Source: Alphaproteobacteria bacterium (GTDB lineage Bacteria; Pseudomonadota; Alphaproteobacteria; UBA8317). Taken from it: DNA of 64,000 nucleotides. The notes below the pieces were generated by a model. That model saw nothing but the letters and a program-made list of their open reading frames with translations. It made no database searches and had not been told where the DNA came from. The position numbers were made by a program, and so were the translations under genes. Positions 1 through 64,000 of the stretch are shown here, piece after piece (the stretch's first letter is position 1; each line of letters begins with the position of its first letter). Where the stretch lies: assembly GCA_038131935.1 (NCBI GenBank), contig JAYPQH010000018.1, positions 1 to 64,000 on the forward strand. The letters are read 5' to 3'.

Positions 1-1129
1 GTATCAGCGCCATCAACGCCAGGGTCATTATCTCCTGCACCGCCCCAAATAACGTCATTACCAGAGCCAGCAGTTATTATGTCAGCACCAAGGCCGCCAT
101 AGACTGTATTGTTGCCTTCACCTGCATCGATTACATCAGCACCAGCACCGCCATCAACATAGTCATTGCCTTCACCTGCATCGATGATGTCGGCACCACC
201 CTGGGTCCGGTCGACCATTGCTCCCCAATATTGGATACCCGTACGCGTCTCACTTGTATTGTTCTGATAATAGAACCAATCTAGCGACGACCAGCCATCT
301 CCATAGAGTCTATCATCGGACGCACCACCAGAGAGCTCATCCGCTCCGACACCTCCTATAAGAATGTCTATATTATTGCCGCCTGTGATTTTATCGTCAC
401 CAGATGCGCCAAAAAGCACATTACTATAAGAAAGACCTAATATACCATGTGCTTTACCAATATTATTCTTAAAAGTAGTTTCAGAGCGGACATCACTTAC
501 ACTCAAGGTATCGTTGCCAGCACCACCATCCGCAAAGTTTGCGCCTTCAATCCTGTCGCCACCTGAACTGCCAGTAAAGACAAGCGCTCTATCCTTAATC
601 GCAGTCTGAAGACCACTTGAAATGGTAAGATCATCGTTGCCACCACCAAGGTTATAATAACGCCCACTGCTATCGGTATACCACTGCTCATTCGCACTCA
701 GATCAAGATCATAAATGATCTTATTATTCATCACTGGGAAGCTTGGTTTGATCACGCAACATAACTCCGCTGAAAACTACGTCTGTTATCGATATCAGTT
801 AAATTCCTTCACTTCGCCGTTAATCGATGCGTCAGTTGTTATAAAAGAAATTGAGAAAGTTTTATTATAATCAGTGCTAACACTTGATCATCTGGAACGT
901 TAATGAAATTTTTTTGAATGATCGGTTCCAAGCTCATCAACTCCAAATGCAAGGGCATTTGTGATTTCACCATTGAAAAGTACACTGCTGTTTTTCTTGA
1001 TGTAAAGTTGACAACGACTGAGCTGGGAAACCCTACAGACCGAAAAATATCTCAAGCCTCGCCCTGGCCGTCTCTCTCAGAGAAATTATCCGGATAACTG
1101 ATCGCGTAAAAGTTTCGTACGATTTCCAT
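1..1129 (-). CDS. RTX/hemolysin-type Ca-binding repeat protein (runs off the left edge; 5' part frameshifted)
   Basis: Manual translation of the minus strand is open from ~778 to 1 and contains repeated GGxGxDxI nonapeptides (GGAGNDTL, GASGDDKI, GGVGADEL, DAGEGNDYV, DGGAGADVI, YGGLGADII, AGSGNDVI). The ATG at 1129 is only a candidate start. Confidence 0.8.
112..185. repeat. 20-bp direct repeat within the RTX coding repeats
   Basis: ttgccttcacctgcatcgat occurs at 112-131 and 166-185, 54 nt apart (two nonapeptides). Confidence 0.8.
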
Positions 1130-1604
1130 AAAAGAGCCTATTTATAGATAAAAGTGGATTAAAATATAGTCTTGAAATAACTTTAAATGCAAGTTTTTGT
1201 TTTCCATTCAGACGAATAAATCTTTAAAACAGTCATCTTACATATTTCATATAATTTTTACGTTTTTCATAAACTTAACCTGTAAGAATATTCAAAGCAT
1301 CCATAATGAGGGTAACGGCCAACAGAAGTTTTGTATTAAAACTGATTGTTTGATATCACCTTCAAGCACAATTTTTGTGAGAATTTGGCAATTTCCTAAA
1401 TCTGTTTGAATAAACTCACATCAATTTAAGCTATCTCTCTAAAACTTTTAAAAATTTTTTCCTTAACAAATTTACATATTATATAAAATATATATAGATC
1501 ATATATCCTTGTTTTAAACGGTTATTGCTCCACGATAATCCAATCTTACCTTTTGATTATCTACAAAGCGATTCATACTGTCAGGTTTTTTCCTTGAGGA
1601 TAGA

Positions 1605-2850
1605 ATGAGTATCTCCACTAAATTTGAGCAGAAAGGGGTAGAGGATATCGTTCCTGACAACTTACAAGCCCGCCGCAACAGGTAAAACAAATAGAGAAAG
1701 CACTAATGTCTTTTGCACGACAGGGCATCAAAGCCCTTGTGATTGACGAACATGATAGGACGCTGATGGGTATTTACGCTATCATTGTGCTGTAGATCTT
1801 AAATATACAGAACTGCCCGTTGTCGTTGTATCAGATCTATCAGAACAACAACGTATTGAACTCAGTTTAAGCCTTAACAGACTTCCACAGGATACCGTCT
1901 GGGATCAGGCAGCCCTCAAAATTCAATTCGAGACCTCTTTGAAGTTGATCTATCATTCATCGGCTTTGAGGTTGCAGAGCTGACGCAGCATTAAGCTTTG
2001 TGTTGTTATTGAATGATCCTGATGATATTTGTACATTACCCACAGAGCTGATCAGGCCAAGTTGGCGACATCATAAAGGTGGGAAACCACTATTTGATCT
2101 GTGGTAATGCCCTTGAATTGTCTTCTTTGTTCCTAAGAATTAAATGCTGATGCACCCTCCTTGGGTGGTAAATAGACCACCATACAATGTGTCTGTAAAA
2201 CGCCATGTTCAGGTTCATGGTCACCATGAAGAGTTCAGCATGGCCAGTGGTGAGATGGATGATGCCACTTTTTGTGCGTTTTTGGAGGACTTTTTACAGA
2301 TCGCCAAAACCATCTCAACATCTGATGCATTGTTCTACGTATTCATGGATTGGCGCCATTACCCCCTTCGATCAAGCTGCAAAGGATGCTGGCTTTATCT
2401 CCGTCGCATCTGGTGTGTATAATCGCAGCAACGCTGCATGGGTTCTTTTATCGATCCAACATGAACTCGTGGGTGTGTATAGTGCATCTGAGCGTTATCA
2501 GAACAACATCAAATTAGGTACACATGGACGCTATAGGGACCAATGTCTGGCAATTATCCTGTTAAGTTAGTTTTGACCAACGCGCACTCAAGACTTAGCT
2601 GACCATCCGCTAAAGCCCAAAGCACGATCGGATATTTATCAAAGATTGTACATCCATTGAGATGTTGTTCTGATCCGTTTCGAAGTGGCACAACGCTTCC
2701 TCGCCTGTCAGGCAACTAAGCGACAAGGTATCGGGGTTGAACTGGATCCTTGTTACGTGGATGCCGCTCACGGCGCCCATATACTCCACCTAACGGATGG
2801 AGTCCAACAGAGCACAGGTTCCACATATTCAAATTTATTAAAGGAGAGCT
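1605..2850 (+). CDS. ParB-like N-terminal domain fused to an N6/N4 DNA methyltransferase (beta class); multiply frameshifted as given
   Basis: GAGGA RBS and ATG at 1605. Fragments include ELPVVVVSDLSEQQ...NRLPQDTVWD (ParB-MTase type), gac-cac-cat-ac at 2175 (D/PPYNV, motif IV, with one C missing), EFSMASGEM, YVFMDWRH, NNIKLGTHGRYR, and DVVL/DPF/SGTTL...GIGVELDPCYVD (motif I) at 2661-2762. The end is approximate. Confidence 0.8.
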
Positions 2851-2853
2851 CGC

Positions 2854-3233
2854 ATGGCTGACAACGATGCAGGCTACAGAAAGCCACCAAAACACACACA
2901 ATTCAAAAAAGGCCAATCAGGAAACCCCAAAGGTCGTCCACGTAAAGGCAAGAGCCCAATAGGACAGGATTCGCCGTATCTTCTGATGAACCAATAATAA
3001 TCTATGAGGACGGTAAAGCCAAAACCGTGACCAAAGGTGAAGCCATGATAAGACGCCTTGTGGCTGATTCCATTAACGGAAAGATCGGCGCTCAAAAGTT
3101 GGCCAAGGAATTCTATTTAACTGTCAACAAAAAGGAGCCTGGGGAAGCTCATTCGCCTCAAGAACAAGAAGAATTTGATAAATTATTAGTCGCCGCGATG
3201 AACGCTCATGAACCAGCTAAGCCCTGGTTTTAA
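2854..3233 (+). CDS. DUF5681-family protein (frameshifted near 2970-3000)
   Basis: AAGGAG RBS at 2841. ATG 2854 reads MADNDAGYRKPPKHTQFKKGQSGNPKGRPRK (FKKGQSGNPKGRP signature) and continues as EDGKAKTVTKGEAMIRRLV. Confidence 0.8.
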
Positions 3234-4608
3234 AAAGCTTTTAAGAATCCATCCAGCTACTGGTTTTGATGTTTATAGGGAAAATCATCTTTGGTGAGAA
3301 CGATGTGAATTGCATCATTCGGCCATTACATGCTTAAAGATGTCTATGAAGGTCGATTGCAAGGTTGATCATCAACGCGCCACCAAGAAGCTTTAAAACA
3401 GCTACCACTACCATTAGTTACCAGCATGGTTGTTAGGTAAAAACCTTCCACCAAAATCATCATCGTGGGCTACTCCTTAGACATCGCACACAAATGGGAC
3501 GATGAGATTAGAACCATCATGAACCATGACTTTTACAAGGAGCTGTTTCCATACTGTTCTTTCCAATCGTAACGTTCCAAAGGTAAAATCACCACCACAG
3601 CTGGTGGCCCAATAAGATGCACATCCTTTGAATCGACACTTACAGGTCTAGAGGAGACTATATCGTCATCGATGACCCTATCAAAGCAGGAGCAACGGCT
3701 TCTCACAGTATAAGAGAAAAAGCGAACGAGGATTTTGCCAGGGTTGTTAGTACAAGACCGAATGACCCCACCAAAGGTGCTATCATCCTGTGCATGCAGC
3801 GTTTGCATGTAGAGGACCTTACAGGCTTTCTCCTAAGCAAACCTGAGACGAATTGGAAGCAACTTTCCTTACCTGCAAAGTTTGCAGAAGATGCCAGTTA
3901 TCGACTTGTTGATGGCCATGTTCATCACGCAAAAGGCAGAGACCTTCTCCATGAAGAACGTCTTCCTCAAAAAAACATCTAATAGAACAGGAAATCATGA
4001 TGGACAAGCCTCCTTTAGTGCTCAGTACCTTCAGACACCAATCTTAGAGGAGAATAATGGGTTAAACAGAGATCACTTTGGCTGGTATAATCCAAATGAA
4101 ATTGATTTAACCGGGGCAAGGGTCGTGCATTGTTGGGATACTGCTGTCACCGCAAAAGAAACCAATGATTTACAGCCTTTCTTGCAATAGCGCAAGGATG
4201 ACAGGTTTTATATTACAGACATAGATCGTTTTAAAAATGAACGCTGCAGACTTGCCACCAATAATTGTTGACCGCGCCAACTTAGATAAACCACAACAAC
4301 TGTTAATCGAGCGTGCCCCTCATGCCGAGTATGTCATTGAAGAAGTGAGGAAACAGATAAATGGTGACACCCGTCTCATTTCTTACGAGCCCAAAAACAG
4401 TTCCAAACAAGAACGCCTTGATAGGGCAACCCCTCGCATACAGAACAAACGCGTCTTTCTACCAGAAACCCACAAACTCAAAGATATATTTTTAGAAGAA
4501 GTTATGTCCTTCCCCAAAGGTCATTACGATGATCTTGTAGATTGCCTCACCATGGGGATTAATTACCTGGCTGAGTCGAGTGGTATTGCCATTTATAAGA
4601 TTAGTTAA
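3208..4608 (+). CDS. Phage terminase large subunit (ATPase plus RNase H-like nuclease); multiply frameshifted
   Basis: Walker A-like RLIINAPPRSFKT (3362-3400), Walker B IVIDDPIK (3662-3685), MQRLHVEDL, FSAQYLQTP, and nuclease acidic motifs CWDTA, LLIE, FPKGHYDDLVD. Confidence 0.85.
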
Positions 4609-4675
4609 TCTCTACTTGTCTTCCACACGAAAGGAAGCATGCATGGTCCTCAACTTAACATAAGGAGAGGACGAT

Positions 4676-5059
4676 ATGGCCGGAAAAACCAGTGATGAAC
4701 GCATAAAGCTAGGGGTGGAATGGGAGACCATGTCAATATCCCGCCCCATACAAATCGAGCGTGCAGCTTTATAGAACTGTGTTTGCGGATAGAGAAACAA
4801 TGAAGAGTCAAAGGTTCCATGTCAGCTGCCAAACTTGCCTCAAGACTTGCAAGAAAAAAATACGCAAAAGCGAACAACATTCAAGTTAGAGTTACCTCTG
4901 GCACAGAGATTTGCAGGCCATGGAACGGTCAGAGAGATTAAAGTCCAAGTCTGTGAAGATGGCTTTTATTGTGAAGGAAAGGTTTATCCATCATTAAGTG
5001 CTCTCGCCTCATCAGTTACCGGCACCAAAAGATCAGGTCCTGTCTTTTTGGGCTTATAA
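4676..5059 (+). CDS. DUF2924-family protein (frameshifted)
   Basis: [22 protein letters not shown] (4900-4929) and [33 protein letters not shown] match the DUF2924 pattern. The stop overlaps the recombinase start (TAATG). Confidence 0.75.
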
Positions 5060-6598
5060 TGAGGGCAGCTATTTATACCCGCAAGAGCACCGAAGATGGT
5101 TTGGAACAGGACTTCAACAGCCTGGATGCACAAAGAGAGGCGTGTGCTGCTTATATCCAATCACAACGCCATGAAGGCTGGACTAAGCTTGAGCGATATG
5201 AGGATGGAGGTTGGTCAAGGAGGCAACCTTTAAGCGGCCAGGTCTTCAAAGCCTACTTACAGATATCTCAAAAGGTCTTATTGATGTGGTGGTGGTTTAC
5301 AAGATTGATCGATTAACAAGAAGTTTGTCAGACTTTGCAAAGTTGGTAGACGTCTTCGATCAACAAAAGGTTACCTTTGTCTCTGTCACACAACAGTTCA
5401 ACACAACATCATCCATGGGGCGGCTAACACTTAACGTGCTATTATCTTTGCCCAATATGAGAGATTACTACAGAGCGGTTAAAAGATAAGATTGCAGCCT
5501 CTAAGACCCGTGGCATGTTCATGGGGGGAACCGTTCCTCTTGGGTATAAAACTGAAAATGGAAAGCTTCTTATCGATGAAGAAGGAGCAAACATCATCCA
5601 CCATGTATTTGAATACTACAAAGACCTCAGGAACGGCTATGAGGTCATGAAGAAGTTACGTGCCACAGGCATGAAGAGACCCTCCTATGTGAGCAAGAAA
5701 GGAACACGGAGGGCCGCAAACTATCTAAGCACGGGTACAATCTACAAAATACTTTCCAACCCCATCTATATCGGCAAGGTTCGGCATCATGGAAAGGAGC
5801 ATAAAGGTCAACATCAGACCATTATCTCAAAGGCACTTTGGAATGATGTCCAATCCATACTTAAAGATCAGAGTAGAAGGCCAAGAGGGAGACAGTCTAA
5901 ACATCAACATCTGTTTTTACCCTTGCAGGGAAACTCTTCTCCTCTACAGGATGCCCTCTCACCCAGAACCAATAAAAAGAATAATATCACCTACCGTCAT
6001 TATGCCGTCTCAAGAACAAGGGTGCCCCCGCCTCATGGCGACAGAACCCATATACCAGCACCAGAGCTAGAACGGACCACCATAGAATCTGTGAAACAAT
6101 TTATCTTTACCTGCACATATCAAGAAAGCTCTCTAGAACCTGAGGCATTTGAGAAGGCCAAACACAAGCTCTTAAATGATCAGATGCATGCTCAAATCCA
6201 GAAAATTATTCTCTACAATGATCATATTCTTATCAGCCTAACGGAACCCTGCATCACATCATTGGGCTTGAAGCAAAACCCACAGATACGACAGAACATA
6301 GAGCCACAGCAGGTTGGCCAACGACATCGAGTTATCCTCACGCCTCAAAATAGTTGCAAGCCAAATGAAGAGATAATTCTGTCTGTTGCAAAAGCATGGC
6401 GTTGGTATGAACAGCTTACCACCAAGAAAGTGCACTCCGTGAAGGAACTCGCCATCAAGAAAAACAACTTCAAGTGTCATTATCAGAAATTTAAAACTAG
6501 CAGCACTCAACCCAAGTGAAGTTGAAAAGCTATTAAAAGGTCATCACCGTCCTGATCTCACACTTGAGCAGCTCAAACAAAACCTTATAGCTGACTAA
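5059..6598 (+). CDS. Large serine recombinase (resolvase, recombinase and C-terminal domains); about 3 frameshifts
   Basis: [27 protein letters not shown] (catalytic Ser), [45 protein letters not shown]. The C-terminus [17 protein letters not shown] ends at TAA 6596-6598. Confidence 0.9.
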
Positions 6599-6777
6599 TC
6601 TTACAAAAAGGAAACAAGACTGCCAAAAACCTGGTGGAGAACCCCTACCCAATCGGTCCTTTGTGGGCGCAAATATTTTAAGAAACAAGACTGGATACAA
6701 TATCACTGCAGCCAATAAACCCCCAATAAGCGGGCTTTGGTAACATTCTCTAAATAATGATGGAGACAAATGGGTTG

Positions 6778-6867
6778 TGGCGGGCAGGAAGGGATTCGAA
6801 CCCTCGAGACGGTTCCCCGTCTACTCCCTTAGCAGGGGAGCGCCTTCGACCACTCGGCCACCTGCCC
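6778..6867 (-). tRNA. tRNA-Ser(GCT)
   Basis: GGGCAGGTGGCCGAGTGGTCGAAGGCG-CTCCC CT GCT AA GGGAG-long variable arm-GGTTCGAATCCC-TTCCTGCCCG CCA; 90 nt with encoded CCA. Confidence 0.97.
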
Positions 6868-7102
6868 ACCCCTCGCTTACATGATCTTTCAAAGTTTATG
6901 CAAGGCACGTTGCTGCAAAACACATGCTATTTGACACTACAAACCGAGCCAAAATCAAAATCCACATAAGTTGTACAAATTTTGCACCAGATTGATGGCC
7001 CGTACCCCTTCACAAAGTCATGTCAGACATTATTGGGAACCCAATTGTCGAAACATGCGCTTGTTGAATAATAACGGAAGAGAAATCACCCTGATGGACC
7101 AC

Positions 7103-8569
7103 TTATTGTTGATCTAACTTCGTTTTCAGGATTTGGTTTACAACAGAAGGATTGGCTTTACCTTCTGTTTGCTTCATCACCTGCCCAACAAACCATCCCA
7201 TGATTTTTACCTTACCGGCTTTGTATGCTTCAACATTTTCCGGTGCCTGTGCAATCAATCCATCTATAATGCCTTCTAAAGCAGCCGTATCGGAGACCTG
7301 CGCAAGGCCTTGTGTTTCAACAATTTGGCGGGGATCGCCGCCTTTTGTCCACATCACATCAAAGACCTGCTTGGCAATTTTTCCTGAAATCAGGCCCTCT
7401 TCAATCAATAAAATCAAATCCGCCAGCTGCTGCGCGCTCACAGGACTCTCATCAATATTTTTTTCTGCCTTATTCAAGGCTCCAAACAATTCACCTGTTA
7501 TCCAATTTGCAGCCATCTTTGCGGGTGCTGTTTTGATAACATCCTCAAAATAATCGGCGAACATTTTGTCTGCGCACAACACTGACGCATCATAATCACT
7601 CAAACCCAATTCTTGGACAAAACGGGCACGTTTCTGATCGGGCAACTCTGGCATTGATGCCCTGATAGCTTCAACCAATTCTTCTGAGAACACCAAAGGT
7701 GGTAGATCAGGGTCTGGGAAATACCGATAATCATGAGCGTCTTCTTTTGAGCGCATGGAGCGTGTTTCGCCTGTTACAGGATCAAACAAGCGTGTTTCTT
7801 GAACAATCTCACCACCATTTTCCAACACATCAACTTGGCGAGCAGCTTCGTAAACAATGGCTTGCTGAACAAATTTAACTGAATTTACATTTTTGATTTC
7901 ACACCGGGTTCCAAATGGCTCACCAGGACGGCGAACAGAAACATTTACATCTGCCCGCATTGATCCTTGATCCATATTTCCATCACAGGTTCCCAAATAA
8001 CGCACGATAGAACGTAATTTTGCCAAATAGGCACCAGCTTCATGTGGACTTCGCATATCAGGACGCGACACAATTTCCATCAGGGCAATTCCTGATCTGT
8101 TTAAATCGACATGTGAATTCCTAGGGTCCAAATCATGAACCGATTTACCCGCATCTTGCTCAAGATGAATACGCTCAACACCAATACGTTTTGATGAACC
8201 GTCCTCAAGCGTAATATCCACATAACCCTCGCCAACAATCGGATGGTACAACTGAGAAATCTGATACCCTTGCGGCAGGTCCGGGTAAAAATAATTCTTT
8301 CGATCAAACCGTGACCAACAATTGATTTGTGCATGAATACCCAAACCCGTTCGGATAGCCTGCTTGACACAAACCTCATTGATGACTGGAAGCATTCCCG
8401 GCATCGCTGCATCAACAAGACTTACCTGGCTGTTAGGCGGCGCTCCAAAAGCAGTAGCGGCTGAAGAAAACAACTTTGATTCTGACAATACCTGGGCATG
8501 CACCTCAAGCCCAACAACAATTTCAAAAGGTCCTGTAGCCCCTTCAACAATATAGTCTGCCTTACTCAT
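7103..8569 (-). CDS. gatB: Asp/Glu-tRNA amidotransferase subunit B
   Basis: [38 protein letters not shown]; start taken at MSKADY. Confidence 0.97.
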
Positions 8570-8580
8570 CCCCAACTCCC

Positions 8581-10062
8581 TCAATCTTCCTGCCACCAAG
8601 GCGTTGGCACATGGTTAAACATCGCAGCTCGCTCCAACGCTGCACCAACCTGTATCATGGTTGCTTCACCAAATGATGATCCAATAACCTGTAACCCTAA
8701 TGGTAACCCTGAAGTATCACACCCAGCAGGCACAGACATTGCTGGCAAACCAGCAAGGTTGGTAGATACGGTAAATACATCATTCAGATACATTTGAAGC
8801 GGGTCCAATTTCGCCCCCAGAGGAAAAGCTGCATTTGGTGTTGTAGGCGTCAACAAAACATCAACATTTTTGAAAACGTCTATAAAATCATTTCGGATCA
8901 ACCTACGAACAGATTGTGCTTTGTTGTAGTAAGCATCGTAATAGCCCGATGAAAGAACATGCGTACCAATCAAGATACGACGTTTAACTTCATCCCCAAA
9001 GCCTTCCGCACGAGAGCGTGCGTATAGATCTTCAAGATTTTTACTCCCCTCCGCGCGCTGTCCATAGCGCACACCATCGTACCGAGCGAGGTTTGAGGAT
9101 GCCTCTGCTGGAGCGATGATGTAATAGGCTGCTAAAGCAAAATGATTGTGAGGAAGTTTAACCTCCACAATCTCCGCGCCCTGATCAGCCAACCAGGATG
9201 CTCCCTTCTGCCATAATTCTTTTATCTGAGGATCAAGATTTCCTTGGTCAAAATCAGTTGGGATACCAACCCTCAAACCTTTGATAGGCTTGTTGATAGC
9301 TGATACGTAGTCACCAGCTTTGATGTTTGATGATGTAGCATCTTTTGGATCATGCCCCGCCATCGCTTGTAAAAGCAAAGCAGCGTCTGCCACATTGGTT
9401 GCCATGGGCCCTGCTTGATCAAGTGAGGATGCAAACGCAATAATACCCCACCTTGAACATAATCCATATGTAGGTTTGATGCCGACAATGCCTGTCAGGC
9501 TTGCAGGCTGGCGTATAGATCCACCGGTATCGGTTCCTGTGGCGCCTGCACATAATCCAGCTGCCACAGCACTAGCTGAGCCCCCAGATGAACCACCTGG
9601 AACCAATTCTTCAGCCGAATCTGCTGCTTTCCAAGGGTTCACACATGGCCCATAAAAGCTTGTCTCGTTAGACGAACCCATCGCGAATTCATCCATATTT
9701 AATTTTCCCAAAAATACCGCACCCTCAGCGCGCAAACGGGATGTTACATGACTTTCATAAGATGGCCGAAAGCCCGACAAAATCTTGGAACATGCAGACG
9801 CCGTAAATCCAGGGGTGCAAAAGAGGTCTTTGATACCCAGAGGGATCCCCTCAAGAAGCCCTACTTCGCCATTATGACGTCGGAGATCGGACTGTTCAGC
9901 TTGCGATACTGTTACAGCATCATCAACCTCAACAAAAGCATTTAGCCTGTCCGCCTTAGCAATGCGATCTAGGTACATTTTTGCCAATTCAACCGCTGAA
10001 AGCTCTCTGGCCGAAAGTTTTGTGGACAAATCCGTTATTGTATATCTTTGCATAACACTCAC
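8581..10062 (-). CDS. gatA: Asp/Glu-tRNA amidotransferase subunit A
   Basis: Amidase signature PGGSSGGSA...[12 protein letters not shown]; [13 protein letters not shown]. Confidence 0.97.
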
Positions 10063-10346
10063 TCCACCACCTTCGGCACCACAAAATAACCCTCATCTTG
10101 GATTGGGGCATTGCGCAAGATATCGTCCCGACTGTTGCTCATGGACACGTTATCTTGCCGCATGGGCATTTCATCAACGGTCACACCAGCAAGGGGCTCC
10201 ACATCATCTGTGTCACACTGGCCCAACAAATCTACCCAATCCATAATTTGACTGAGTTCCTCGGCAAGCCGCGCTGTCTCATGCTCATCAACAGAAAGAC
10301 GCGCGAGACGGGCAACCTTTTGCACGGTGTTTAAATCCACAGCCAT
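10059..10346 (-). CDS. gatC: Asp/Glu-tRNA amidotransferase subunit C
   Basis: VARLARL...NAP...[10 protein letters not shown]; directly upstream of gatA. Confidence 0.95.
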
Positions 10347-10514
10347 AAGAAAACCTTTTCAACAAATCGATCTCTTCATATACATGTAAGGGCCGTTAAA
10401 CCAATTCACCATCTTGGGACAAGCATATTCACAAAAAATGAAGTTTGGCCCTGGGTGATCTCAAAGCAACCCCTGGAAACTGGAATGGTCGCATAGAAAG
10501 AGAAAGTAGCCTTT

Positions 10515-10988
10515 ATGAATGTGTTCCTTCGTCACGATTTGGTTCAAAGAGCGCATGAGTTGCGTAAGGGATCAACAATTATAGGCCTAGACCATGGCAG
10601 CAAAACACTCGGCGTTGCTGTTTCAGACACTTTGTGGATGACAGCAACGGCACTTGGCACCATTCAACGAAAAAAATTTGGCACGGATATGCAACAGCTT
10701 CATCAAATGATGCAGGGCCGAGATATTGGCGGGGTCATTCTTGGTTTGCCCCGTGAGATGAGTGGAGCATTGGGAAGCCGCGCTCAAGCCGTGGCAGATT
10801 ATGCAAGCCATTTGGAGAATTATCTGGGCTGTTGTTGCCTTTTATGGGAGGAACGACTGACGAGTGCAGAAGCTGAAAGGGCTATGTTGCAGGCAGACTT
10901 ATCCAGAAAGAAACGAGCTCAGAAAATAGACAATCATGCAGCCGCCATCATTCTTCAATCGGCTTTGGATAGGATTATGAACCTTTGA
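10515..10988 (+). CDS. ruvX: YqgF/RuvX pre-16S rRNA nuclease
   Basis: IGLDHGSKTLGVAVSD, GLP, WEERLTS, IDNHAAAIILQ. Confidence 0.92.
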   Translation: MNVFLRHDLVQRAHELRKGSTIIGLDHGSKTLGVAVSDTLWMTATALGTIQRKKFGTDMQQLHQMMQGRDIGGVILGLPREMSGALGSRAQAVADYASHLENYLGCCCLLWEERLTSAEAERAMLQADLSRKKRAQKIDNHAAAIILQSALDRIMNL

Positions 10989-11064
10989 TGCATCTCTTCT
11001 TGCCAAAAGAACAATGAGGAACTACCCCCTGTAGAGATACGTTTTTCGAGGGATACTACAAACC

Positions 11065-11991
11065 ATGGTCAGTTCGCGACGCCACCTAATTTCCATCGCT
11101 GACCTTAATTCTGCAGAGGTACGCGCATTATTGGCTCGGGCATCTGAATATGCCGACATCAACCGCGCTCTGTCTAAACATCACATCATCGCAGAGGGAC
11201 GTACGCAAGTTAACATGTTTTTTGAGGCGTCAACACGCACCCAAGCAAGTTTTGAAATTGCTGGGATGCGTCTTGGGATGGACGTACTCAATATGTCGGT
11301 GAATACCTCTTCAATGACAAAAGGGGAAACACTTCTCGACACGGCAGCGACATTGAATGCCATGAAACCAGACCTTCTGGTGGTACGTCATCAGCATTCT
11401 GGTGCTGTTCGATTGCTGTCTCAAAAGGTTAACTGCGCAGTTGTTAATGCAGGTGATGGCGCTCATGAGCATCCCACACAGGCCCTACTCGATGCGCTTA
11501 CGATCCAACAGACAAAAGGAGACGTAGCCGGGCTTAAGGTCGTAATATGTGGCGACATCATCCATTCTCGTGTGGCACGCTCCAACCTCATTCTGCTGCA
11601 TGAACTCGGTGCTGATATTCACCTAGCAGGTCCAGCCACACTGCTTCCCCCAGATGTGGATACCTATGGTGTACATGTTCATCGCCGCCTCAATGATGCA
11701 TTAACGGACGCTGACGTCGTGATGATGCTGCGTGTGCAACGTGAACGCATGTCTGGCGCTTTCTTCCCTTCCGTTCAGGAATATCATCACTTCTTTGGCC
11801 TCAACCATGAAAAACTTAAGCGGGCAAAACCTGATGTTATGGTCATGCATCCTGGCCCCATGAACCGAGGCGTTGAAATATCCTCAGAACTAGCAGATGA
11901 CCCAAACCATAGCGTTATTCAACTTCAGGTAGAGCTAGGCGTAGCCGCACGTATGGCTGCGATTGAGTTTTTGCTCACAGGAGCGAAATGA
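11065..11991 (+). CDS. pyrB: Aspartate carbamoyltransferase catalytic subunit
   Basis: [35 protein letters not shown]. Confidence 0.97.
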
Positions 11992-13235
11992 TGAAAAGTC
12001 TTGTTTTTACCAACGCCCTTCTTGTGGACCCAGCAACAAACCTTACCCAGCTTGGATGGCTTTATGTTGACGATGGCATCATCGGTGACTTTGGAGAGGG
12101 TGCACCTCCTCATAAAATTTTGGACGAAGCGAACCAATTGGTGGATGCCCAAGGTGATATGTTGTGTCCAGGTCTGATAGATCTACGTAGCCATGCACCG
12201 GGGGGAAGCCTTCACCCACATCAGGTTAACCAATTGTTAACCGCAGCCAGACCTTTTGGTATTACCAGCCTATGTCTTTACACCCAAGTAACTGATGCAG
12301 CAGCACTGGCATATATCGGGGACCTTGGTCCTCAAAAAGCAGGACATGCCTATTTCTTTCCGCCGTTTAATCATCCTGATGATGAAACACGCATGGTCGA
12401 TATTGGATTATTGCAACGCGCTGGCGCCGCGGCTTTCGCAAACGGAGGGCCCAGCGTGAGACATACGGCACATCTACGCCGTAGCCTTCTTTATGCACGT
12501 GACTTTGATGCCTTGGTTTGTTTGCAACCCATGGACCCCTACTTATCAGATGGGGATATGCATGAGGGGCAAATGGCGACCCGCTTGGGTCTTGTTGGGA
12601 TTCCCAAATTGGCTGAAACCTTGGAATTGGAGCGCTTACTCAAGCTCATACAAGACACACAAAGCACAGCCCATATAGACATGATATCAACCCGAGACGC
12701 TGTCGATTTACTCGCTCGGTTCCCCAAGGTTACCGCCTCAGTGGGCATTCACCACTTGTTGATGAACCATCTTGATGTAGGCGAGTATAGAACTTTTGCA
12801 AAAATGCAACCACCCTTACGAGACGAGCAAGATCGATTAGCATTGATTGAAGCGGTCAAAAATAGGTGTATTCATGCTGTTGTATCTGCCAACAAATCAT
12901 TAGGCGAAGATGCCAAGCGCGTGCCATTTGGAGAAGCTGAATTTGGCGCAGTTGGGGTTGATTTGCTTTTGCCAGGCATGTTGGCTCTTTATCATGAGGG
13001 GCAACTGTCTTTACCCCAAGCCTTGTACCCTTTGACCGCTGGGCCTGCCAATATTTTGGGAATCCCGACAGGCCATTTGCAAAAAGGATATCGTGCAGAT
13101 TTGTTATTGGTTGATGTCGAAGCACCTATCCGCTTGGGTGAAGCAGATGGATTTGGTGACAATCACCCCATGAAGGGTCGTATGTTACAAGGAGTGGTCA
13201 AACAAAGTTTTGTAGAGGGGCGCCCACATGCCTGA
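11988..13235 (+). CDS. pyrC: Dihydroorotase-like protein (probably inactive PyrC')
   Basis: Amidohydrolase frame ([32 protein letters not shown]) following pyrB; metal ligands are degenerate. Confidence 0.85.
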
Positions 13236-13857
13236 TCCTTTGCACCCTTGGGGATATGCTATTCTCCTAGGATTTTTGGCTATTGGCTATTTTATCGGAT
13301 CTATACCTTTTGGATTGGTTTTCTCGCGCCTGTTTGGTTTACCCGATCCTCGAAGCTATGGATCGCAAAATATTGGCGCAACAAACATCCTCCGCTCTGG
13401 CAACAAATTGGCAGCTTTCCTAACGCTGATCGGAGATTCTGGTAAGGGTTGGCTTATTACGTTTCTATCCCTTTATTTTTATGGGTTAGATGCAGCCATC
13501 GCGACTGGTTTCGGGGCTTTCATAGGCCATTTACACCCAATCTTTCTGGGTTTTAAAGGTGGTAAGGGTGTGGCCACATTCTTAGGGGTTCATCTTGCAT
13601 TTTCCCCGACATTGGTAGGGCCATTATCACTTGTAGGTTGGTTGTTGGGTGCAATCATTTCAAAACGGTCTTCTGTTGGTGCGTTAACCATTGCAGTGCT
13701 AGCACCGCTGACATTTTGGTGGTTCACCTATATTCAATTAAGTGAAGTTTCAGCTATCATGGCTGCCTGGATGTTGTGGCGTCACCGTGACAACATTCGG
13801 CGACTTTACCTTGGTCAAGAACCCAAAATGAACTTTCAGAGGTCACGGGAGAATTGA
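13228..13857 (+). CDS. plsY: Glycerol-3-phosphate acyltransferase PlsY
   Basis: GSIPFG, GSQNIGATNILR, FKGGKGVATFLG, RHRDNIRRL. Confidence 0.95.
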   Translation: MPDPLHPWGYAILLGFLAIGYFIGSIPFGLVFSRLFGLPDPRSYGSQNIGATNILRSGNKLAAFLTLIGDSGKGWLITFLSLYFYGLDAAIATGFGAFIGHLHPIFLGFKGGKGVATFLGVHLAFSPTLVGPLSLVGWLLGAIISKRSSVGALTIAVLAPLTFWWFTYIQLSEVSAIMAAWMLWRHRDNIRRLYLGQEPKMNFQRSREN

Positions 13858-13889
13858 CAAACACAGGACTCATGGTCCAGTCGCGATTC
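13854..13889 (+). promoter_or_regulatory. Candidate topA sigma70 promoter with two GANTC sites
   Basis: TTGACA at 13854-13859, GACTC at 13867 and GATTC at 13885; the -10 element is not clear. Confidence 0.4.
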
Positions 13890-13926
13890 ATGGGGCGTTT
13901 TCTGCCCACCCAACTATTGAGGCATC

Positions 13927-16431
13927 ATGCAACTTGTAATTGTGGAATCACCAGCTAAAGCCAAAACCATCGAGCGCTATCTCGGCAACGGTTTTAAAGT
14001 CATGGCGAGTTATGGACATATTCGGGATTTAGACCCTGGTGAAGGGTCTGTAGATCCACAGAACAACTTCGCACAAAAGTGGAGCATCAACTCTGATGCA
14101 AACAGGAGGGTCAAAGAACTAACGGAAGCGGCCAAAGATGCTGATGACATTATTTTGGCGACTGACCCTGACCGCGAAGGTGAAGCCATATCTTGGCATC
14201 TTTACTCCGTCCTCCGCGAAAAGCGCGGGATGAAGTCAAAGCATATGCGAAGGGTTGTGTTTCACGAAATCACCAAAACAGCCGTGCTGAAAGCCATGGA
14301 AAACCCTCGCGACATCGATGAAGAACTCGTCCATGCCTATCTTGCACGACGACTACTTGACTATCTTGTGGGTTATACACTCTCGCCTGTCTTGTGGCGT
14401 AAATTGCCAGGAGCGAGATCGGCAGGCAGGGTCCAATCTGTTGCGTTACGATTGATCTGTGAGCGGGAAAAAGAAATTGAGCGCTTCGTCCCCATTCATT
14501 ATTGGACGGTAACAGCAGATCTCGGCTTTACCAAAGACAGGCAGATATCCGCCAAATTGGAAATGGTAGATGGGAAAAAGTTACAACCCCACGACATCAA
14601 TTCAGCCCAAATGGCTGATGATTTTGCTTCTGCCTTGCGGGTGTCCTCTGTGAACGTCATCTCCGTTGACACAAAGCCTGGCAAACGAACACCAGCACCA
14701 CCATTTACGACCTCTACCTTGCAACAAGAAGCTTCCAGAAAATTAAGTTTTGGTGCCCGCAGAACCATGCAAGCTGCCCAAAAGCTATATGAAGCTGGGT
14801 TCATAACCTACATGCGAACTGATGGCACGAGCCTCTCTCAGGAGGCTGTTGGGACGATAAGAGATGCCATCAAATCTCAATTTTCTGCAAGACATTTGCC
14901 TTCCAAACCGCGGGCTTACAAATCAAAAGCTGCCAACGCGCAAGAAGCCCATGAGGCCATTAGACCCACAAATATCAACAAAAAGCCAAGCGAACTTTCT
15001 ATAGATGGGGACCAGCGGCGACTGTATGATCTCATCTGGATGCGCACCATGGCCTGTCAAATGAGTGATGCGGAACATTTGGATACAAAAATCACGTTGC
15101 AAACAACTGACCAAAGATTTGGTTTGGGAACGACAGGACGCGTGGTAACATTTGGTGGGTTCACAGATCTCTACCGCGAAGGCTTGGATGACCAGGAAGA
15201 CGAAAAAGACCGACGCTTACCCAAACTCGAGGTGGGTGAAGAGGGCAAAGTCTTGCGCGCTGAGGATGAAGCTCATGCCACAAAGCCTCCTGCACGATTC
15301 TCTGAAGCCAGTTTGGTTAAAAAACTTGAAGAGTTAGGTATAGGTCGCCCATCCACATATGCGAGCATTATTTCTGTTTTGGAAGAACGCCGTTATGTCC
15401 GCATAGAACAAAGGCGGTTTTTTGCCGAGGACACTGGTCGCGTTCTTTCTGCATTTTTAGAAGCTTTCTTTGAACGCTATGTAGCTTATGGTTTCACAGC
15501 TGAACTCGAAGCAAAACTTGATCAAATCACATCTGGAGAATTGAACTGGCTCCAAGTGATGCATGAATTTTGGCAAGGTTTTGAAAAATCCGTCAAAGAT
15601 ATTGCAGAATTGCGGGTACGCGATGTTATTGATGTCTTGGATAAAGAACTGGAGATGCATCTCTTTCCCGTCACCGAGGAAAATCCTGAACCACGAAAAT
15701 GTCCCAAATGCCAAGCTGGCCAGTTAGGGCTGCGCATTGCCCGGAATGGCGGCTTCATTGGCTGCTCCAATTATCCCGAATGCACCTTCACACGCAGCCT
15801 GGGTCAATCAACCGAAGGGGATGAAGCCAGTGAATTGCCTCGAGATCTTGGCTATGACGATATGCAAAGACTGATTAGCTTGAAAACAGGGCGTTTTGGT
15901 CCTTACGTGGAGCGCGCAGGACTTGATGATGAAAAGGCCAAAAGGGCAAGTCTACCCAAAGATATTACCATCGCAATGGTCACCCTGGATTTGGCAATTA
16001 AGCTTCTGAATTTGCCCCGTGAAGTTGGTTACCATGAAGGAGAACCCATCATAGCTCAAATTGGGCGCTTTGGCCCTTACCTCACCCATGCAAACAAAAC
16101 GGCAAAACTTGCAAGCGGCATGGAAGCCCTTGAAATTGGCATGAACTTGGCCGTTGAAAAACTTGCCAAAGTAAAACCCAAGCCACCTGCAAAACTTATA
16201 GGTGAACATACATCAGGAAAGCCAATTGAATTGAAAACAGGCCGTTTTGGCCCTTACCTGCATATGGAAAAGGTCATGGCCAATATCCCTAAATCCATGG
16301 ACCCTGACCAACTTACCCTCGCAGAAGCCATCAGCTTGATTGATAAAAAAATGGAAAAGACGCCAACCAAAACGCGCAAAAGCGGCACCTCAGCCACAAA
16401 AAGCCGTGGCAGGGCCAAAAAAAGTGGCTAA
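13927..16431 (+). CDS. topA: DNA topoisomerase I
   Basis: LVIVESPAKAKTI, LATDPDREGEAI, SAGRVQS, ITYMRTD, one C4 zinc ribbon and three GRFGPY C-terminal repeats. Confidence 0.98.
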   Translation: MQLVIVESPAKAKTIERYLGNGFKVMASYGHIRDLDPGEGSVDPQNNFAQKWSINSDANRRVKELTEAAKDADDIILATDPDREGEAISWHLYSVLREKRGMKSKHMRRVVFHEITKTAVLKAMENPRDIDEELVHAYLARRLLDYLVGYTLSPVLWRKLPGARSAGRVQSVALRLICEREKEIERFVPIHYWTVTADLGFTKDRQISAKLEMVDGKKLQPHDINSAQMADDFASALRVSSVNVISVDTKPGKRTPAPPFTTSTLQQEASRKLSFGARRTMQAAQKLYEAGFITYMRTDGTSLSQEAVGTIRDAIKSQFSARHLPSKPRAYKSKAANAQEAHEAIRPTNINKKPSELSIDGDQRRLYDLIWMRTMACQMSDAEHLDTKITLQTTDQRFGLGTTGRVVTFGGFTDLYREGLDDQEDEKDRRLPKLEVGEEGKVLRAEDEAHATKPPARFSEASLVKKLEELGIGRPSTYASIISVLEERRYVRIEQRRFFAEDTGRVLSAFLEAFFERYVAYGFTAELEAKLDQITSGELNWLQVMHEFWQGFEKSVKDIAELRVRDVIDVLDKELEMHLFPVTEENPEPRKCPKCQAGQLGLRIARNGGFIGCSNYPECTFTRSLGQSTEGDEASELPRDLGYDDMQRLISLKTGRFGPYVERAGLDDEKAKRASLPKDITIAMVTLDLAIKLLNLPREVGYHEGEPIIAQIGRFGPYLTHANKTAKLASGMEALEIGMNLAVEKLAKVKPKPPAKLIGEHTSGKPIELKTGRFGPYLHMEKVMANIPKSMDPDQLTLAEAISLIDKKMEKTPTKTRKSGTSATKSRGRAKKSG

Positions 16432-18648
16432 ACATTCGCACCAAGATGCGATCCCCAGACCGACCTTCTTGCTTTTATTGAACAGCAAGAAGGCGCTGTT
16501 GACAAAAGAGAGATCGCAAAAGCTTTCCACCTGACCGGTCACGACAAAATTTTATTAAAACAACAATTGAGAAGGCTCGCAGACCAAGGACTCATTCCGT
16601 CAGCCAAACGGCCCAAACAGACTGCTTTTAAGGAGCGGGTTTTTATTGCAACCGTGAGCCATATCTCGGAAGATGGCGTTGTGTTTGCAGCCCCAGAGAA
16701 TGCAGACAACATCGAACAGCATGTTGAAGTAACAGGTCAGCGGGCCGCTCAGTTGTCTGTGGGCCAACGTATTCGCGTACGGCGCTTAGCACGAAAGAAC
16801 GTTGATACCGAAAGGCATGATCAGGTCGCTTTGATCCATAGGATTTCTGAGGAACAAGAGACACAAATTGCCGTGGTTATCAAAGAAAATGGTCGGGTTT
16901 GGGCGGAGCCAGTCAGCCGTCGCGGGCGCGGTCTTCGGATTACCTTGGTTGCCCATGAACAATGGGAATTGCGCCATGGGGCTCTTGTGTTGGTTCAAAT
17001 CATCAGCAAGCATCGTGGTGCCATAGCGGGAAAAATACTCGAACTGCTGGGAACAAGGCTCGATAGCCCACAAGCCGTCTCTATGGTGGCTATCCATGAA
17101 CATGACATTCCCTATCAGTTTTCTGAAGCTGTTTTCCACGAGGCTGAGATTGCAGAACCTCTTGATTGTGTAAGGGAGGATCTTAGCCATCTTCCTTTTG
17201 TCACCATTGATCCCAAAGATGCTCGGGATCATGATGATGCCCTCTACGCATGTCCCACCCCGGATAATCCTGCCATCATCCACCTTTACGTGGCTATTGC
17301 TGATGTATCAGCCTATGTCCATGGTGGCGGTTTGTTGGATCAAGAAGCCTGCAAGAGAGGAAATTCAGTATATTTCCCAGATCGTGTGGTACCTATGTTG
17401 CCTGAGCAACTGTCAAATGGTTTATGCTCACTCAAAATGGGACAAGAACGCTTAGCATTTGTCTGCCGTTTGCGTGTGGGTGAAGACGGGCAATGCACAG
17501 ATCCAAAATTTTTCAGGGCACGTATCAAGGTTCAACATAATTTTGCCTATGAAGAGGCCCAAACATATATTGACAAGCCTGATACAAACAGTCCGATTTC
17601 GCTTTTGTTAAAAGCATACAAAAGAATGGCCCAGGCACGAGATCTGCGAGAGCCATTGGACCTTGATGTTCCAGAACATCAAATCCATTTGGATACCGAA
17701 GGACGCGTCCATAAAATTACCCTACGCGATCGTTTTGATGCCCACCGACTGGTGGAAGAATGTATGATCCAAGCGAATGTGGCTGCAGGAACTGTTTTGG
17801 CAAAACATGGAAGCCCTGCTTTGTACCGCAACCACGAAGAACCTCCTCGAGACCGCCTGATCACACTTAAAACAAGTTTTGATGCCATGGGGCTTAATTT
17901 GGCCTTGGGCAATAGGTTGACACCAGCGCTTTTCAATCATGTCATCAAACGACTGACTGATAGCCCAATGGCCAGAACGGTCTCCGAAATGATTCTACGC
18001 TGCCAAACACAGGCTTTTTATGGCGTGGATAACTTGGGACATTTTGGCCTTGCATTACCCTGCTATGCCCATTTCACCTCCCCCATACGCCGTTATGCTG
18101 ACCTCATCGTGCATAGAAGCCTCATCACCTGTTTAAAACTTGGACAAGATGGGCTGACCCACGACACTTCAGAGCGGCTGGAAGCTATAGCTGAACATAT
18201 TTCAAAAACCGAACGAACGGCCATGGCAGCAGAGCGCGATTCCATTGCCCGTTACGTGGCCGCACATATGTCAGACCATATTGGGCGCCAGTTCGAAGCG
18301 ACCATTTCAGGTTTGGCAAGAATGGGACTTTTTGTGCAGCTTGTGGATAACGGGGCAGAAGGATTTATTCCTGCTGCAAAAATTGGTCGGGACTATTACC
18401 ATTATGACGAACAAACAATGACCATACGCGGAGAGCGTGCGGGCCTCACATTTAGGCTTGGAGAACCTGTTACAGTGCGGCTTGAAGAAGCTGCACCTGT
18501 GAGCGGAGGGTTGCGTTTTTCACTTGTCACGCCACAAGAACCGCCCTTGCGCAAAAGGGCCTTCAAAGGGCATGGTTCGCGGGCAAGGTCTACAACGGAT
18601 CGGAAGAAAAGCAAAAAAACAATGTCTAGGAAAAAACATGAGCGATAG
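16424..18648 (+). CDS. rnr: Ribonuclease R (N-terminus apparently frameshifted near 16455)
   Basis: VTIDPKDARDHDDA, YAHFTSPIRRYADL and an S1 domain. The frame extends upstream of the ORF call (DLLAFIEQ...KREIAKAF) towards a GTG at 16424 that overlaps the topA end. Confidence 0.93.
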
Positions 18649-19012
18649 GTCGGTATGGAGTGCAATTCTGAGAGGAATATCTCAAAAATGTCCTGCTTGC
18701 GGAGGAGATAGTTGTTTTGATGGATACCTAAAAATCCGTGAACAATGCAGATCATGTGGGGAAGAATTTTGGCACCATCGTTGTGATGATGCCCCCCCTT
18801 ATTTGGTTATCTTTATTGTAGGTCATATCGTGGTGCCCCTGGCGGTGGCACTTGAGCTTTCTTACACACCACCATTGTGGCTCCATGCAACCATTTGGTC
18901 CATTGCCATAATTGGTTTATCATTATTGTTGTTGCCAAGGGTGAAAGGCGCTGTACTCGGAATCCAATGGGCGAACAGAATGCATGGATTTGGGGATCAT
19001 GGAGAAGCATAA
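18638..19012 (+). CDS. DUF983 family membrane protein
   Basis: CPACG...FDGYLKIREQCRSCG...DDAPPYLVIFIVGHIVV, LLPRVKGAVLGIQWA. Confidence 0.85.
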   Translation: MSDRSVWSAILRGISQKCPACGGDSCFDGYLKIREQCRSCGEEFWHHRCDDAPPYLVIFIVGHIVVPLAVALELSYTPPLWLHATIWSIAIIGLSLLLLPRVKGAVLGIQWANRMHGFGDHGEA

Positions 19013-19625
19013 CACAGTCCCTGTGAGACCTGCATCTTCGGTGTTGGTATGGCAAGAAGGACCTCATGGAATTGAGGTGTTCTGCGGTATACGCAACCCT
19101 TCCATGACGTTCGCTGCAGGGCAAATTGCATTTCCAGGTGGACGTTTGGAGCGCCACGATGCGCGAGCGAAAGCCCTAAGCCCTTTATCATCGAACACAA
19201 AAGCATTGCTGGCCTACCAATCACGCCATAAACCACATGGCTTGGCCCAGGCGGGATTACGGGAACTGATGGAAGAAACCGGTTTGGTTATCGGACAACA
19301 TGAGCATAACAAATTACAGGCTGATTTCTCAGCGCTTTCGTTTCTTTGTCGTGCCATCACGCCACCAGGTCGTGTCCGTCGTTTTGACGCCCGTTTTTTT
19401 GCTGCTCCATCACACGCCATACAGACTATTATTCCTCCTACAGAACATGAAGAACTGCTAGATTTGCAATATCGCCCCCTCACAGCGCTTTTAGAAGACA
19501 AATTGATGCCTCCTACCAAGTTGGCACTGATGCAGCTCCGCGATTTGATTGCAGGCGAGATGACACCTAAATTGATGCGTGGCATGAAACGGATAGAAAC
19601 CATCTCAATATCCCAGAACCGTTAG
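18999..19625 (+). CDS. NUDIX hydrolase
   Basis: VRPASS, FPGGRLE, AGLRELMEETGL, RAITPPGRVRRFDARFF. Confidence 0.85.
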   Translation: MEKHNTVPVRPASSVLVWQEGPHGIEVFCGIRNPSMTFAAGQIAFPGGRLERHDARAKALSPLSSNTKALLAYQSRHKPHGLAQAGLRELMEETGLVIGQHEHNKLQADFSALSFLCRAITPPGRVRRFDARFFAAPSHAIQTIIPPTEHEELLDLQYRPLTALLEDKLMPPTKLALMQLRDLIAGEMTPKLMRGMKRIETISISQNR

Positions 19626-19630
19626 TTTCT

Positions 19631-20791
19631 ATGCGCTATCTTTCATCCTGGTTCGATCCAGAAAGCCTCAAAGATATTATTGCTATCTATATAGCAGTGC
19701 TTTTGGTTGGTGCTCTATTTGGGATGACCATGCCTCTAATGGCTCTTGAGTTGGAGCATATGGGGGCGAGCAAATTGATAAATGGCCTTTCTGCTTCCGT
19801 GGGTGTGTCAACAATGCTGCTGATGGCTCCCATGACCCCATGGTTGTTGCATAAATTTGGCACCCGAAATCTTATGGGCATGGGCTGCGTTATGGGGTCA
19901 GTTACATTGCTCTTATTTCCGATCTTTCCAGATGTTTGGGCATGGTTTCCACTTCGGTTTTTGTTTGGACTTTGTTTAAGCGCCTTGTTTACCTGCTCTG
20001 AAACCTGGCTCAACCTCACAACGCCAAAAGAAATACGTGGTGTGATGCTGGGAATTTATGGGACCATGCTTTCACTTGGATTTGCACTGGGTCCATGGTT
20101 GTTAACAACAGTTGGAGCGTCTGGTTGGCCCGCCTTCGCGGTTGCAGCCTTGCTTACATTTGCCGCTGGCTCGGTCATTCTATTTCTAGCACGCAACCGT
20201 ATGGTTGAAAAAACACCCCAGCATGTTCGGATCAGCACATTGGTGCGAAACAACCCAACGCCCTTTCTTGCCGCTTTTGTGTTTGGAGGTATTGAAACAG
20301 GTATTTTCAACCTCCTCCCTATTCATGGCTTATTAATGGATATGCAACCACAGCAAGCTGCGCTTTTGTTGGTTTGGGTTGGCGTCGGCAATCTCTTGTT
20401 ACAACTGCCAATAGGATGGCTTGCAGACAGGATGAATCAACGCCTACTTTTGGGCATCTGTGCCCTGATAGGGGCCATCGGCGGCTGGGGTCTAGCCATG
20501 ATGAATATGACGGAATTACCTGCCAAAATTCTTCTCCTCGTCTGGGGTGGTGCTGTGGTAGGTTTCTACACTGTTGGTCTTTCCATGCTCGTCAAGCGTG
20601 GGACGGAAACCCAAATACCGTCTATGAACGCGGGCTTTTTGATGATGTATGGTTTGGGAGCCGTCAGCCTTCCCAGTGTAACAGGTGAATTGATGGACAG
20701 GTTGGATGTCTGGGGCCTTCCTTTTGCAATTATAGTTCTTTGCGGTGGCTATTTTGTCTTACTCGTCATCAGGGCACAAAGACCATCTTGA
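19631..20791 (+). CDS. MFS transporter
   Basis: About 12 hydrophobic segments and the PIGWLADRMNQR loop motif. Confidence 0.88.
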   Translation: MRYLSSWFDPESLKDIIAIYIAVLLVGALFGMTMPLMALELEHMGASKLINGLSASVGVSTMLLMAPMTPWLLHKFGTRNLMGMGCVMGSVTLLLFPIFPDVWAWFPLRFLFGLCLSALFTCSETWLNLTTPKEIRGVMLGIYGTMLSLGFALGPWLLTTVGASGWPAFAVAALLTFAAGSVILFLARNRMVEKTPQHVRISTLVRNNPTPFLAAFVFGGIETGIFNLLPIHGLLMDMQPQQAALLLVWVGVGNLLLQLPIGWLADRMNQRLLLGICALIGAIGGWGLAMMNMTELPAKILLLVWGGAVVGFYTVGLSMLVKRGTETQIPSMNAGFLMMYGLGAVSLPSVTGELMDRLDVWGLPFAIIVLCGGYFVLLVIRAQRPS

Positions 20792-20851
20792 CGCTGAGCG
20801 CAGCAAGCGGTAGCAAACAGTTTTTGTAAATCAACGAGGGGGCCTAGAGCC

Positions 20852-21019
20852 ATGGCGAAGCCGACCACCATTAAAATCCGCCTTAACAGTTCGGCCGATA
20901 CAGGGTTTTTCTATGTCACAAAGAAAAACACCCGCACCATGACAGAAAAAATGGTGGTTCGGAAATATGATCCTGTTGTTCGCAAGCATGTAGAATTTCG
21001 GGAAGGTAAAATTAAGTAA
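20852..21019 (+). CDS. rpmG: 50S ribosomal protein L33 (not in the ORF track)
   Basis: Manual translation gives [55 protein letters not shown] (55 aa). Confidence 0.97.
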
Positions 21020-21162
21020 GGCGACCCTTTCCAACGGCAGCTTTCGCAGCAAAGCTAACTCTCTGAATGAGATGATTTTTAAGGTTTGCTGGGACGTTTA
21101 CCCCTTGCAAGGAATAGTGCCTATCATATACCCATATCTCAACACCTAAGCTTGGGAATTAT

Positions 21163-22149
21163 ATGAGTACAAACATGCAGACATCCGCTATTCAAGACCT
21201 TCTTGAGTTCTTCTCAGAAGACATGGCGCTTGTTGATGCAGAAATCCGCTCTCGCCTTGGCTCCAAAGTAGACCTCATTCCTGAATTAAGTGGACATCTG
21301 GTCCATGCTGGTGGCAAGCGGATTCGCCCTTTGTTGACCCTTGCAGGTGCTCGGCTTTTTGGCGCTATTAACCCTGCCACCATCAAATTGGCCGCCAGTG
21401 TTGAATTTATCCACACAGCAACCCTTCTGCATGATGACGTGGTTGATGGTAGCGCCCAACGAAGGGGTCGCGATACAGCCAATGCTGTTTGGGGCAACAA
21501 AGCTCCCATACTGGTGGGTGATTTCTTGTTTGCCAGGGCCTTTGAATTGATGGTTGAGGCCGATAGTCTTGAAACATTGAATATCCTCGCAACGGCATCA
21601 GCACGAATTGCTGAGGGAGAAGTGCTACAATTAACCTCGGCCCATGATGTAGGGCTTTCCCTAGACACGTATTTCCGCATTATTGAGGCCAAGACAGCTG
21701 TTTTGTTCGAAGCGGCCCTACAGGTTGGTGCGCTGTCTGCTGGCGCAACCAAGGAACAAGCTAAAAATGCTGGCTTATTTGGTATGGGATTTGGTTGTGC
21801 TTTTCAGATTATAGATGACTATCTAGACTATGCAGGTGAGCAAGCCATTATTGGTAAAGCACCTGGAGATGACTTTCGCGAGGGTAAAGTTACTATGCCC
21901 GTCATTCTCAGCATGCGAGCCAATCGTCAAACCCAAGAACAACTCACAGCCCTGTTCCAATCTCAACAAAGGGAACTTCATTTTGATAAAGCCTTGGGAT
22001 TGATTTCTCAAACAAATGCATTGGACAGCACCAAATCATATGCTTACGATTACACAAATCAAGCCATAGCTGGGCTTGCGGGGCTAGAGTCACGAACCAA
22101 AGATATGCTTACGTCTCTCTCACAAGAAGCCCTAAACCGCATAAACTGA
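21163..22149 (+). CDS. ispB: Long-chain polyprenyl diphosphate synthase
   Basis: GGKRIRP, EFIHTATLLHDDVVD, FQIIDDYLD, GDDFREGKVT. Confidence 0.93.
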   Translation: MSTNMQTSAIQDLLEFFSEDMALVDAEIRSRLGSKVDLIPELSGHLVHAGGKRIRPLLTLAGARLFGAINPATIKLAASVEFIHTATLLHDDVVDGSAQRRGRDTANAVWGNKAPILVGDFLFARAFELMVEADSLETLNILATASARIAEGEVLQLTSAHDVGLSLDTYFRIIEAKTAVLFEAALQVGALSAGATKEQAKNAGLFGMGFGCAFQIIDDYLDYAGEQAIIGKAPGDDFREGKVTMPVILSMRANRQTQEQLTALFQSQQRELHFDKALGLISQTNALDSTKSYAYDYTNQAIAGLAGLESRTKDMLTSLSQEALNRIN

Positions 22150-22152
22150 TTT

Positions 22153-23003
22153 TTACAGAATTCGACAAATTTCTGCAAAAACCCCTGCTCACGCCATTTC
22201 ACGCAAGCTTGTTGCACTACATCACTTGGCATCTGGTTAAACAATGCAAAACATGTCCCCCCCGAGCCACTCATGCCGGCGCGCAAACAGCCTGGTAAAG
22301 CACGCATCTCATCTATCAAGATAGGCAAGTCTGGGTTCAGCACAAATGCTGATAATTCCAAATCATTACGAAACCGCTCACTGCTCAAATGAGACCAGTT
22401 TTGTAATTCAAGGAGCTGATCCATTCCTACCCGCTTCTGTCTAGGCAAACCTTTAAAGACCTCAGCCGTTGACACAGGGATGCCATCATTGACGAGGAGC
22501 AGATATCCTTCACTTGGCGTGGATAACTTGGTTAGCTTCTCTCCCAGCCCTTGCATGCGCTGAGCAGATGGAGACAAACAAACCGGCACATCAGCTCCTA
22601 GACTTTGCGCCACTTCATGTAAAATATGTTGATGAACTTGAAGTCCCCACAACCGACATAAACCCCGCAACACAGCTGCAGCATCAGCTGAGCCGCCACC
22701 CAAACCTGCTGCCACAGGAATATTTTTATGTAGAGAGATTTTTGTAAACCCAACAGAACAGTCCTGCTGGCGTAACGCATGAAGAGCTCTTATACAAAGA
22801 TTATCTGCACTATCTATAGAACCATAAACATTTGAAAATAAAAAAAATTCATCTTTCTCTGCGCGTTCCAAATGGAGTTCGTCAGCAAAGTCACCAAATA
22901 CAACAAGCGAGTCTAAATTATGGTACCCATTGTCCCATCTCTCCAGTACATGAAGGGTTAAATTTACCTTGACCCACGCTTTTTCTACCACTGTTGTGAT
23001 CAT
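22153..23003 (-). CDS. ispE: 4-diphosphocytidyl-2-C-methyl-D-erythritol kinase (C-terminal frameshift)
   Basis: KVNLTLHV, KNIPVAAGLGGGSADAA, MSGSGGTCF. Adding one T in the run near 22177 gives GFFAEICRIL with a stop at 22153. Confidence 0.93.
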
Positions 23004-23019
23004 AGCTTTGGTAGACCCT

Positions 23020-24627
23020 TTAATTTTTCCATAACCCGTTCTTGATCTTTTTCATCTCAAAAGCTACGCCGTGCGCGTTCCACATATGCCCGGCCTGGCG
23101 CCAAAACCCCATCGCGTGAAGAACATCTCCATGATGTTCGGTGATGGTTGGGTCTGAGGGTTCTAAAGCTCTCGCCTGCTCAATTGTCGTAAGAGCATCA
23201 TCCATCCGTCCCAGTTTAAAATAGGCCCATGCTAGAGAGTCCATGATAAAACCATCTTCTGGGCGTAATTTCACAGCAGCGTTTAACAACTGCAACGCAT
23301 CATACAAATTCACCCCTTGGTCAGCCCAACTATAGCCGAGGTAATTCATAACTTGTGGTTGGTCTGGCTCAAGGGCAAGGGCTTGTTTCAGGGCACGCTC
23401 TGCTTCCGGCCATTGCCCAGATCTTTCCAATGCCACAGCATAGACAAAGTAAAGCAACCAATCATCATTCTGAGAGAGCATCAATGCATTTTCATAAGCC
23501 TTTACGGCTTCATCAAACTGGCTCGCCATTCGGTATATATTACCCATATGACGAAATGACTCGCGCGCCTGAAATGCGCTCTGTGTAAAAGGCATGAGGA
23601 TCAAAATAGCGCCTTCATGGTCACCCGCATCTGCATTTAAATATGCCAATTCCACATGCGCGAACCACCCAACATGTGGATCATCTCGTAAGGTTTCGTA
23701 TATCCCGCGCGCTTGGCTTGTGTGACCCATCTGCTCAAATTCTTGTGCCATGGTTAACAGCAACAATGGCTGGTGAGGGGCTAAACTCAAGGAAATTTGT
23801 CGGAACAACAAACGTCTTTGCTGCATGCTATCCTCGGCCAAGAGATAACTCATGGCATGAAACGCCTCTGCAAAACCCTCCATGGTTGATCTTGGCAAAA
23901 CTTTGGGCAGCCCCAAACCCAAATTATTATCCGTCGGCAACTGGTAATCATGAAAGAAATCTTTATGATCTTGGAGGAAGTCCAATGCATCACGTTTTTT
24001 TCCAAGTGACCAAAGAATTTCGACTTGAGCCAATAAGGCTCTTTTCTTCAAGCCACTGCTCATCCCTGCCACAAACTCAAAATGCTCCAACGCACGACGT
24101 TTTTGACCACGAAGAAACTCAAGGCAACCGCTTAGGTAAGATCTTAAAAGCCTATGAGCTGTGGAACCACTACGATCCTCTAAAACCCGCAAAGCAGCTT
24201 CAAAGTCTCCCAAAGATGCCATGATCCATACCTTACCAACTTCTTGGATAAGAGGATTAGGGAGTTCTGTCAGTTGCTGTAACGCATCTGTAAATGACAC
24301 CTGCCTTATCAAGCTTACAAAGGTCACCAATTGTGGAATTTCATCCTGCAATCCCGCCTGCAGCAATGGCTCCGCTTGAAGTGCAGCTGCATCAAGATCT
24401 CCTGCAAGTGCTGAGGCCAACACCAGGGATTGACGCAATTCGGGTTGATCAGGGTCAAGAGCCAAGACTTCTGTTAGGTAGCTTGCTGCCTCAACAAAAT
24501 TCTCAGCACGTAAGGCTTGCTGGCCTGCCAAATAAGCACCTGATGTCTCAGCACGCCCCTTATTTGGCAGGCACAAATATATCGAAACAAGCAACCCAAT
24601 CACGGAAAGAAGCAAACGCACCTGCAA
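23020..24627 (-). CDS. Tetratricopeptide-repeat periplasmic protein
   Basis: Signal peptide, SGAYLAG, VMNYLGYSWADQG, IMDSLAWAYFKLG, ITEHHGDVL; conserved position upstream of ispE. The extreme C-terminus may be frameshifted. Confidence 0.88.
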   Translation of the reverse strand: MQVRLLLSVIGLLVSIYLCLPNKGRAETSGAYLAGQQALRAENFVEAASYLTEVLALDPDQPELRQSLVLASALAGDLDAAALQAEPLLQAGLQDEIPQLVTFVSLIRQVSFTDALQQLTELPNPLIQEVGKVWIMASLGDFEAALRVLEDRSGSTAHRLLRSYLSGCLEFLRGQKRRALEHFEFVAGMSSGLKKRALLAQVEILWSLGKKRDALDFLQDHKDFFHDYQLPTDNNLGLGLPKVLPRSTMEGFAEAFHAMSYLLAEDSMQQRRLLFRQISLSLAPHQPLLLLTMAQEFEQMGHTSQARGIYETLRDDPHVGWFAHVELAYLNADAGDHEGAILILMPFTQSAFQARESFRHMGNIYRMASQFDEAVKAYENALMLSQNDDWLLYFVYAVALERSGQWPEAERALKQALALEPDQPQVMNYLGYSWADQGVNLYDALQLLNAAVKLRPEDGFIMDSLAWAYFKLGRMDDALTTIEQARALEPSDPTITEHHGDVLHAMGFWRQAGHMWNAHGVAFEMKKIKNGLWKN

Positions 24628-24733
24628 TTTAAAGCCCCCTTATCATCCCTTTGACCATGCAAGATCATAAAACCAATGAGAACCCCTTAACTGGATCACA
24701 AAGGAATATATCACAGCATCAGCATGTTTGGAC

Positions 24734-26380
24734 CTACATGTTTGGGTAGTTAGGGCCGCCGCCGCCTTCGGGTACCGTCCATGTGATATTTTGACTAGGA
24801 TCTTTGATGTCACATGTTTTACAGTGAACACAATTTTGAGCATTGATCTGAAAGCTAGACTGACCATCATTCTCTATCACCTCATAAACCCCAGCAGGAC
24901 AATAGCGTTGTGCTGGTTCAGAAAAGCGCGGCAAATTTTGTGCAATAGGAATGTCTTTATCTGCCAACACAAGATGACACGGCTGATCTTCCTCATGATT
25001 GGTTGCAGAGAACGCGACATTGGTTAAACGATCAAAACTTACTTCTCCATCCGGTTTTGGGTAGGTGATTGGCTGACATTGAGAAGCGGGCTTCAGCGTC
25101 TCATGATCTGCTTTTCCATGGCGCAAGGTTCCAAAGAACGAAAAGCCAAGCTTTTCTCTTGTCCACATATCCAAACCACCTGCTGCAAGGCCACCCAACA
25201 ACCCCAATTTGGACCAAAGTGGCTTTACATTTTTCACCAAATTGAGTTCTCGGCCAACCCGTGATGAACGGAGTTTTTCATCAAACTGATCCAACTGATC
25301 ATGTTCTCTTCCCTGCGCAAGCGCTTCAACCATGACATCGGCAGCCATCATGCCAGAATCCATAGCATTATGACTTCCCTTAATTCGTGGAACATTCACA
25401 AGTCCTGCCGCACAACCTACCAAAAGCCCACCAGGGAAAGCCAATTTGGGCAACGACTGCCAGCCTCCCTCAGAAATAGCACGGGCCCCATACGCAACCC
25501 GTCGACCACCCTCCAATATAGGCCTGATGGCGGGATGCTGTTTAAACCTCTGGAACTCCTCATACGGAGAAAGATACGGATTGGTGTAATTCAAATGGAC
25601 CACGAACCCTATGCTCACTTGGTTATTCTCCAAATGATACATGAAGCTGCCACCACCTGTGTTGAGACCAAGGGGCCACCCCATGGTGTGGGTTACTTGC
25701 CCTGGAACATGCTTGTCAGGATCTATTTCCCATAATTCCTTGATCCCAAGGCCATATTTTTGAGGGCATGCATCTTGATCAAGATTAAATTTATTTATCA
25801 GTTGCTTCGCTAAAGATCCTCGAACCCCCTCAGCAATCACAACATAACGCCCCAGCAATTCCATACCTGGCTGATAGTCCGACTTTTCTGACCCATCTTG
25901 CCCTAAGCCAAAGACACCTGCCACAACACCACGAAGGCTGCCATCATCAGCAAACAGACATTCTGAAGCAGCAAATCCAGGGTAAATCTCAACACCAAGT
26001 TCCTCTGCTTGTTCTGCCAACCAGCGGCATAAATTACCCAATGATACTGCGTGGCAACCATGGTTGGACATGAGTGGCGGCATCATAAAATTGGGCAAGC
26101 GCAGACTTCCAGCCGGCCCTAAGACAAAAAAACGATCATCAGTGACTGGATTGTTTAATGGGGCACCACGGGATGCCCAATCTGGAATCAAATCGTTCAA
26201 GGCAATGGGATCTACGACTGCACCGGAGAGAATATGCGCACCAATCTCCGAACCTTTCTCCAACACACATACACTGAGATCTGGGTTTTTCTGTTTGGCT
26301 CTTATTGCCGTCGCAAGACCCGCCGGTCCGCCACCTACAATCAAGATATCAAATTCCATACTCTCGCGCGCAACACTCAT
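24734..26380 (-). CDS. Electron transfer flavoprotein-ubiquinone oxidoreductase
   Basis: IVGGGPAGL, KGSEIGAHILSGA, RYCPAGVYE, QNCVHCKTCDIKDP. Confidence 0.96.
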   Translation of the reverse strand: MSVARESMEFDILIVGGGPAGLATAIRAKQKNPDLSVCVLEKGSEIGAHILSGAVVDPIALNDLIPDWASRGAPLNNPVTDDRFFVLGPAGSLRLPNFMMPPLMSNHGCHAVSLGNLCRWLAEQAEELGVEIYPGFAASECLFADDGSLRGVVAGVFGLGQDGSEKSDYQPGMELLGRYVVIAEGVRGSLAKQLINKFNLDQDACPQKYGLGIKELWEIDPDKHVPGQVTHTMGWPLGLNTGGGSFMYHLENNQVSIGFVVHLNYTNPYLSPYEEFQRFKQHPAIRPILEGGRRVAYGARAISEGGWQSLPKLAFPGGLLVGCAAGLVNVPRIKGSHNAMDSGMMAADVMVEALAQGREHDQLDQFDEKLRSSRVGRELNLVKNVKPLWSKLGLLGGLAAGGLDMWTREKLGFSFFGTLRHGKADHETLKPASQCQPITYPKPDGEVSFDRLTNVAFSATNHEEDQPCHLVLADKDIPIAQNLPRFSEPAQRYCPAGVYEVIENDGQSSFQINAQNCVHCKTCDIKDPSQNITWTVPEGGGGPNYPNM

Positions 26381-26523
26381 TCTCTCACTCCTTCACCGAT
26401 ATGGCGCTCACATCTGAGGCATAAGGGCTTTTCACCTTAACGTGCCGGCCAGACTTTGCGTCTTTGTATCCCTCCATGATATGAACTGGTGAAGCAAATG
26501 GGTCAATTGCGACAGGTTAACCA

Positions 26524-27344
26524 ATGGAAAAGCACGGCAGTGGAAATCTTCAACAATGGGAAGCCATCTTACGCTGGCATCAGCATTATGAAGTTGATGA
26601 TATTCTCTCAACGCATGTGCAAGATTTCATGCAACCTCCAGCAACCCCAATCCAAGTCCCTCAGGTGAACCGCGAGCATAAACAAGCCCCTCCACCATCA
26701 AATCCTGAACAAGACATAAAGACACAACCCTCCAAGCTGAATTTACGCGCTTGTGATAGCCTTGGAGCTTTGGCGCGGTATATGGAGCAAATCCCTTGTG
26801 GGCTAAAGCATCCTGGAAACAATTTTGTATTTGCGGATGGTCATCCTGACGCAGATTTGATGGTAATTGGTGAAGCCCCAGGGGAACAAGAAAACAGAGA
26901 ACAAAAGCCTTTTGTAGGTCGTTCAGGTTTGTTACTTGATCAGATGTTGGCAGCCATTGGACTCAGCCGTCATGAACCAGATCCTAAGAAGGCCGTGTAT
27001 ATAACAAATGTTGTACCATGGCGGCCGCCTGGAAACAGAAAACCATCAACTGTGGAAACCGAGCTTTTTCGTGAGAGTGTATTCCGTCATATCGCCTTGC
27101 AATCCCCCAAATGTATTCTGGCCATGGGCGGAAGTGCTGCGACGGTTCTACTCAATGAATCCACAGGTATAACGAGGTTGCGAGGCAACCTGCGCATGAT
27201 GCAATTTGATGGTCATCATGTTGGCGTCATCGCAACCTTTCACCCTGCCTATCTCTTGCGTAACCCATTGGCAAAAGGGAAGCTTATGCTGATTTACGCA
27301 CAACCCAAAAACATCTTGCCACCGACAACACAATAGCCCCATGA
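26524..27344 (+). CDS. udg: Uracil-DNA glycosylase, family 4 (C-terminal frameshift)
   Basis: IGEAPGEQE, PFVGRSG, TFHPAYLLRNP. Adding one A near 27275 restores AKREAYADL with a stop at 27344. Confidence 0.9.
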
Positions 27345-27356
27345 AAGATACGTATT

Positions 27357-27887
27357 ATGCCGAGCATTGATGAAAGTAAGACCTTTATTCCTATTCGCAT
27401 TGCCGTTCTTACCATATCAGATACACGCTCATTAGAGACCGATACATCAGGTCAGTGGCTCGCCAAGGCCATTAAAGACGCAGGCCATCAACTTGAAGAC
27501 CGACAACTGGCTCGAGACGATATTTGGGCTATTAGAGCCATTATATGCGCATGGATTGCGAGTGGCCAGGTAGACAGTATTATCACAACAGGTGGCACGG
27601 GACTCACAGGACGTGATGTAACCATTGAAGCCATCACACCACTTCTTGATAAAAGCATTGATGGATTTGCCCATCTTTTTCACCAAGTGTCGCACCAATC
27701 GGTTGGGACATCGACATTACAATCAAGAGCTATGGGGGGCCTTGCAGGTGAAACCTACGTTTTTTGTCTTCCCGGCTCAACTGGCGCATGCAAAGACGGT
27801 TGGCAGCATATTTTGCAATGGCAGCTCGATAACCGTCACAGCCCCTGTAACCTTGTGGAAATCATGCCAAGGTTAGCCGAGCGTTAA
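27357..27887 (+). CDS. moaB: Molybdenum cofactor biosynthesis protein B
   Basis: IAVLTISDTR, TTGGTGLTGRDVT, LQSRA, FCLPGSTGAC, PCNLVEIMPRL. Confidence 0.93.
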   Translation: MPSIDESKTFIPIRIAVLTISDTRSLETDTSGQWLAKAIKDAGHQLEDRQLARDDIWAIRAIICAWIASGQVDSIITTGGTGLTGRDVTIEAITPLLDKSIDGFAHLFHQVSHQSVGTSTLQSRAMGGLAGETYVFCLPGSTGACKDGWQHILQWQLDNRHSPCNLVEIMPRLAER

Positions 27888-28479
27888 GACATAACCCAGA
27901 GGACAGATTGAAAAGCTGATAATCTTGGCCATCATCGCAGTCTGACTGCATTGGCCCCCAAAATATTGAACCAGACAATTTTGCATAAACGTCTAGAGCT
28001 TGATGGGACGATAAAAGAGCATGATGAAGCAAAAAAATGTCTTTTTTTTGCCGCCGTCCGATAGCCCAATATCCTCCATCGCCTGACGGAGCAATGACGA
28101 AACGATTTTTGCCCAAGGAGCGTTGCAACAGATTAAGATCATGATGGCTTACCAAAGGCAGATCTGCCCCGATTAATATCACCTTGTGATACCTATTCAT
28201 ACAAGCCAACATACGTCGTTCAAAGCCTACAGACGGCTGACGAGGCAAATGGCTCTGATGGTGCGGTGGATCTGCATACATGGTGACCACATTATGAAAG
28301 CACGAAACACGAGCTTGAACTTGCAATCGTTTGGTCATCAATCGTTGCAAGTGGGCTGCCCTCATTGAGCCCAACAATGGATGCAAACGGGTTTTCGCGC
28401 GCCCTGCCTTTGGAAACCTTGTAAAGATGATCAATGTCGATGCCTTAGGTGATATTTTTTTACGTTTTGGCTTGGCCAT
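27862..28479 (-). CDS. DUF2064/TIGR04282-type glycosyltransferase-like protein
   Basis: LIIFTRFPKAGRAKTRL, ILIGADLP, IAPSGDGGYWAIG, DCDDGQD. Confidence 0.8.
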   Translation of the reverse strand: MAKPKRKKISPKASTLIIFTRFPKAGRAKTRLHPLLGSMRAAHLQRLMTKRLQVQARVSCFHNVVTMYADPPHHQSHLPRQPSVGFERRMLACMNRYHKVILIGADLPLVSHHDLNLLQRSLGKNRFVIAPSGDGGYWAIGRRQKKDIFLLHHALLSSHQALDVYAKLSGSIFWGPMQSDCDDGQDYQLFNLSSGLCLNARLTLA

Positions 28480-29181
28480 CTGAACTTGATTCCATTTTTT
28501 GCTTTTGATGGCGTCTTGTATAGATAGACCCAATCCATTCTGGTGACGCCCCCAGACGGAAAGACCAATAGCAAAACATGTTTAAAAGAATCCGGAATGT
28601 ATAACCTTGTGCGGTATAACGCCGGGAGAGGAAAAAACCGTAAACGCCAACATCTCTCTCTTAGATCGGGCGGATCTATCCACAAAAACAACATCATCCA
28701 TGAGAGGGATTTGGGGGTAGCCATCACGCAGACTGGGGGCTTGTTGATGAATGAGAAAACCTTGATCACCATAGGGCCTTTTACCCAAAACACAGCGTAC
28801 AAACACCCCCCATGTTAACAACATCGGCCATATGCCCCGATCTGAAACACCAAAACGGCCATAATAAAGACGATCTGTTTGCAATGTTTGTGATGCCAAA
28901 ATCTCAGCCCATTTTGGTTCCAATCTTACATCCGCATGCAGCAACCAAATCCAATCAGCACGCGCTTCACGACAACCAATTTGGATTTGCTGGCCACGAC
29001 CAGGGGTTGTTTGGATAAGTCGGCAACCTGCTTCATCAGCTATCTGGCATGTTGCATCAGAGCTTCCGCCATCTACGACAATAACCTCTCTTATGAGGTC
29101 AAGGCCTTGGTAAAGATCCTCTAATAAACCAGGCAGGCAGTCAGCTTCGTTCAGACATGGTATCACGACCGACATTTTCAT
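28460..29181 (-). CDS. TIGR04283-type family 2 glycosyltransferase (frameshift near 28625)
   Basis: SVVIPCLNEA, VVDGGSSD, LLHADV, PYGDQG, PLMDDV. The C-terminus continues in another frame as RRYTAQG...FRLGASPEWIGSIY. Confidence 0.83.
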
Positions 29182-29332
29182 ATCAGCACCTTTTTGCATT
29201 ATTTTCCACGTTTTAACATGTTACATGGCCAAGCGCACAGACCTTCATTTTGACAAATCAAAGGAAAAAACATCATCCTCTTTTTTGTTGTATTTGTCTT
29301 AAATTTATCATCCTCTAAATAGGTATAACAAC

Positions 29333-29947
29333 ATGGCCCCATTAGAAAAACTTCCCCTCGGCCATGCCGGCTGTGATGAGGTTGGGCGCGGGCCCCTGGT
29401 TGGAGATGTGGTGGCTGCTTGTGTCCTGTTTCATGATACCGCGCCTGAGGGTATTCGTGATTCTAAAAAATTAAGCCAAACGAAGCGTTTACAATTGGGC
29501 CCTCTCATTGCGCAAAGTGCTTGGGTCGGCTTTGGCCATGCAACCGCACAAGAAATTGATGAAATAGGCATACATAAAGCATCACTGCGCGCGATGACGC
29601 GTGCCATCTTAGCCTGCCCTCACCCACCTGTTTTTGTCGTTGTGGATGGCAAATTTACCCCACAAGTAAGCATACCACGCCATGCAGAGATAAAGGGAGA
29701 CGATCGTTTTATCGAGGTTGCAGCGGCAGCAATAATGGCGAAACTACGACGCGACGCCATGATGACAGAACTTGAAGCATCCTACCCTGGTTATGGATTT
29801 GACCAGCATCAAGGCTATCCCACCCGACAGCATCGTGAGGCACTAGAGCGGCTGGGCCCCACACCAGAACATCGCATGAGCTACAAAACGCTACGTGATT
29901 TGCCCTCTGTCAAGAATGGCAAAAAGAACACACTTAGCCACCCATAA
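29333..29947 (+). CDS. rnhB: Ribonuclease HII
   Basis: GCDEVGRGPLVG, DSKKL, VDG, AAAIMAKLRRD, HQGYPT. Confidence 0.95.
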   Translation: MAPLEKLPLGHAGCDEVGRGPLVGDVVAACVLFHDTAPEGIRDSKKLSQTKRLQLGPLIAQSAWVGFGHATAQEIDEIGIHKASLRAMTRAILACPHPPVFVVVDGKFTPQVSIPRHAEIKGDDRFIEVAAAAIMAKLRRDAMMTELEASYPGYGFDQHQGYPTRQHREALERLGPTPEHRMSYKTLRDLPSVKNGKKNTLSHP

Positions 29948-29952
29948 CAAAA

Positions 29953-30003
29953 GTGATTCTTGCATCCGCGAATCACATCAGCGATTCTATCAAAATATGA
30001 TTC
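29953..30003. promoter_or_regulatory. GANTC cluster upstream of ccrM
   Basis: GATTC 29955, GAATC 29970, GATTC 29983 and GATTC 29999. The first two lie in the inverted repeat GTGATTC-N10-GAATCAC. Confidence 0.65.
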
Positions 30004-30029
30004 GTAATTTTTAGCCTCGGAGCAACCAA

Positions 30030-31154
30030 ATGACGCTGCCTGCCGGAATCCATGTCAAGCATGTAATTGCACCTGAGGGTATAAATCGCATTTATAGCGG
30101 TGATTGTATTGAGGTTATGAAATCAATCCCGTCTGGATCCGTTGATTTAATCTTTGCTGATCCACCCTACAATCTTCAATTGTCACACAAATTACGCCGC
30201 CCAGACCAAACAGAAGTAGCAGGTGTCCATCATGACTGGGATCAATTTGATGATTTTGATGCCTATGACTTATTCACCCATCAATGGTTATCAGAAGCGC
30301 GACGGGTGCTAAAAGATAATGGTGCAATATGGGTTATTGGCAGCTATCATAATATATACCGCCTGGGCGCCCTTCTCCAAGATGCTGGATTTTGGATCTT
30401 AAATGATGTGGTTTGGAGAAAAACAAACCCGATGCCGAATTTTCGGGGAACAAGGCTTGCCAATGCACATGAAACATTGATTTGGGCTGCCAAACAAACA
30501 ACACGCTCGGGCTATCGCTTTAATTACCGCACATTAAAGTCCCTCAATGATGGTCTACAAATGCGGTCCGACTGGGTCATGCCCATTTGTTCAGGGGATG
30601 AACGCTGCAAATTTGCCGATGGCACCACAGCCCATCCAACACAGAAACCATTGGCACTGCTGCGTCGCATCATGATGATGAGCACAGAAGAAAATGACCT
30701 GGTTCTTGATCCCTTCTTTGGAACAGGTACAACTGGGGTTGTTTGCAAACAACTTGGCCGGCACTTTATCGGTATTGAAGCAGATGATGACTATGTGGAA
30801 TTGGCCCGTGCACGCATTGCCAAAACCGATCCTTTACCAAAAGACTTAAGAAACAACGTACCAGAATTTGAACGTAATGTGAGAATTCCATTTTCTTGGC
30901 TAATAGACCATGGGCTTTTATCCATAGGAGATAAATTGTGCGATAAAACTGGAAAAAAATTGGCCATTATTTGTGCAGATGGAACCTTAAAAGCAGATAA
31001 TTCAGCGGGTTCTATCCACCAACTCGCAGCCAAAATGCAGAATTTAGATGCAGCCAATGGGTGGATTTATTGGTACTGCAAAAATGGAACCCCTATCGAT
31101 AACTTACGCAGAGAATTACGGGAATCACTGAAAAATCAAGGTATTAAGCTCTAG
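30030..31154 (+). CDS. ccrM: Cell-cycle-regulated adenine methyltransferase (GANTC)
   Basis: IFADPPYNLQL, WVIGSYHNIY, NPMPNFRG, HPTQKP, LDPFFGTGTTG, C-terminal GSIHQ...NGWIYW domain; rnhB-ccrM-mutY context. Confidence 0.93.
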   Translation: MTLPAGIHVKHVIAPEGINRIYSGDCIEVMKSIPSGSVDLIFADPPYNLQLSHKLRRPDQTEVAGVHHDWDQFDDFDAYDLFTHQWLSEARRVLKDNGAIWVIGSYHNIYRLGALLQDAGFWILNDVVWRKTNPMPNFRGTRLANAHETLIWAAKQTTRSGYRFNYRTLKSLNDGLQMRSDWVMPICSGDERCKFADGTTAHPTQKPLALLRRIMMMSTEENDLVLDPFFGTGTTGVVCKQLGRHFIGIEADDDYVELARARIAKTDPLPKDLRNNVPEFERNVRIPFSWLIDHGLLSIGDKLCDKTGKKLAIICADGTLKADNSAGSIHQLAAKMQNLDAANGWIYWYCKNGTPIDNLRRELRESLKNQGIKL

Positions 31155-31165
31155 TCTTTACCACC

Positions 31166-32164
31166 TTACCCAAACAACCCAGAGCGTATACCAACTTTGC
31201 GCATTAAGGTTGGCATGGCTTGTAATGCATCTTGTTGACGGGGAAGAACCTGCGCGATGGTACGTTGGGGGCGGACAAAAACATCCGCGGTTATATCAAG
31301 ATGGGTTAGTCGATGCTGCACTTGACCTTTGTAAATTGCATCATCGGGAAGTTTCATCACCACGGGAAAGCCAAGCATGCCCGCCATTACCCCTTTCTTG
31401 GGCCGCCTTTCCACGCCAACAAAACGATCATTGTAAGACAAAAGAAAGATCCATCGCATAGACTTAGGAGGCAACTTTGGAGCCTTAACAGGTAATTGCA
31501 AAGGATCTAAATCCCTTGCCTTACAACCCAAGCGTAAGGGGCAGCTCTGGCAATCAGTTTTAAGTGGTTTACAAACTTGGCTAGCCAAATCCATCAAGGC
31601 TTGTGCCAAGTGACCTGTCTTTCCAACTGCACAAAAGTCTTGTGCATGCAGTGATAATGCCTTCCTAGCTTTAGGCAAAGGTGTTTTTATTGCGTAATAA
31701 CGAGCAACAATGCGTTCAATATTACCATCTATTGGCATAATATCTTCACCAAAGCAGATACTTGCCAGTGCTGAGGATGTGTAAGGCCCAAGGCCCGGTA
31801 AAACACGCAATTGCTTTGCTGTGGTTGGAAATTGACCACCAAATTCAGCGCAAACCACCTGTGCGCACGCATGCAAATTGGTTGCCCGTCGATAATAGCC
31901 CAACCCTGCCCATGCATCATGAACCTCTTCGAGATCTGCATCTGCAAGTGTTTGAACATCAGGAAATCTTTGTAAAAACGGTTCAAAACGACCCAATACA
32001 GTCGATACAGTCGTTTGTTGAAGCATGATTTCACTTACCAACACGCGATAGGCATGATCATTAGGTGGGACCATGCAAGGCGATACCCGCCATGGCAAAC
32101 GACGCCCATGCTGCAAATACCAATCCCAAAGGGATGTTTTTATTTCATCCATGAAAAACCCCAT
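31166..32164 (-). CDS. mutY: A/G-specific adenine glycosylase
   Basis: RRLPWR, VSEIMLQQT, WAGLGYYRRA, LPGLGPYT, and Fe-S motif C-x6-C-x2-C-x5-C. Confidence 0.95.
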   Translation of the reverse strand: MGFFMDEIKTSLWDWYLQHGRRLPWRVSPCMVPPNDHAYRVLVSEIMLQQTTVSTVLGRFEPFLQRFPDVQTLADADLEEVHDAWAGLGYYRRATNLHACAQVVCAEFGGQFPTTAKQLRVLPGLGPYTSSALASICFGEDIMPIDGNIERIVARYYAIKTPLPKARKALSLHAQDFCAVGKTGHLAQALMDLASQVCKPLKTDCQSCPLRLGCKARDLDPLQLPVKAPKLPPKSMRWIFLLSYNDRFVGVERRPKKGVMAGMLGFPVVMKLPDDAIYKGQVQHRLTHLDITADVFVRPQRTIAQVLPRQQDALQAMPTLMRKVGIRSGLFG

Positions 32165-32237
32165 AATAAGGCAGGGGTTATGTCATCTTGCCAAATCATG
32201 GCAAGATTACGCTAAGGGGCAAGGACAGAGGTGAACC

Positions 32238-32666
32238 ATGGTAACAACGGTTAGAAGATCACAACCGAGGCCTGCAGGTCGCTATGTCTCAACATTGTTA
32301 AAAGCGGTGCGAAAACAGCATGGATCAGATCATCTGGACCTATTTTTGTTATGGCAAGATGTCGTTGCACCACCTTGGTCAACCCTACTCAAGCCATTAC
32401 GAATCACAAAGCATGGTAACAAAAATATTTTACAGGTGGGCTATGACGAGGCGGATGGATTTACCCTACATTACCAGCAAGAAGCCGTGCTCTACTCTAT
32501 TCAACAACGGTTTCCGTCCCTAGACATCACAGCCTTGCGCTACAAAAAGATGTCAAACCCTATAAAAACTCAAAAGACACAAGAGGTTATACTGAAGTCT
32601 CCCCCAACCAGTCTTCAAGAAGCGATTGAACGACTACAAGAACGCATCAATCAACAGAATGATTGA
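32238..32666 (+). CDS. DUF721/DciA-family protein
   Basis: LFLLWQDVV...PLRI...LQV; conserved mutY/DUF721-dsbA-smc position. Confidence 0.65.
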   Translation: MVTTVRRSQPRPAGRYVSTLLKAVRKQHGSDHLDLFLLWQDVVAPPWSTLLKPLRITKHGNKNILQVGYDEADGFTLHYQQEAVLYSIQQRFPSLDITALRYKKMSNPIKTQKTQEVILKSPPTSLQEAIERLQERINQQND

Positions 32667-32718
32667 ATTATAGCCCTATATCTAGTAGCATATCAGGGAT
32701 TTCGTAGAGGAAATATAC

Positions 32719-33336
32719 ATGATCAAGTATTTTACAAACTTTTGCGTAACGATGTTTTTATTCATAGTAACGTCAACGGCAATGGCATCTGACAGCAAAC
32801 AAAATATCGACTACGGCACGCTTGGGGTAGGAGATCCCAATGCGCCAGTGAAATTTATCGATTACTCCTCATTGACTTGTCCAGCATGTGCAAAATTTCA
32901 CAACGGAACACTGCCCGCATTTAAGGAAAAATATGTAGAAACGGGAAAAGTATATTTCGAATTTCGTGATTTCCCACTGGACTCACTTGCTGCGGCGGCA
33001 GCCATGGTTGCGCGCTGTGCAGGTCCAGATAAGCGCTTGGCTATTGTCGATAAATTGTTCCAAGAGCAGCGAAACTGGCGTTCTGGAGAAACGGGACAAG
33101 AGGTCATCGATAAGGTGATGGCCCTTGCAGAACCATTAGGTTTGCCACGCGCAGATGCAGAGAATTGTTTGAATGACGAGAAGCTATTTAAAGCTGTGTT
33201 GAATGAGCGTGAACGTGGTTTAAACGAAGATGATGTAAAGGCTACCCCTACCCTCATCATTAATGGTGAAAAAATAAGTGGCGCTATGAGTTTAGATGAC
33301 ATCTCTAAAATCGTTGATCGCGCTATGGTTAAATAA
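32719..33336 (+). CDS. DsbA-family thiol-disulfide oxidoreductase
   Basis: Signal peptide, GDPNAPV, YSSLTCPACAKFH, RDFPLD, ATPTLIING. Confidence 0.92.
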   Translation: MIKYFTNFCVTMFLFIVTSTAMASDSKQNIDYGTLGVGDPNAPVKFIDYSSLTCPACAKFHNGTLPAFKEKYVETGKVYFEFRDFPLDSLAAAAAMVARCAGPDKRLAIVDKLFQEQRNWRSGETGQEVIDKVMALAEPLGLPRADAENCLNDEKLFKAVLNERERGLNEDDVKATPTLIINGEKISGAMSLDDISKIVDRAMVK

Positions 33337-33346
33337 TGATCTCACC

Positions 33347-36300
33347 ATGATGGATATCCGCAAACTCCGCCTCACTGGTTTCAAATCATTCGTTGACCCA
33401 ACAGAATTGGTGGTGGATGCGGGTTTGACTGGAGTGGTGGGACCAAATGGATGCGGAAAGTCCAATCTTCTTGAAGCGTTGCGCTGGGCGATGGGGGAGA
33501 ACCGCGCCAAAACCATGCGCGGTGAAGGCATGGAAGATGTCATCTTTGCAGGAACAGATAAAAGGGCTGCAAAATCCTATGCTGAGGTCTCAGTAATTCT
33601 GCGCAATACCACAAGTCTTCATGATGAAGACACAGAATTGCAGGTGTCACGCAGGATTCAACGAGGTGCAGGTTCCGTTTATAGGCTCAACGGCAGAGAA
33701 ACCCGGGCACGAGATGTCCAACATTTATTTGTTCAATCAGGATCTGGCGCCCATTCATCCTCGCTTGTGAGGCAAGGTCAAATTGCCCAAATTATACAAG
33801 CCAAACCTATGGATCGACGTATCATCATTGAAGAAGCTGCGGGGATCGGAGGACTACAGTCGCGCCGTCGGGAAGCTGAGCTTAAACTAAAGCAATCACA
33901 AGACAACCTGAGTGAAATTCAAGATCTAGAAGATAACCTGACAAAACAAATCCAATCTCTTCAACGACAGGCCAAACAAGCCCTTCGCTACCGAGAATTG
34001 TCCGACGACATTCGTGTATTGGAGCGCTCTTTGTTCATTCTGCGTCTTGTTGAACAACGTAATCAGCAGCATCAGACCGACCACGCCTTAAGGACAACAT
34101 TACAGGAGCTATCGCAAGCGCGGGCAGATCACAACAAACAAAAAGAAGCTGTTCTAGCCTGCGACGAAGCTCTTGAACCCATGCAAAAAGAACAACAAAT
34201 CGCGACAACACTACTTGCCACAGCGCAATTCCAAAGCCAGCAATGCCAAGAACAAATTCGAACCTATCAAGCACGTTCACAACAGTTACAGACGGAGGCC
34301 GCAAGGCTTCAAGCAGATCAAGAGGCATGGGAACAAGATCATCATGCGATCGAGGAAGAACAGGAACATATTGAAGCCCGCTTGCAGCATGTTCAATTGC
34401 AGCAACAACATGGCAATGATGAAGCCCTTGTTGCAGAGATAACCAAACTTACAGAACAACTTGCTGAGGTGGAGAACCGCCTATCACAAATGCGCGAAAA
34501 CCGTGCAATTAGAAGACATCAAGCCACGCAGCATAAAGCCGCTCAAGATAAATTACATTCAGAGCTTCGCCGTTTATCACAGCAATTAGAACAGGCTCAA
34601 ATGAGTTTGAAGCAGGCACAACATCGCCTTCAAGAGCTTGAACAAAAAAATATATGGACGGAACGACTCACAGAAATTGATCAATCTCTGCAAAATTTGA
34701 ACAAGGAGAAAGTAGAATTTCAATCCCAGCAAGTAACCCATCAAGAAGAGCTTACACACAAGGACAACGCACTATCTGAAGCCAGGAAACAACATGAAAG
34801 CCTGCAAGCTCAACGGATAGGACTTGAAAAACTTATCACGGCAGCACAACCAGAACGTGAAGATGCTCTTGCTCACCTCATACATGTTGATGAGGTTTAT
34901 GCTGAAGCCCTTGCTGCAGGGCTTGGCCAAGGCCTAGAGGCAGGGGCTGATGATGCGAAACCAGGCGCTTTCTGGCTTCCATCTCCCCCAAAGACGCCTG
35001 CCATGGTGGATAGCCTCTCCGCTTTTGTACAAGCACCCGAGTATGCTCAGACAGCCCTTAACCTTGGGCGCGTGAGAGAGTGTCTTGCAGATGCAGTGAG
35101 AGACGCCTCCCAGCTGAAGCCGGGTGAGTATTTTGTAACCCGTAAAGGCGACATCGTGCGTTTCGACGGTCTGGTGATACCTGCCGGTGGAAACACCGCA
35201 CAGGCAGCATTTTTAAAACATTCTGAACAACTGCGACAAGTTAAAAAACAACTTAAAGAGGCCGTGCTTGTTGTACAAAATGCACAAAAAGAAAGAGATG
35301 ATGTACACAAATATTTGCAACAGTTACGTGACCAATTGCATCACATTGATCGCATACATGAGGCTTTAATACGGGAACAACATCAGCAGCATGAGGCTTT
35401 GTTACATCATGAACGTCAACTTTCCACAGTCATGCTGGAACTTAAAAATGGCGAGCAAGAATGCACAAGGCTAGAGAAAGCTGTTGATGGGACAAAACAA
35501 CAACTTATTGAACTTGAAAAAACAAGTTTAGAACTTGAAAATCCCGAACATGAAGATGCTGCGATAAGTGACGCCCAACGTAATCGTGAAGCCATTCAAG
35601 CGCGCCGGTTAAAATCCCAAGAAACATTGACCCAGCGTCAAGGCGAAAGGCGCGCCTACGAGCAAAACCTATCCGAGTGCATGCGACAGAAGGAGCTGGT
35701 TGAAAAACGAGCCCAACAACATGAAGTCAGGCAAGAAAGTCTGAATGCTGCCTACAGGTCTTACCAAAGCCGTAAGCAGGAACTTGGCAAAGCGCCCCCT
35801 GAGCATGAAAGGATTCGCCTAGAAAAGGAAATTGGCTTGCATAAACAGAGACTTGACCAAGCCGAGAAAAAGCTTGCTGACATTTACGAGGAACGGCAGC
35901 AATGGCTTGAAACAGGACAACAACTTGCAACAAACATAGGCCGATTAACTGAGAAAAAAGACCAACTCATTCATCAAAAAGAGGAAATAACGGCATCACT
36001 TGCAAAAGCTTATGACGAATCGCTGGATCTTTATCGCACGTCATTTGATGATCTTCTGCATATCCATGGCGTTCCCGAAGAAGATGTGGAGACCCTCGAA
36101 ATTTTGTGCAGCAGAAAACAAAGAGAACGCGAAGCCATGGGGCCGGTCAACCTCCGAGCTGACTTGGAAATCGAGGAGTTGTCAGAGCACAAGCAGACCA
36201 TGACAGGGCAGCGTGAGGAACTCGAGACGGTTATTGCACAGTTGCATAGCGCTATACAAAAATTAAACCGTGAGGGTGATAAAAGGCTTCAAGCCGCATT

Positions 36301-36790
36301 TGACCGCGTCAACAATCATTTCCAGTCACTATTCCAACTCTTGTTCGAGGGGGGTGAGGCAAGCCTTACGCTGATTCGTGGTGACGATCCTTTGGATGTG
36401 GGGATCGATATTCATGCACAACCGCCGGGTAAAAAGACAAAAGCCATGACTTTGCTGTCTGGAGGCGAGCAGACCCTAACAGCTTTGGCTCTTATCTTTG
36501 CTGTCTTTTTGACCAATCCATCCCCTATTTGTGTTTTGGATGAAGTTGATGCTCCCTTAGATGATGCCAATGTTGATCGCTTTTGTCGCATGGTACGCAA
36601 TATTTCGCGGCAAACTGGCACAAAATTTCTGATCATCACGCACCATCCTCTCACAATGGCGCGTATGGATAGGCTTTATGGGGTTACAATGGCAGAGCGC
36701 GGTGTATCCCAATTGGTAACCGTTGATCTTCATGCCGCAACAGCCATCATCAAACCAACCAAAGAGACTGAGCTTCCTCAATCGGCCTGA
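33347..36790 (+). CDS. smc: Chromosome segregation protein SMC
   Basis: GFKSF, GPNGCGKSN, long coiled coils, LLSGGE, LDEVDAPLD. Confidence 0.96.
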   Translation: MMDIRKLRLTGFKSFVDPTELVVDAGLTGVVGPNGCGKSNLLEALRWAMGENRAKTMRGEGMEDVIFAGTDKRAAKSYAEVSVILRNTTSLHDEDTELQVSRRIQRGAGSVYRLNGRETRARDVQHLFVQSGSGAHSSSLVRQGQIAQIIQAKPMDRRIIIEEAAGIGGLQSRRREAELKLKQSQDNLSEIQDLEDNLTKQIQSLQRQAKQALRYRELSDDIRVLERSLFILRLVEQRNQQHQTDHALRTTLQELSQARADHNKQKEAVLACDEALEPMQKEQQIATTLLATAQFQSQQCQEQIRTYQARSQQLQTEAARLQADQEAWEQDHHAIEEEQEHIEARLQHVQLQQQHGNDEALVAEITKLTEQLAEVENRLSQMRENRAIRRHQATQHKAAQDKLHSELRRLSQQLEQAQMSLKQAQHRLQELEQKNIWTERLTEIDQSLQNLNKEKVEFQSQQVTHQEELTHKDNALSEARKQHESLQAQRIGLEKLITAAQPEREDALAHLIHVDEVYAEALAAGLGQGLEAGADDAKPGAFWLPSPPKTPAMVDSLSAFVQAPEYAQTALNLGRVRECLADAVRDASQLKPGEYFVTRKGDIVRFDGLVIPAGGNTAQAAFLKHSEQLRQVKKQLKEAVLVVQNAQKERDDVHKYLQQLRDQLHHIDRIHEALIREQHQQHEALLHHERQLSTVMLELKNGEQECTRLEKAVDGTKQQLIELEKTSLELENPEHEDAAISDAQRNREAIQARRLKSQETLTQRQGERRAYEQNLSECMRQKELVEKRAQQHEVRQESLNAAYRSYQSRKQELGKAPPEHERIRLEKEIGLHKQRLDQAEKKLADIYEERQQWLETGQQLATNIGRLTEKKDQLIHQKEEITASLAKAYDESLDLYRTSFDDLLHIHGVPEEDVETLEILCSRKQREREAMGPVNLRADLEIEELSEHKQTMTGQREELETVIAQLHSAIQKLNREGDKRLQAAFDRVNNHFQSLFQLLFEGGEASLTLIRGDDPLDVGIDIHAQPPGKKTKAMTLLSGGEQTLTALALIFAVFLTNPSPICVLDEVDAPLDDANVDRFCRMVRNISRQTGTKFLIITHHPLTMARMDRLYGVTMAERGVSQLVTVDLHAATAIIKPTKETELPQSA

Positions 36791-36964
36791 GGTTACCAAA
36801 GCTTATTCGGGAAAACTTTCGTCGTAATTGCTCCGAAATCAGCAAATGAAGCGTAATATGGAGCTTGACGTCCAGTACTCAGCAACTTTATGAAGGCGCT
36901 GTTTGTTGCTTGTCTTCTATTTGGTATATATTACCATTCACACGACTGTCTGGAACGGATGTAG

Positions 36965-37288
36965 ATGAGTGAACGTAACACTGATGATATTAATGACCTT
37001 GCTGCGCGTTTAGACAGTATAAAAAAGACGCGCGCGACGTCAGAAATTGCTGGCCAGAGGCGCAATAAGGGTCTTGGTTTGGCAATGCGTATGGGAATAG
37101 ACTTAGTTGCGGCTTGTTTTGTGGGCGGCTTTTTAGGTCATCTTATGGATCAAGCTCTTGGTACAAGGCCTTGGTTCATGTTGGGAATGTTTATCGTGGG
37201 CGTTGTGGCTGGAATGCGCAACATGGTCCGCTCGGCATATGAAGCTCAAGAGGCTGTATCGAAAGAGCAGGCCTCCAAAGAAGGTTAA
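36965..37288 (+). CDS. atpI: ATP synthase accessory protein I (AtpZ/AtpI)
   Basis: Two TM segments, GHLMDQALGTRPW; first gene of the F0 operon. Confidence 0.88.
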   Translation: MSERNTDDINDLAARLDSIKKTRATSEIAGQRRNKGLGLAMRMGIDLVAACFVGGFLGHLMDQALGTRPWFMLGMFIVGVVAGMRNMVRSAYEAQEAVSKEQASKEG

Positions 37289-37300
37289 GAGGAGCCATAC

Positions 37301-38038
37301 ATGGCAAGTGAAGGTAAGGTCTTTGACCCTATGCACCAATTCGAGATCGTTTCTTATGTTGATCTTGGCCCGTTCGACTTTACCAATTCATCATTATGGA
37401 TGTTTATTTCCGTGGCATTGGTCTCTGTCATTATTGGCCTTGGATCATCAGGGCGGGCGTTGGTACCGACAAGATGGCAATCCATTGCGGAATTATCTTA
37501 CGAGTTTGTGGCAGGCATGATCAGATCAACTGCAGGAAATGAAGGATTGAAGTATTTTCCGATTATTTTCACGTTGTTCATGTTCGTCTTGTCTGCGAAT
37601 TTGCTTGGCATGATGCCCGCAAGCATTGGAGCATTCACAACCACCAGCCATGTAGCTGTGACACTTACCATGGCTTTGGTTGTATTTTTTGCTGTGACAA
37701 TTTTAGGGTTTGTTAAACATGGGCCGGGCTACTTGAAGCTTTTTGTGCCACATGGTGTTCCTATGACCATCTTGCCTATCGTGGTCGTTATTGAAATTGT
37801 ATCATATCTCAGCAGGCCTATCACATTATCCGTTCGTTTGTTCGCCAATATGTTAGCCGGTCACACCATGTTGAAGGTGTTAGGTGGATTCGTTGTGCTA
37901 ATGGGTGTTGGTGGAATATTGCCACTGACAATATTAGTAGGTATCACAGCCTTAGAATTCTTAATTGCTTTCTTGCAGGCGTACGGTTTTACAATTTTGG
38001 CGTGTATTTATCTCAATGATGCCTTGCATTTGCATTAA
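37301..38038 (+). CDS. atpB: ATP synthase F0 subunit a
   Basis: DPMHQF, FTNSS, SVRLFANMLAGH, LQAY. Confidence 0.97.
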   Translation: MASEGKVFDPMHQFEIVSYVDLGPFDFTNSSLWMFISVALVSVIIGLGSSGRALVPTRWQSIAELSYEFVAGMIRSTAGNEGLKYFPIIFTLFMFVLSANLLGMMPASIGAFTTTSHVAVTLTMALVVFFAVTILGFVKHGPGYLKLFVPHGVPMTILPIVVVIEIVSYLSRPITLSVRLFANMLAGHTMLKVLGGFVVLMGVGGILPLTILVGITALEFLIAFLQAYGFTILACIYLNDALHLH

Positions 38039-38097
38039 AAACACGTCATCAACAGTTCCAGTTTTCGAAGAAACCAACCACTTTTAGGAGATTAAAT

Positions 38098-38337
38098 ATG
38101 GAAATCGAAGCAGCCCAATATCTTGGTAAATATGTTGGTGCAGGCCTTGCCGCGTTGGCATTGTTGGGTACTGGTGTCGGAATCGGCAGCGTCTTCTCAA
38201 GCTACTTGGCTGGTGCATTGCGCAACCCAGGTGCAGCACAGCAGCAGTTCCCAAACTTGTTGATCGGTGCCGCCCTCGTCGAAGCAACAGGTTTGTTTGC
38301 ATTGGTTGTCGCCTTGATCTTGATCTTTGTTGCGTAA
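38098..38337 (+). CDS. atpE: ATP synthase F0 subunit c
   Basis: GTGVGIG, ALRNP, ALVEATG (conserved Glu). Confidence 0.96.
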   Translation: MEIEAAQYLGKYVGAGLAALALLGTGVGIGSVFSSYLAGALRNPGAAQQQFPNLLIGAALVEATGLFALVVALILIFVA

Positions 38338-38360
38338 GTAAACCTTGCCCTTTTGGACCG

Positions 38361-38388
38361 AGGTAGGCCCGGTGGCCTACCTTTCCTT
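38361..38388 (+). terminator. Stem-loop after atpE
   Basis: AGGTAGGCC-cggt-GGCCTACCT followed by TTCCTT. Confidence 0.6.
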
Positions 38389-38414
38389 GTAACATTGTAT
38401 GTTGGGAGCTACAT

Positions 38415-38894
38415 ATGCCCCAGTTGGATTTTTCCACGTTTCCATCACAGATCTTTTGGCTGATCATTACGTTTGGTTTGTTATATCTTATCCTGGCTAA
38501 GAATTTCTTGCCCAGGATTGGTTCTGTTCTCGAACAGCGACGTGATACTGTTGATCACGACCTGATGAAGGCTCAACAACTTCGTGAAGAAGCACAGCAA
38601 GCTTTGGAAGAATACGAAGAAGCTCTTGTTCAAGCCCGCTCAGATGCACAGCGTTTGGCGCAGGAAGTGCGTGACGAAATTGCGAAGATAGCTGCAGAAC
38701 AAGAGGCACAAGCCATGGAAAAAATTTCTGCGCGTATGGTGAAAGCAGAGGAAGAATTGGCACAGCTTAGGAAAAATGCTGAAGAGCAGCTTCCAGAGAT
38801 TGTTGCTGATGTTGGTGCTGCTTTACGTGACCAATTTGCCCCTAACATTAACAAACGTTCATTCACTGCTGCCATAAAAGCACAACTGCGCTGA
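38415..38894 (+). CDS. ATP synthase F0 subunit b'
   Basis: MPQLDFSTFPSQIFWL...LPRIGSVLEQR, followed by coiled coil. Confidence 0.93.
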   Translation: MPQLDFSTFPSQIFWLIITFGLLYLILAKNFLPRIGSVLEQRRDTVDHDLMKAQQLREEAQQALEEYEEALVQARSDAQRLAQEVRDEIAKIAAEQEAQAMEKISARMVKAEEELAQLRKNAEEQLPEIVADVGAALRDQFAPNINKRSFTAAIKAQLR

Positions 38895-38904
38895 GGTCTC
38901 TGAT

Positions 38905-39390
38905 ATGTTTTCCAATGCTGCTTTCTGGGTTGATATCTCTTTACTCATTCTGGTGTTAGGATGTGTTTGGCTCGGTGTGCATAAAAAAATTCTGGCTGCA
39001 TTGGATGCACGTTCAGAGTCCATTCGTTCAGAATTAGACCAAGCGCGCCAGCTGCGTGAAGATGCGAATGCTTTATTGGCGAAGTATCAGCGCCAGAAGA
39101 AGGAAGCTGAAGATCAGGCACAGGTCATTCTCGATAATGCTCGACGCGACGCTCAGGCGCAACTTGAGCAAGCTAAAATTGATATTGAAGCAAGAACACA
39201 AGCACGCATTCGTGCTGTTGAACAGAAAATTGCCAACAGCCAATCAGAAATCATTCGCGACCTACGTCATCAGGCGATTGACATGGCATTTGCGGCACTT
39301 CGTCAAGTCGCTTATGAGAAATTTGATGAGAAGCAAGCCAAGGAACAAAATAGCCTGTCCATCAAAAATCTTGAAGGACGCCTGCACTAA
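38905..39390 (+). CDS. atpF: ATP synthase F0 subunit b
   Basis: FWV TM segment, LDARSESIRSELDQARQLREDA. Confidence 0.93.
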   Translation: MFSNAAFWVDISLLILVLGCVWLGVHKKILAALDARSESIRSELDQARQLREDANALLAKYQRQKKEAEDQAQVILDNARRDAQAQLEQAKIDIEARTQARIRAVEQKIANSQSEIIRDLRHQAIDMAFAALRQVAYEKFDEKQAKEQNSLSIKNLEGRLH

Positions 39391-39472
39391 TCCATTTCCA
39401 TATGGTTAAAAGCTTTTGTTCATGTTGGATGCTACTGACCTTAAAAAGCATGGGAACCATGTGAACAACGTT

Positions 39473-39946
39473 TCATTGCGTGGAGTCTCCTACCGGATTT
39501 AAAAACCCACTCATCAGGGTGATGTTTTGGTTCTCTGGGCTGTTGCTCATCACAAAGTCTTCCACCACCTCGAAGGTTCTTCCTTTGCGCCCTTCAATAG
39601 GAATCTCTAAACCCAGAACGCGTCGGTCTAAGACCTGGTCTTGCGCATCTACCCGGACCACGAAAATGGGCATTCTTATTGTTTTGTCCTCATCATCCAT
39701 TTGACTGTAGGTAAATTCCAGTTTGACTGCGGCCACAATATCGTTCCCCTCTTGAACACAGGCGGTCTGGGCATAACTCATATCCACCGTGATCCCATCT
39801 TTGAAGGTTCGTTCTGCTCCTTTTAAGATAGCTCCTTTGGGACAAAATATGTCACCTTTCTTTGAACCAATCCCCATCTGTGCACAGCCTGCGAGAATCA
39901 TCGCGGTAGAGATCAACCCAAGATATGTTTTTGAACTGGTTTTCAC
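39473..39946 (-). CDS. Hypothetical lipoprotein
   Basis: Lipobox LAGC after a hydrophobic signal sequence; divergent from ispH. Confidence 0.7.
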   Translation of the reverse strand: MKTSSKTYLGLISTAMILAGCAQMGIGSKKGDIFCPKGAILKGAERTFKDGITVDMSYAQTACVQEGNDIVAAVKLEFTYSQMDDEDKTIRMPIFVVRVDAQDQVLDRRVLGLEIPIEGRKGRTFEVVEDFVMSNSPENQNITLMSGFLNPVGDSTQ

Positions 39947-40053
39947 GACATAAACCTTTCAAGATGGTGGAGAAACTTTAAGCTTAGCCTAGAATTCTTT
40001 CATGAGGCTTGGCATAAGTTCTTGTAAACCATAAACCAAGTAGAGAGTAGAGC

Positions 40054-41012
40054 ATGCAACGAAATGAACAAAATAAAGATCTAGAAATCGTTCTTGCTGC
40101 TCCACGTGGGTTTTGCGCAGGGGTAGATCGCGCCATTCAAATTGTTGAACAAGCCATTAGAAAATTTGGTGCTCCTGTTTATGTACGCCATGAAATTGTG
40201 CATAACCGCTATGTTGTTGAGCGTTTAGAGGCTTTAGGGGCGATATTTGTTGAGGAGCTTGACGAAGTTCCTACAGAGTCTCCGGTTATTTTTTCAGCAC
40301 ATGGCGTTCCAAAATCTGTTCCTGCAGAAGCAAAGCGAAGAGAAATGACATTCGTTGATGCCACCTGCCCTTTGGTTTCAAAGGTTCATATTGATGCGGA
40401 GCGCCATTATGAGCGGGGCCATCATGTACTACTCATAGGCCATGCAGGACATCCTGAAGTTCTCGGCACCATGGGGCAGTTACCTGATGGAAGTATGACC
40501 CTCGTTGAAACCGTAGAGGATGTTCAAAACATCACACCACCAAGCAAGCAGCTGGCCTATGTCACACAAACAACTTTATCTGTAGATGATACCCAAGAGA
40601 TCGTGGATGCCCTGCGTCAAAGGTTTCCAGATATCCAAGAACCTCACAAAGACGATATTTGTTATGCAACCACCAATAGACAAAAAGCCGTTCATGAACT
40701 TGCAAACCAAGTGGATGCCATCATTGTTGTAGGTGCACCAAATTCCTCCAACTCTCTAAGACTTGTGGAAAAGGCCAAAATGTCTGGTTGTCCCATGCCA
40801 TTCTTGTTCAGACCGTCAATGATTTGCCATCTGATTTCTCAGAAAAATTCAGTAAAATAGGAATTACAGCTGGGGCCTCTGCCCCTGAAATTTTGATTGA
40901 ACAAATTATTGAAAAATTGTCCGACAAGCGTCATGCACATATAAGAGAACATGTTGTTGCCCGCGAAGATGTCATTTTCAAGTTACCACGATTGCTGCGC
41001 GAGACGCATTAA
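40054..41012 (+). CDS. ispH: 4-hydroxy-3-methylbut-2-enyl diphosphate reductase (frameshift near 40793)
   Basis: [40 protein letters not shown] is in the second ORF; one missing C joins the two. Confidence 0.96.
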
Positions 41013-41977
41013 TGGCTGTATTCACAGAAGTCGACAATAAAGAACTGGAAGAATTCTGGTCAGGGTACCATTTGGGAGAGATCCTCAGCATCAATGGTAT
41101 TGCTGAAGGCGTTGAAAACTCAAATTTTTTTATTCAAACAACAGATAAACGCTATATTCTCACTCTATTTGAGAAGCGGGTTAAACCAGAAGACCTACCC
41201 TATTTTGTTGGGCTGATGGATCATGTGAGCCAGCAAGGGTTTTCATGTCCACAACCCATGTTTCCACATAACGCCAACCCAATAGGCTCCTTATCAAACA
41301 GACCCGCTCTGGTAACGTCATTCCTTCACGGCCTATCTGTTAAAAAACCTACGGTTTCTGACTGCCACATGTTGGGACAAGCGTTGGCGCAATTTCATGG
41401 AGCTGCATCTGGATTCAAAATGCATCGCCCTAATAATTTATCTTATCCTAGCTGGGTGGAGATGTATCAGCATTTAGAAGAAAAACTTTTGAAGCATGAC
41501 CCCACAGGTGCATCATTATGCCAGCAAGCTTTATTGCGCTTATCCCAAGAATGGCCAGGGGGACTGCCCTACGGTCATATTCATGCAGATCTCTTTCCTG
41601 ACAATGTTTTTTTTCGACAGGGACAAGTTTCAGGTTTCATTGATTTCTATTTTGCATGCCAAGATATGTTGGCCTATGATATTGCAATTTGTATTAATGC
41701 TTGGTGTTTTGAGCCTGATGGTAGTTTAAACGTCACCAAATCTTCATCTTTACTTTCTGGATACCAAACTGTTCGTTCACTAGAAAACGCAGAGCGTGAA
41801 GCTTTAGGGCTTTTATGTTTAGGGTCCTCGTTACGTTTTTACCTCACACGGGCTCATGACCTTATTCATCATGACCCTAATTGGTTGGTAACACCCAAAA
41901 ACCCCCACGATTATATCTTAAGAATGCGCACCCATTTGCGTGCAAATGGGGCTTCTGACTATGGATTATGGTCATGA
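41012..41977 (+). CDS. thrB: Homoserine kinase (type II)
   Basis: [35 protein letters not shown]. Confidence 0.94.
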
Positions 41978-42420
41978 ATCAGAGGGTCATCATTTATACT
42001 GATGGCGCCTGCCAAGGAAACCCTGGTCCGGGGGGATGGGGGGTTGTTTTACGATATGGTGATGCTGAAAAAACACTTCATGGTGGTCAACCTGACACCA
42101 CCAACAATAGAATGGAGCTCATGGCTGCCATTAAGGGCTTAGAGCAATTGAAAAGACCTTGCAGCGTCGATCTTTATACCGATTCTGTCTACGTGCGTGA
42201 TGGCATCACAAAATGGATACATGGCTGGCAAAAAAACAATTGGCGAACAAGCAACAAAAAGCCGGTTAAGAACGAGGATCTTTGGAAAATATTATGGCCC
42301 CTCACGCAAAAACATAATGTCACGTGGCATTGGGTGAAAGGACATGCCGGGAACCCAGATAACGAGCGAGCGGATGCGCTCGCCCGTCAAGGCGCTCAGG
42401 AATTGAGCAACGTGAATTAA
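41974..42420 (+). CDS. rnhA: Ribonuclease HI
   Basis: [39 protein letters not shown]. Confidence 0.97.
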
Positions 42421-42899
42421 AGGCGTTCCAACACAGCTTCGACGGAGGTTTCCTCGAAAACACCTGGACCATCGATATGGAGTGACGTCACAACACCATT
42501 TTCAATAACCATGGCGTAGCGTTTTGAACGCAAACCCAAGCCTGCACCGGACGCATCCATTTCAAGACCCATGGCTTTTGCCAATTCAGCATTACCGTCA
42601 GAAAGCATATCAACCTTGCCAGCAGCCTGATTATCCTGACCCCAAGCTTTCATCACAAACGGGTCGTTCACAGCAATACATGCTACTTTGTCGATACCTT
42701 TTGCTTTCACCGCATCAGAACGCTCAACGAATCCTGGCAAATGCTTTGCTGAACAGGTTGGGGTATAAGCACCCGGTACAGAGAACAAAACAACCTTGGC
42801 ACCTGCACAGTACTCAGCGAAATCAAATTTCTCTGGGCCATTTTCACCAATTGTGAACACCGGTACAGATGGAACATTTTGACCAACAGCAATACTCAT
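42417..42899 (-). CDS. Peroxiredoxin (Prx5-like)
   Basis: [30 protein letters not shown]. Confidence 0.93.
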
Positions 42900-42966
42900 A
42901 GAAAAATCCTTTCAAAGATATAAGCAGAACTACTTATTATGTATCTCTGATATGCAACCCGTTGCA

Positions 42967-43651
42967 CTAATTTTCCAGTGCTACATCAATAAAGAACCAT
43001 TTATTTTTTAACAAAACACCCAATTTCTCAATTCGGTGGGGTGCGTTAGCACCAAAATCCAACCATTTGGCTTTGCTTCCGATGTCTTGGGCGGATATAT
43101 ACAAGTCGCTATAACCAACTGGCTGGGCGATAAATACCTCCTGAACATCTTGAAAGGTTTGTTAAAAATTCTTGCACGATTTCAAGAGGCCAAGGTTGAT
43201 CTTGTACGATTTGCTTTGCTCCGGCAAATGGTGCACGTGATAGCTGTTCACCATGTAAATCAGCAATATCAAGCACGAGGTGATGAGGGATACAGAGCTC
43301 GGCACAAAAACCAACGTAAAAATCCAATCGTCCCTCTAAAACTGGCAAGCTGGTGCGTAAAATAGCTTGGTTACCATAGCCAAGATAACTACCTCCTGAG
43401 GACAAAAATAAACGTTCAGGTTTTGAACCCTCTAAATTCAGAGCATCATTGTTGAATATCAATTGCGGAGGGAAACCTAGTGGACCTGGATTGGTGGCGT
43501 AGGTGGTATGACCCGGTGACGGGGTGAGGGATATATAAAGGGTGTGATCATCACGAGATAGCGACACAATGCCACCATCGAGCTTTTTTGTGATGGCAAG
43601 CAGATTGTCTGGCCTAGCTAGTACAAGGAGTGCTACCAACAGCAGAAACAT
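42967..43651 (-). CDS. DsbD N-terminal-domain-like periplasmic protein (probable frameshift near 43155)
   Basis: Signal peptide from ATG 43651, GHTTYATNPGPLGFPP, GFCAELCIP; an alternative frame continues to TAG at 42967. Confidence 0.65.
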
Positions 43652-43673
43652 CACTCTCGTAGGATGATAAGTT

Positions 43674-44231
43674 ATGCAAGAACTCCTAGGTCGTATCATT
43701 GTTGCTGCCCCCAATATGATAGATAAAAATTTTGCCCGGACAGTCATATATATTGCCAATGCTGAGAAAGGCGATGGCGTTCTAGGTTTTGTCATCAATA
43801 GACCAAGTCGCGTCAAACTGCGCGATATCGCCGAGCAAATTCACGTCCAAGCTGTGGAACCACATGCATCAGCTCAAATTTATCATGGTGGCCCTGTTGG
43901 CGTCCAGCAAGGTTTTGTTCTGCACTCGCCTGATTATGCAGATAAGCAAACCCTCCGAAACCATCATCGGGGGGTGTATATGTCCAACAGTCTTGACGTC
44001 ATGAGGGCCATTGCGCGTAACCAAGGTCCTAAATCTTATCGGCTTTTGTTAGGTTATGCTGGCTGGGGTGATGGGCAGCTCACAGAGGAAGTCAAACGAC
44101 ATGATTGGTTAATCTCGCCATTTTCCATTGATTATATTTTTGGCACACCTATTCCAGACCTTTGGCAAAAGCTTATTGATCAAATGAATATAAATATTGC
44201 TGGCTATTCTGACATAAGCGGATCGGCATGA
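43674..44231 (+). CDS. YqgE/AlgH (DUF179) protein
   Basis: FARTVIY, GFVINRP, GGPV, GFVLHS, LGYAGWGDGQL. Confidence 0.92.
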   Translation: MQELLGRIIVAAPNMIDKNFARTVIYIANAEKGDGVLGFVINRPSRVKLRDIAEQIHVQAVEPHASAQIYHGGPVGVQQGFVLHSPDYADKQTLRNHHRGVYMSNSLDVMRAIARNQGPKSYRLLLGYAGWGDGQLTEEVKRHDWLISPFSIDYIFGTPIPDLWQKLIDQMNINIAGYSDISGSA

Positions 44232-44806
44232 AGTCGTGCAAAAAGCAAATGATCTTGATGCATTCCATTGATACGCAAATAACTCCGCGCTAGCCCTTCC
44301 TGGATAAACCCACAGGCGGTAAGAAGCTTTCTTGAAGGTATGTTTTCTGGAAGCACCGCTGCCTCAATTCGTCTCAATCCCGCCTCATGATGAGCATAAC
44401 GGCATAATTCGCGCAATGCTTCGCGCATCAAACCTTGACCTTGACGCTGGCCATCCAACCAATAACCCACCATCCCTGTACCGGGTCGGCCTCGGTCTAG
44501 CGAAGAGAGCGTAATGCCGCCAATAAGATGTAGCTCTGGTTTTAAAAACAAAAACAAAGCCAATCCCTGTTGTTGGGCCCATAATTCCTGCGCATAGCGC
44601 ATACGGCGCCGGTATCCAGATCTTGCCAAGGCATCAGGTTGCCAGGTTGGTTCAACAGACTGCAACGCTGCCTTATTAGAACGACGCACCTGAACAAAAG
44701 ACGAAAAATCTTGTGGTTCTGGCATCCGCAATGTCAAACGCGAGGTATGCAAGGTTACAGGCTGGCGTCTGCCTGTGATGACATGGATGACATCGCGCAT
44801 ACTCAT
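44204..44806 (-). CDS. RimJ/RimL-family GNAT N-acetyltransferase
   Basis: VGYWL, GQGLM, RRIEAAVLPENIPS, EGLARSYLRING...DH. Confidence 0.9.
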   Translation of the reverse strand: MSMRDVIHVITGRRQPVTLHTSRLTLRMPEPQDFSSFVQVRRSNKAALQSVEPTWQPDALARSGYRRRMRYAQELWAQQQGLALFLFLKPELHLIGGITLSSLDRGRPGTGMVGYWLDGQRQGQGLMREALRELCRYAHHEAGLRRIEAAVLPENIPSRKLLTACGFIQEGLARSYLRINGMHQDHLLFARLHADPLMSE

Positions 44807-46068
44807 CCAAAGATAATCCGTTCTAACTGCGGCAAATGGCCTTCCGCTTTGGGTCCTAATAGATAACAGACCGGAGCATTATTTGCTGCCAACTGCTCAG
44901 CCATGGCTCTCATATCATTGATATTCAGGTGATCAATTGGTTCCAAAAGTTCACGGGGATGGCGCAAATCATCATGCCATTGTAACCTACGCGCTGCATA
45001 ATCCACCCTGTTGGCAGCATGCTCCCAATTCATCACCGCCGCAGACCTTGTTTGATTTTTGGCACGTGTGAGGTTGTCTTGAATAAAGTCGCCCTTGGCG
45101 ACCTGCTCCAAAATCATTCTCATCAAAGCTGTTGCCTCTAAAATGCGGTTAGGATGGGTGCTGACATAAAATCCCAATTGGCCTGTTTCGCGTAATCCAG
45201 CATAAAAGGCATAAACAGAATAGGCCAACCCACGCTCTTCTCGAATTTTTTGGAACAAAGGGGAGCTCATTCCACCCCCCATTAAATTCGCAAATACCTG
45301 CCATGACATGTATTGCTCACCTGCAAGACCTGAAACTGGTAATGTCCAAAGCAGATGGCTTTGAGCCGAACTATTTCGATCCGTGGCAGCAATGGCCGAT
45401 GCTGGTGACGCTGGGGGTTCATCATCGAGGTTTTGTTGCGTAGGCAATCTACCAAGAAACCGTTCAGCCAACTCTTCAACCGCATCATGCCTGTACCGAC
45501 CAGCAACAACCAACGCCATGCGACCGGGACGAACAAATCGTTCAAATATTCCTTTGACCTGGTCACGGTGATAGGCAGCCACCTGCTCAGGCTGACCCAA
45601 AGCACGGTGCCCCAAAGGCTGATTTGGAAAAGCTATATCATTGTGAAGGTCAAAAATAAGATCATCAGGAATATCTTCAGCTTGTGCAATTTCCTGCAGA
45701 ACCACATCGCGCTCTGTTTGAATATCAGCGTCGTCAAACACACTATTGCACAAAATATCTGAGAGTATTTCGATGAAGACAGGTAGATGTTCAGACAAAC
45801 CCCTAGCATGGTAAACGGTATGATCGCGCGCGGTATAGGCATTGATACTGCCACCTACATCTTCAATTGCTTGCGCAATTTGTAAGGCCGTGCGCTGATA
45901 TGTTCCCTTAAAAGCCATATGCTCTAAGAAATGCGCCAATCCCTCCTCAGCAGGAAACTCGTGACGTGTTCCCGCATACACAAAAATCGCAACATGCACA
46001 GATAATGCTTGCGCATCATGCTCACTGAGAACTTTCAAACCATTCGGTAAAATTGTAAAATCTGTCAT
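44803..46068 (-). CDS. M16-family zinc peptidase
   Basis: GLAHFLEHMAFKGT (HxxEH), GGGMSSPLFQKIREERGLAYSV. Confidence 0.93.
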   Translation of the reverse strand: MTDFTILPNGLKVLSEHDAQALSVHVAIFVYAGTRHEFPAEEGLAHFLEHMAFKGTYQRTALQIAQAIEDVGGSINAYTARDHTVYHARGLSEHLPVFIEILSDILCNSVFDDADIQTERDVVLQEIAQAEDIPDDLIFDLHNDIAFPNQPLGHRALGQPEQVAAYHRDQVKGIFERFVRPGRMALVVAGRYRHDAVEELAERFLGRLPTQQNLDDEPPASPASAIAATDRNSSAQSHLLWTLPVSGLAGEQYMSWQVFANLMGGGMSSPLFQKIREERGLAYSVYAFYAGLRETGQLGFYVSTHPNRILEATALMRMILEQVAKGDFIQDNLTRAKNQTRSAAVMNWEHAANRVDYAARRLQWHDDLRHPRELLEPIDHLNINDMRAMAEQLAANNAPVCYLLGPKAEGHLPQLERIIFG

Positions 46069-47468
46069 GAGACTCCGACATGTGAACGGATATGCTGTTT
46101 CACTTTATCAAGGTCAGCGGGTAATATGCTCTCACGTTCAGCTGCGCAGAGGCGTGCTTTTAGCCCTTCAGGCAGCGTTGGTGTGATCTGAATACTTTGA
46201 TGAACGGCCTCAGGAAACTTGGCTGGATGTGCACAAGCCAGGCACACATCTATGACATCACCGGATGGGGGTGCTGTGTAATGCGCATGCAAACCCGTAG
46301 CTGTATGGGGATCAATAACCAAACCTGTCTCATGATAAACCCTAGCAATGACATTACGAATGTCATCATCTTGCGCAGAACAGGCAGAAAACAACGATCG
46401 ATGTTCATGACGATTAAAATCCTCTGGCATATCAAATCCACCCTGTGCCAACGCTTGCATCAATCCCTTGGTGCGCTCAGCATCACGCCCCATGAACAGA
46501 TACATCAAGCGCTCAAAATTTGATGACACCTGAATGTCCATCGCGGGAGACAAGGTTTCGTGAACATGATTTGGCCTGTATTCACCAAGGTCAAAAACTC
46601 TCCTGATAATGTCATTGGCGTTTGTTGCAGCCACCAAACCAGCCATAGGTACGCCAATCGCATGAGCCACATAACCTGCAAATATATCACCAAAGTTACC
46701 AGTAGGGACAACATAGCGAAGCCGGCCTCCAAGACCATCCAACGCCATAGAGGTGGTCACATAATAAACAGCTTGAGCCATCACCCTTGCCCAGTTAATG
46801 GAATTCACACCAGACAAAGACATATCTTCTACGAATGAACGGTCTGAGAACATGTGCTTCACCAAAGCTTGGCAATCATCAAATGTTCCCTCAATCGCAA
46901 TAATATGAACATTATCTTCTTGTGCCGTTGTCATCTGTTGGCGCTGAACCTGAGATACACGTCCGTGAGGGTATAAAATGACCACATCAGCATGTTGCCG
47001 TCCACGAAATGCCTCTACAGCTGCAGCTCCTGTATCTCCTGACGTTGCACCTATGATGGTGGCCCTTCGTGCGTGGAGGGATAGCATTTTGTCAAATAAT
47101 CGACCAATGAATTGCATCGCAAGGTCTTTAAAAGCCAAGGTGGGACCATGATAGAGTTCCATCAAAAAAGCTTGTTGGGATAGCTGTGTCACAGGAACAA
47201 CGGCCTTATGGTCAAAGCCTTCATATGCTTGATGAGACAATTGGAGCATATCATCAAATGTAAGTGCATCACCAACAAAAGGGTGCATGACCCGAGCTGC
47301 CACCTCCGCATATTCTTTTCCACGAAGTTCTTGTAGCTTCAATGGATCAGCTTTTGGCCATGTTTGTGGCAGATACAAGCCTCCATCTGGTGCCAGTCCT
47401 TGAAACAAGACATCTGTAAAGGACACAGCGCTTGCACCACCTCGGGTGCTTTCATAACGCATCATCAT
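46065..47468 (-). CDS. thrC: Threonine synthase
   Basis: YESTRG, GLAPDGGLY, HGPTLAFKD, ATSGDTG, VPTGNFG, AHPAKF. Confidence 0.96.
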   Translation of the reverse strand: MMMRYESTRGGASAVSFTDVLFQGLAPDGGLYLPQTWPKADPLKLQELRGKEYAEVAARVMHPFVGDALTFDDMLQLSHQAYEGFDHKAVVPVTQLSQQAFLMELYHGPTLAFKDLAMQFIGRLFDKMLSLHARRATIIGATSGDTGAAAVEAFRGRQHADVVILYPHGRVSQVQRQQMTTAQEDNVHIIAIEGTFDDCQALVKHMFSDRSFVEDMSLSGVNSINWARVMAQAVYYVTTSMALDGLGGRLRYVVPTGNFGDIFAGYVAHAIGVPMAGLVAATNANDIIRRVFDLGEYRPNHVHETLSPAMDIQVSSNFERLMYLFMGRDAERTKGLMQALAQGGFDMPEDFNRHEHRSLFSACSAQDDDIRNVIARVYHETGLVIDPHTATGLHAHYTAPPSGDVIDVCLACAHPAKFPEAVHQSIQITPTLPEGLKARLCAAERESILPADLDKVKQHIRSHVGVS

Positions 47469-47518
47469 ACTCCCATCCCATCAATCTTTGCCTCTTCTAT
47501 CTGACTGCTCACATTTGG

Positions 47519-48182
47519 TCACCCCCGAAGGTTCCGCAGCCATATAATCATACAAAAAACCCCAACAATACCGAGTGCAAGCCAGGTCAGGGCATATTGC
47601 AAATGATTATTGGGAATCCCTCCAATGACCTCTTGGTAGGGACCGACGTTTGGTATTCAAACTGCCACGGTCTTTTTCTGCAGGTGCCAAAAGCTCAATA
47701 AAATCTGAACTTGTAGCACCCACCAACATACCATCTCGTGAAAACAATAGCCGTTCCTGTTCATCTGGTTGAGGGGTAAAAATAGAGGATTGCTGAGCAG
47801 GCCTTAAAAGACCAATGGACTGCACATACCATGGTTCTCTCTTTTGCCATTGATCCCACTGTTGATCGGGCACAAACCCCAAATCTACAGCCACCTTCTC
47901 TCCCTTTGAGGATATTAACAAACCAAACAATCGATAGCCGCGAACTTTGTCCAAAGTTACCAATTGCCGCCACACATTTTGGATTTCACCCTCTACTTTG
48001 ACGAATGCGAGAGGCTGAAGTGATGGCTTGTATTCCTCTAAAGGTAAAGACCAAGCCAATTGTAATTCCTTAAGAAGTTGCGACTTCCAATCAAGCCGTT
48101 GCCACTGCCAAAATGAGAGATAGAAACAGCCCAAGGTCACCACCAAGATAAACCCTATGAAACTAACCTGACGTGTTGTCAT
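47519..48182 (-). CDS. SURF1 cytochrome oxidase assembly protein (frameshift near 47620-47660)
   Basis: LSFWQWQRLDWK, VDLGFVP; IPNNHLQYALTW is in a shifted frame ending at TGA 47519. Confidence 0.88.
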
Positions 48183-48348
48183 CACCAAAGCATCCTATGC
48201 TCAGAAACACCTCTATTGCATCACAACCAAATCGATATTCACCATGAATATAACTATTGATTGCATTCATCGTTTAGGTGTTATCTCCAGAAATATTATG
48301 AAAATGCAGAACCAAATATCAAAAAGAAAAAGGCCTTTAAAAATCTAC

Positions 48349-48378
48349 AAAAGAAAAGCCCTTCCTCGCGGAAGGGCT
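48349..48378 (-). terminator. Intrinsic terminator downstream of coxC
   Basis: Hairpin AGCCCTTCC-N4-GGAAGGGCT followed on the minus strand by TTTCTTTT. Confidence 0.75.
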
Positions 48379-48440
48379 ATAGATTATTCACATATCAAAT
48401 CATGTCTTAACGCGCGAAGAAATTAACCTTCACCTGCAGC

Positions 48441-49274
48441 TTAATGCGCTGAATGCCCAGCACCCCAAACATATATGGCCGCAAATAAGAACAACCACAC
48501 AACATCCACAAAGTGCCAGTACCATGCTGCAGCTTCCAACCCGTTATGCTTTTTCGCAGAAAAATCACCTTGCGTGGAACGTATCAAACATACCAACAGG
48601 AACAATGTTCCGACAAACACGTGAAATCCGTGAAAGCCAGTAGCCATAAAGAAGGTTGCGCCGTAAATATTCTCGGAGAATGCGAATCCTGCCTCAGCAT
48701 ATTCGATAATTTGGAACGCCGAAAATAAAGCCCCAAGTAAAACGGTTAACGCAAGACCTTGCACCAAACCCTTACGCTCATCATGCATAATTGCATGGTG
48801 CGCCCAAGTAACCGTAACCCCAGAGAGCAATAGAATAACAGTGTTGGTCAGTGGCAAATGCCAAGGATTAAAGGTTTGCACACCTTCGGGAGGCCAAACA
48901 CCACCTGTATGTTCCAAACGCAAGAACTGCCTCGCTTCATCTGGGAAGAGACTTACGTCGAAATATGCCCAGAACCAAGCCACAAAGAACATAACTTCTG
49001 AAGCAATGAACAAGGTAATTCCGTAGCGTAAATGCATATTCACAACAGGGGTATGATCACCACCACGTGACTCTGACACCACATCGCGCCACCACCCAAA
49101 CATTGTGAAAAGAACACCCAAGAAACCGGCGATAAATAAGAAAGGACCGATTTCACCATGCAGCCAAAAGACCACACCGATCGCCATAATGAAGGCACTT
49201 ACGGAGCCTACAAATGGCCAAGGGCTTGGATTTACAAGATGATAATCATGTTGTTTTGCATGTGCGTCTGCCAT
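48441..49274 (-). CDS. ctaE: Cytochrome c oxidase subunit III
   Basis: HDYHLVNPSPWP, LFIASEVMFF, ATGFHGFHV, AAWYWHFVDVVW. Confidence 0.96.
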   Translation of the reverse strand: MADAHAKQHDYHLVNPSPWPFVGSVSAFIMAIGVVFWLHGEIGPFLFIAGFLGVLFTMFGWWRDVVSESRGGDHTPVVNMHLRYGITLFIASEVMFFVAWFWAYFDVSLFPDEARQFLRLEHTGGVWPPEGVQTFNPWHLPLTNTVILLLSGVTVTWAHHAIMHDERKGLVQGLALTVLLGALFSAFQIIEYAEAGFAFSENIYGATFFMATGFHGFHVFVGTLFLLVCLIRSTQGDFSAKKHNGLEAAAWYWHFVDVVWLFLFAAIYVWGAGHSAH

Positions 49275-49316
49275 GTTTTTTTTCACACCTCTGCTATTTT
49301 TTTCTATTATAACACA

Positions 49317-49871
49317 TCAAATTGTCTTTGCACCATTAGCCATCAGATGAACCCTCTGATGGGAAAAGGTATAAGACAAAGTAATTTCCGTCACATCATC
49401 TAAACTGGCGTCCTGCATAATATCTGGATCCACGAAGAATGATACTGGCATATCTACAGATTGCCCAGGATGCAATGTTTGTTCTGTAAAACAAAAACAT
49501 GCAATTTTGTTAAAATATGGACCAGCCTTATGGGGCGTTACATTGAAGGTGGCAGTCCCAATCATTTCGTTGTTCTGCATATTTTGTGCATGATAAAATG
49601 CCAAATGCTCTTCGCCCACGCGAACGTCCATTACAGTTTGTACTGCAGAAAATTTCCAACCCGCAGACTGGAGTGATTTTTCGGTATTTGCATCAAAACG
49701 GATTCTAATAACACGATCTGACGTCACACCTATTTGTGAAGCCTCAGCCCTCTGAATGGTACCACCATAACCTGTTACCTGGCAAAACAATTGATACAAT
49801 GGGACTGATGCATAGGCTAAACCTACCATCCCAACAATGACGCATGACAGCAGAAAAGCAGTCCGACGCAT
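49317..49871 (-). CDS. ctaG: Cytochrome c oxidase assembly protein Cox11/CtaG
   Basis: ASVPLYQLFCQVTGYGG, YFNKIACFCFTEQ, ITLSYTF. Confidence 0.95.
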   Translation of the reverse strand: MRRTAFLLSCVIVGMVGLAYASVPLYQLFCQVTGYGGTIQRAEASQIGVTSDRVIRIRFDANTEKSLQSAGWKFSAVQTVMDVRVGEEHLAFYHAQNMQNNEMIGTATFNVTPHKAGPYFNKIACFCFTEQTLHPGQSVDMPVSFFVDPDIMQDASLDDVTEITLSYTFSHQRVHLMANGAKTI

Positions 49872-49882
49872 AAACTGTCCCC

Positions 49883-50017
49883 TTATAAAGGTCTGTTGGC
49901 GATGTTACCGCCAAGTTTAACAATTGTTATAAAGAAGAATAAGGTCACAAGACCAACCAAGATTCCAAGAACAACCCAATTGCGACGTTGTCGTCTTTTC
50001 AAGAACTCAGAATCCAT
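49883..50017 (-). CDS. Small single-TM protein of the cox cluster (CoxF-like, 44 aa; not in the ORF track)
   Basis: Manual translation MDSEFLKRRQRRNWVVLGILVGLVTLFFFITIVKLGGNIANRPL, located between ctaB and ctaG. Confidence 0.75.
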   Translation of the reverse strand: MDSEFLKRRQRRNWVVLGILVGLVTLFFFITIVKLGGNIANRPL

Positions 50018-50924
50018 CAAACACACCATCAATCAAAAGGGCTGCAAACAAAACAAACAAATGGACAATTGAAACACCAAAACATTGTTTGGCACGTTTG
50101 ATCATGAGATCTGTATTACTCATGTAAAGCCTACCACATGACCAACAAAACCAAAGGCCAACGATGGCGGCAATCACCCCATACATATTTCCGGCCCAAC
50201 CAAAATACCATGGCAACAATCCAATCGGCCAAAGAAGCAAGGAATACAGCAAAATTTGCAACTTTGTATGCTGCTGCCCATGCACAATAGGCATCATGGG
50301 AACCCCAGCGGCCCTGTAGTCTTCCTCTTTAAACAAGGAAAGTGCCCAAAAATGGGGAGGTGTCCACATAAAAATAATAGCCACCATGACAATAGGTTCC
50401 CAAGAGAATTGCTGCGTAACACTCACCCAAGACACCAGAGGGGGCAACGCCCCTGCCAAACCACCAATAACAATATTTTGCGGCGTCGCTCTCTTCAACC
50501 AAACCGTGTAGACAACTGCGTAAAAGAAAATGGTAAATGCGAGTAACCCTGCACCCATCCAAGAAACATTCAGGCCAAGCATCAACACAGAGGCCACAGA
50601 CAAAGCAATTCCAAAGGATAAGGCGTCACCTGGGCGAACACGGCCAGAAGCAATGGGTCTTTGTGCTGTTCGCGACATCAAACGATCGATATCAACGTCA
50701 TAATACATATTCAGGGCGCCAGAGGCGCCAGCACCTATTGCAATACAAAGAATTGTGGTGAAGGCAAGGACGATATGAATGTCGCCATCTGCTCTTACAA
50801 GACCAACCAGCGCGGTAAAGATGACCAAGGACATCACGCGAGGCTTAAGTAGGAGCCAAAAATCATGGATATCCGTCACCGTGGCGTCAGTCTGATGCTC
50901 TCGTTCTAGTTGAATATCCGTCAT
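50007..50924 (-). CDS. ctaB: Protoheme IX farnesyltransferase
   Basis: LLKPRVMSLVIFT, DIDRLMSRT, WLKRATPQNIVIGG, WTPPHFWAL. Confidence 0.96.
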   Translation of the reverse strand: MTDIQLEREHQTDATVTDIHDFWLLLKPRVMSLVIFTALVGLVRADGDIHIVLAFTTILCIAIGAGASGALNMYYDVDIDRLMSRTAQRPIASGRVRPGDALSFGIALSVASVLMLGLNVSWMGAGLLAFTIFFYAVVYTVWLKRATPQNIVIGGLAGALPPLVSWVSVTQQFSWEPIVMVAIIFMWTPPHFWALSLFKEEDYRAAGVPMMPIVHGQQHTKLQILLYSLLLWPIGLLPWYFGWAGNMYGVIAAIVGLWFCWSCGRLYMSNTDLMIKRAKQCFGVSIVHLFVLFAALLIDGVFDGF

Positions 50925-50957
50925 ATTTTTGAAACCATCCACAGCTTTTGAAGAGTA

Positions 50958-50984
50958 AGACCGACGTTCAAAGAAAGTCGGTCT
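50958..50984. terminator. Stem-loop between the subunit I gene and ctaB
   Basis: AGACCGAC-N11-GTCGGTCT. Confidence 0.45.
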
Positions 50985-51009
50985 ATATATTTTGACAATT
51001 CAACAACCC

Positions 51010-52617
<1,608 letters not shown>

Positions 52618-52635
52618 TTATCTCCTTTGGAAAAT

Positions 52636-53478
52636 TTACTTGCTGTTTGCTGCAAGCTTGGGAGTGGCATCCGCATCTAGCCGAGCCAACAAGGCTTTCG
52701 CCTGATCGATATCTTCTGACGCCGCAGCAGCCCACTGTTCGTATACATCTTGTGAAACCACCTTTACCATAATCGGCATAAAGGCATGACGCACCCCACA
52801 CAACTCAGAACATTGCCCGTAATACAGGCCTTCTTTCTCGGCGCGGAACCATGTCTCGTTCAAACGGCCTGGAACGGCGTCCATTTTGATGCCAAAGGCA
52901 GGCATTGCCCAGTTGTGAATCACATCCTGCGCCGTCACCAAAACTTTCACGTTGGTATTTACAGGGACGACCATGGCATAGTCCGTGGCCAAAAGAGCGG
53001 GAAGACCAGCTTTCTTTGCTTCATCCCGCTCGAGCATGATCGCATCAAAAGCGATATTTTGGTCAGGGTATTCATAACCCCAATACCACTGATATCCGAT
53101 CGCTTTTACCGTAAGGTCTGCTTCTGGAATCCGATCTTGAAAATACAACAAGCGCAGAGATGGAACAGAAATAACCACAAGGATCAAAATGGGAACAACC
53201 GTCCAAATAACCTCAATGGTGGTGTTGTGGCTAAACCGAGATGGGTTTGGATTGGATTGCCTGTTGTAACGTATGACGACCCATGCAAGCAAAACAAAAA
53301 CAAGCACAACAATAGCCGTTATGATCGGCAGCATCAAATTATGAAACGCGTTGATGTCTTCCATAACAGGCGTCGCTGCCGCCTGGAAATTTAATTGCCA
53401 ATTCTCAGGTTGTCCGGCGTAGGCAAGGCTACCAAAGCCCATTACCATCCCCGAGGTCAAAAGCCTCATCATGCTCAA
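52636..53478 (-). CDS. ctaC: Cytochrome c oxidase subunit II
   Basis: IEVIWT, GYQWYWGYEY, DVIH, CuA motif GQCSELCGVRHAFM. Confidence 0.97.
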   Translation of the reverse strand: MSMMRLLTSGMVMGFGSLAYAGQPENWQLNFQAAATPVMEDINAFHNLMLPIITAIVVLVFVLLAWVVIRYNRQSNPNPSRFSHNTTIEVIWTVVPILILVVISVPSLRLLYFQDRIPEADLTVKAIGYQWYWGYEYPDQNIAFDAIMLERDEAKKAGLPALLATDYAMVVPVNTNVKVLVTAQDVIHNWAMPAFGIKMDAVPGRLNETWFRAEKEGLYYGQCSELCGVRHAFMPIMVKVVSQDVYEQWAAAASEDIDQAKALLARLDADATPKLAANSK

Positions 53479-53697
53479 CTCCTAAATTACACCTCTGGTT
53501 TGTATTTACCACGTAATAAAAGTATTTCACCCTGTTCTGTCAATCACGACTTATGGTCACACCAGGAAGAAAATTCACCAACCTGATGACACAGATGCCT
53601 TTTCATCCTATTTGATGAGTATACCTAAACAAAAAAGCTTAAAGAAATTTATTGTAAAGCGTTGCTTTTCATGGCGTCTGTAGGAGTTCTTTTTATT

Positions 53698-55104
53698 ATG
53701 TCTGTGTTTACTATTCTCGATTCTGACATTGTCCAAGATAACACCAAAGATGTATTTCTGCGTTCAGATGATGGAGAAATTTATGCAGAGGCCACCGAAA
53801 AAAGAATAGTAGGCATCGATGATGGCCGCATCACCACGGCTACGAGATCTTCAGAAAAAGGCTTTGGTCTTCGCGTTGTGAGTGGTGACCGTGTAGGATT
53901 TGCCCATTCCGACAATTTGGACAGGCAAGCTATGAAGCGCGCCGCTGAGGCGGTAAAAGTAGCCACAGGTTCACAGAATGTATCCCAGCCCCAAGCGGTT
54001 CCAAAAACCAACCATGACCTCTACAAGGCTGTGAATCCTCTTGAACTCTCACAATTCGCCGATGAGGTTGCGTTTTTAGAGGCCGTCGATGCCTATTGCC
54101 GCAATAAAGATGAGCGCGTGGGCCAAGTGAAAGCACATGTTGCGCTGGTACATCAGCAGGTTGAAATTTACCGGCCTGAGGGAGATATCGCACGTGATAT
54201 ACGCCCTTTGGTCCGGGTTGATGTAAGCGTCATCATGGATCATCATGGCCGAAGAGAAATGGGGCATTATGGCTATGGTGGCCGACAAAGCCCAGATCAG
54301 TTTTTAACAAAAGAGCAATGGCAAAAAGCGGCAGATGAGGCCATCCGCCAAGCAAAAGTCAATTTGGAAGCCATCGATGCTCCAGCAGGCGATATGGAGG
54401 TGGTACTCGGTGCTGGTTGGCCAGGTATTCTTCTTCACGAAGCCGTAGGTCATGGGTTGGAGGGAGATTTCAACCGCAAGAAAACGTCGGCTTTCTCTGG
54501 ACTTATGGGCAAGCAGGTCGCCGCACGAGGGGTGACAGTGATAGATGATGGCACGATTGCAAACCGACGTGGCTCTTTGAATATTGATGATGAAGGGACC
54601 CCAACCCAGCGTAACATACTTATCGAAGATGGCATTCTTGTTGGATATATGCAGGATCGCATGAATGCACGATTGATGAATGTTGCCCCCACGGGCAATG
54701 GAAGACGTGAGAGCTATGCACACCAACCCATGCCCCGCATGACAAACACGTTCATGCTGGGAGGCGACGCATCTCCCAATGATATCATCAGCTCAATGAA
54801 AAAGGGCATATATGCAGTGAGTTTTGGCGGAGGTCAGGTGGATATTACCTCAGGTAAGTTCGTGTTTTCCTGCACAGAAGCCTATCTCGTCGAAAATGGC
54901 GAAATCAAAGCCCCTGTAAAAGGGGCAACATTGATTGGAAATGGCCCAGAATCCCTGCATGAGATATCAATGATCGGCAATGACATGACCCTAGACAGTG
55001 GTATTGGAACATGTGGCAAGGCGGGACAAGGGGTACCTGTCGGTGTTGGACAACCCACCATTAAACTTGACCACATGACAGTTGGTGGAACGGAGATGGC
55101 ATAG
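53698..55104 (+). CDS. tldD: Metalloprotease TldD
   Basis: GILLHEAVGHGLEGDFNRK, PMPRMTNT, GTCGKAGQGVPVGVGQPT. Confidence 0.96.
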   Translation: MSVFTILDSDIVQDNTKDVFLRSDDGEIYAEATEKRIVGIDDGRITTATRSSEKGFGLRVVSGDRVGFAHSDNLDRQAMKRAAEAVKVATGSQNVSQPQAVPKTNHDLYKAVNPLELSQFADEVAFLEAVDAYCRNKDERVGQVKAHVALVHQQVEIYRPEGDIARDIRPLVRVDVSVIMDHHGRREMGHYGYGGRQSPDQFLTKEQWQKAADEAIRQAKVNLEAIDAPAGDMEVVLGAGWPGILLHEAVGHGLEGDFNRKKTSAFSGLMGKQVAARGVTVIDDGTIANRRGSLNIDDEGTPTQRNILIEDGILVGYMQDRMNARLMNVAPTGNGRRESYAHQPMPRMTNTFMLGGDASPNDIISSMKKGIYAVSFGGGQVDITSGKFVFSCTEAYLVENGEIKAPVKGATLIGNGPESLHEISMIGNDMTLDSGIGTCGKAGQGVPVGVGQPTIKLDHMTVGGTEMA

Positions 55105-55106
55105 AA

Positions 55107-56453
55107 TTAGTAGGATTGATCCATAAAAATTTGTCGAATAGAGGCCTCTGATCCCTCCCACTGATCACGAAGCCGATCAGCAACTGACCGTCCAGATTGT
55201 GCTATGCCTTCGAGAAATTCTACAAAAACTTCTTCTGATTGCCCAACATCATTCAACCTTCCGCGACGGCGCAGACCCTGGGCTGCAAGATGCACCATTT
55301 GCTGTGCCAATTCTTGAACCGAAACACCATCGACAACCGCTGACAAACCATCTTGGGGCACAATTTGTGCACAGGTTTGCCAAAAAGAAGAATCCCTCTC
55401 CATAACCCATTCATGAGCCTCGCGAAGACTTTCTTGATCATAGAGAAGCCCCACCCATAACGCAGGCAAAGCACATAGAGCATCAAGACGGCCCGAATCA
55501 GCACCTCGCATTTCAATGTACGTTTTCAGACGCACGTCTGGAAACAATGTAGATACATGGTCTGCCCAGTCGGACATGGTTGGACGCTCACCAGGCAAAA
55601 CAGAGAGTTTGCCATCTAAAAAATCACGGAACGAAAGCCCAGCACAATTTATGCTCTTACCCCCACGTTTAACAAAATACATCGGCGTATTCAGAGCATA
55701 TTCGGTGTAGGCGGCGTAACCAAAATCATCCTGAAAAGCACCAGGAACGAAACCTGAACGTGCATTGTCGGTATCCATCCACATATGCGCCCGATTAGAG
55801 CGATATCCATTAGGCTTGCCATCTAAAAAAGGCGAATTGGCAAACAAAGCCGTTGCAACGGGCTGCAATGCCAAAGCCGTCTGAAACTTCATGATACAAT
55901 CTTGTTCTGATGCATAATCAAGATTCGCTTGTACCGTGCATGTTCTATGCATCATATCAAGCCCAAGGGTGCCGACTTTTGTCATGTACGCACGCATGAT
56001 GGCATAGCGCTGTGTGGGAACCTTGGGAAGATCTGAAATCTTTGCAAAGGGATGAAATCCCATGCCAACAAAATTCACCCCCCAATCTGCAGTGATATCA
56101 GCAAGTTCTTGATGATGCTTATAAATTTCTTTGTATGTCTCGTGAATCGTTGCAAGTGGAGCGCCTGACAGCTCAATCTGCCCACCAGGCTCTAACGTTA
56201 ATGACCGTCCATCCTCGGCATAAGCCGCCATCGGGTGACCATCTTCACGGTCAACCCGCCACCCTCGTTGCTCGAGTATCTCCATCAAACGGGTAATGGA
56301 ATAAGGCCCTTCATACGGCAGCGGGGTTTGATCCGTGCGAAAAAATGGGAATTTTTCATGTTCAGTCCCTACTTTCCATTGATGTTTAGGCTTTTCGCCT
56401 GAACGAAAATAGGAGATCAAATCATCCTTATCTTCTATAAACGGTGCACCCAT
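55107..56453 (-). CDS. gshA: Glutamate-cysteine ligase (alphaproteobacterial/plant type)
   Basis: VGTEHEKF, LEPGGQIELSGAP, RTCTVQANLD, LKTYIEMRGAD. Confidence 0.93.
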   Translation of the reverse strand: MGAPFIEDKDDLISYFRSGEKPKHQWKVGTEHEKFPFFRTDQTPLPYEGPYSITRLMEILEQRGWRVDREDGHPMAAYAEDGRSLTLEPGGQIELSGAPLATIHETYKEIYKHHQELADITADWGVNFVGMGFHPFAKISDLPKVPTQRYAIMRAYMTKVGTLGLDMMHRTCTVQANLDYASEQDCIMKFQTALALQPVATALFANSPFLDGKPNGYRSNRAHMWMDTDNARSGFVPGAFQDDFGYAAYTEYALNTPMYFVKRGGKSINCAGLSFRDFLDGKLSVLPGERPTMSDWADHVSTLFPDVRLKTYIEMRGADSGRLDALCALPALWVGLLYDQESLREAHEWVMERDSSFWQTCAQIVPQDGLSAVVDGVSVQELAQQMVHLAAQGLRRRGRLNDVGQSEEVFVEFLEGIAQSGRSVADRLRDQWEGSEASIRQIFMDQSY

Positions 56454-56546
56454 CTGCAGCCTCCGGACTAATCTGTGATTACCATCGTTAGTGTATTGCG
56501 ACCATACAGCGCAATAAGAAGAAACATGGTATGTGAAGAATTTTTG

Positions 56547-57308
56547 TTAACGGACAGGATTGTATCTTGGTCGAAGATCAAAATCACCACAAACCGACTG
56601 CCAAATCGCAGCTGCCGCCACGATGGCTGTGTCAGCACGCAGAATACGCGGTCCCAAACTCACAGCTTTGACGGCGGGGTGGTCATAAAGCCACGTCAAT
56701 TCCTGTTGGGTGAAGCCACCTTCTGGACCGATCAAAATTCCGGCCGGTAGATCAGAAAACTTAACCATCATATCTGCAGCGGGCACGCCTCCCCCCTGCT
56801 CGTCCGCTACAAAGACCACGCGATCTGAACCTAAACTTTGCAGCCATGATTCTAAATTCATCACGTCACCTAAATGGGGGATAGCGTTGATAGCACATTG
56901 CTCAGCGGCCTCGATCATATTGGCTCGAAATCTTGACGCAGAAAAACGATCTGCCTGGGTCCGTTGGGTGATGACAGGCGTTGCATGGGCAAAGCCAATC
57001 TCCACCAATTTCTGCGCTACATAGTCGGTACGGGCTTTTTTTAATGGTGCAAATCCAAGCCATAAATCGGGCAATTGATGTTGCTCTGCAGATTGCTCTC
57101 GGACTTCACATTGGACATCACGCCGCCCAACATCTAAGATCTCCGCAAGAAAACTTCCGGTGCGCCCATTGAACAATTCAAGATATTCTGTTGGCTTCAC
57201 CCGAAGAACATGCAACAACTGATGGATCTGGGATTGGGTTAAACTGGGGCGCTGCCCAGCTATCAGATCTTCTTCAACATACAAACGTGCCCGTATACGC
57301 ATCATCAT
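56547..57308 (-). CDS. rsmE: 16S rRNA m3U1498 methyltransferase
   Basis: HVLR, EAAEQC, LIGPEGGF, SLGPRILRADTA; three adjacent ATGs at 57302, 57305 and 57308. Confidence 0.95.
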   Translation of the reverse strand: MMMRIRARLYVEEDLIAGQRPSLTQSQIHQLLHVLRVKPTEYLELFNGRTGSFLAEILDVGRRDVQCEVREQSAEQHQLPDLWLGFAPLKKARTDYVAQKLVEIGFAHATPVITQRTQADRFSASRFRANMIEAAEQCAINAIPHLGDVMNLESWLQSLGSDRVVFVADEQGGGVPAADMMVKFSDLPAGILIGPEGGFTQQELTWLYDHPAVKAVSLGPRILRADTAIVAAAAIWQSVCGDFDLRPRYNPVR

Positions 57309-58257
57309 GACCGCCAAAAACAAACCATATCAAGATCATGTGCCATTACCTGACGCTGTGAGCAACAACTGGGTTGATAGCTATGCGCCCACCACATGGC
57401 GGCCATGGTTAAAATTGATGCGGGTTGATAGACCTATTGGCTGCTATTTGCTGTATATTCCATGTCTATGGGCCATCGGCATCGGCGCCATGCTGGAACG
57501 CCCATTCCTAGATTTGTTCTCCATGGCAATCCTATGTCTTGTTGGTGCCTTTCTCACGCGTTCTTTGGGATGTGTCGCGAATGACCTGGCAGACCGCAAC
57601 ATCGATACAAAGGTCGCACGCACCAAAAACCGTCCACTGGCTTCAGGTGCGCTTGGTGTAGGTCAAGCAATCGCGCTATTGCTGTTATTGGGTGCGTTAT
57701 CTTTATATTTGCTCACATTTCTTAATCAGCAAGCAGTGATCACAGCGTTAGCCTCTATCCCTCTGATCCTTACTTATCCTTGGTTAAAGCGTGTTACCTC
57801 ATGGCCACAAGTGATGCTGGGCTTATGTATGAATTGGGGTTTTCTGGTGGCTTGGTTTGGACTTGAACTGCCACAAATTACAGCCATGATATTGATATTT
57901 GGAGGAGCCGTTTGTTGGACCATAGGCTATGACACCATTTACGCTCTACAAGATCGCGAAGATGACCGTTTGATTGGGGTACATTCCACCGCGTTACTTG
58001 CAGGAGATAAACCTGTCATGTTCGTAGGTTTGTTTTATGTTGCCATGGTCATCATGATGGTGGGGGGATGGTGGCAACTGATTGGATCTGCATCTCTGAT
58101 TTGGCTAAGCCCGATGATGATCCATCTATTATGGCAGCTTGCCCGCATCAACCCACATGACCCCAGGACGAATCTCATGTTGTTTAAATCCAACAGGCAG
58201 CTGGCATTATTGGTCATGTTGCCGACTTTTCATGGATTATTTTACCAAATCACATGA
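57307..58257 (+). CDS. ubiA: 4-hydroxybenzoate polyprenyltransferase
   Basis: RVDRPIG, NDLADRNIDTKVARTKNRPLASG, YDTIYALQDREDD. Confidence 0.95.
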   Translation: MTAKNKPYQDHVPLPDAVSNNWVDSYAPTTWRPWLKLMRVDRPIGCYLLYIPCLWAIGIGAMLERPFLDLFSMAILCLVGAFLTRSLGCVANDLADRNIDTKVARTKNRPLASGALGVGQAIALLLLLGALSLYLLTFLNQQAVITALASIPLILTYPWLKRVTSWPQVMLGLCMNWGFLVAWFGLELPQITAMILIFGGAVCWTIGYDTIYALQDREDDRLIGVHSTALLAGDKPVMFVGLFYVAMVIMMVGGWWQLIGSASLIWLSPMMIHLLWQLARINPHDPRTNLMLFKSNRQLALLVMLPTFHGLFYQIT

Positions 58258-58371
58258 CCATTGATGCTTTTGGGTTGCGAACATCCAAGCAGCAAACTAA
58301 CTCAACAAAGGTTTAGGCAGTAAAGCATTTTGGCCTAAGCCGTTATGGTTGTGACATCAAAGGGTGACGAA

Positions 58372-59916
58372 ATGAGCTACACCAGCATGAGAGAGTTTCT
58401 AGACATTCTAGAAAAAAACAACCTGTTGGTTAGGGTAACAAAACCTGTCCATACCCATTTAGAAATGACTGAGATCCAAACCAGATTATTGGCAACCGAA
58501 GGACCCGCCGTTTTATTTGAACAGCCCATCATGGCTAATGGAGAAATCTCTGACATACCCGTTTTGGTAAATCTGTTTGGAACCGTTGAAAGGGTTGCTA
58601 TGGGTGTTACCATGGGGAACAAACAACGCCGCACCGCTATGGAGCTGCGTGAAGTTGGGGAAACCTTAGCATTCCTTCGACAACCAGAGCCTCCCCGCGG
58701 CCTCAAGGATGCATTCGCTCTTTTGCCCTTGGCAAAAACCGTCATGCAAATGCGTCCAAGCACCACGCGCAAAGCGCCTGTCCAAGAGATTGTACTCACT
58801 GGCGAGGATATTAATCTTCAAGCCTTACCCATCCAAGGATGCTGGCCTGGCGAGCCAGCACCATTGATCACTTGGCCATTAATCGTCACCAAGGGCCCTG
58901 GTGATGACAAAACGGACCATGTCAATTTGGGTATATACAGAATGCAAGTTACGGGCCCAAAGACGACCTTAATGCGCTGGTTAAAACATCGTGGTGGCGC
59001 ACAACACCACCGACGGTGGAAAGCTCAAAAGGCTGAACCACTTCCTGCCGCAGCTGTTTTGGGGGCAGACCCTGGTACCATTCTCGCGGCTGTGACGCCT
59101 GTGCCAGATACTTTATCTGAATACCAATTTGCTGGGCTTTTACGCGGCAAAAAGGTTGAACTCGTTGATTGTAAAACCATACCTCTCCAAGTTCCAGCCC
59201 ATGCTGAAATTGTTTTAGAAGGCTATGTACATCTCGATCGGTATGATGACGAGGGTCCTTATGGAGACCATACCGGATATTACAACAATGTCGAAAAGTT
59301 TCCAATATTTGAGATTACTGCCATCACCATGCGAAAGGATCCCATTTATCTCTCTACATTCACAGGCAGACCTCCCGATGAACCATCTGTGCTCGGTGAA
59401 GCTCTTAACGAGGTTTTTGTTCCCCTCATTCAACAGCAATTCCCAGAAATCCTAGATTTTTGGTTGCCACCAGAGGGCTGTTCTTACCGGATTGCTGTGG
59501 TATCAATCAAAAAATCCTATGCTGGCCATGGTCGCCGGATCATGATGGCCGTATGGTCTTATTTGCGTCAATTTACCTACACAAAATTTGTTATTGTGGT
59601 GGATGACGATATCAACCCTCGTGACTGGAAAGATGTGATGTGGGCAATTTCTACCAGAATGGATCCCGTCCGTGACACCATGTTGGTGGAAAACACCCCT
59701 ATTGATTACCTAGACTTTGCCAGCCCGGAAAGTGGACTGGGTGGTAAAATGGGTCTGGATGCCACCAATAAATTTCCCGGCGAAACCCACCGCGAATGGG
59801 GAGAAAAACTCAACATGGATGAAGATGTGGTGGCAAAGGTATCAGAAAAATGGAAAGAATGGGGTTTACCTGGTGAAGGAACACCCATTTGGCGGAACAA
59901 AGGAAACCCAAAATGA
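58372..59916 (+). CDS. ubiD: UbiD-family (3-polyprenyl-4-hydroxybenzoate) decarboxylase
   Basis: [43 protein letters not shown]. Confidence 0.95.
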
Positions 59917-61262
59917 GTGACAACATACAACAGCAAGAATCCCTCTGTCAGTTGGTTCTCGAAACCTGCCTTCGTGCGGGCGCAGATGCAGCTGAGGCTG
60001 TATTGATGGAAGGCCAAGGCATAGATATCCAAGTCCGCAATTTGGAACTTGAAGATGTGAATGCGCACGAAGAACAAGCCTTGGGGATTCGTGTCTTCGT
60101 CGGTCAAAGACAGGCCAATCTTCGCACCACAAACTTGGATAGAGAGAATATTGCCCGTATCGTTGAAGATGTTGTGGCGATGGCAAAACTCGCCCCAGAG
60201 GATCCTCATGCAGGCTTAGCACTGCCCTCTTCATTGAGCATATCGCACCATGACGACCTAGATTTGTATGATGATACAAAACCTTCCGCTGAAGATCTAA
60301 GGCTGTTGGCTTGGAAGGCTGAAAAAGCTGCCCTAAGCCAACAGGGCATTACAAATTCAGAAGGTGGTGCTGCAAGTTCCAGCCATGCGACACGCCACCA
60401 TTATGCCACCAACGGACTCAAAAGCTTCAGCCAATATTCATCATTTTCACTGTCAGCATCTGTGCTTGCAGGTCATGGCACATCCATGGAACGAGATTAT
60501 GATTATGACGTCAAACGACATTGGAAAGACCTCAATGATCCAGATAGCATTGGGCTTGAAGCTGCCCAACGCGCCACAGCCCGTCTGGGCAGCATAAAAC
60601 CGCCCTCTGGCAAACTTCCTGTCATCTTTGCCCCAAGGGTGGCGCGTTCACTCATCGGTCATTTTTTGCAGGCGATTTCAGGTGATTCCGTGGCACGAGG
60701 ATCCACATTCTTGCGCGAAAGCATGGGAACAAAGATCATGCCAGACCACTGTATCATCACTGATGACCCCACCTTATCCCGCGCCATGGGCTCCCAACGC
60801 ATTGACGGTGAAGGACTCGCCTCAGAACCCCTTACCTTGGTCGAGAATGGCATACTTCAACATTGGTTGCTTGATTTGTCATCTGCACGACAATTAGGGC
60901 TTTCATCGAATGGACGCGCCGGCCATACCTTGGCAAGCCCACCATCACCTTCATCCACCAATATAGAGGTGACAGGTGGCGTACGTACCATGGAAGAGAT
61001 GATTACGGACCTTTCCGAAGGTCTTTTTGTTACGGAACTTATTGGCATGGGTGTTAATGGTGTAACAGGGGATTATTCCCGTGGTGCCTCAGGTTTCATG
61101 ATACGACAAGGTGCGCTCGCAGAACCTGTATCTGAACTGACCATAGCGGGGACATTACAAGAAATATTTGCCAACCTTGAGGCCTCTACTGATAGAGATG
61201 GTCATGGGCCCATCGCTGTTGGAGCAATTCATGCTGGTATATTGGCTATTGCCGGCGCATAA
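59913..61262 (+). CDS. pmbA: PmbA/TldE protein
   Basis: [33 protein letters not shown]; ATGA overlap with the ubiD stop. Confidence 0.93.
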
Positions 61263-61330
61263 ACTTGGCAAAGCGGTATCATCTCACGTAAGAAGACGTC
61301 AGCAGTCTTGGCTGGAGGGTTTCTTTTGCT

Positions 61331-61555
61331 ATGGCACAAAGAGGTTTACATCTTGTTTTTGGTGGCGAATTAAAAAATTTGTCTACCAAAGAATTTGTTG
61401 ATCCCAACAACATCGATATAGTTGGGATTTTTCCCAATTATGATCAAGCACTAAGTGCTTGGCGTGCAGCAGCGCAAAGCAGCGTGGATCAGGCCACAGT
61501 GCGGTATTTTATTGCTGATCTTACCAAATTGCGAGATCCGGAGGTAAAAGGCTGA
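61331..61555 (+). CDS. DUF4170 family protein
   Basis: LHLVFGGEL...IDIVGIFPNY...WRAAAQSSVD...RYFI. Confidence 0.85.
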   Translation: MAQRGLHLVFGGELKNLSTKEFVDPNNIDIVGIFPNYDQALSAWRAAAQSSVDQATVRYFIADLTKLRDPEVKG

Positions 61556-63305
61556 CCAAGGAAAAAAGCAGCTACGGCATATTATGGCGTATTTTCCAGG
61601 AAGAGGTTTTTCGCCATCGGATACGCCTCGCTACAGCTTGGGTCGCGATGGCCATTGTCGCAGGCACCACAGCACTCACCGCTTATATGCTTGACCCTGC
61701 TATGGAGCAGATATTCTTGAAACCTAACGCACAAGCGTTGCTGGTTATTCCTCTTCTTGTGGTGGGCCTGTCTGTCATCAAAGCTGTGGCCAGTTATGTT
61801 CAAGTGGTGATGATGTCACATATTGGACAGTCCATTGTTGCGCGTCTACAATGCCGGTTAGTCAGGAAACTTCTCGCCGCAGATTTGAGTTGGATCGGGC
61901 AACGACATACAGGCACACTTATTTCCTCGTTGATTAACGATGCCCAGAAAGTTCAAGACGCTACAGCACAGGTCATGACAGCCATCATACGCGATGGATT
62001 AACCATGATAGGTTTGGTTATCGTGATGTTCTATCAAGACTGGGCACTCGCCTCAATTGGGATCTTTGTTGTGTTACCAGGCGCCATTGCAATCCAAAAA
62101 CTAGCTGGAAAAACCCGCAGCGCGGCGTCAGCAAGCATGAAGGAAACGGGAACCCTCACAGCACTGATGGATGACGCGTTGAAGGGCTTAAAGAAGTGCG
62201 GGCCTATGGCCAAGAAGATCATGAAGTGAGCAGAATTGGAAATTCCATCGAAAAAAGGCTCCGTCACGTTATGGCCACCATAAAAGCCAAGACCTTGGGC
62301 GGACCTGTTGCAGAGGCCTTGTCAGGTGCTGGTATCGCGGCTGCAATTATTTATGCAGGTTGGCGTGGCATGGAAGGGGAATTGGGACTCAACAATTTTG
62401 TTTCATTCCTGGCAGCCATGATGATGGCGTATCAACCAATGCGGGCGATTGCCAATACTTTTGCACGCCTACATGAAGGTGCTGTTGCAGCTGAACGAAT
62501 GTATGAGATCATCGATACAAAACCACAAATCAACTCACCATCTGTACCCGAGTCTGTTCATAAGCCTGTTACGGGAACCATAAGCTTCCGCCAGGCCAGT
62601 TTCAGCTATTCCGATCAAGATCCGATCTTACAAGATATCACCATTGATATGCCATCGGGAACAACAACAGCTATTGTGGGCCCATCTGGCTCAGGAAAAT
62701 CATCCCTTTTAAACCTTATACCTCGTTTTTTTGATGTGGTTTCCGGACAGGTATTGGTGGACAATATCGATGTGCGCTCATGGGATTTAACGGAGCTACG
62801 CAAGCAGATAGCCATTGTGGCTCAAAAACCATTTTTGTTTGATGACACGGTAGCGGCCAATATTGCCTATGGGCAGCCTCAGGCAAGCCATGAGGAGATC
62901 GTCAGTGCCGCTCAAAAAGCAGCTGCACATGAATTCATTATGCAATTGCCTGAGGGCTACCAAACACTTGTTGGAGAATCTGGCTCTCGTCTCTCTGGTG
63001 GTCAACAGCAAAGGATCGCGATTGCAAGGGCCATGTTAAAAGATGCACCGATTTTGTTATTGGATGAAGCCACCTCAGCTCTAGACAATGCATCCGAGCG
63101 TATTGTTCAGCATGCATTGCAAACATTGATGAGGGGACGCACCACCATTTTGATTGCGCACCGGCTTTCAACGGTTGCCCATGCTGACCAAATCCTCGTG
63201 CTCAAAGATGGAAAGTTGCACGAACAAGGAGATCATGAAAGCCTGCTGAAAAAACAAGGCATTTACGCAGAACTCTTTCGGAACGCTCATGAGAAGACAA
63301 GTTGA
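61552..63305 (+). CDS. msbA: MsbA-like lipid ABC exporter (frameshift near 62191; candidate CTG start)
   Basis: TMD plus NBD (GPSGSGKS, LSGGQQQR, LLDEATSALD). One missing A joins the two ORFs. Confidence 0.85.
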
Positions 63306-63967
63306 TGGGTAACAATACAACAACTCAGCGCTCCTTTTTGACCATTGTCGCGCGCTTGATCTTCGGCATCATACGCCGTAGCTGGCGTATTAAGGTTCAT
63401 TCAGATGAACAAAGCTTGCAAATACTTCGCGAAGGGGGCGCCTTGATTTGTTGTTGGCATCAATGCCTCCTCGGTGCCAGCATGTTTTCGTTTGGCCAGC
63501 CTTACTATGCTGTCATTTCAAGGAGTAAAGATGGTCAAATTTTAGCATCTGCGCTGCATCCTTGGGGTGTGGTTCCTATTTTTGGATCCTCCACCAATGT
63601 CACCAAAGGCAAATATCAAGGTGGCAGCGCTGCCTACAGGGCCATGCTCAAACATTTAAAAGACGGTCATAATCTCATGATCACACCCGATGGCCCTAAG
63701 GGTCCAGCTCATATCTGCAAAGCAGGTGCTCTGCGTGTTGCCCAAACTGGTGCGACCGTTGTGCCAGCAAGTTTTTCTGCTTGGCCTGTGCTGCATGCGC
63801 CCACTTGGGACCGTATGCGCATTCCACTTCCTTTTGCCCGCATTCACCTGGTTCTCGGTGCCAGCATGATATTAAAGGGCGACCCAACAGATGAACAAAA
63901 TCTCTGTGATGCCATAAACCAGTGCCATCAACATGCGTCCAGATTGATAAGATCGCGCCATGATTAG
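63302..63967 (+). CDS. DUF374 / lysophospholipid acyltransferase-like protein
   Basis: CWHQ, ISRSKDG, GSS, ITPDGPKGP, WDRMRIPLPF. Confidence 0.88.
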   Translation: MMGNNTTTQRSFLTIVARLIFGIIRRSWRIKVHSDEQSLQILREGGALICCWHQCLLGASMFSFGQPYYAVISRSKDGQILASALHPWGVVPIFGSSTNVTKGKYQGGSAAYRAMLKHLKDGHNLMITPDGPKGPAHICKAGALRVAQTGATVVPASFSAWPVLHAPTWDRMRIPLPFARIHLVLGASMILKGDPTDEQNLCDAINQCHQHASRLIRSRHD

Positions 63968-64000
63968 GTTGTATAATTTCATAGGCCACCTACTAACCCC

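Follow-up and report, generated by a model that had tools for sequence, protein, structure and literature searches.

A pseudogenised capsid-less element joining a phage packaging-initiation module to a large serine recombinase beside tRNA-Ser(GCT)

Temperate phages of the WO and Paracoccus types are among the closest described systems to the locus analysed here. In prophages of Paracoccus and other hosts, the accessible part of one account describes a 'ParB-Tls locus', in which a ParB-fused m6A/m4C methylase lies directly upstream of the terminase genes, and reports serine recombinases in 16 of these prophages (PMC6536676). Prophage WOVitA4 (HQ906664) has a co-oriented outer frame that runs from a methylase through a small ORF to the large terminase subunit (TerL) and closes, at the far end, with DUF2924 and a large serine recombinase (LSR). 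Genes from portal to baseplate lie between TerL and DUF2924, the WO morphogenesis block of ~11 kb comprising portal, protease, decoration, capsid, connector and baseplate; the methylase adjoins attL, according to the portion of the WO account consulted (PMC10299305). Among the four satellite families covered in the available part of PMC10085698, cfPICIs are the only one with its own terL. PICIs, marine VEIMEs and PICI-like tycheposons are small, integrative hijackers of helper capsids, some with serine recombinases, and gene labels in a tycheposon figure include tRNA genes; these elements encode TerS or a capsid protein, often along with a primase, helicase and regulators, with no large terminase listed in the passages available to us. 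The earlier note's view that known satellites carry TerS rather than TerL thus agrees with these passages, except for cfPICIs, which also carry capsid genes. The literature searched yielded no description of a capsid-less element pairing TerL with a serine recombinase.

At positions 1605-6598 the window, a 64-kb stretch of DNA, carries a compact phage-derived integrative element of ~5 kb, in a pseudogenised and inert copy next to a tRNA-Ser(GCT) gene. In the element, a phage packaging-initiation module (ParB-methylase, DUF5681, TerL) runs straight into an integration module (DUF2924, LSR). On the forward strand, a ParB-N / N6-N4 DNA methylase pseudogene (1605-2855, with its ATG at 1605; located by tblastn with 13 intact homologues) is followed by a DUF5681 pseudogene that occupies the small-terminase position (2854-3233) and whose PF18932 match falls in two frames (2842-2994 covering profile positions 1-22 at E 1.3e-9; 2946-3230 covering positions 25-70 at E 4.3e-6). 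The TerL pseudogene, of Terminase_6 type (3208-4608), was placed by alignment to an intact 472-aa TerL from elsewhere, P0001 (tblastn E 1.7e-135), and has a Terminase_6C match at 4225-4605. Directly 3' of the TerL stop (4608), with no recognisable gene intervening, come a DUF2924 remnant comprising the C-terminal third only (4858-5059; PF11149 profile positions 74-134, E 2.1e-12) and an LSR pseudogene (5059-6598) with a Resolvase domain split over two frames and a Recombinase domain. Pfam matches were obtained for 7 of the element's 30 ORF fragments (E 3e-4 to 3e-19), and the gene matches far exceed what chance would give.

The LSR stop at 6598 lies 179 nt from the 3' end of an intact tRNA-Ser(GCT) on the reverse strand (6778-6867; ARAGORN; Rfam RF00005, 59.4 bits), close to the ~180 bp read earlier, and the spacer between them (6599-6777) is presumably the attR site. 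The gap is likewise 179 nt in one relative (L001); comparison of the two spacers gave no convincing similarity, and a search of the window spacer for inverted repeats found none. To the left, where the end of the element is undefined, an AT-rich stretch (756-1604; GC 0.30 at 1001-1500 vs 0.41-0.50 around) contains no ORF of at least 80 aa and no tRNA-derived repeat (best matches 9 nt, E 1.5). Beyond it is the RTX gene that had been recognised upstream (ORF at 3-755, reverse strand; HemolysinCabind, E 8e-23). That no portal or capsid genes follow TerL was borne out by a Pfam scan of the window ORFs: the 51 long ORFs outside the element and an ETF-ubiquinone oxidoreductase included no portal, capsid or tail gene, being housekeeping genes or without a Pfam match. 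A gene transfer agent would have a head-tail structural cluster and no integrase, which the lack of structural genes in 64 kb and the presence of the LSR do not match.

Like phages of the WO/Paracoccus type, the locus has the ParB-methylase and terminase at one end and DUF2924-LSR at the other, but it lacks their morphogenesis, lysis and replication modules, and regulatory genes were not found in it either. Since WOVitA4 shows the same outer frame around a central morphogenesis block, the element corresponds to the WO frame minus that block. The two differ in detail: WO TerL is of the lambda gpA type (GpA_ATPase, GpA_nuclease) rather than Terminase_6, the WO small ORF is not DUF5681 by Pfam, and the LSR catalytic domain of WO is 49-53% identical, against 66-77% among the capsid-less loci. 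Similarly, the ParB-Tls prophages tabulated in the part of the source available are full prophages of 38-54 kb, whereas the window has the packaging module and recombinase alone (PMC6536676). The element resembles cfPICIs, which are helper-dependent, in being integrative with its own terL, but has none of the capsid, head-tail adaptor and connector genes that they encode in the account consulted. As regards tycheposons, the window has an LSR and tRNA adjacency and no replication genes. With satellites in general it shares a site-specific integrase (the LSR) and the lack of a full structural gene set. PICI, cfPICI, P4-like and PLE satellites typically have their own replication module (primase-replicase) and regulator. 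These are missing from three relatives (L001, L002, L008), in which no ORF from methylase to LSR had a replication or regulator match (Pfam, PHROGs).

Frameshift-aware alignment of the five window genes required 34 or more frameshifts and a single stop over ~5 kb. TerL has 14 frameshifts and no in-frame stop, at 92.6% identity to P0001 (458 columns, residues 1-472). The methylase has 12 frameshifts and the stop; its tblastn alignment moves between frames 1, 3, 2 and 3, none of its 12 fragments matched Pfam, so that it was recognised through tblastn with intact homologues, and in the frameshift-aware alignment it is 47% identical to L005 and L001. DUF5681 has one frameshift and the LSR six (51% identity to the L001 LSR, residues 1-513). 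In DUF2924, with at least one frameshift, only residues ~76-141 of the homologues were matched (tblastn, frameshift-aware alignment); its N-terminal two-thirds are beyond recognition, and 4609-4857 holds no recognisable sequence. The sole ORF longer than 130 aa in 1605-6598 is the C-terminal part of the LSR (5515-6519), and ORFs of 150 aa or more cover 0.00 of 1-4000, 0.48 of 4001-8000 and 0.74-0.98 of the other 14 bins.

The breaks are almost all indels, a pattern that long-read errors can give, and the genes could in principle be intact, with the frameshifts arising in sequencing or assembly. We find this scarcely credible: of the 14 TerL break sites, just 3 lie next to a run of at least five identical bases, the element is poorer in homopolymers of at least six than the rest of the window (0.8 vs 1.32 per kb), and the loss in DUF2924 goes further than a shift of frame. 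Breaks also occur only in the first 6.6 kb, the remaining 57 kb being intact housekeeping DNA with normal long ORFs. With five genes pseudogenised beside 57 kb of intact DNA, the window copy is inert. The five-gene set described earlier therefore stands as co-oriented homologous gene bodies, with their order and coordinates, but not as five intact genes; being dead, this copy supplies no packaging motor of its own, contrary to one earlier suggestion. In this it resembles a cryptic or defective prophage remnant, its phage-homologous genes all disabled by mutation and no function expected of them.

Outside the window, scanning genomes with two peptide motifs, a choice that biases the sampling, gave 11 loci; L012, L014, L019, L020 and L021 were added from annotated replicons and phages, and neighbourhoods covered about 10 kb either side of each TerL. 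Portal and capsid genes are absent, on the basis of Pfam (123 ORFs) and PHROGs (54 ORFs), from 13 of only 15 informative loci with a same-family TerL and readable downstream DNA (window included; four show just 1.0-1.7 kb beyond TerL). The exceptions, with such a gene after TerL, are L019 and L021. The capsid-less layout recurs in distant bacteria, the earlier note having said that this gene set recurs in alphaproteobacterial islands, and its genes are under purifying selection in closely related copies (dN/dS: TerL, 0.10-0.16; methylase, 0.11-0.23; DUF5681, 0.22-0.38).

Within the proposed five-gene order, the part that does not vary is the methylase-DUF5681-TerL trio. DUF2924-LSR is linked to it in 7 of 11 assessable loci (window, L001, L002, L006, L008, L010, L014), with a tRNA just beyond the LSR in the window, L001 and L002 (576 nt in the last). 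In four loci (L007, L009, L012, L020) the trio, whole or in part, occurs with no DUF2924-LSR within at least 9 kb. The interval between TerL and DUF2924 can hold other genes (a sulfatase, a 394-aa ORF, DUF3489). In L005, L006 and L007 the methylase has housekeeping genes immediately upstream, and similarity between L004 and L006 ends exactly at the TerL stop codon. L014, from a phage-labelled dataset, is a 5.4-kb scaffold of exactly the five genes deposited as 'Bacteriophage sp.', with the LSR pair inverted; no terminal overlap was found in it.

Hosts are mostly Alphaproteobacteria (Rhodobacteraceae, Caulobacterales, Sphingomonadaceae, Hyphomicrobiales), in which GTAs encoded at several loci are known. 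This distribution could indicate that the module belongs to a dispersed prophage or GTA-like system with head and tail genes elsewhere in the genome, and so is not truly capsid-less. We regard that as quite improbable, given that the 123 ORFs lying within about 6-7 kb of TerL at 11 loci include no structural gene, that the 64-kb window has none either, and that the linkage to an LSR and tRNA points to a self-contained mobile unit.

The window copy could instead be debris made in place: a full WO-/Paracoccus-type LSR prophage at tRNA-Ser would have lost its TerL-DUF2924 interior, its ends now decaying, and likeness to other loci would reflect prophage ends being lost last. In WOVitA4, and in the part of the WO source available, the methylase-TerL and DUF2924-LSR blocks are indeed two ends of one co-oriented prophage (PMC10299305); every window gene is a pseudogene, relatives are damaged too (an in-frame stop in L005, frameshifts and a truncated LSR in L006, a broken TerL in L020), and two family members have a portal after TerL. 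Yet independent deletions would be expected to leave behind pieces of portal or capsid genes, and none were found, in the window or in the other capsid-less loci that make up most of the informative set. For three genes, the loci nearest to the window are capsid-less too, no deposited phage exceeds 32% (TerL) or 40% (methylase) identity to the family, and purifying selection on TerL in capsid-less copies does not fit debris. Unlike random remnants, the reduced gene set recurs in distant hosts under such selection. We therefore consider this origin rather unlikely. The earlier idea of a coherent minimal element, not random debris, holds at the level of the family; the copy in the window is dead.

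Phylogeny also bears on this origin. In TerL, methylase and recombinase alike the window element falls with other capsid-less copies, L001 and its clade being closest to its methylase, to its LSR and to the relative of its TerL. In a TerL tree of 59 rows, 41 of them of unknown context, a 16-row clade (SH-aLRT 95) holds 8 of the 11 capsid-less TerLs; the capsid-less/phage label changes once (0 of 500 shuffles were as low), on a branch with support of only 59. By these patterns, the window copy probably descends from an already capsid-less lineage rather than having arisen locally by deletion in a full prophage. The family, whose TerL relatives number ~1,100, forms the separate clade asked about earlier only in part: it stands apart from 5 of the 7 genuine phage TerLs tested, but Roseobacter phage CRP-902 and a Megaera plasmid, with a portal-type gene adjoining TerL, fall inside it, and it is therefore not exclusively capsid-less.

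Candidates for redirecting packaging are TerL and the DUF5681 protein in the TerS slot, which phage relatives fill with GP3_package, Sf6-type or Terminase_2 proteins. The predicted DUF5681 fold (pLDDT 83) had no match at E <= 0.001 among solved or viral small-terminase structures. A predicted DUF5681-TerL contact scored 0.57 against 0.00 for the best control, with agreement between runs of at least 28% of contacts and partner pLDDT of at least 58. Of 157 solved complexes, 116 attained the contact mark, as did 2 of 215 mismatched pairs; among those passing, scores of 0.60 or below came from only 18 of the 157 solved complexes but from both mismatches. The model thus weakly suggests that the two proteins may touch.

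In L008 and L010, TerL is ATPase-only and ends in a conserved tail that is not a nuclease (52% identity over 366 aa), an arrangement at odds with classical cut-and-package. The main rival reading is that the trio has been repurposed for a capsid-independent role, the LSR being only a vehicle. It could, for example, act in RM-like or phage-interference defence, the methylase marking self DNA and the TerL translocase-nuclease attacking incoming or replicating phage DNA. The trios that remain intact with no LSR nearby (L007, L012), selection in the absence of structural genes and the maintenance of the new tail would all suit such a role, as would neighbouring genes: UzuA upstream (PADLOC), PD-T4-3 downstream, an MmeI-type RM enzyme and AAA_13 in L008, an upstream UzuA-like GIY-YIG/phrog_26160 protein in L010, AIPR and a C5-methylase in L001, and a RelA/SpoT-like gene in L007. 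Defence cargo is common in satellites and islands, however, so these neighbours do not discriminate. Compared with the known anti-phage systems of PADLOC-DB v2, TerL, DUF5681, DUF2924 and LSR match no model, and within the module only the methylase does, as a generic MTase_II; the only matches among 22 proteins were three such methylases and the L008 UzuA and PD-T4-3. ParB-methylase plus terminase is also a standard phage packaging arrangement in the part of the ParB-Tls account consulted (PMC6536676). On balance we think repurposing somewhat unlikely.

We give the overall explanation offered here a probability of roughly 0.6. The leading reading of the intact copies, that they are helper-dependent 'hitcher' elements with self-packaging, is tentative, its odds a little short of even. 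The recombinase, with DUF2924 as a DNA-binding accessory, would excise and integrate the element at a tRNA gene; DUF5681 and TerL would recognise the element's own DNA and pump it into procapsids of a co-resident phage or GTA-like particle, while the ParB-methylase would modify that DNA during packaging. Loading into helper or GTA heads is a step at which we can only guess. Several observations weigh against helper-dependent packaging: the unit lacks replication, regulator and excisionase genes, neither an excised circle nor an encapsidated form was observed, the L014 scaffold ends without overlap, and an ordinary phage head cannot be filled by a 5-kb monomer. The loci without an LSR, the ATPase-only TerLs and the DUF5681 fold count against it as well. 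In the window's host, the element would have lost its function and now be decaying by small indels. The copy in the window is non-functional, and its intact relatives are kept working by selection.

The element in the window comprises homologues of five co-oriented genes on the + strand: a ParB-fused N6/N4 DNA methylase (1605-2855), a DUF5681 protein (2854-3233), a Terminase_6-type large terminase (TerL; 3208-4608), a DUF2924 protein (recognisable only at 4858-5059) and a large serine recombinase (LSR; 5059-6598). A 179-nt spacer separates the LSR from a tRNA-Ser(gct) on the - strand (6778-6867). The earlier note had the coordinates and gene order right, and its five homologues are real and correctly placed, but all five are broken and are pseudogenes; the only ORF longer than 130 aa in 1605-6598 is the C-terminal part of the LSR. 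Frameshift-aware protein-to-DNA alignment matched the window TerL to an intact TerL (P0001, 472 aa, from a public read-assembly) at 92.6% identity across all 472 residues, crossing 14 frameshifts. The methylase has 12 frameshifts and one stop, the LSR six frameshifts, DUF5681 one and DUF2924 at least one, with the N-terminal two-thirds of the last beyond recognition. Sequencing noise was rejected as the cause, since a homopolymer of at least five bases adjoins just 3 of the 14 TerL break sites and long-ORF coverage is a normal 0.74-0.98 across the window apart from its two leftmost 4-kb bins (0.00 and 0.48); long homopolymers are also fewer per kb in the element than in the rest of the window. 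Judged from its sequence, the window copy is inert and dead, a fossil.

To the left of the element is an RTX-repeat gene truncated at the edge of the window, and gatB, gatA, ruvX and pyrB lie to the right of the tRNA-Ser. The rest of the 64 kb is housekeeping (topA, RNase R, a CcrM-type methylase, SMC, ATP synthase F0, the cox operon and ubi genes), and a scan of the ORFs found no phage structural genes in the 64-kb window. The ~850 bp between the RTX gene and the methylase (756-1604) holds no ORFs, is AT-rich (GC 0.30 at 1001-1500) and might be either the left arm of the element or more decayed DNA. Far from the element, an ABC exporter at 61648-63305 appears to be divided between two overlapping ORFs (193 aa, ABC_membrane; 369 aa, ABC_tran) and is possibly a frameshifted gene outside it. 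The host belongs to the Alphaproteobacteria and is poorly sampled: two proteins match its ETF-ubiquinone oxidoreductase at 99% and 83% identity, and those of Aestuariivirgaceae and other Hyphomicrobiales at ~72%.

TerL relatives number 1,098 at E ≤ 0.001, and a genome scan with a five-sequence TerL alignment (P0001 and four relatives) as query yielded 11 loci with TerL 30-39% identical (loci are L-numbered here). Annotated collections added L012 (a Sphingobium megaplasmid), L014 (a 5.4-kb phage-labelled scaffold), L019 (a Megaera plasmid), L020 (standing for four near-identical Sphingobium megaplasmids) and L021 (Roseobacter phage CRP-902). Around TerL, 123 ORFs were annotated by Pfam, the 54 unexplained ones by PHROGs, and gaps by tblastn and Pfam. 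Thirteen of the 15 loci readable beyond TerL, the window counted, have no portal or capsid gene, with visible DNA beyond TerL of just 1.0-1.7 kb in four of the 13; a portal-type gene directly follows TerL only in L019 and L021. The order ParB-methylase, DUF5681, TerL is found in all capsid-less loci but L009, which is without the methylase. DUF2924 followed by the LSR is linked to TerL in 7 of 11 assessable loci: directly after it in the window, L008 and L010, separated from it by one or two unrelated ORFs in L001 and L002 and by a sulfatase gene in L006, and on the other side, inverted, in L014. No LSR was found within at least 9 kb in L007, L009, L012 and L020, while the contigs of L003, L004, L005 and L011 end too soon for linkage to be assessed.

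Several loci depart from this arrangement in detail. The L014 scaffold (MT839917.1, 1-5365), deposited as 'Bacteriophage sp.', contains exactly the five genes, with the inverted DUF2924-LSR pair upstream of the methylase and TerL running off the end at approximately full length; it has no terminal repeat of ≥10 nt that would indicate circularity. The sulfatase gene, on the opposite strand between TerL and a DUF2924-LSR remnant (L005:11363-12874, L006:11315-12826), is 89% identical in DNA between two genomes whose upstream flanks differ, and resembles cargo occupying a variable position downstream of TerL. In Microvirga vignae, the DUF5681 C-terminal part and TerL form one 595-aa ORF (L009:9650-11434) with no methylase upstream, which may be a recent fusion or indel; its close relative P0107 has 490 aa. 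A weak LSR-like match in L020 (5504-6358; 23% identity, E 2e-5, no Pfam match) shares the methylase's strand and lies upstream of it, possibly as what is left of an LSR in a circularly permuted arrangement, LSR before methylase.

An opposite-strand tRNA lies beyond the LSR at 179 nt in the window, 179 nt in L001 (tRNA-Arg) and 576 nt in L002 (tRNA-Ser-CGA). Searches for att direct repeats in the window, L001, L002 and L007 returned chance-level matches only, and so did a sensitive scan for part of the tRNA to the left of the window methylase; the best match was 16 nt (E 0.12), and the left end was not located. The 179-nt spacers of the window and L001 gave no convincing alignment, and the window's contains no inverted repeats. 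GGGTTG (+ strand) stands just outside the tRNA 3' end both in the window (6772-6777) and at approximately L001:14948-14953 despite the different tRNAs (Ser and Arg), though six bases are too short to judge. Ordinary chromosomal genes adjoin the methylase upstream in L005, L006 and L007. In the last of these (L007:7181-20233, Sphingomonas colocasiae) a tRNA-Ser(GCT), the tRNA species also seen in the window but here on the methylase side, has its 3' end 560 bp away from the methylase, DUF5681 and TerL trio, and the island also holds an NA37 nucleoid protein, a RelA/SpoT-like gene and a distal tyrosine integrase.

Selection maintains the genes of the capsid-less element, and they travel as a group. 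Four Rhodobacteraceae copies (L004, L005, L006 and L011) have 86-90% DNA identity from a point ~100-150 nt before the methylase onwards; in the L004-L006 pair the similarity ends exactly at the TerL stop codon, beyond which the loci differ. By the Nei-Gojobori method, pairwise dN/dS ranges over 0.10-0.16 in TerL, 0.11-0.23 in the methylase and 0.22-0.38 in DUF5681 (dS 0.29-0.94). L001 and its clade are nearest to the window's TerL relative, methylase and LSR (39%, 47% and 51% identity), and L001-L006 is the closest pair for TerL, methylase and recombinase alike. Swapping of the LSR module between lineages was considered and rejected, its N-terminal domains being uniformly 66-77% identical (L001, L002, L006, L008, L010).

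A 59-row IQ-TREE tree places all 11 capsid-less TerLs in a 54-row clade (SH-aLRT 98) with five genuine phage TerLs outside, and 8 of the 11 within a 16-row clade (support 95). The capsid-less and phage labels need only one change on this tree, a number that none of 500 shuffles matched, although the branch that parts them has a support of only 59 and 41 rows are of unknown context. The CRP-902 and Megaera TerLs fall inside the family, and a 135-row FastTree tree scatters the capsid-less loci through it. Among deposited phages, L014 aside, no TerL is >32% and no methylase >40% identical to the family. A Methylobacterium plasmid (L017) was rejected as the parent phage, as it has no ParB-methylase or DUF5681 among its upstream ORFs and its TerL lies outside the family. 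The earlier note's view of a coherent element rather than random debris is partly supported: the element is coherent and recurrent, with a TerL under purifying selection, but its mechanism is a proposal and the window copy is dead. Of the other points that the note suggested testing, the five-gene order without structural genes holds in 13 of 15 loci as to portal and capsid genes and in 7 of 11 as to DUF2924-LSR linkage, and the TerL family leaves out five phage TerLs but includes the two with a portal-type gene.

What the element amounts to is a known type of temperate phage reduced to its outer frame, with nothing of the middle left. The Wolbachia phage WOVitA4 reads, with all genes co-oriented, ParB-methylase, small ORF, ankyrin, TerL (lambda gpA type), gpW, lysozyme, portal, protease, decoration protein, capsid, connector and baseplate genes, ankyrins, DUF2924 and LSR. 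The WO methylase adjoins attL and a recombinase comes just after a DUF2924 gene (available portions of PMC10299305). In the (pro)phages of Paracoccus, the largest subgroup of methylases is the ParB-fused one upstream of terminase genes, and serine recombinases are used by 16 of these (pro)phages (available portions of PMC6536676). The unusual point is the recurrence and conservation of the reduced form, and we rate the family as phage-derived, integrative and satellite-like, with the window's instance a fossil member.

Because the gene content covers integration and packaging initiation and nothing else, our leading model, to which we assign a probability of roughly 0.4, is that intact copies are helper-dependent elements packaging their own DNA into the heads of another phage or a GTA. 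The LSR would excise and integrate the element, DUF5681 and TerL would fill foreign procapsids with its DNA, and the methylase would modify that DNA during packaging. Indirect support comes from DUF5681, which is invariably found in the small-terminase slot, overlapping TerL, and from the L004 DUF5681-TerL co-fold, which weakly supports pairing at 0.57 versus 0.00 for the best control, passes at ≤0.60 comprising just 18 of 157 solved complexes and both mismatches that passed. The model is weakened by the absence of replication and regulatory genes, by the fact that no sign of a circle or particle was encountered, by a 5-kb length far below a normal headful, and by known small-terminase (TerS) families filling the DUF5681 slot in phage relatives. 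It is further weakened by the fold of DUF5681 (pLDDT 83; disordered basic N-terminus, helix, beta-hairpin, helix, long helix), which matches no known TerS: a profile search gave 0 matches to PDB sequences at E ≤ 1, the model gave 0 fold matches in PDB/BFVD at E ≤ 0.001, and the best viral fold matches were other DUF5681 proteins. For DUF2924, the PDB offered one chance sequence match (E 0.31), and the AlphaFold model was poor (pLDDT 60, from 3 sequences) with 0 fold matches at E ≤ 0.001; SH2-like top matches were set aside because their probability was ≤0.38. DUF2924 partly matches the RAMA DNA-binding domain, according to available portions of PMC11342252, and the window's CcrM-type N6/N4 methylase (30030-31154) has a C-terminal RAMA domain.

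The TerLs of the divergent loci L008 (9941-11074) and L010 (9986-11131) are without the nuclease domain, carry a conserved ~70-aa tail in its place, and are 52% identical over 366 aa; a GIY-YIG (UzuA-like) gene lies upstream of the methylase in both. That such an ATPase-only TerL with a conserved replacement tail is kept also counts against helper-dependent packaging. Alternatively, the genes may form a repurposed, possibly defensive system, our main rival explanation, which we consider unlikely: the trio is intact without an LSR in L007 and L012, and defence genes surround L008 (UzuA, PD-T4-3, an MmeI-type enzyme, AAA_13) and occur in L010 (the UzuA-like GIY-YIG protein) and L001 (AIPR), but a PADLOC scan gave no match for TerL, DUF5681, DUF2924 or the LSR.

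More broadly, and tentatively, the trio, usually on a DUF2924-LSR cassette, could be a free-standing functional system across Alphaproteobacteria, selected without capsid genes. Such a system would be the first element of satellite type to have a complete terminase but no capsid, parasitising helper or GTA heads, or else a terminase-derived form of phage interference, with the nuclease-less TerL of L008 and L010 a further derived form. As described in the portions of the literature available, known phage satellites redirect helper packaging through small-terminase or capsid-remodelling genes, and marine VEIMEs and tycheposons encode a small terminase or a capsid protein. As the earlier note stated, such elements typically carry TerS or capsid genes rather than TerL, save for capsid-forming PICIs, the only one of four SatelliteFinder families with terL, which they carry together with capsid and connector genes (available portions of PMC10085698). 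A literature search returned no description of a capsid-less TerL and LSR element, though supplementary gene tables (e.g. PMC9618062) may list marine large terminases.

For the window's genome, the locus is best annotated as five pseudogenes. For the family, a widespread element that has no capsid yet retains, under selection, a complete terminase together with a recombinase and a methylase linked to packaging would, if confirmed, represent a different strategy of horizontal transfer; a repurposed terminase would instead mean that a packaging motor had been put to a new use. DUF5681 (21,060 cluster representatives at E ≤ 0.001) and DUF2924, two very large families of unknown function, would also become accessible to experiment through it.
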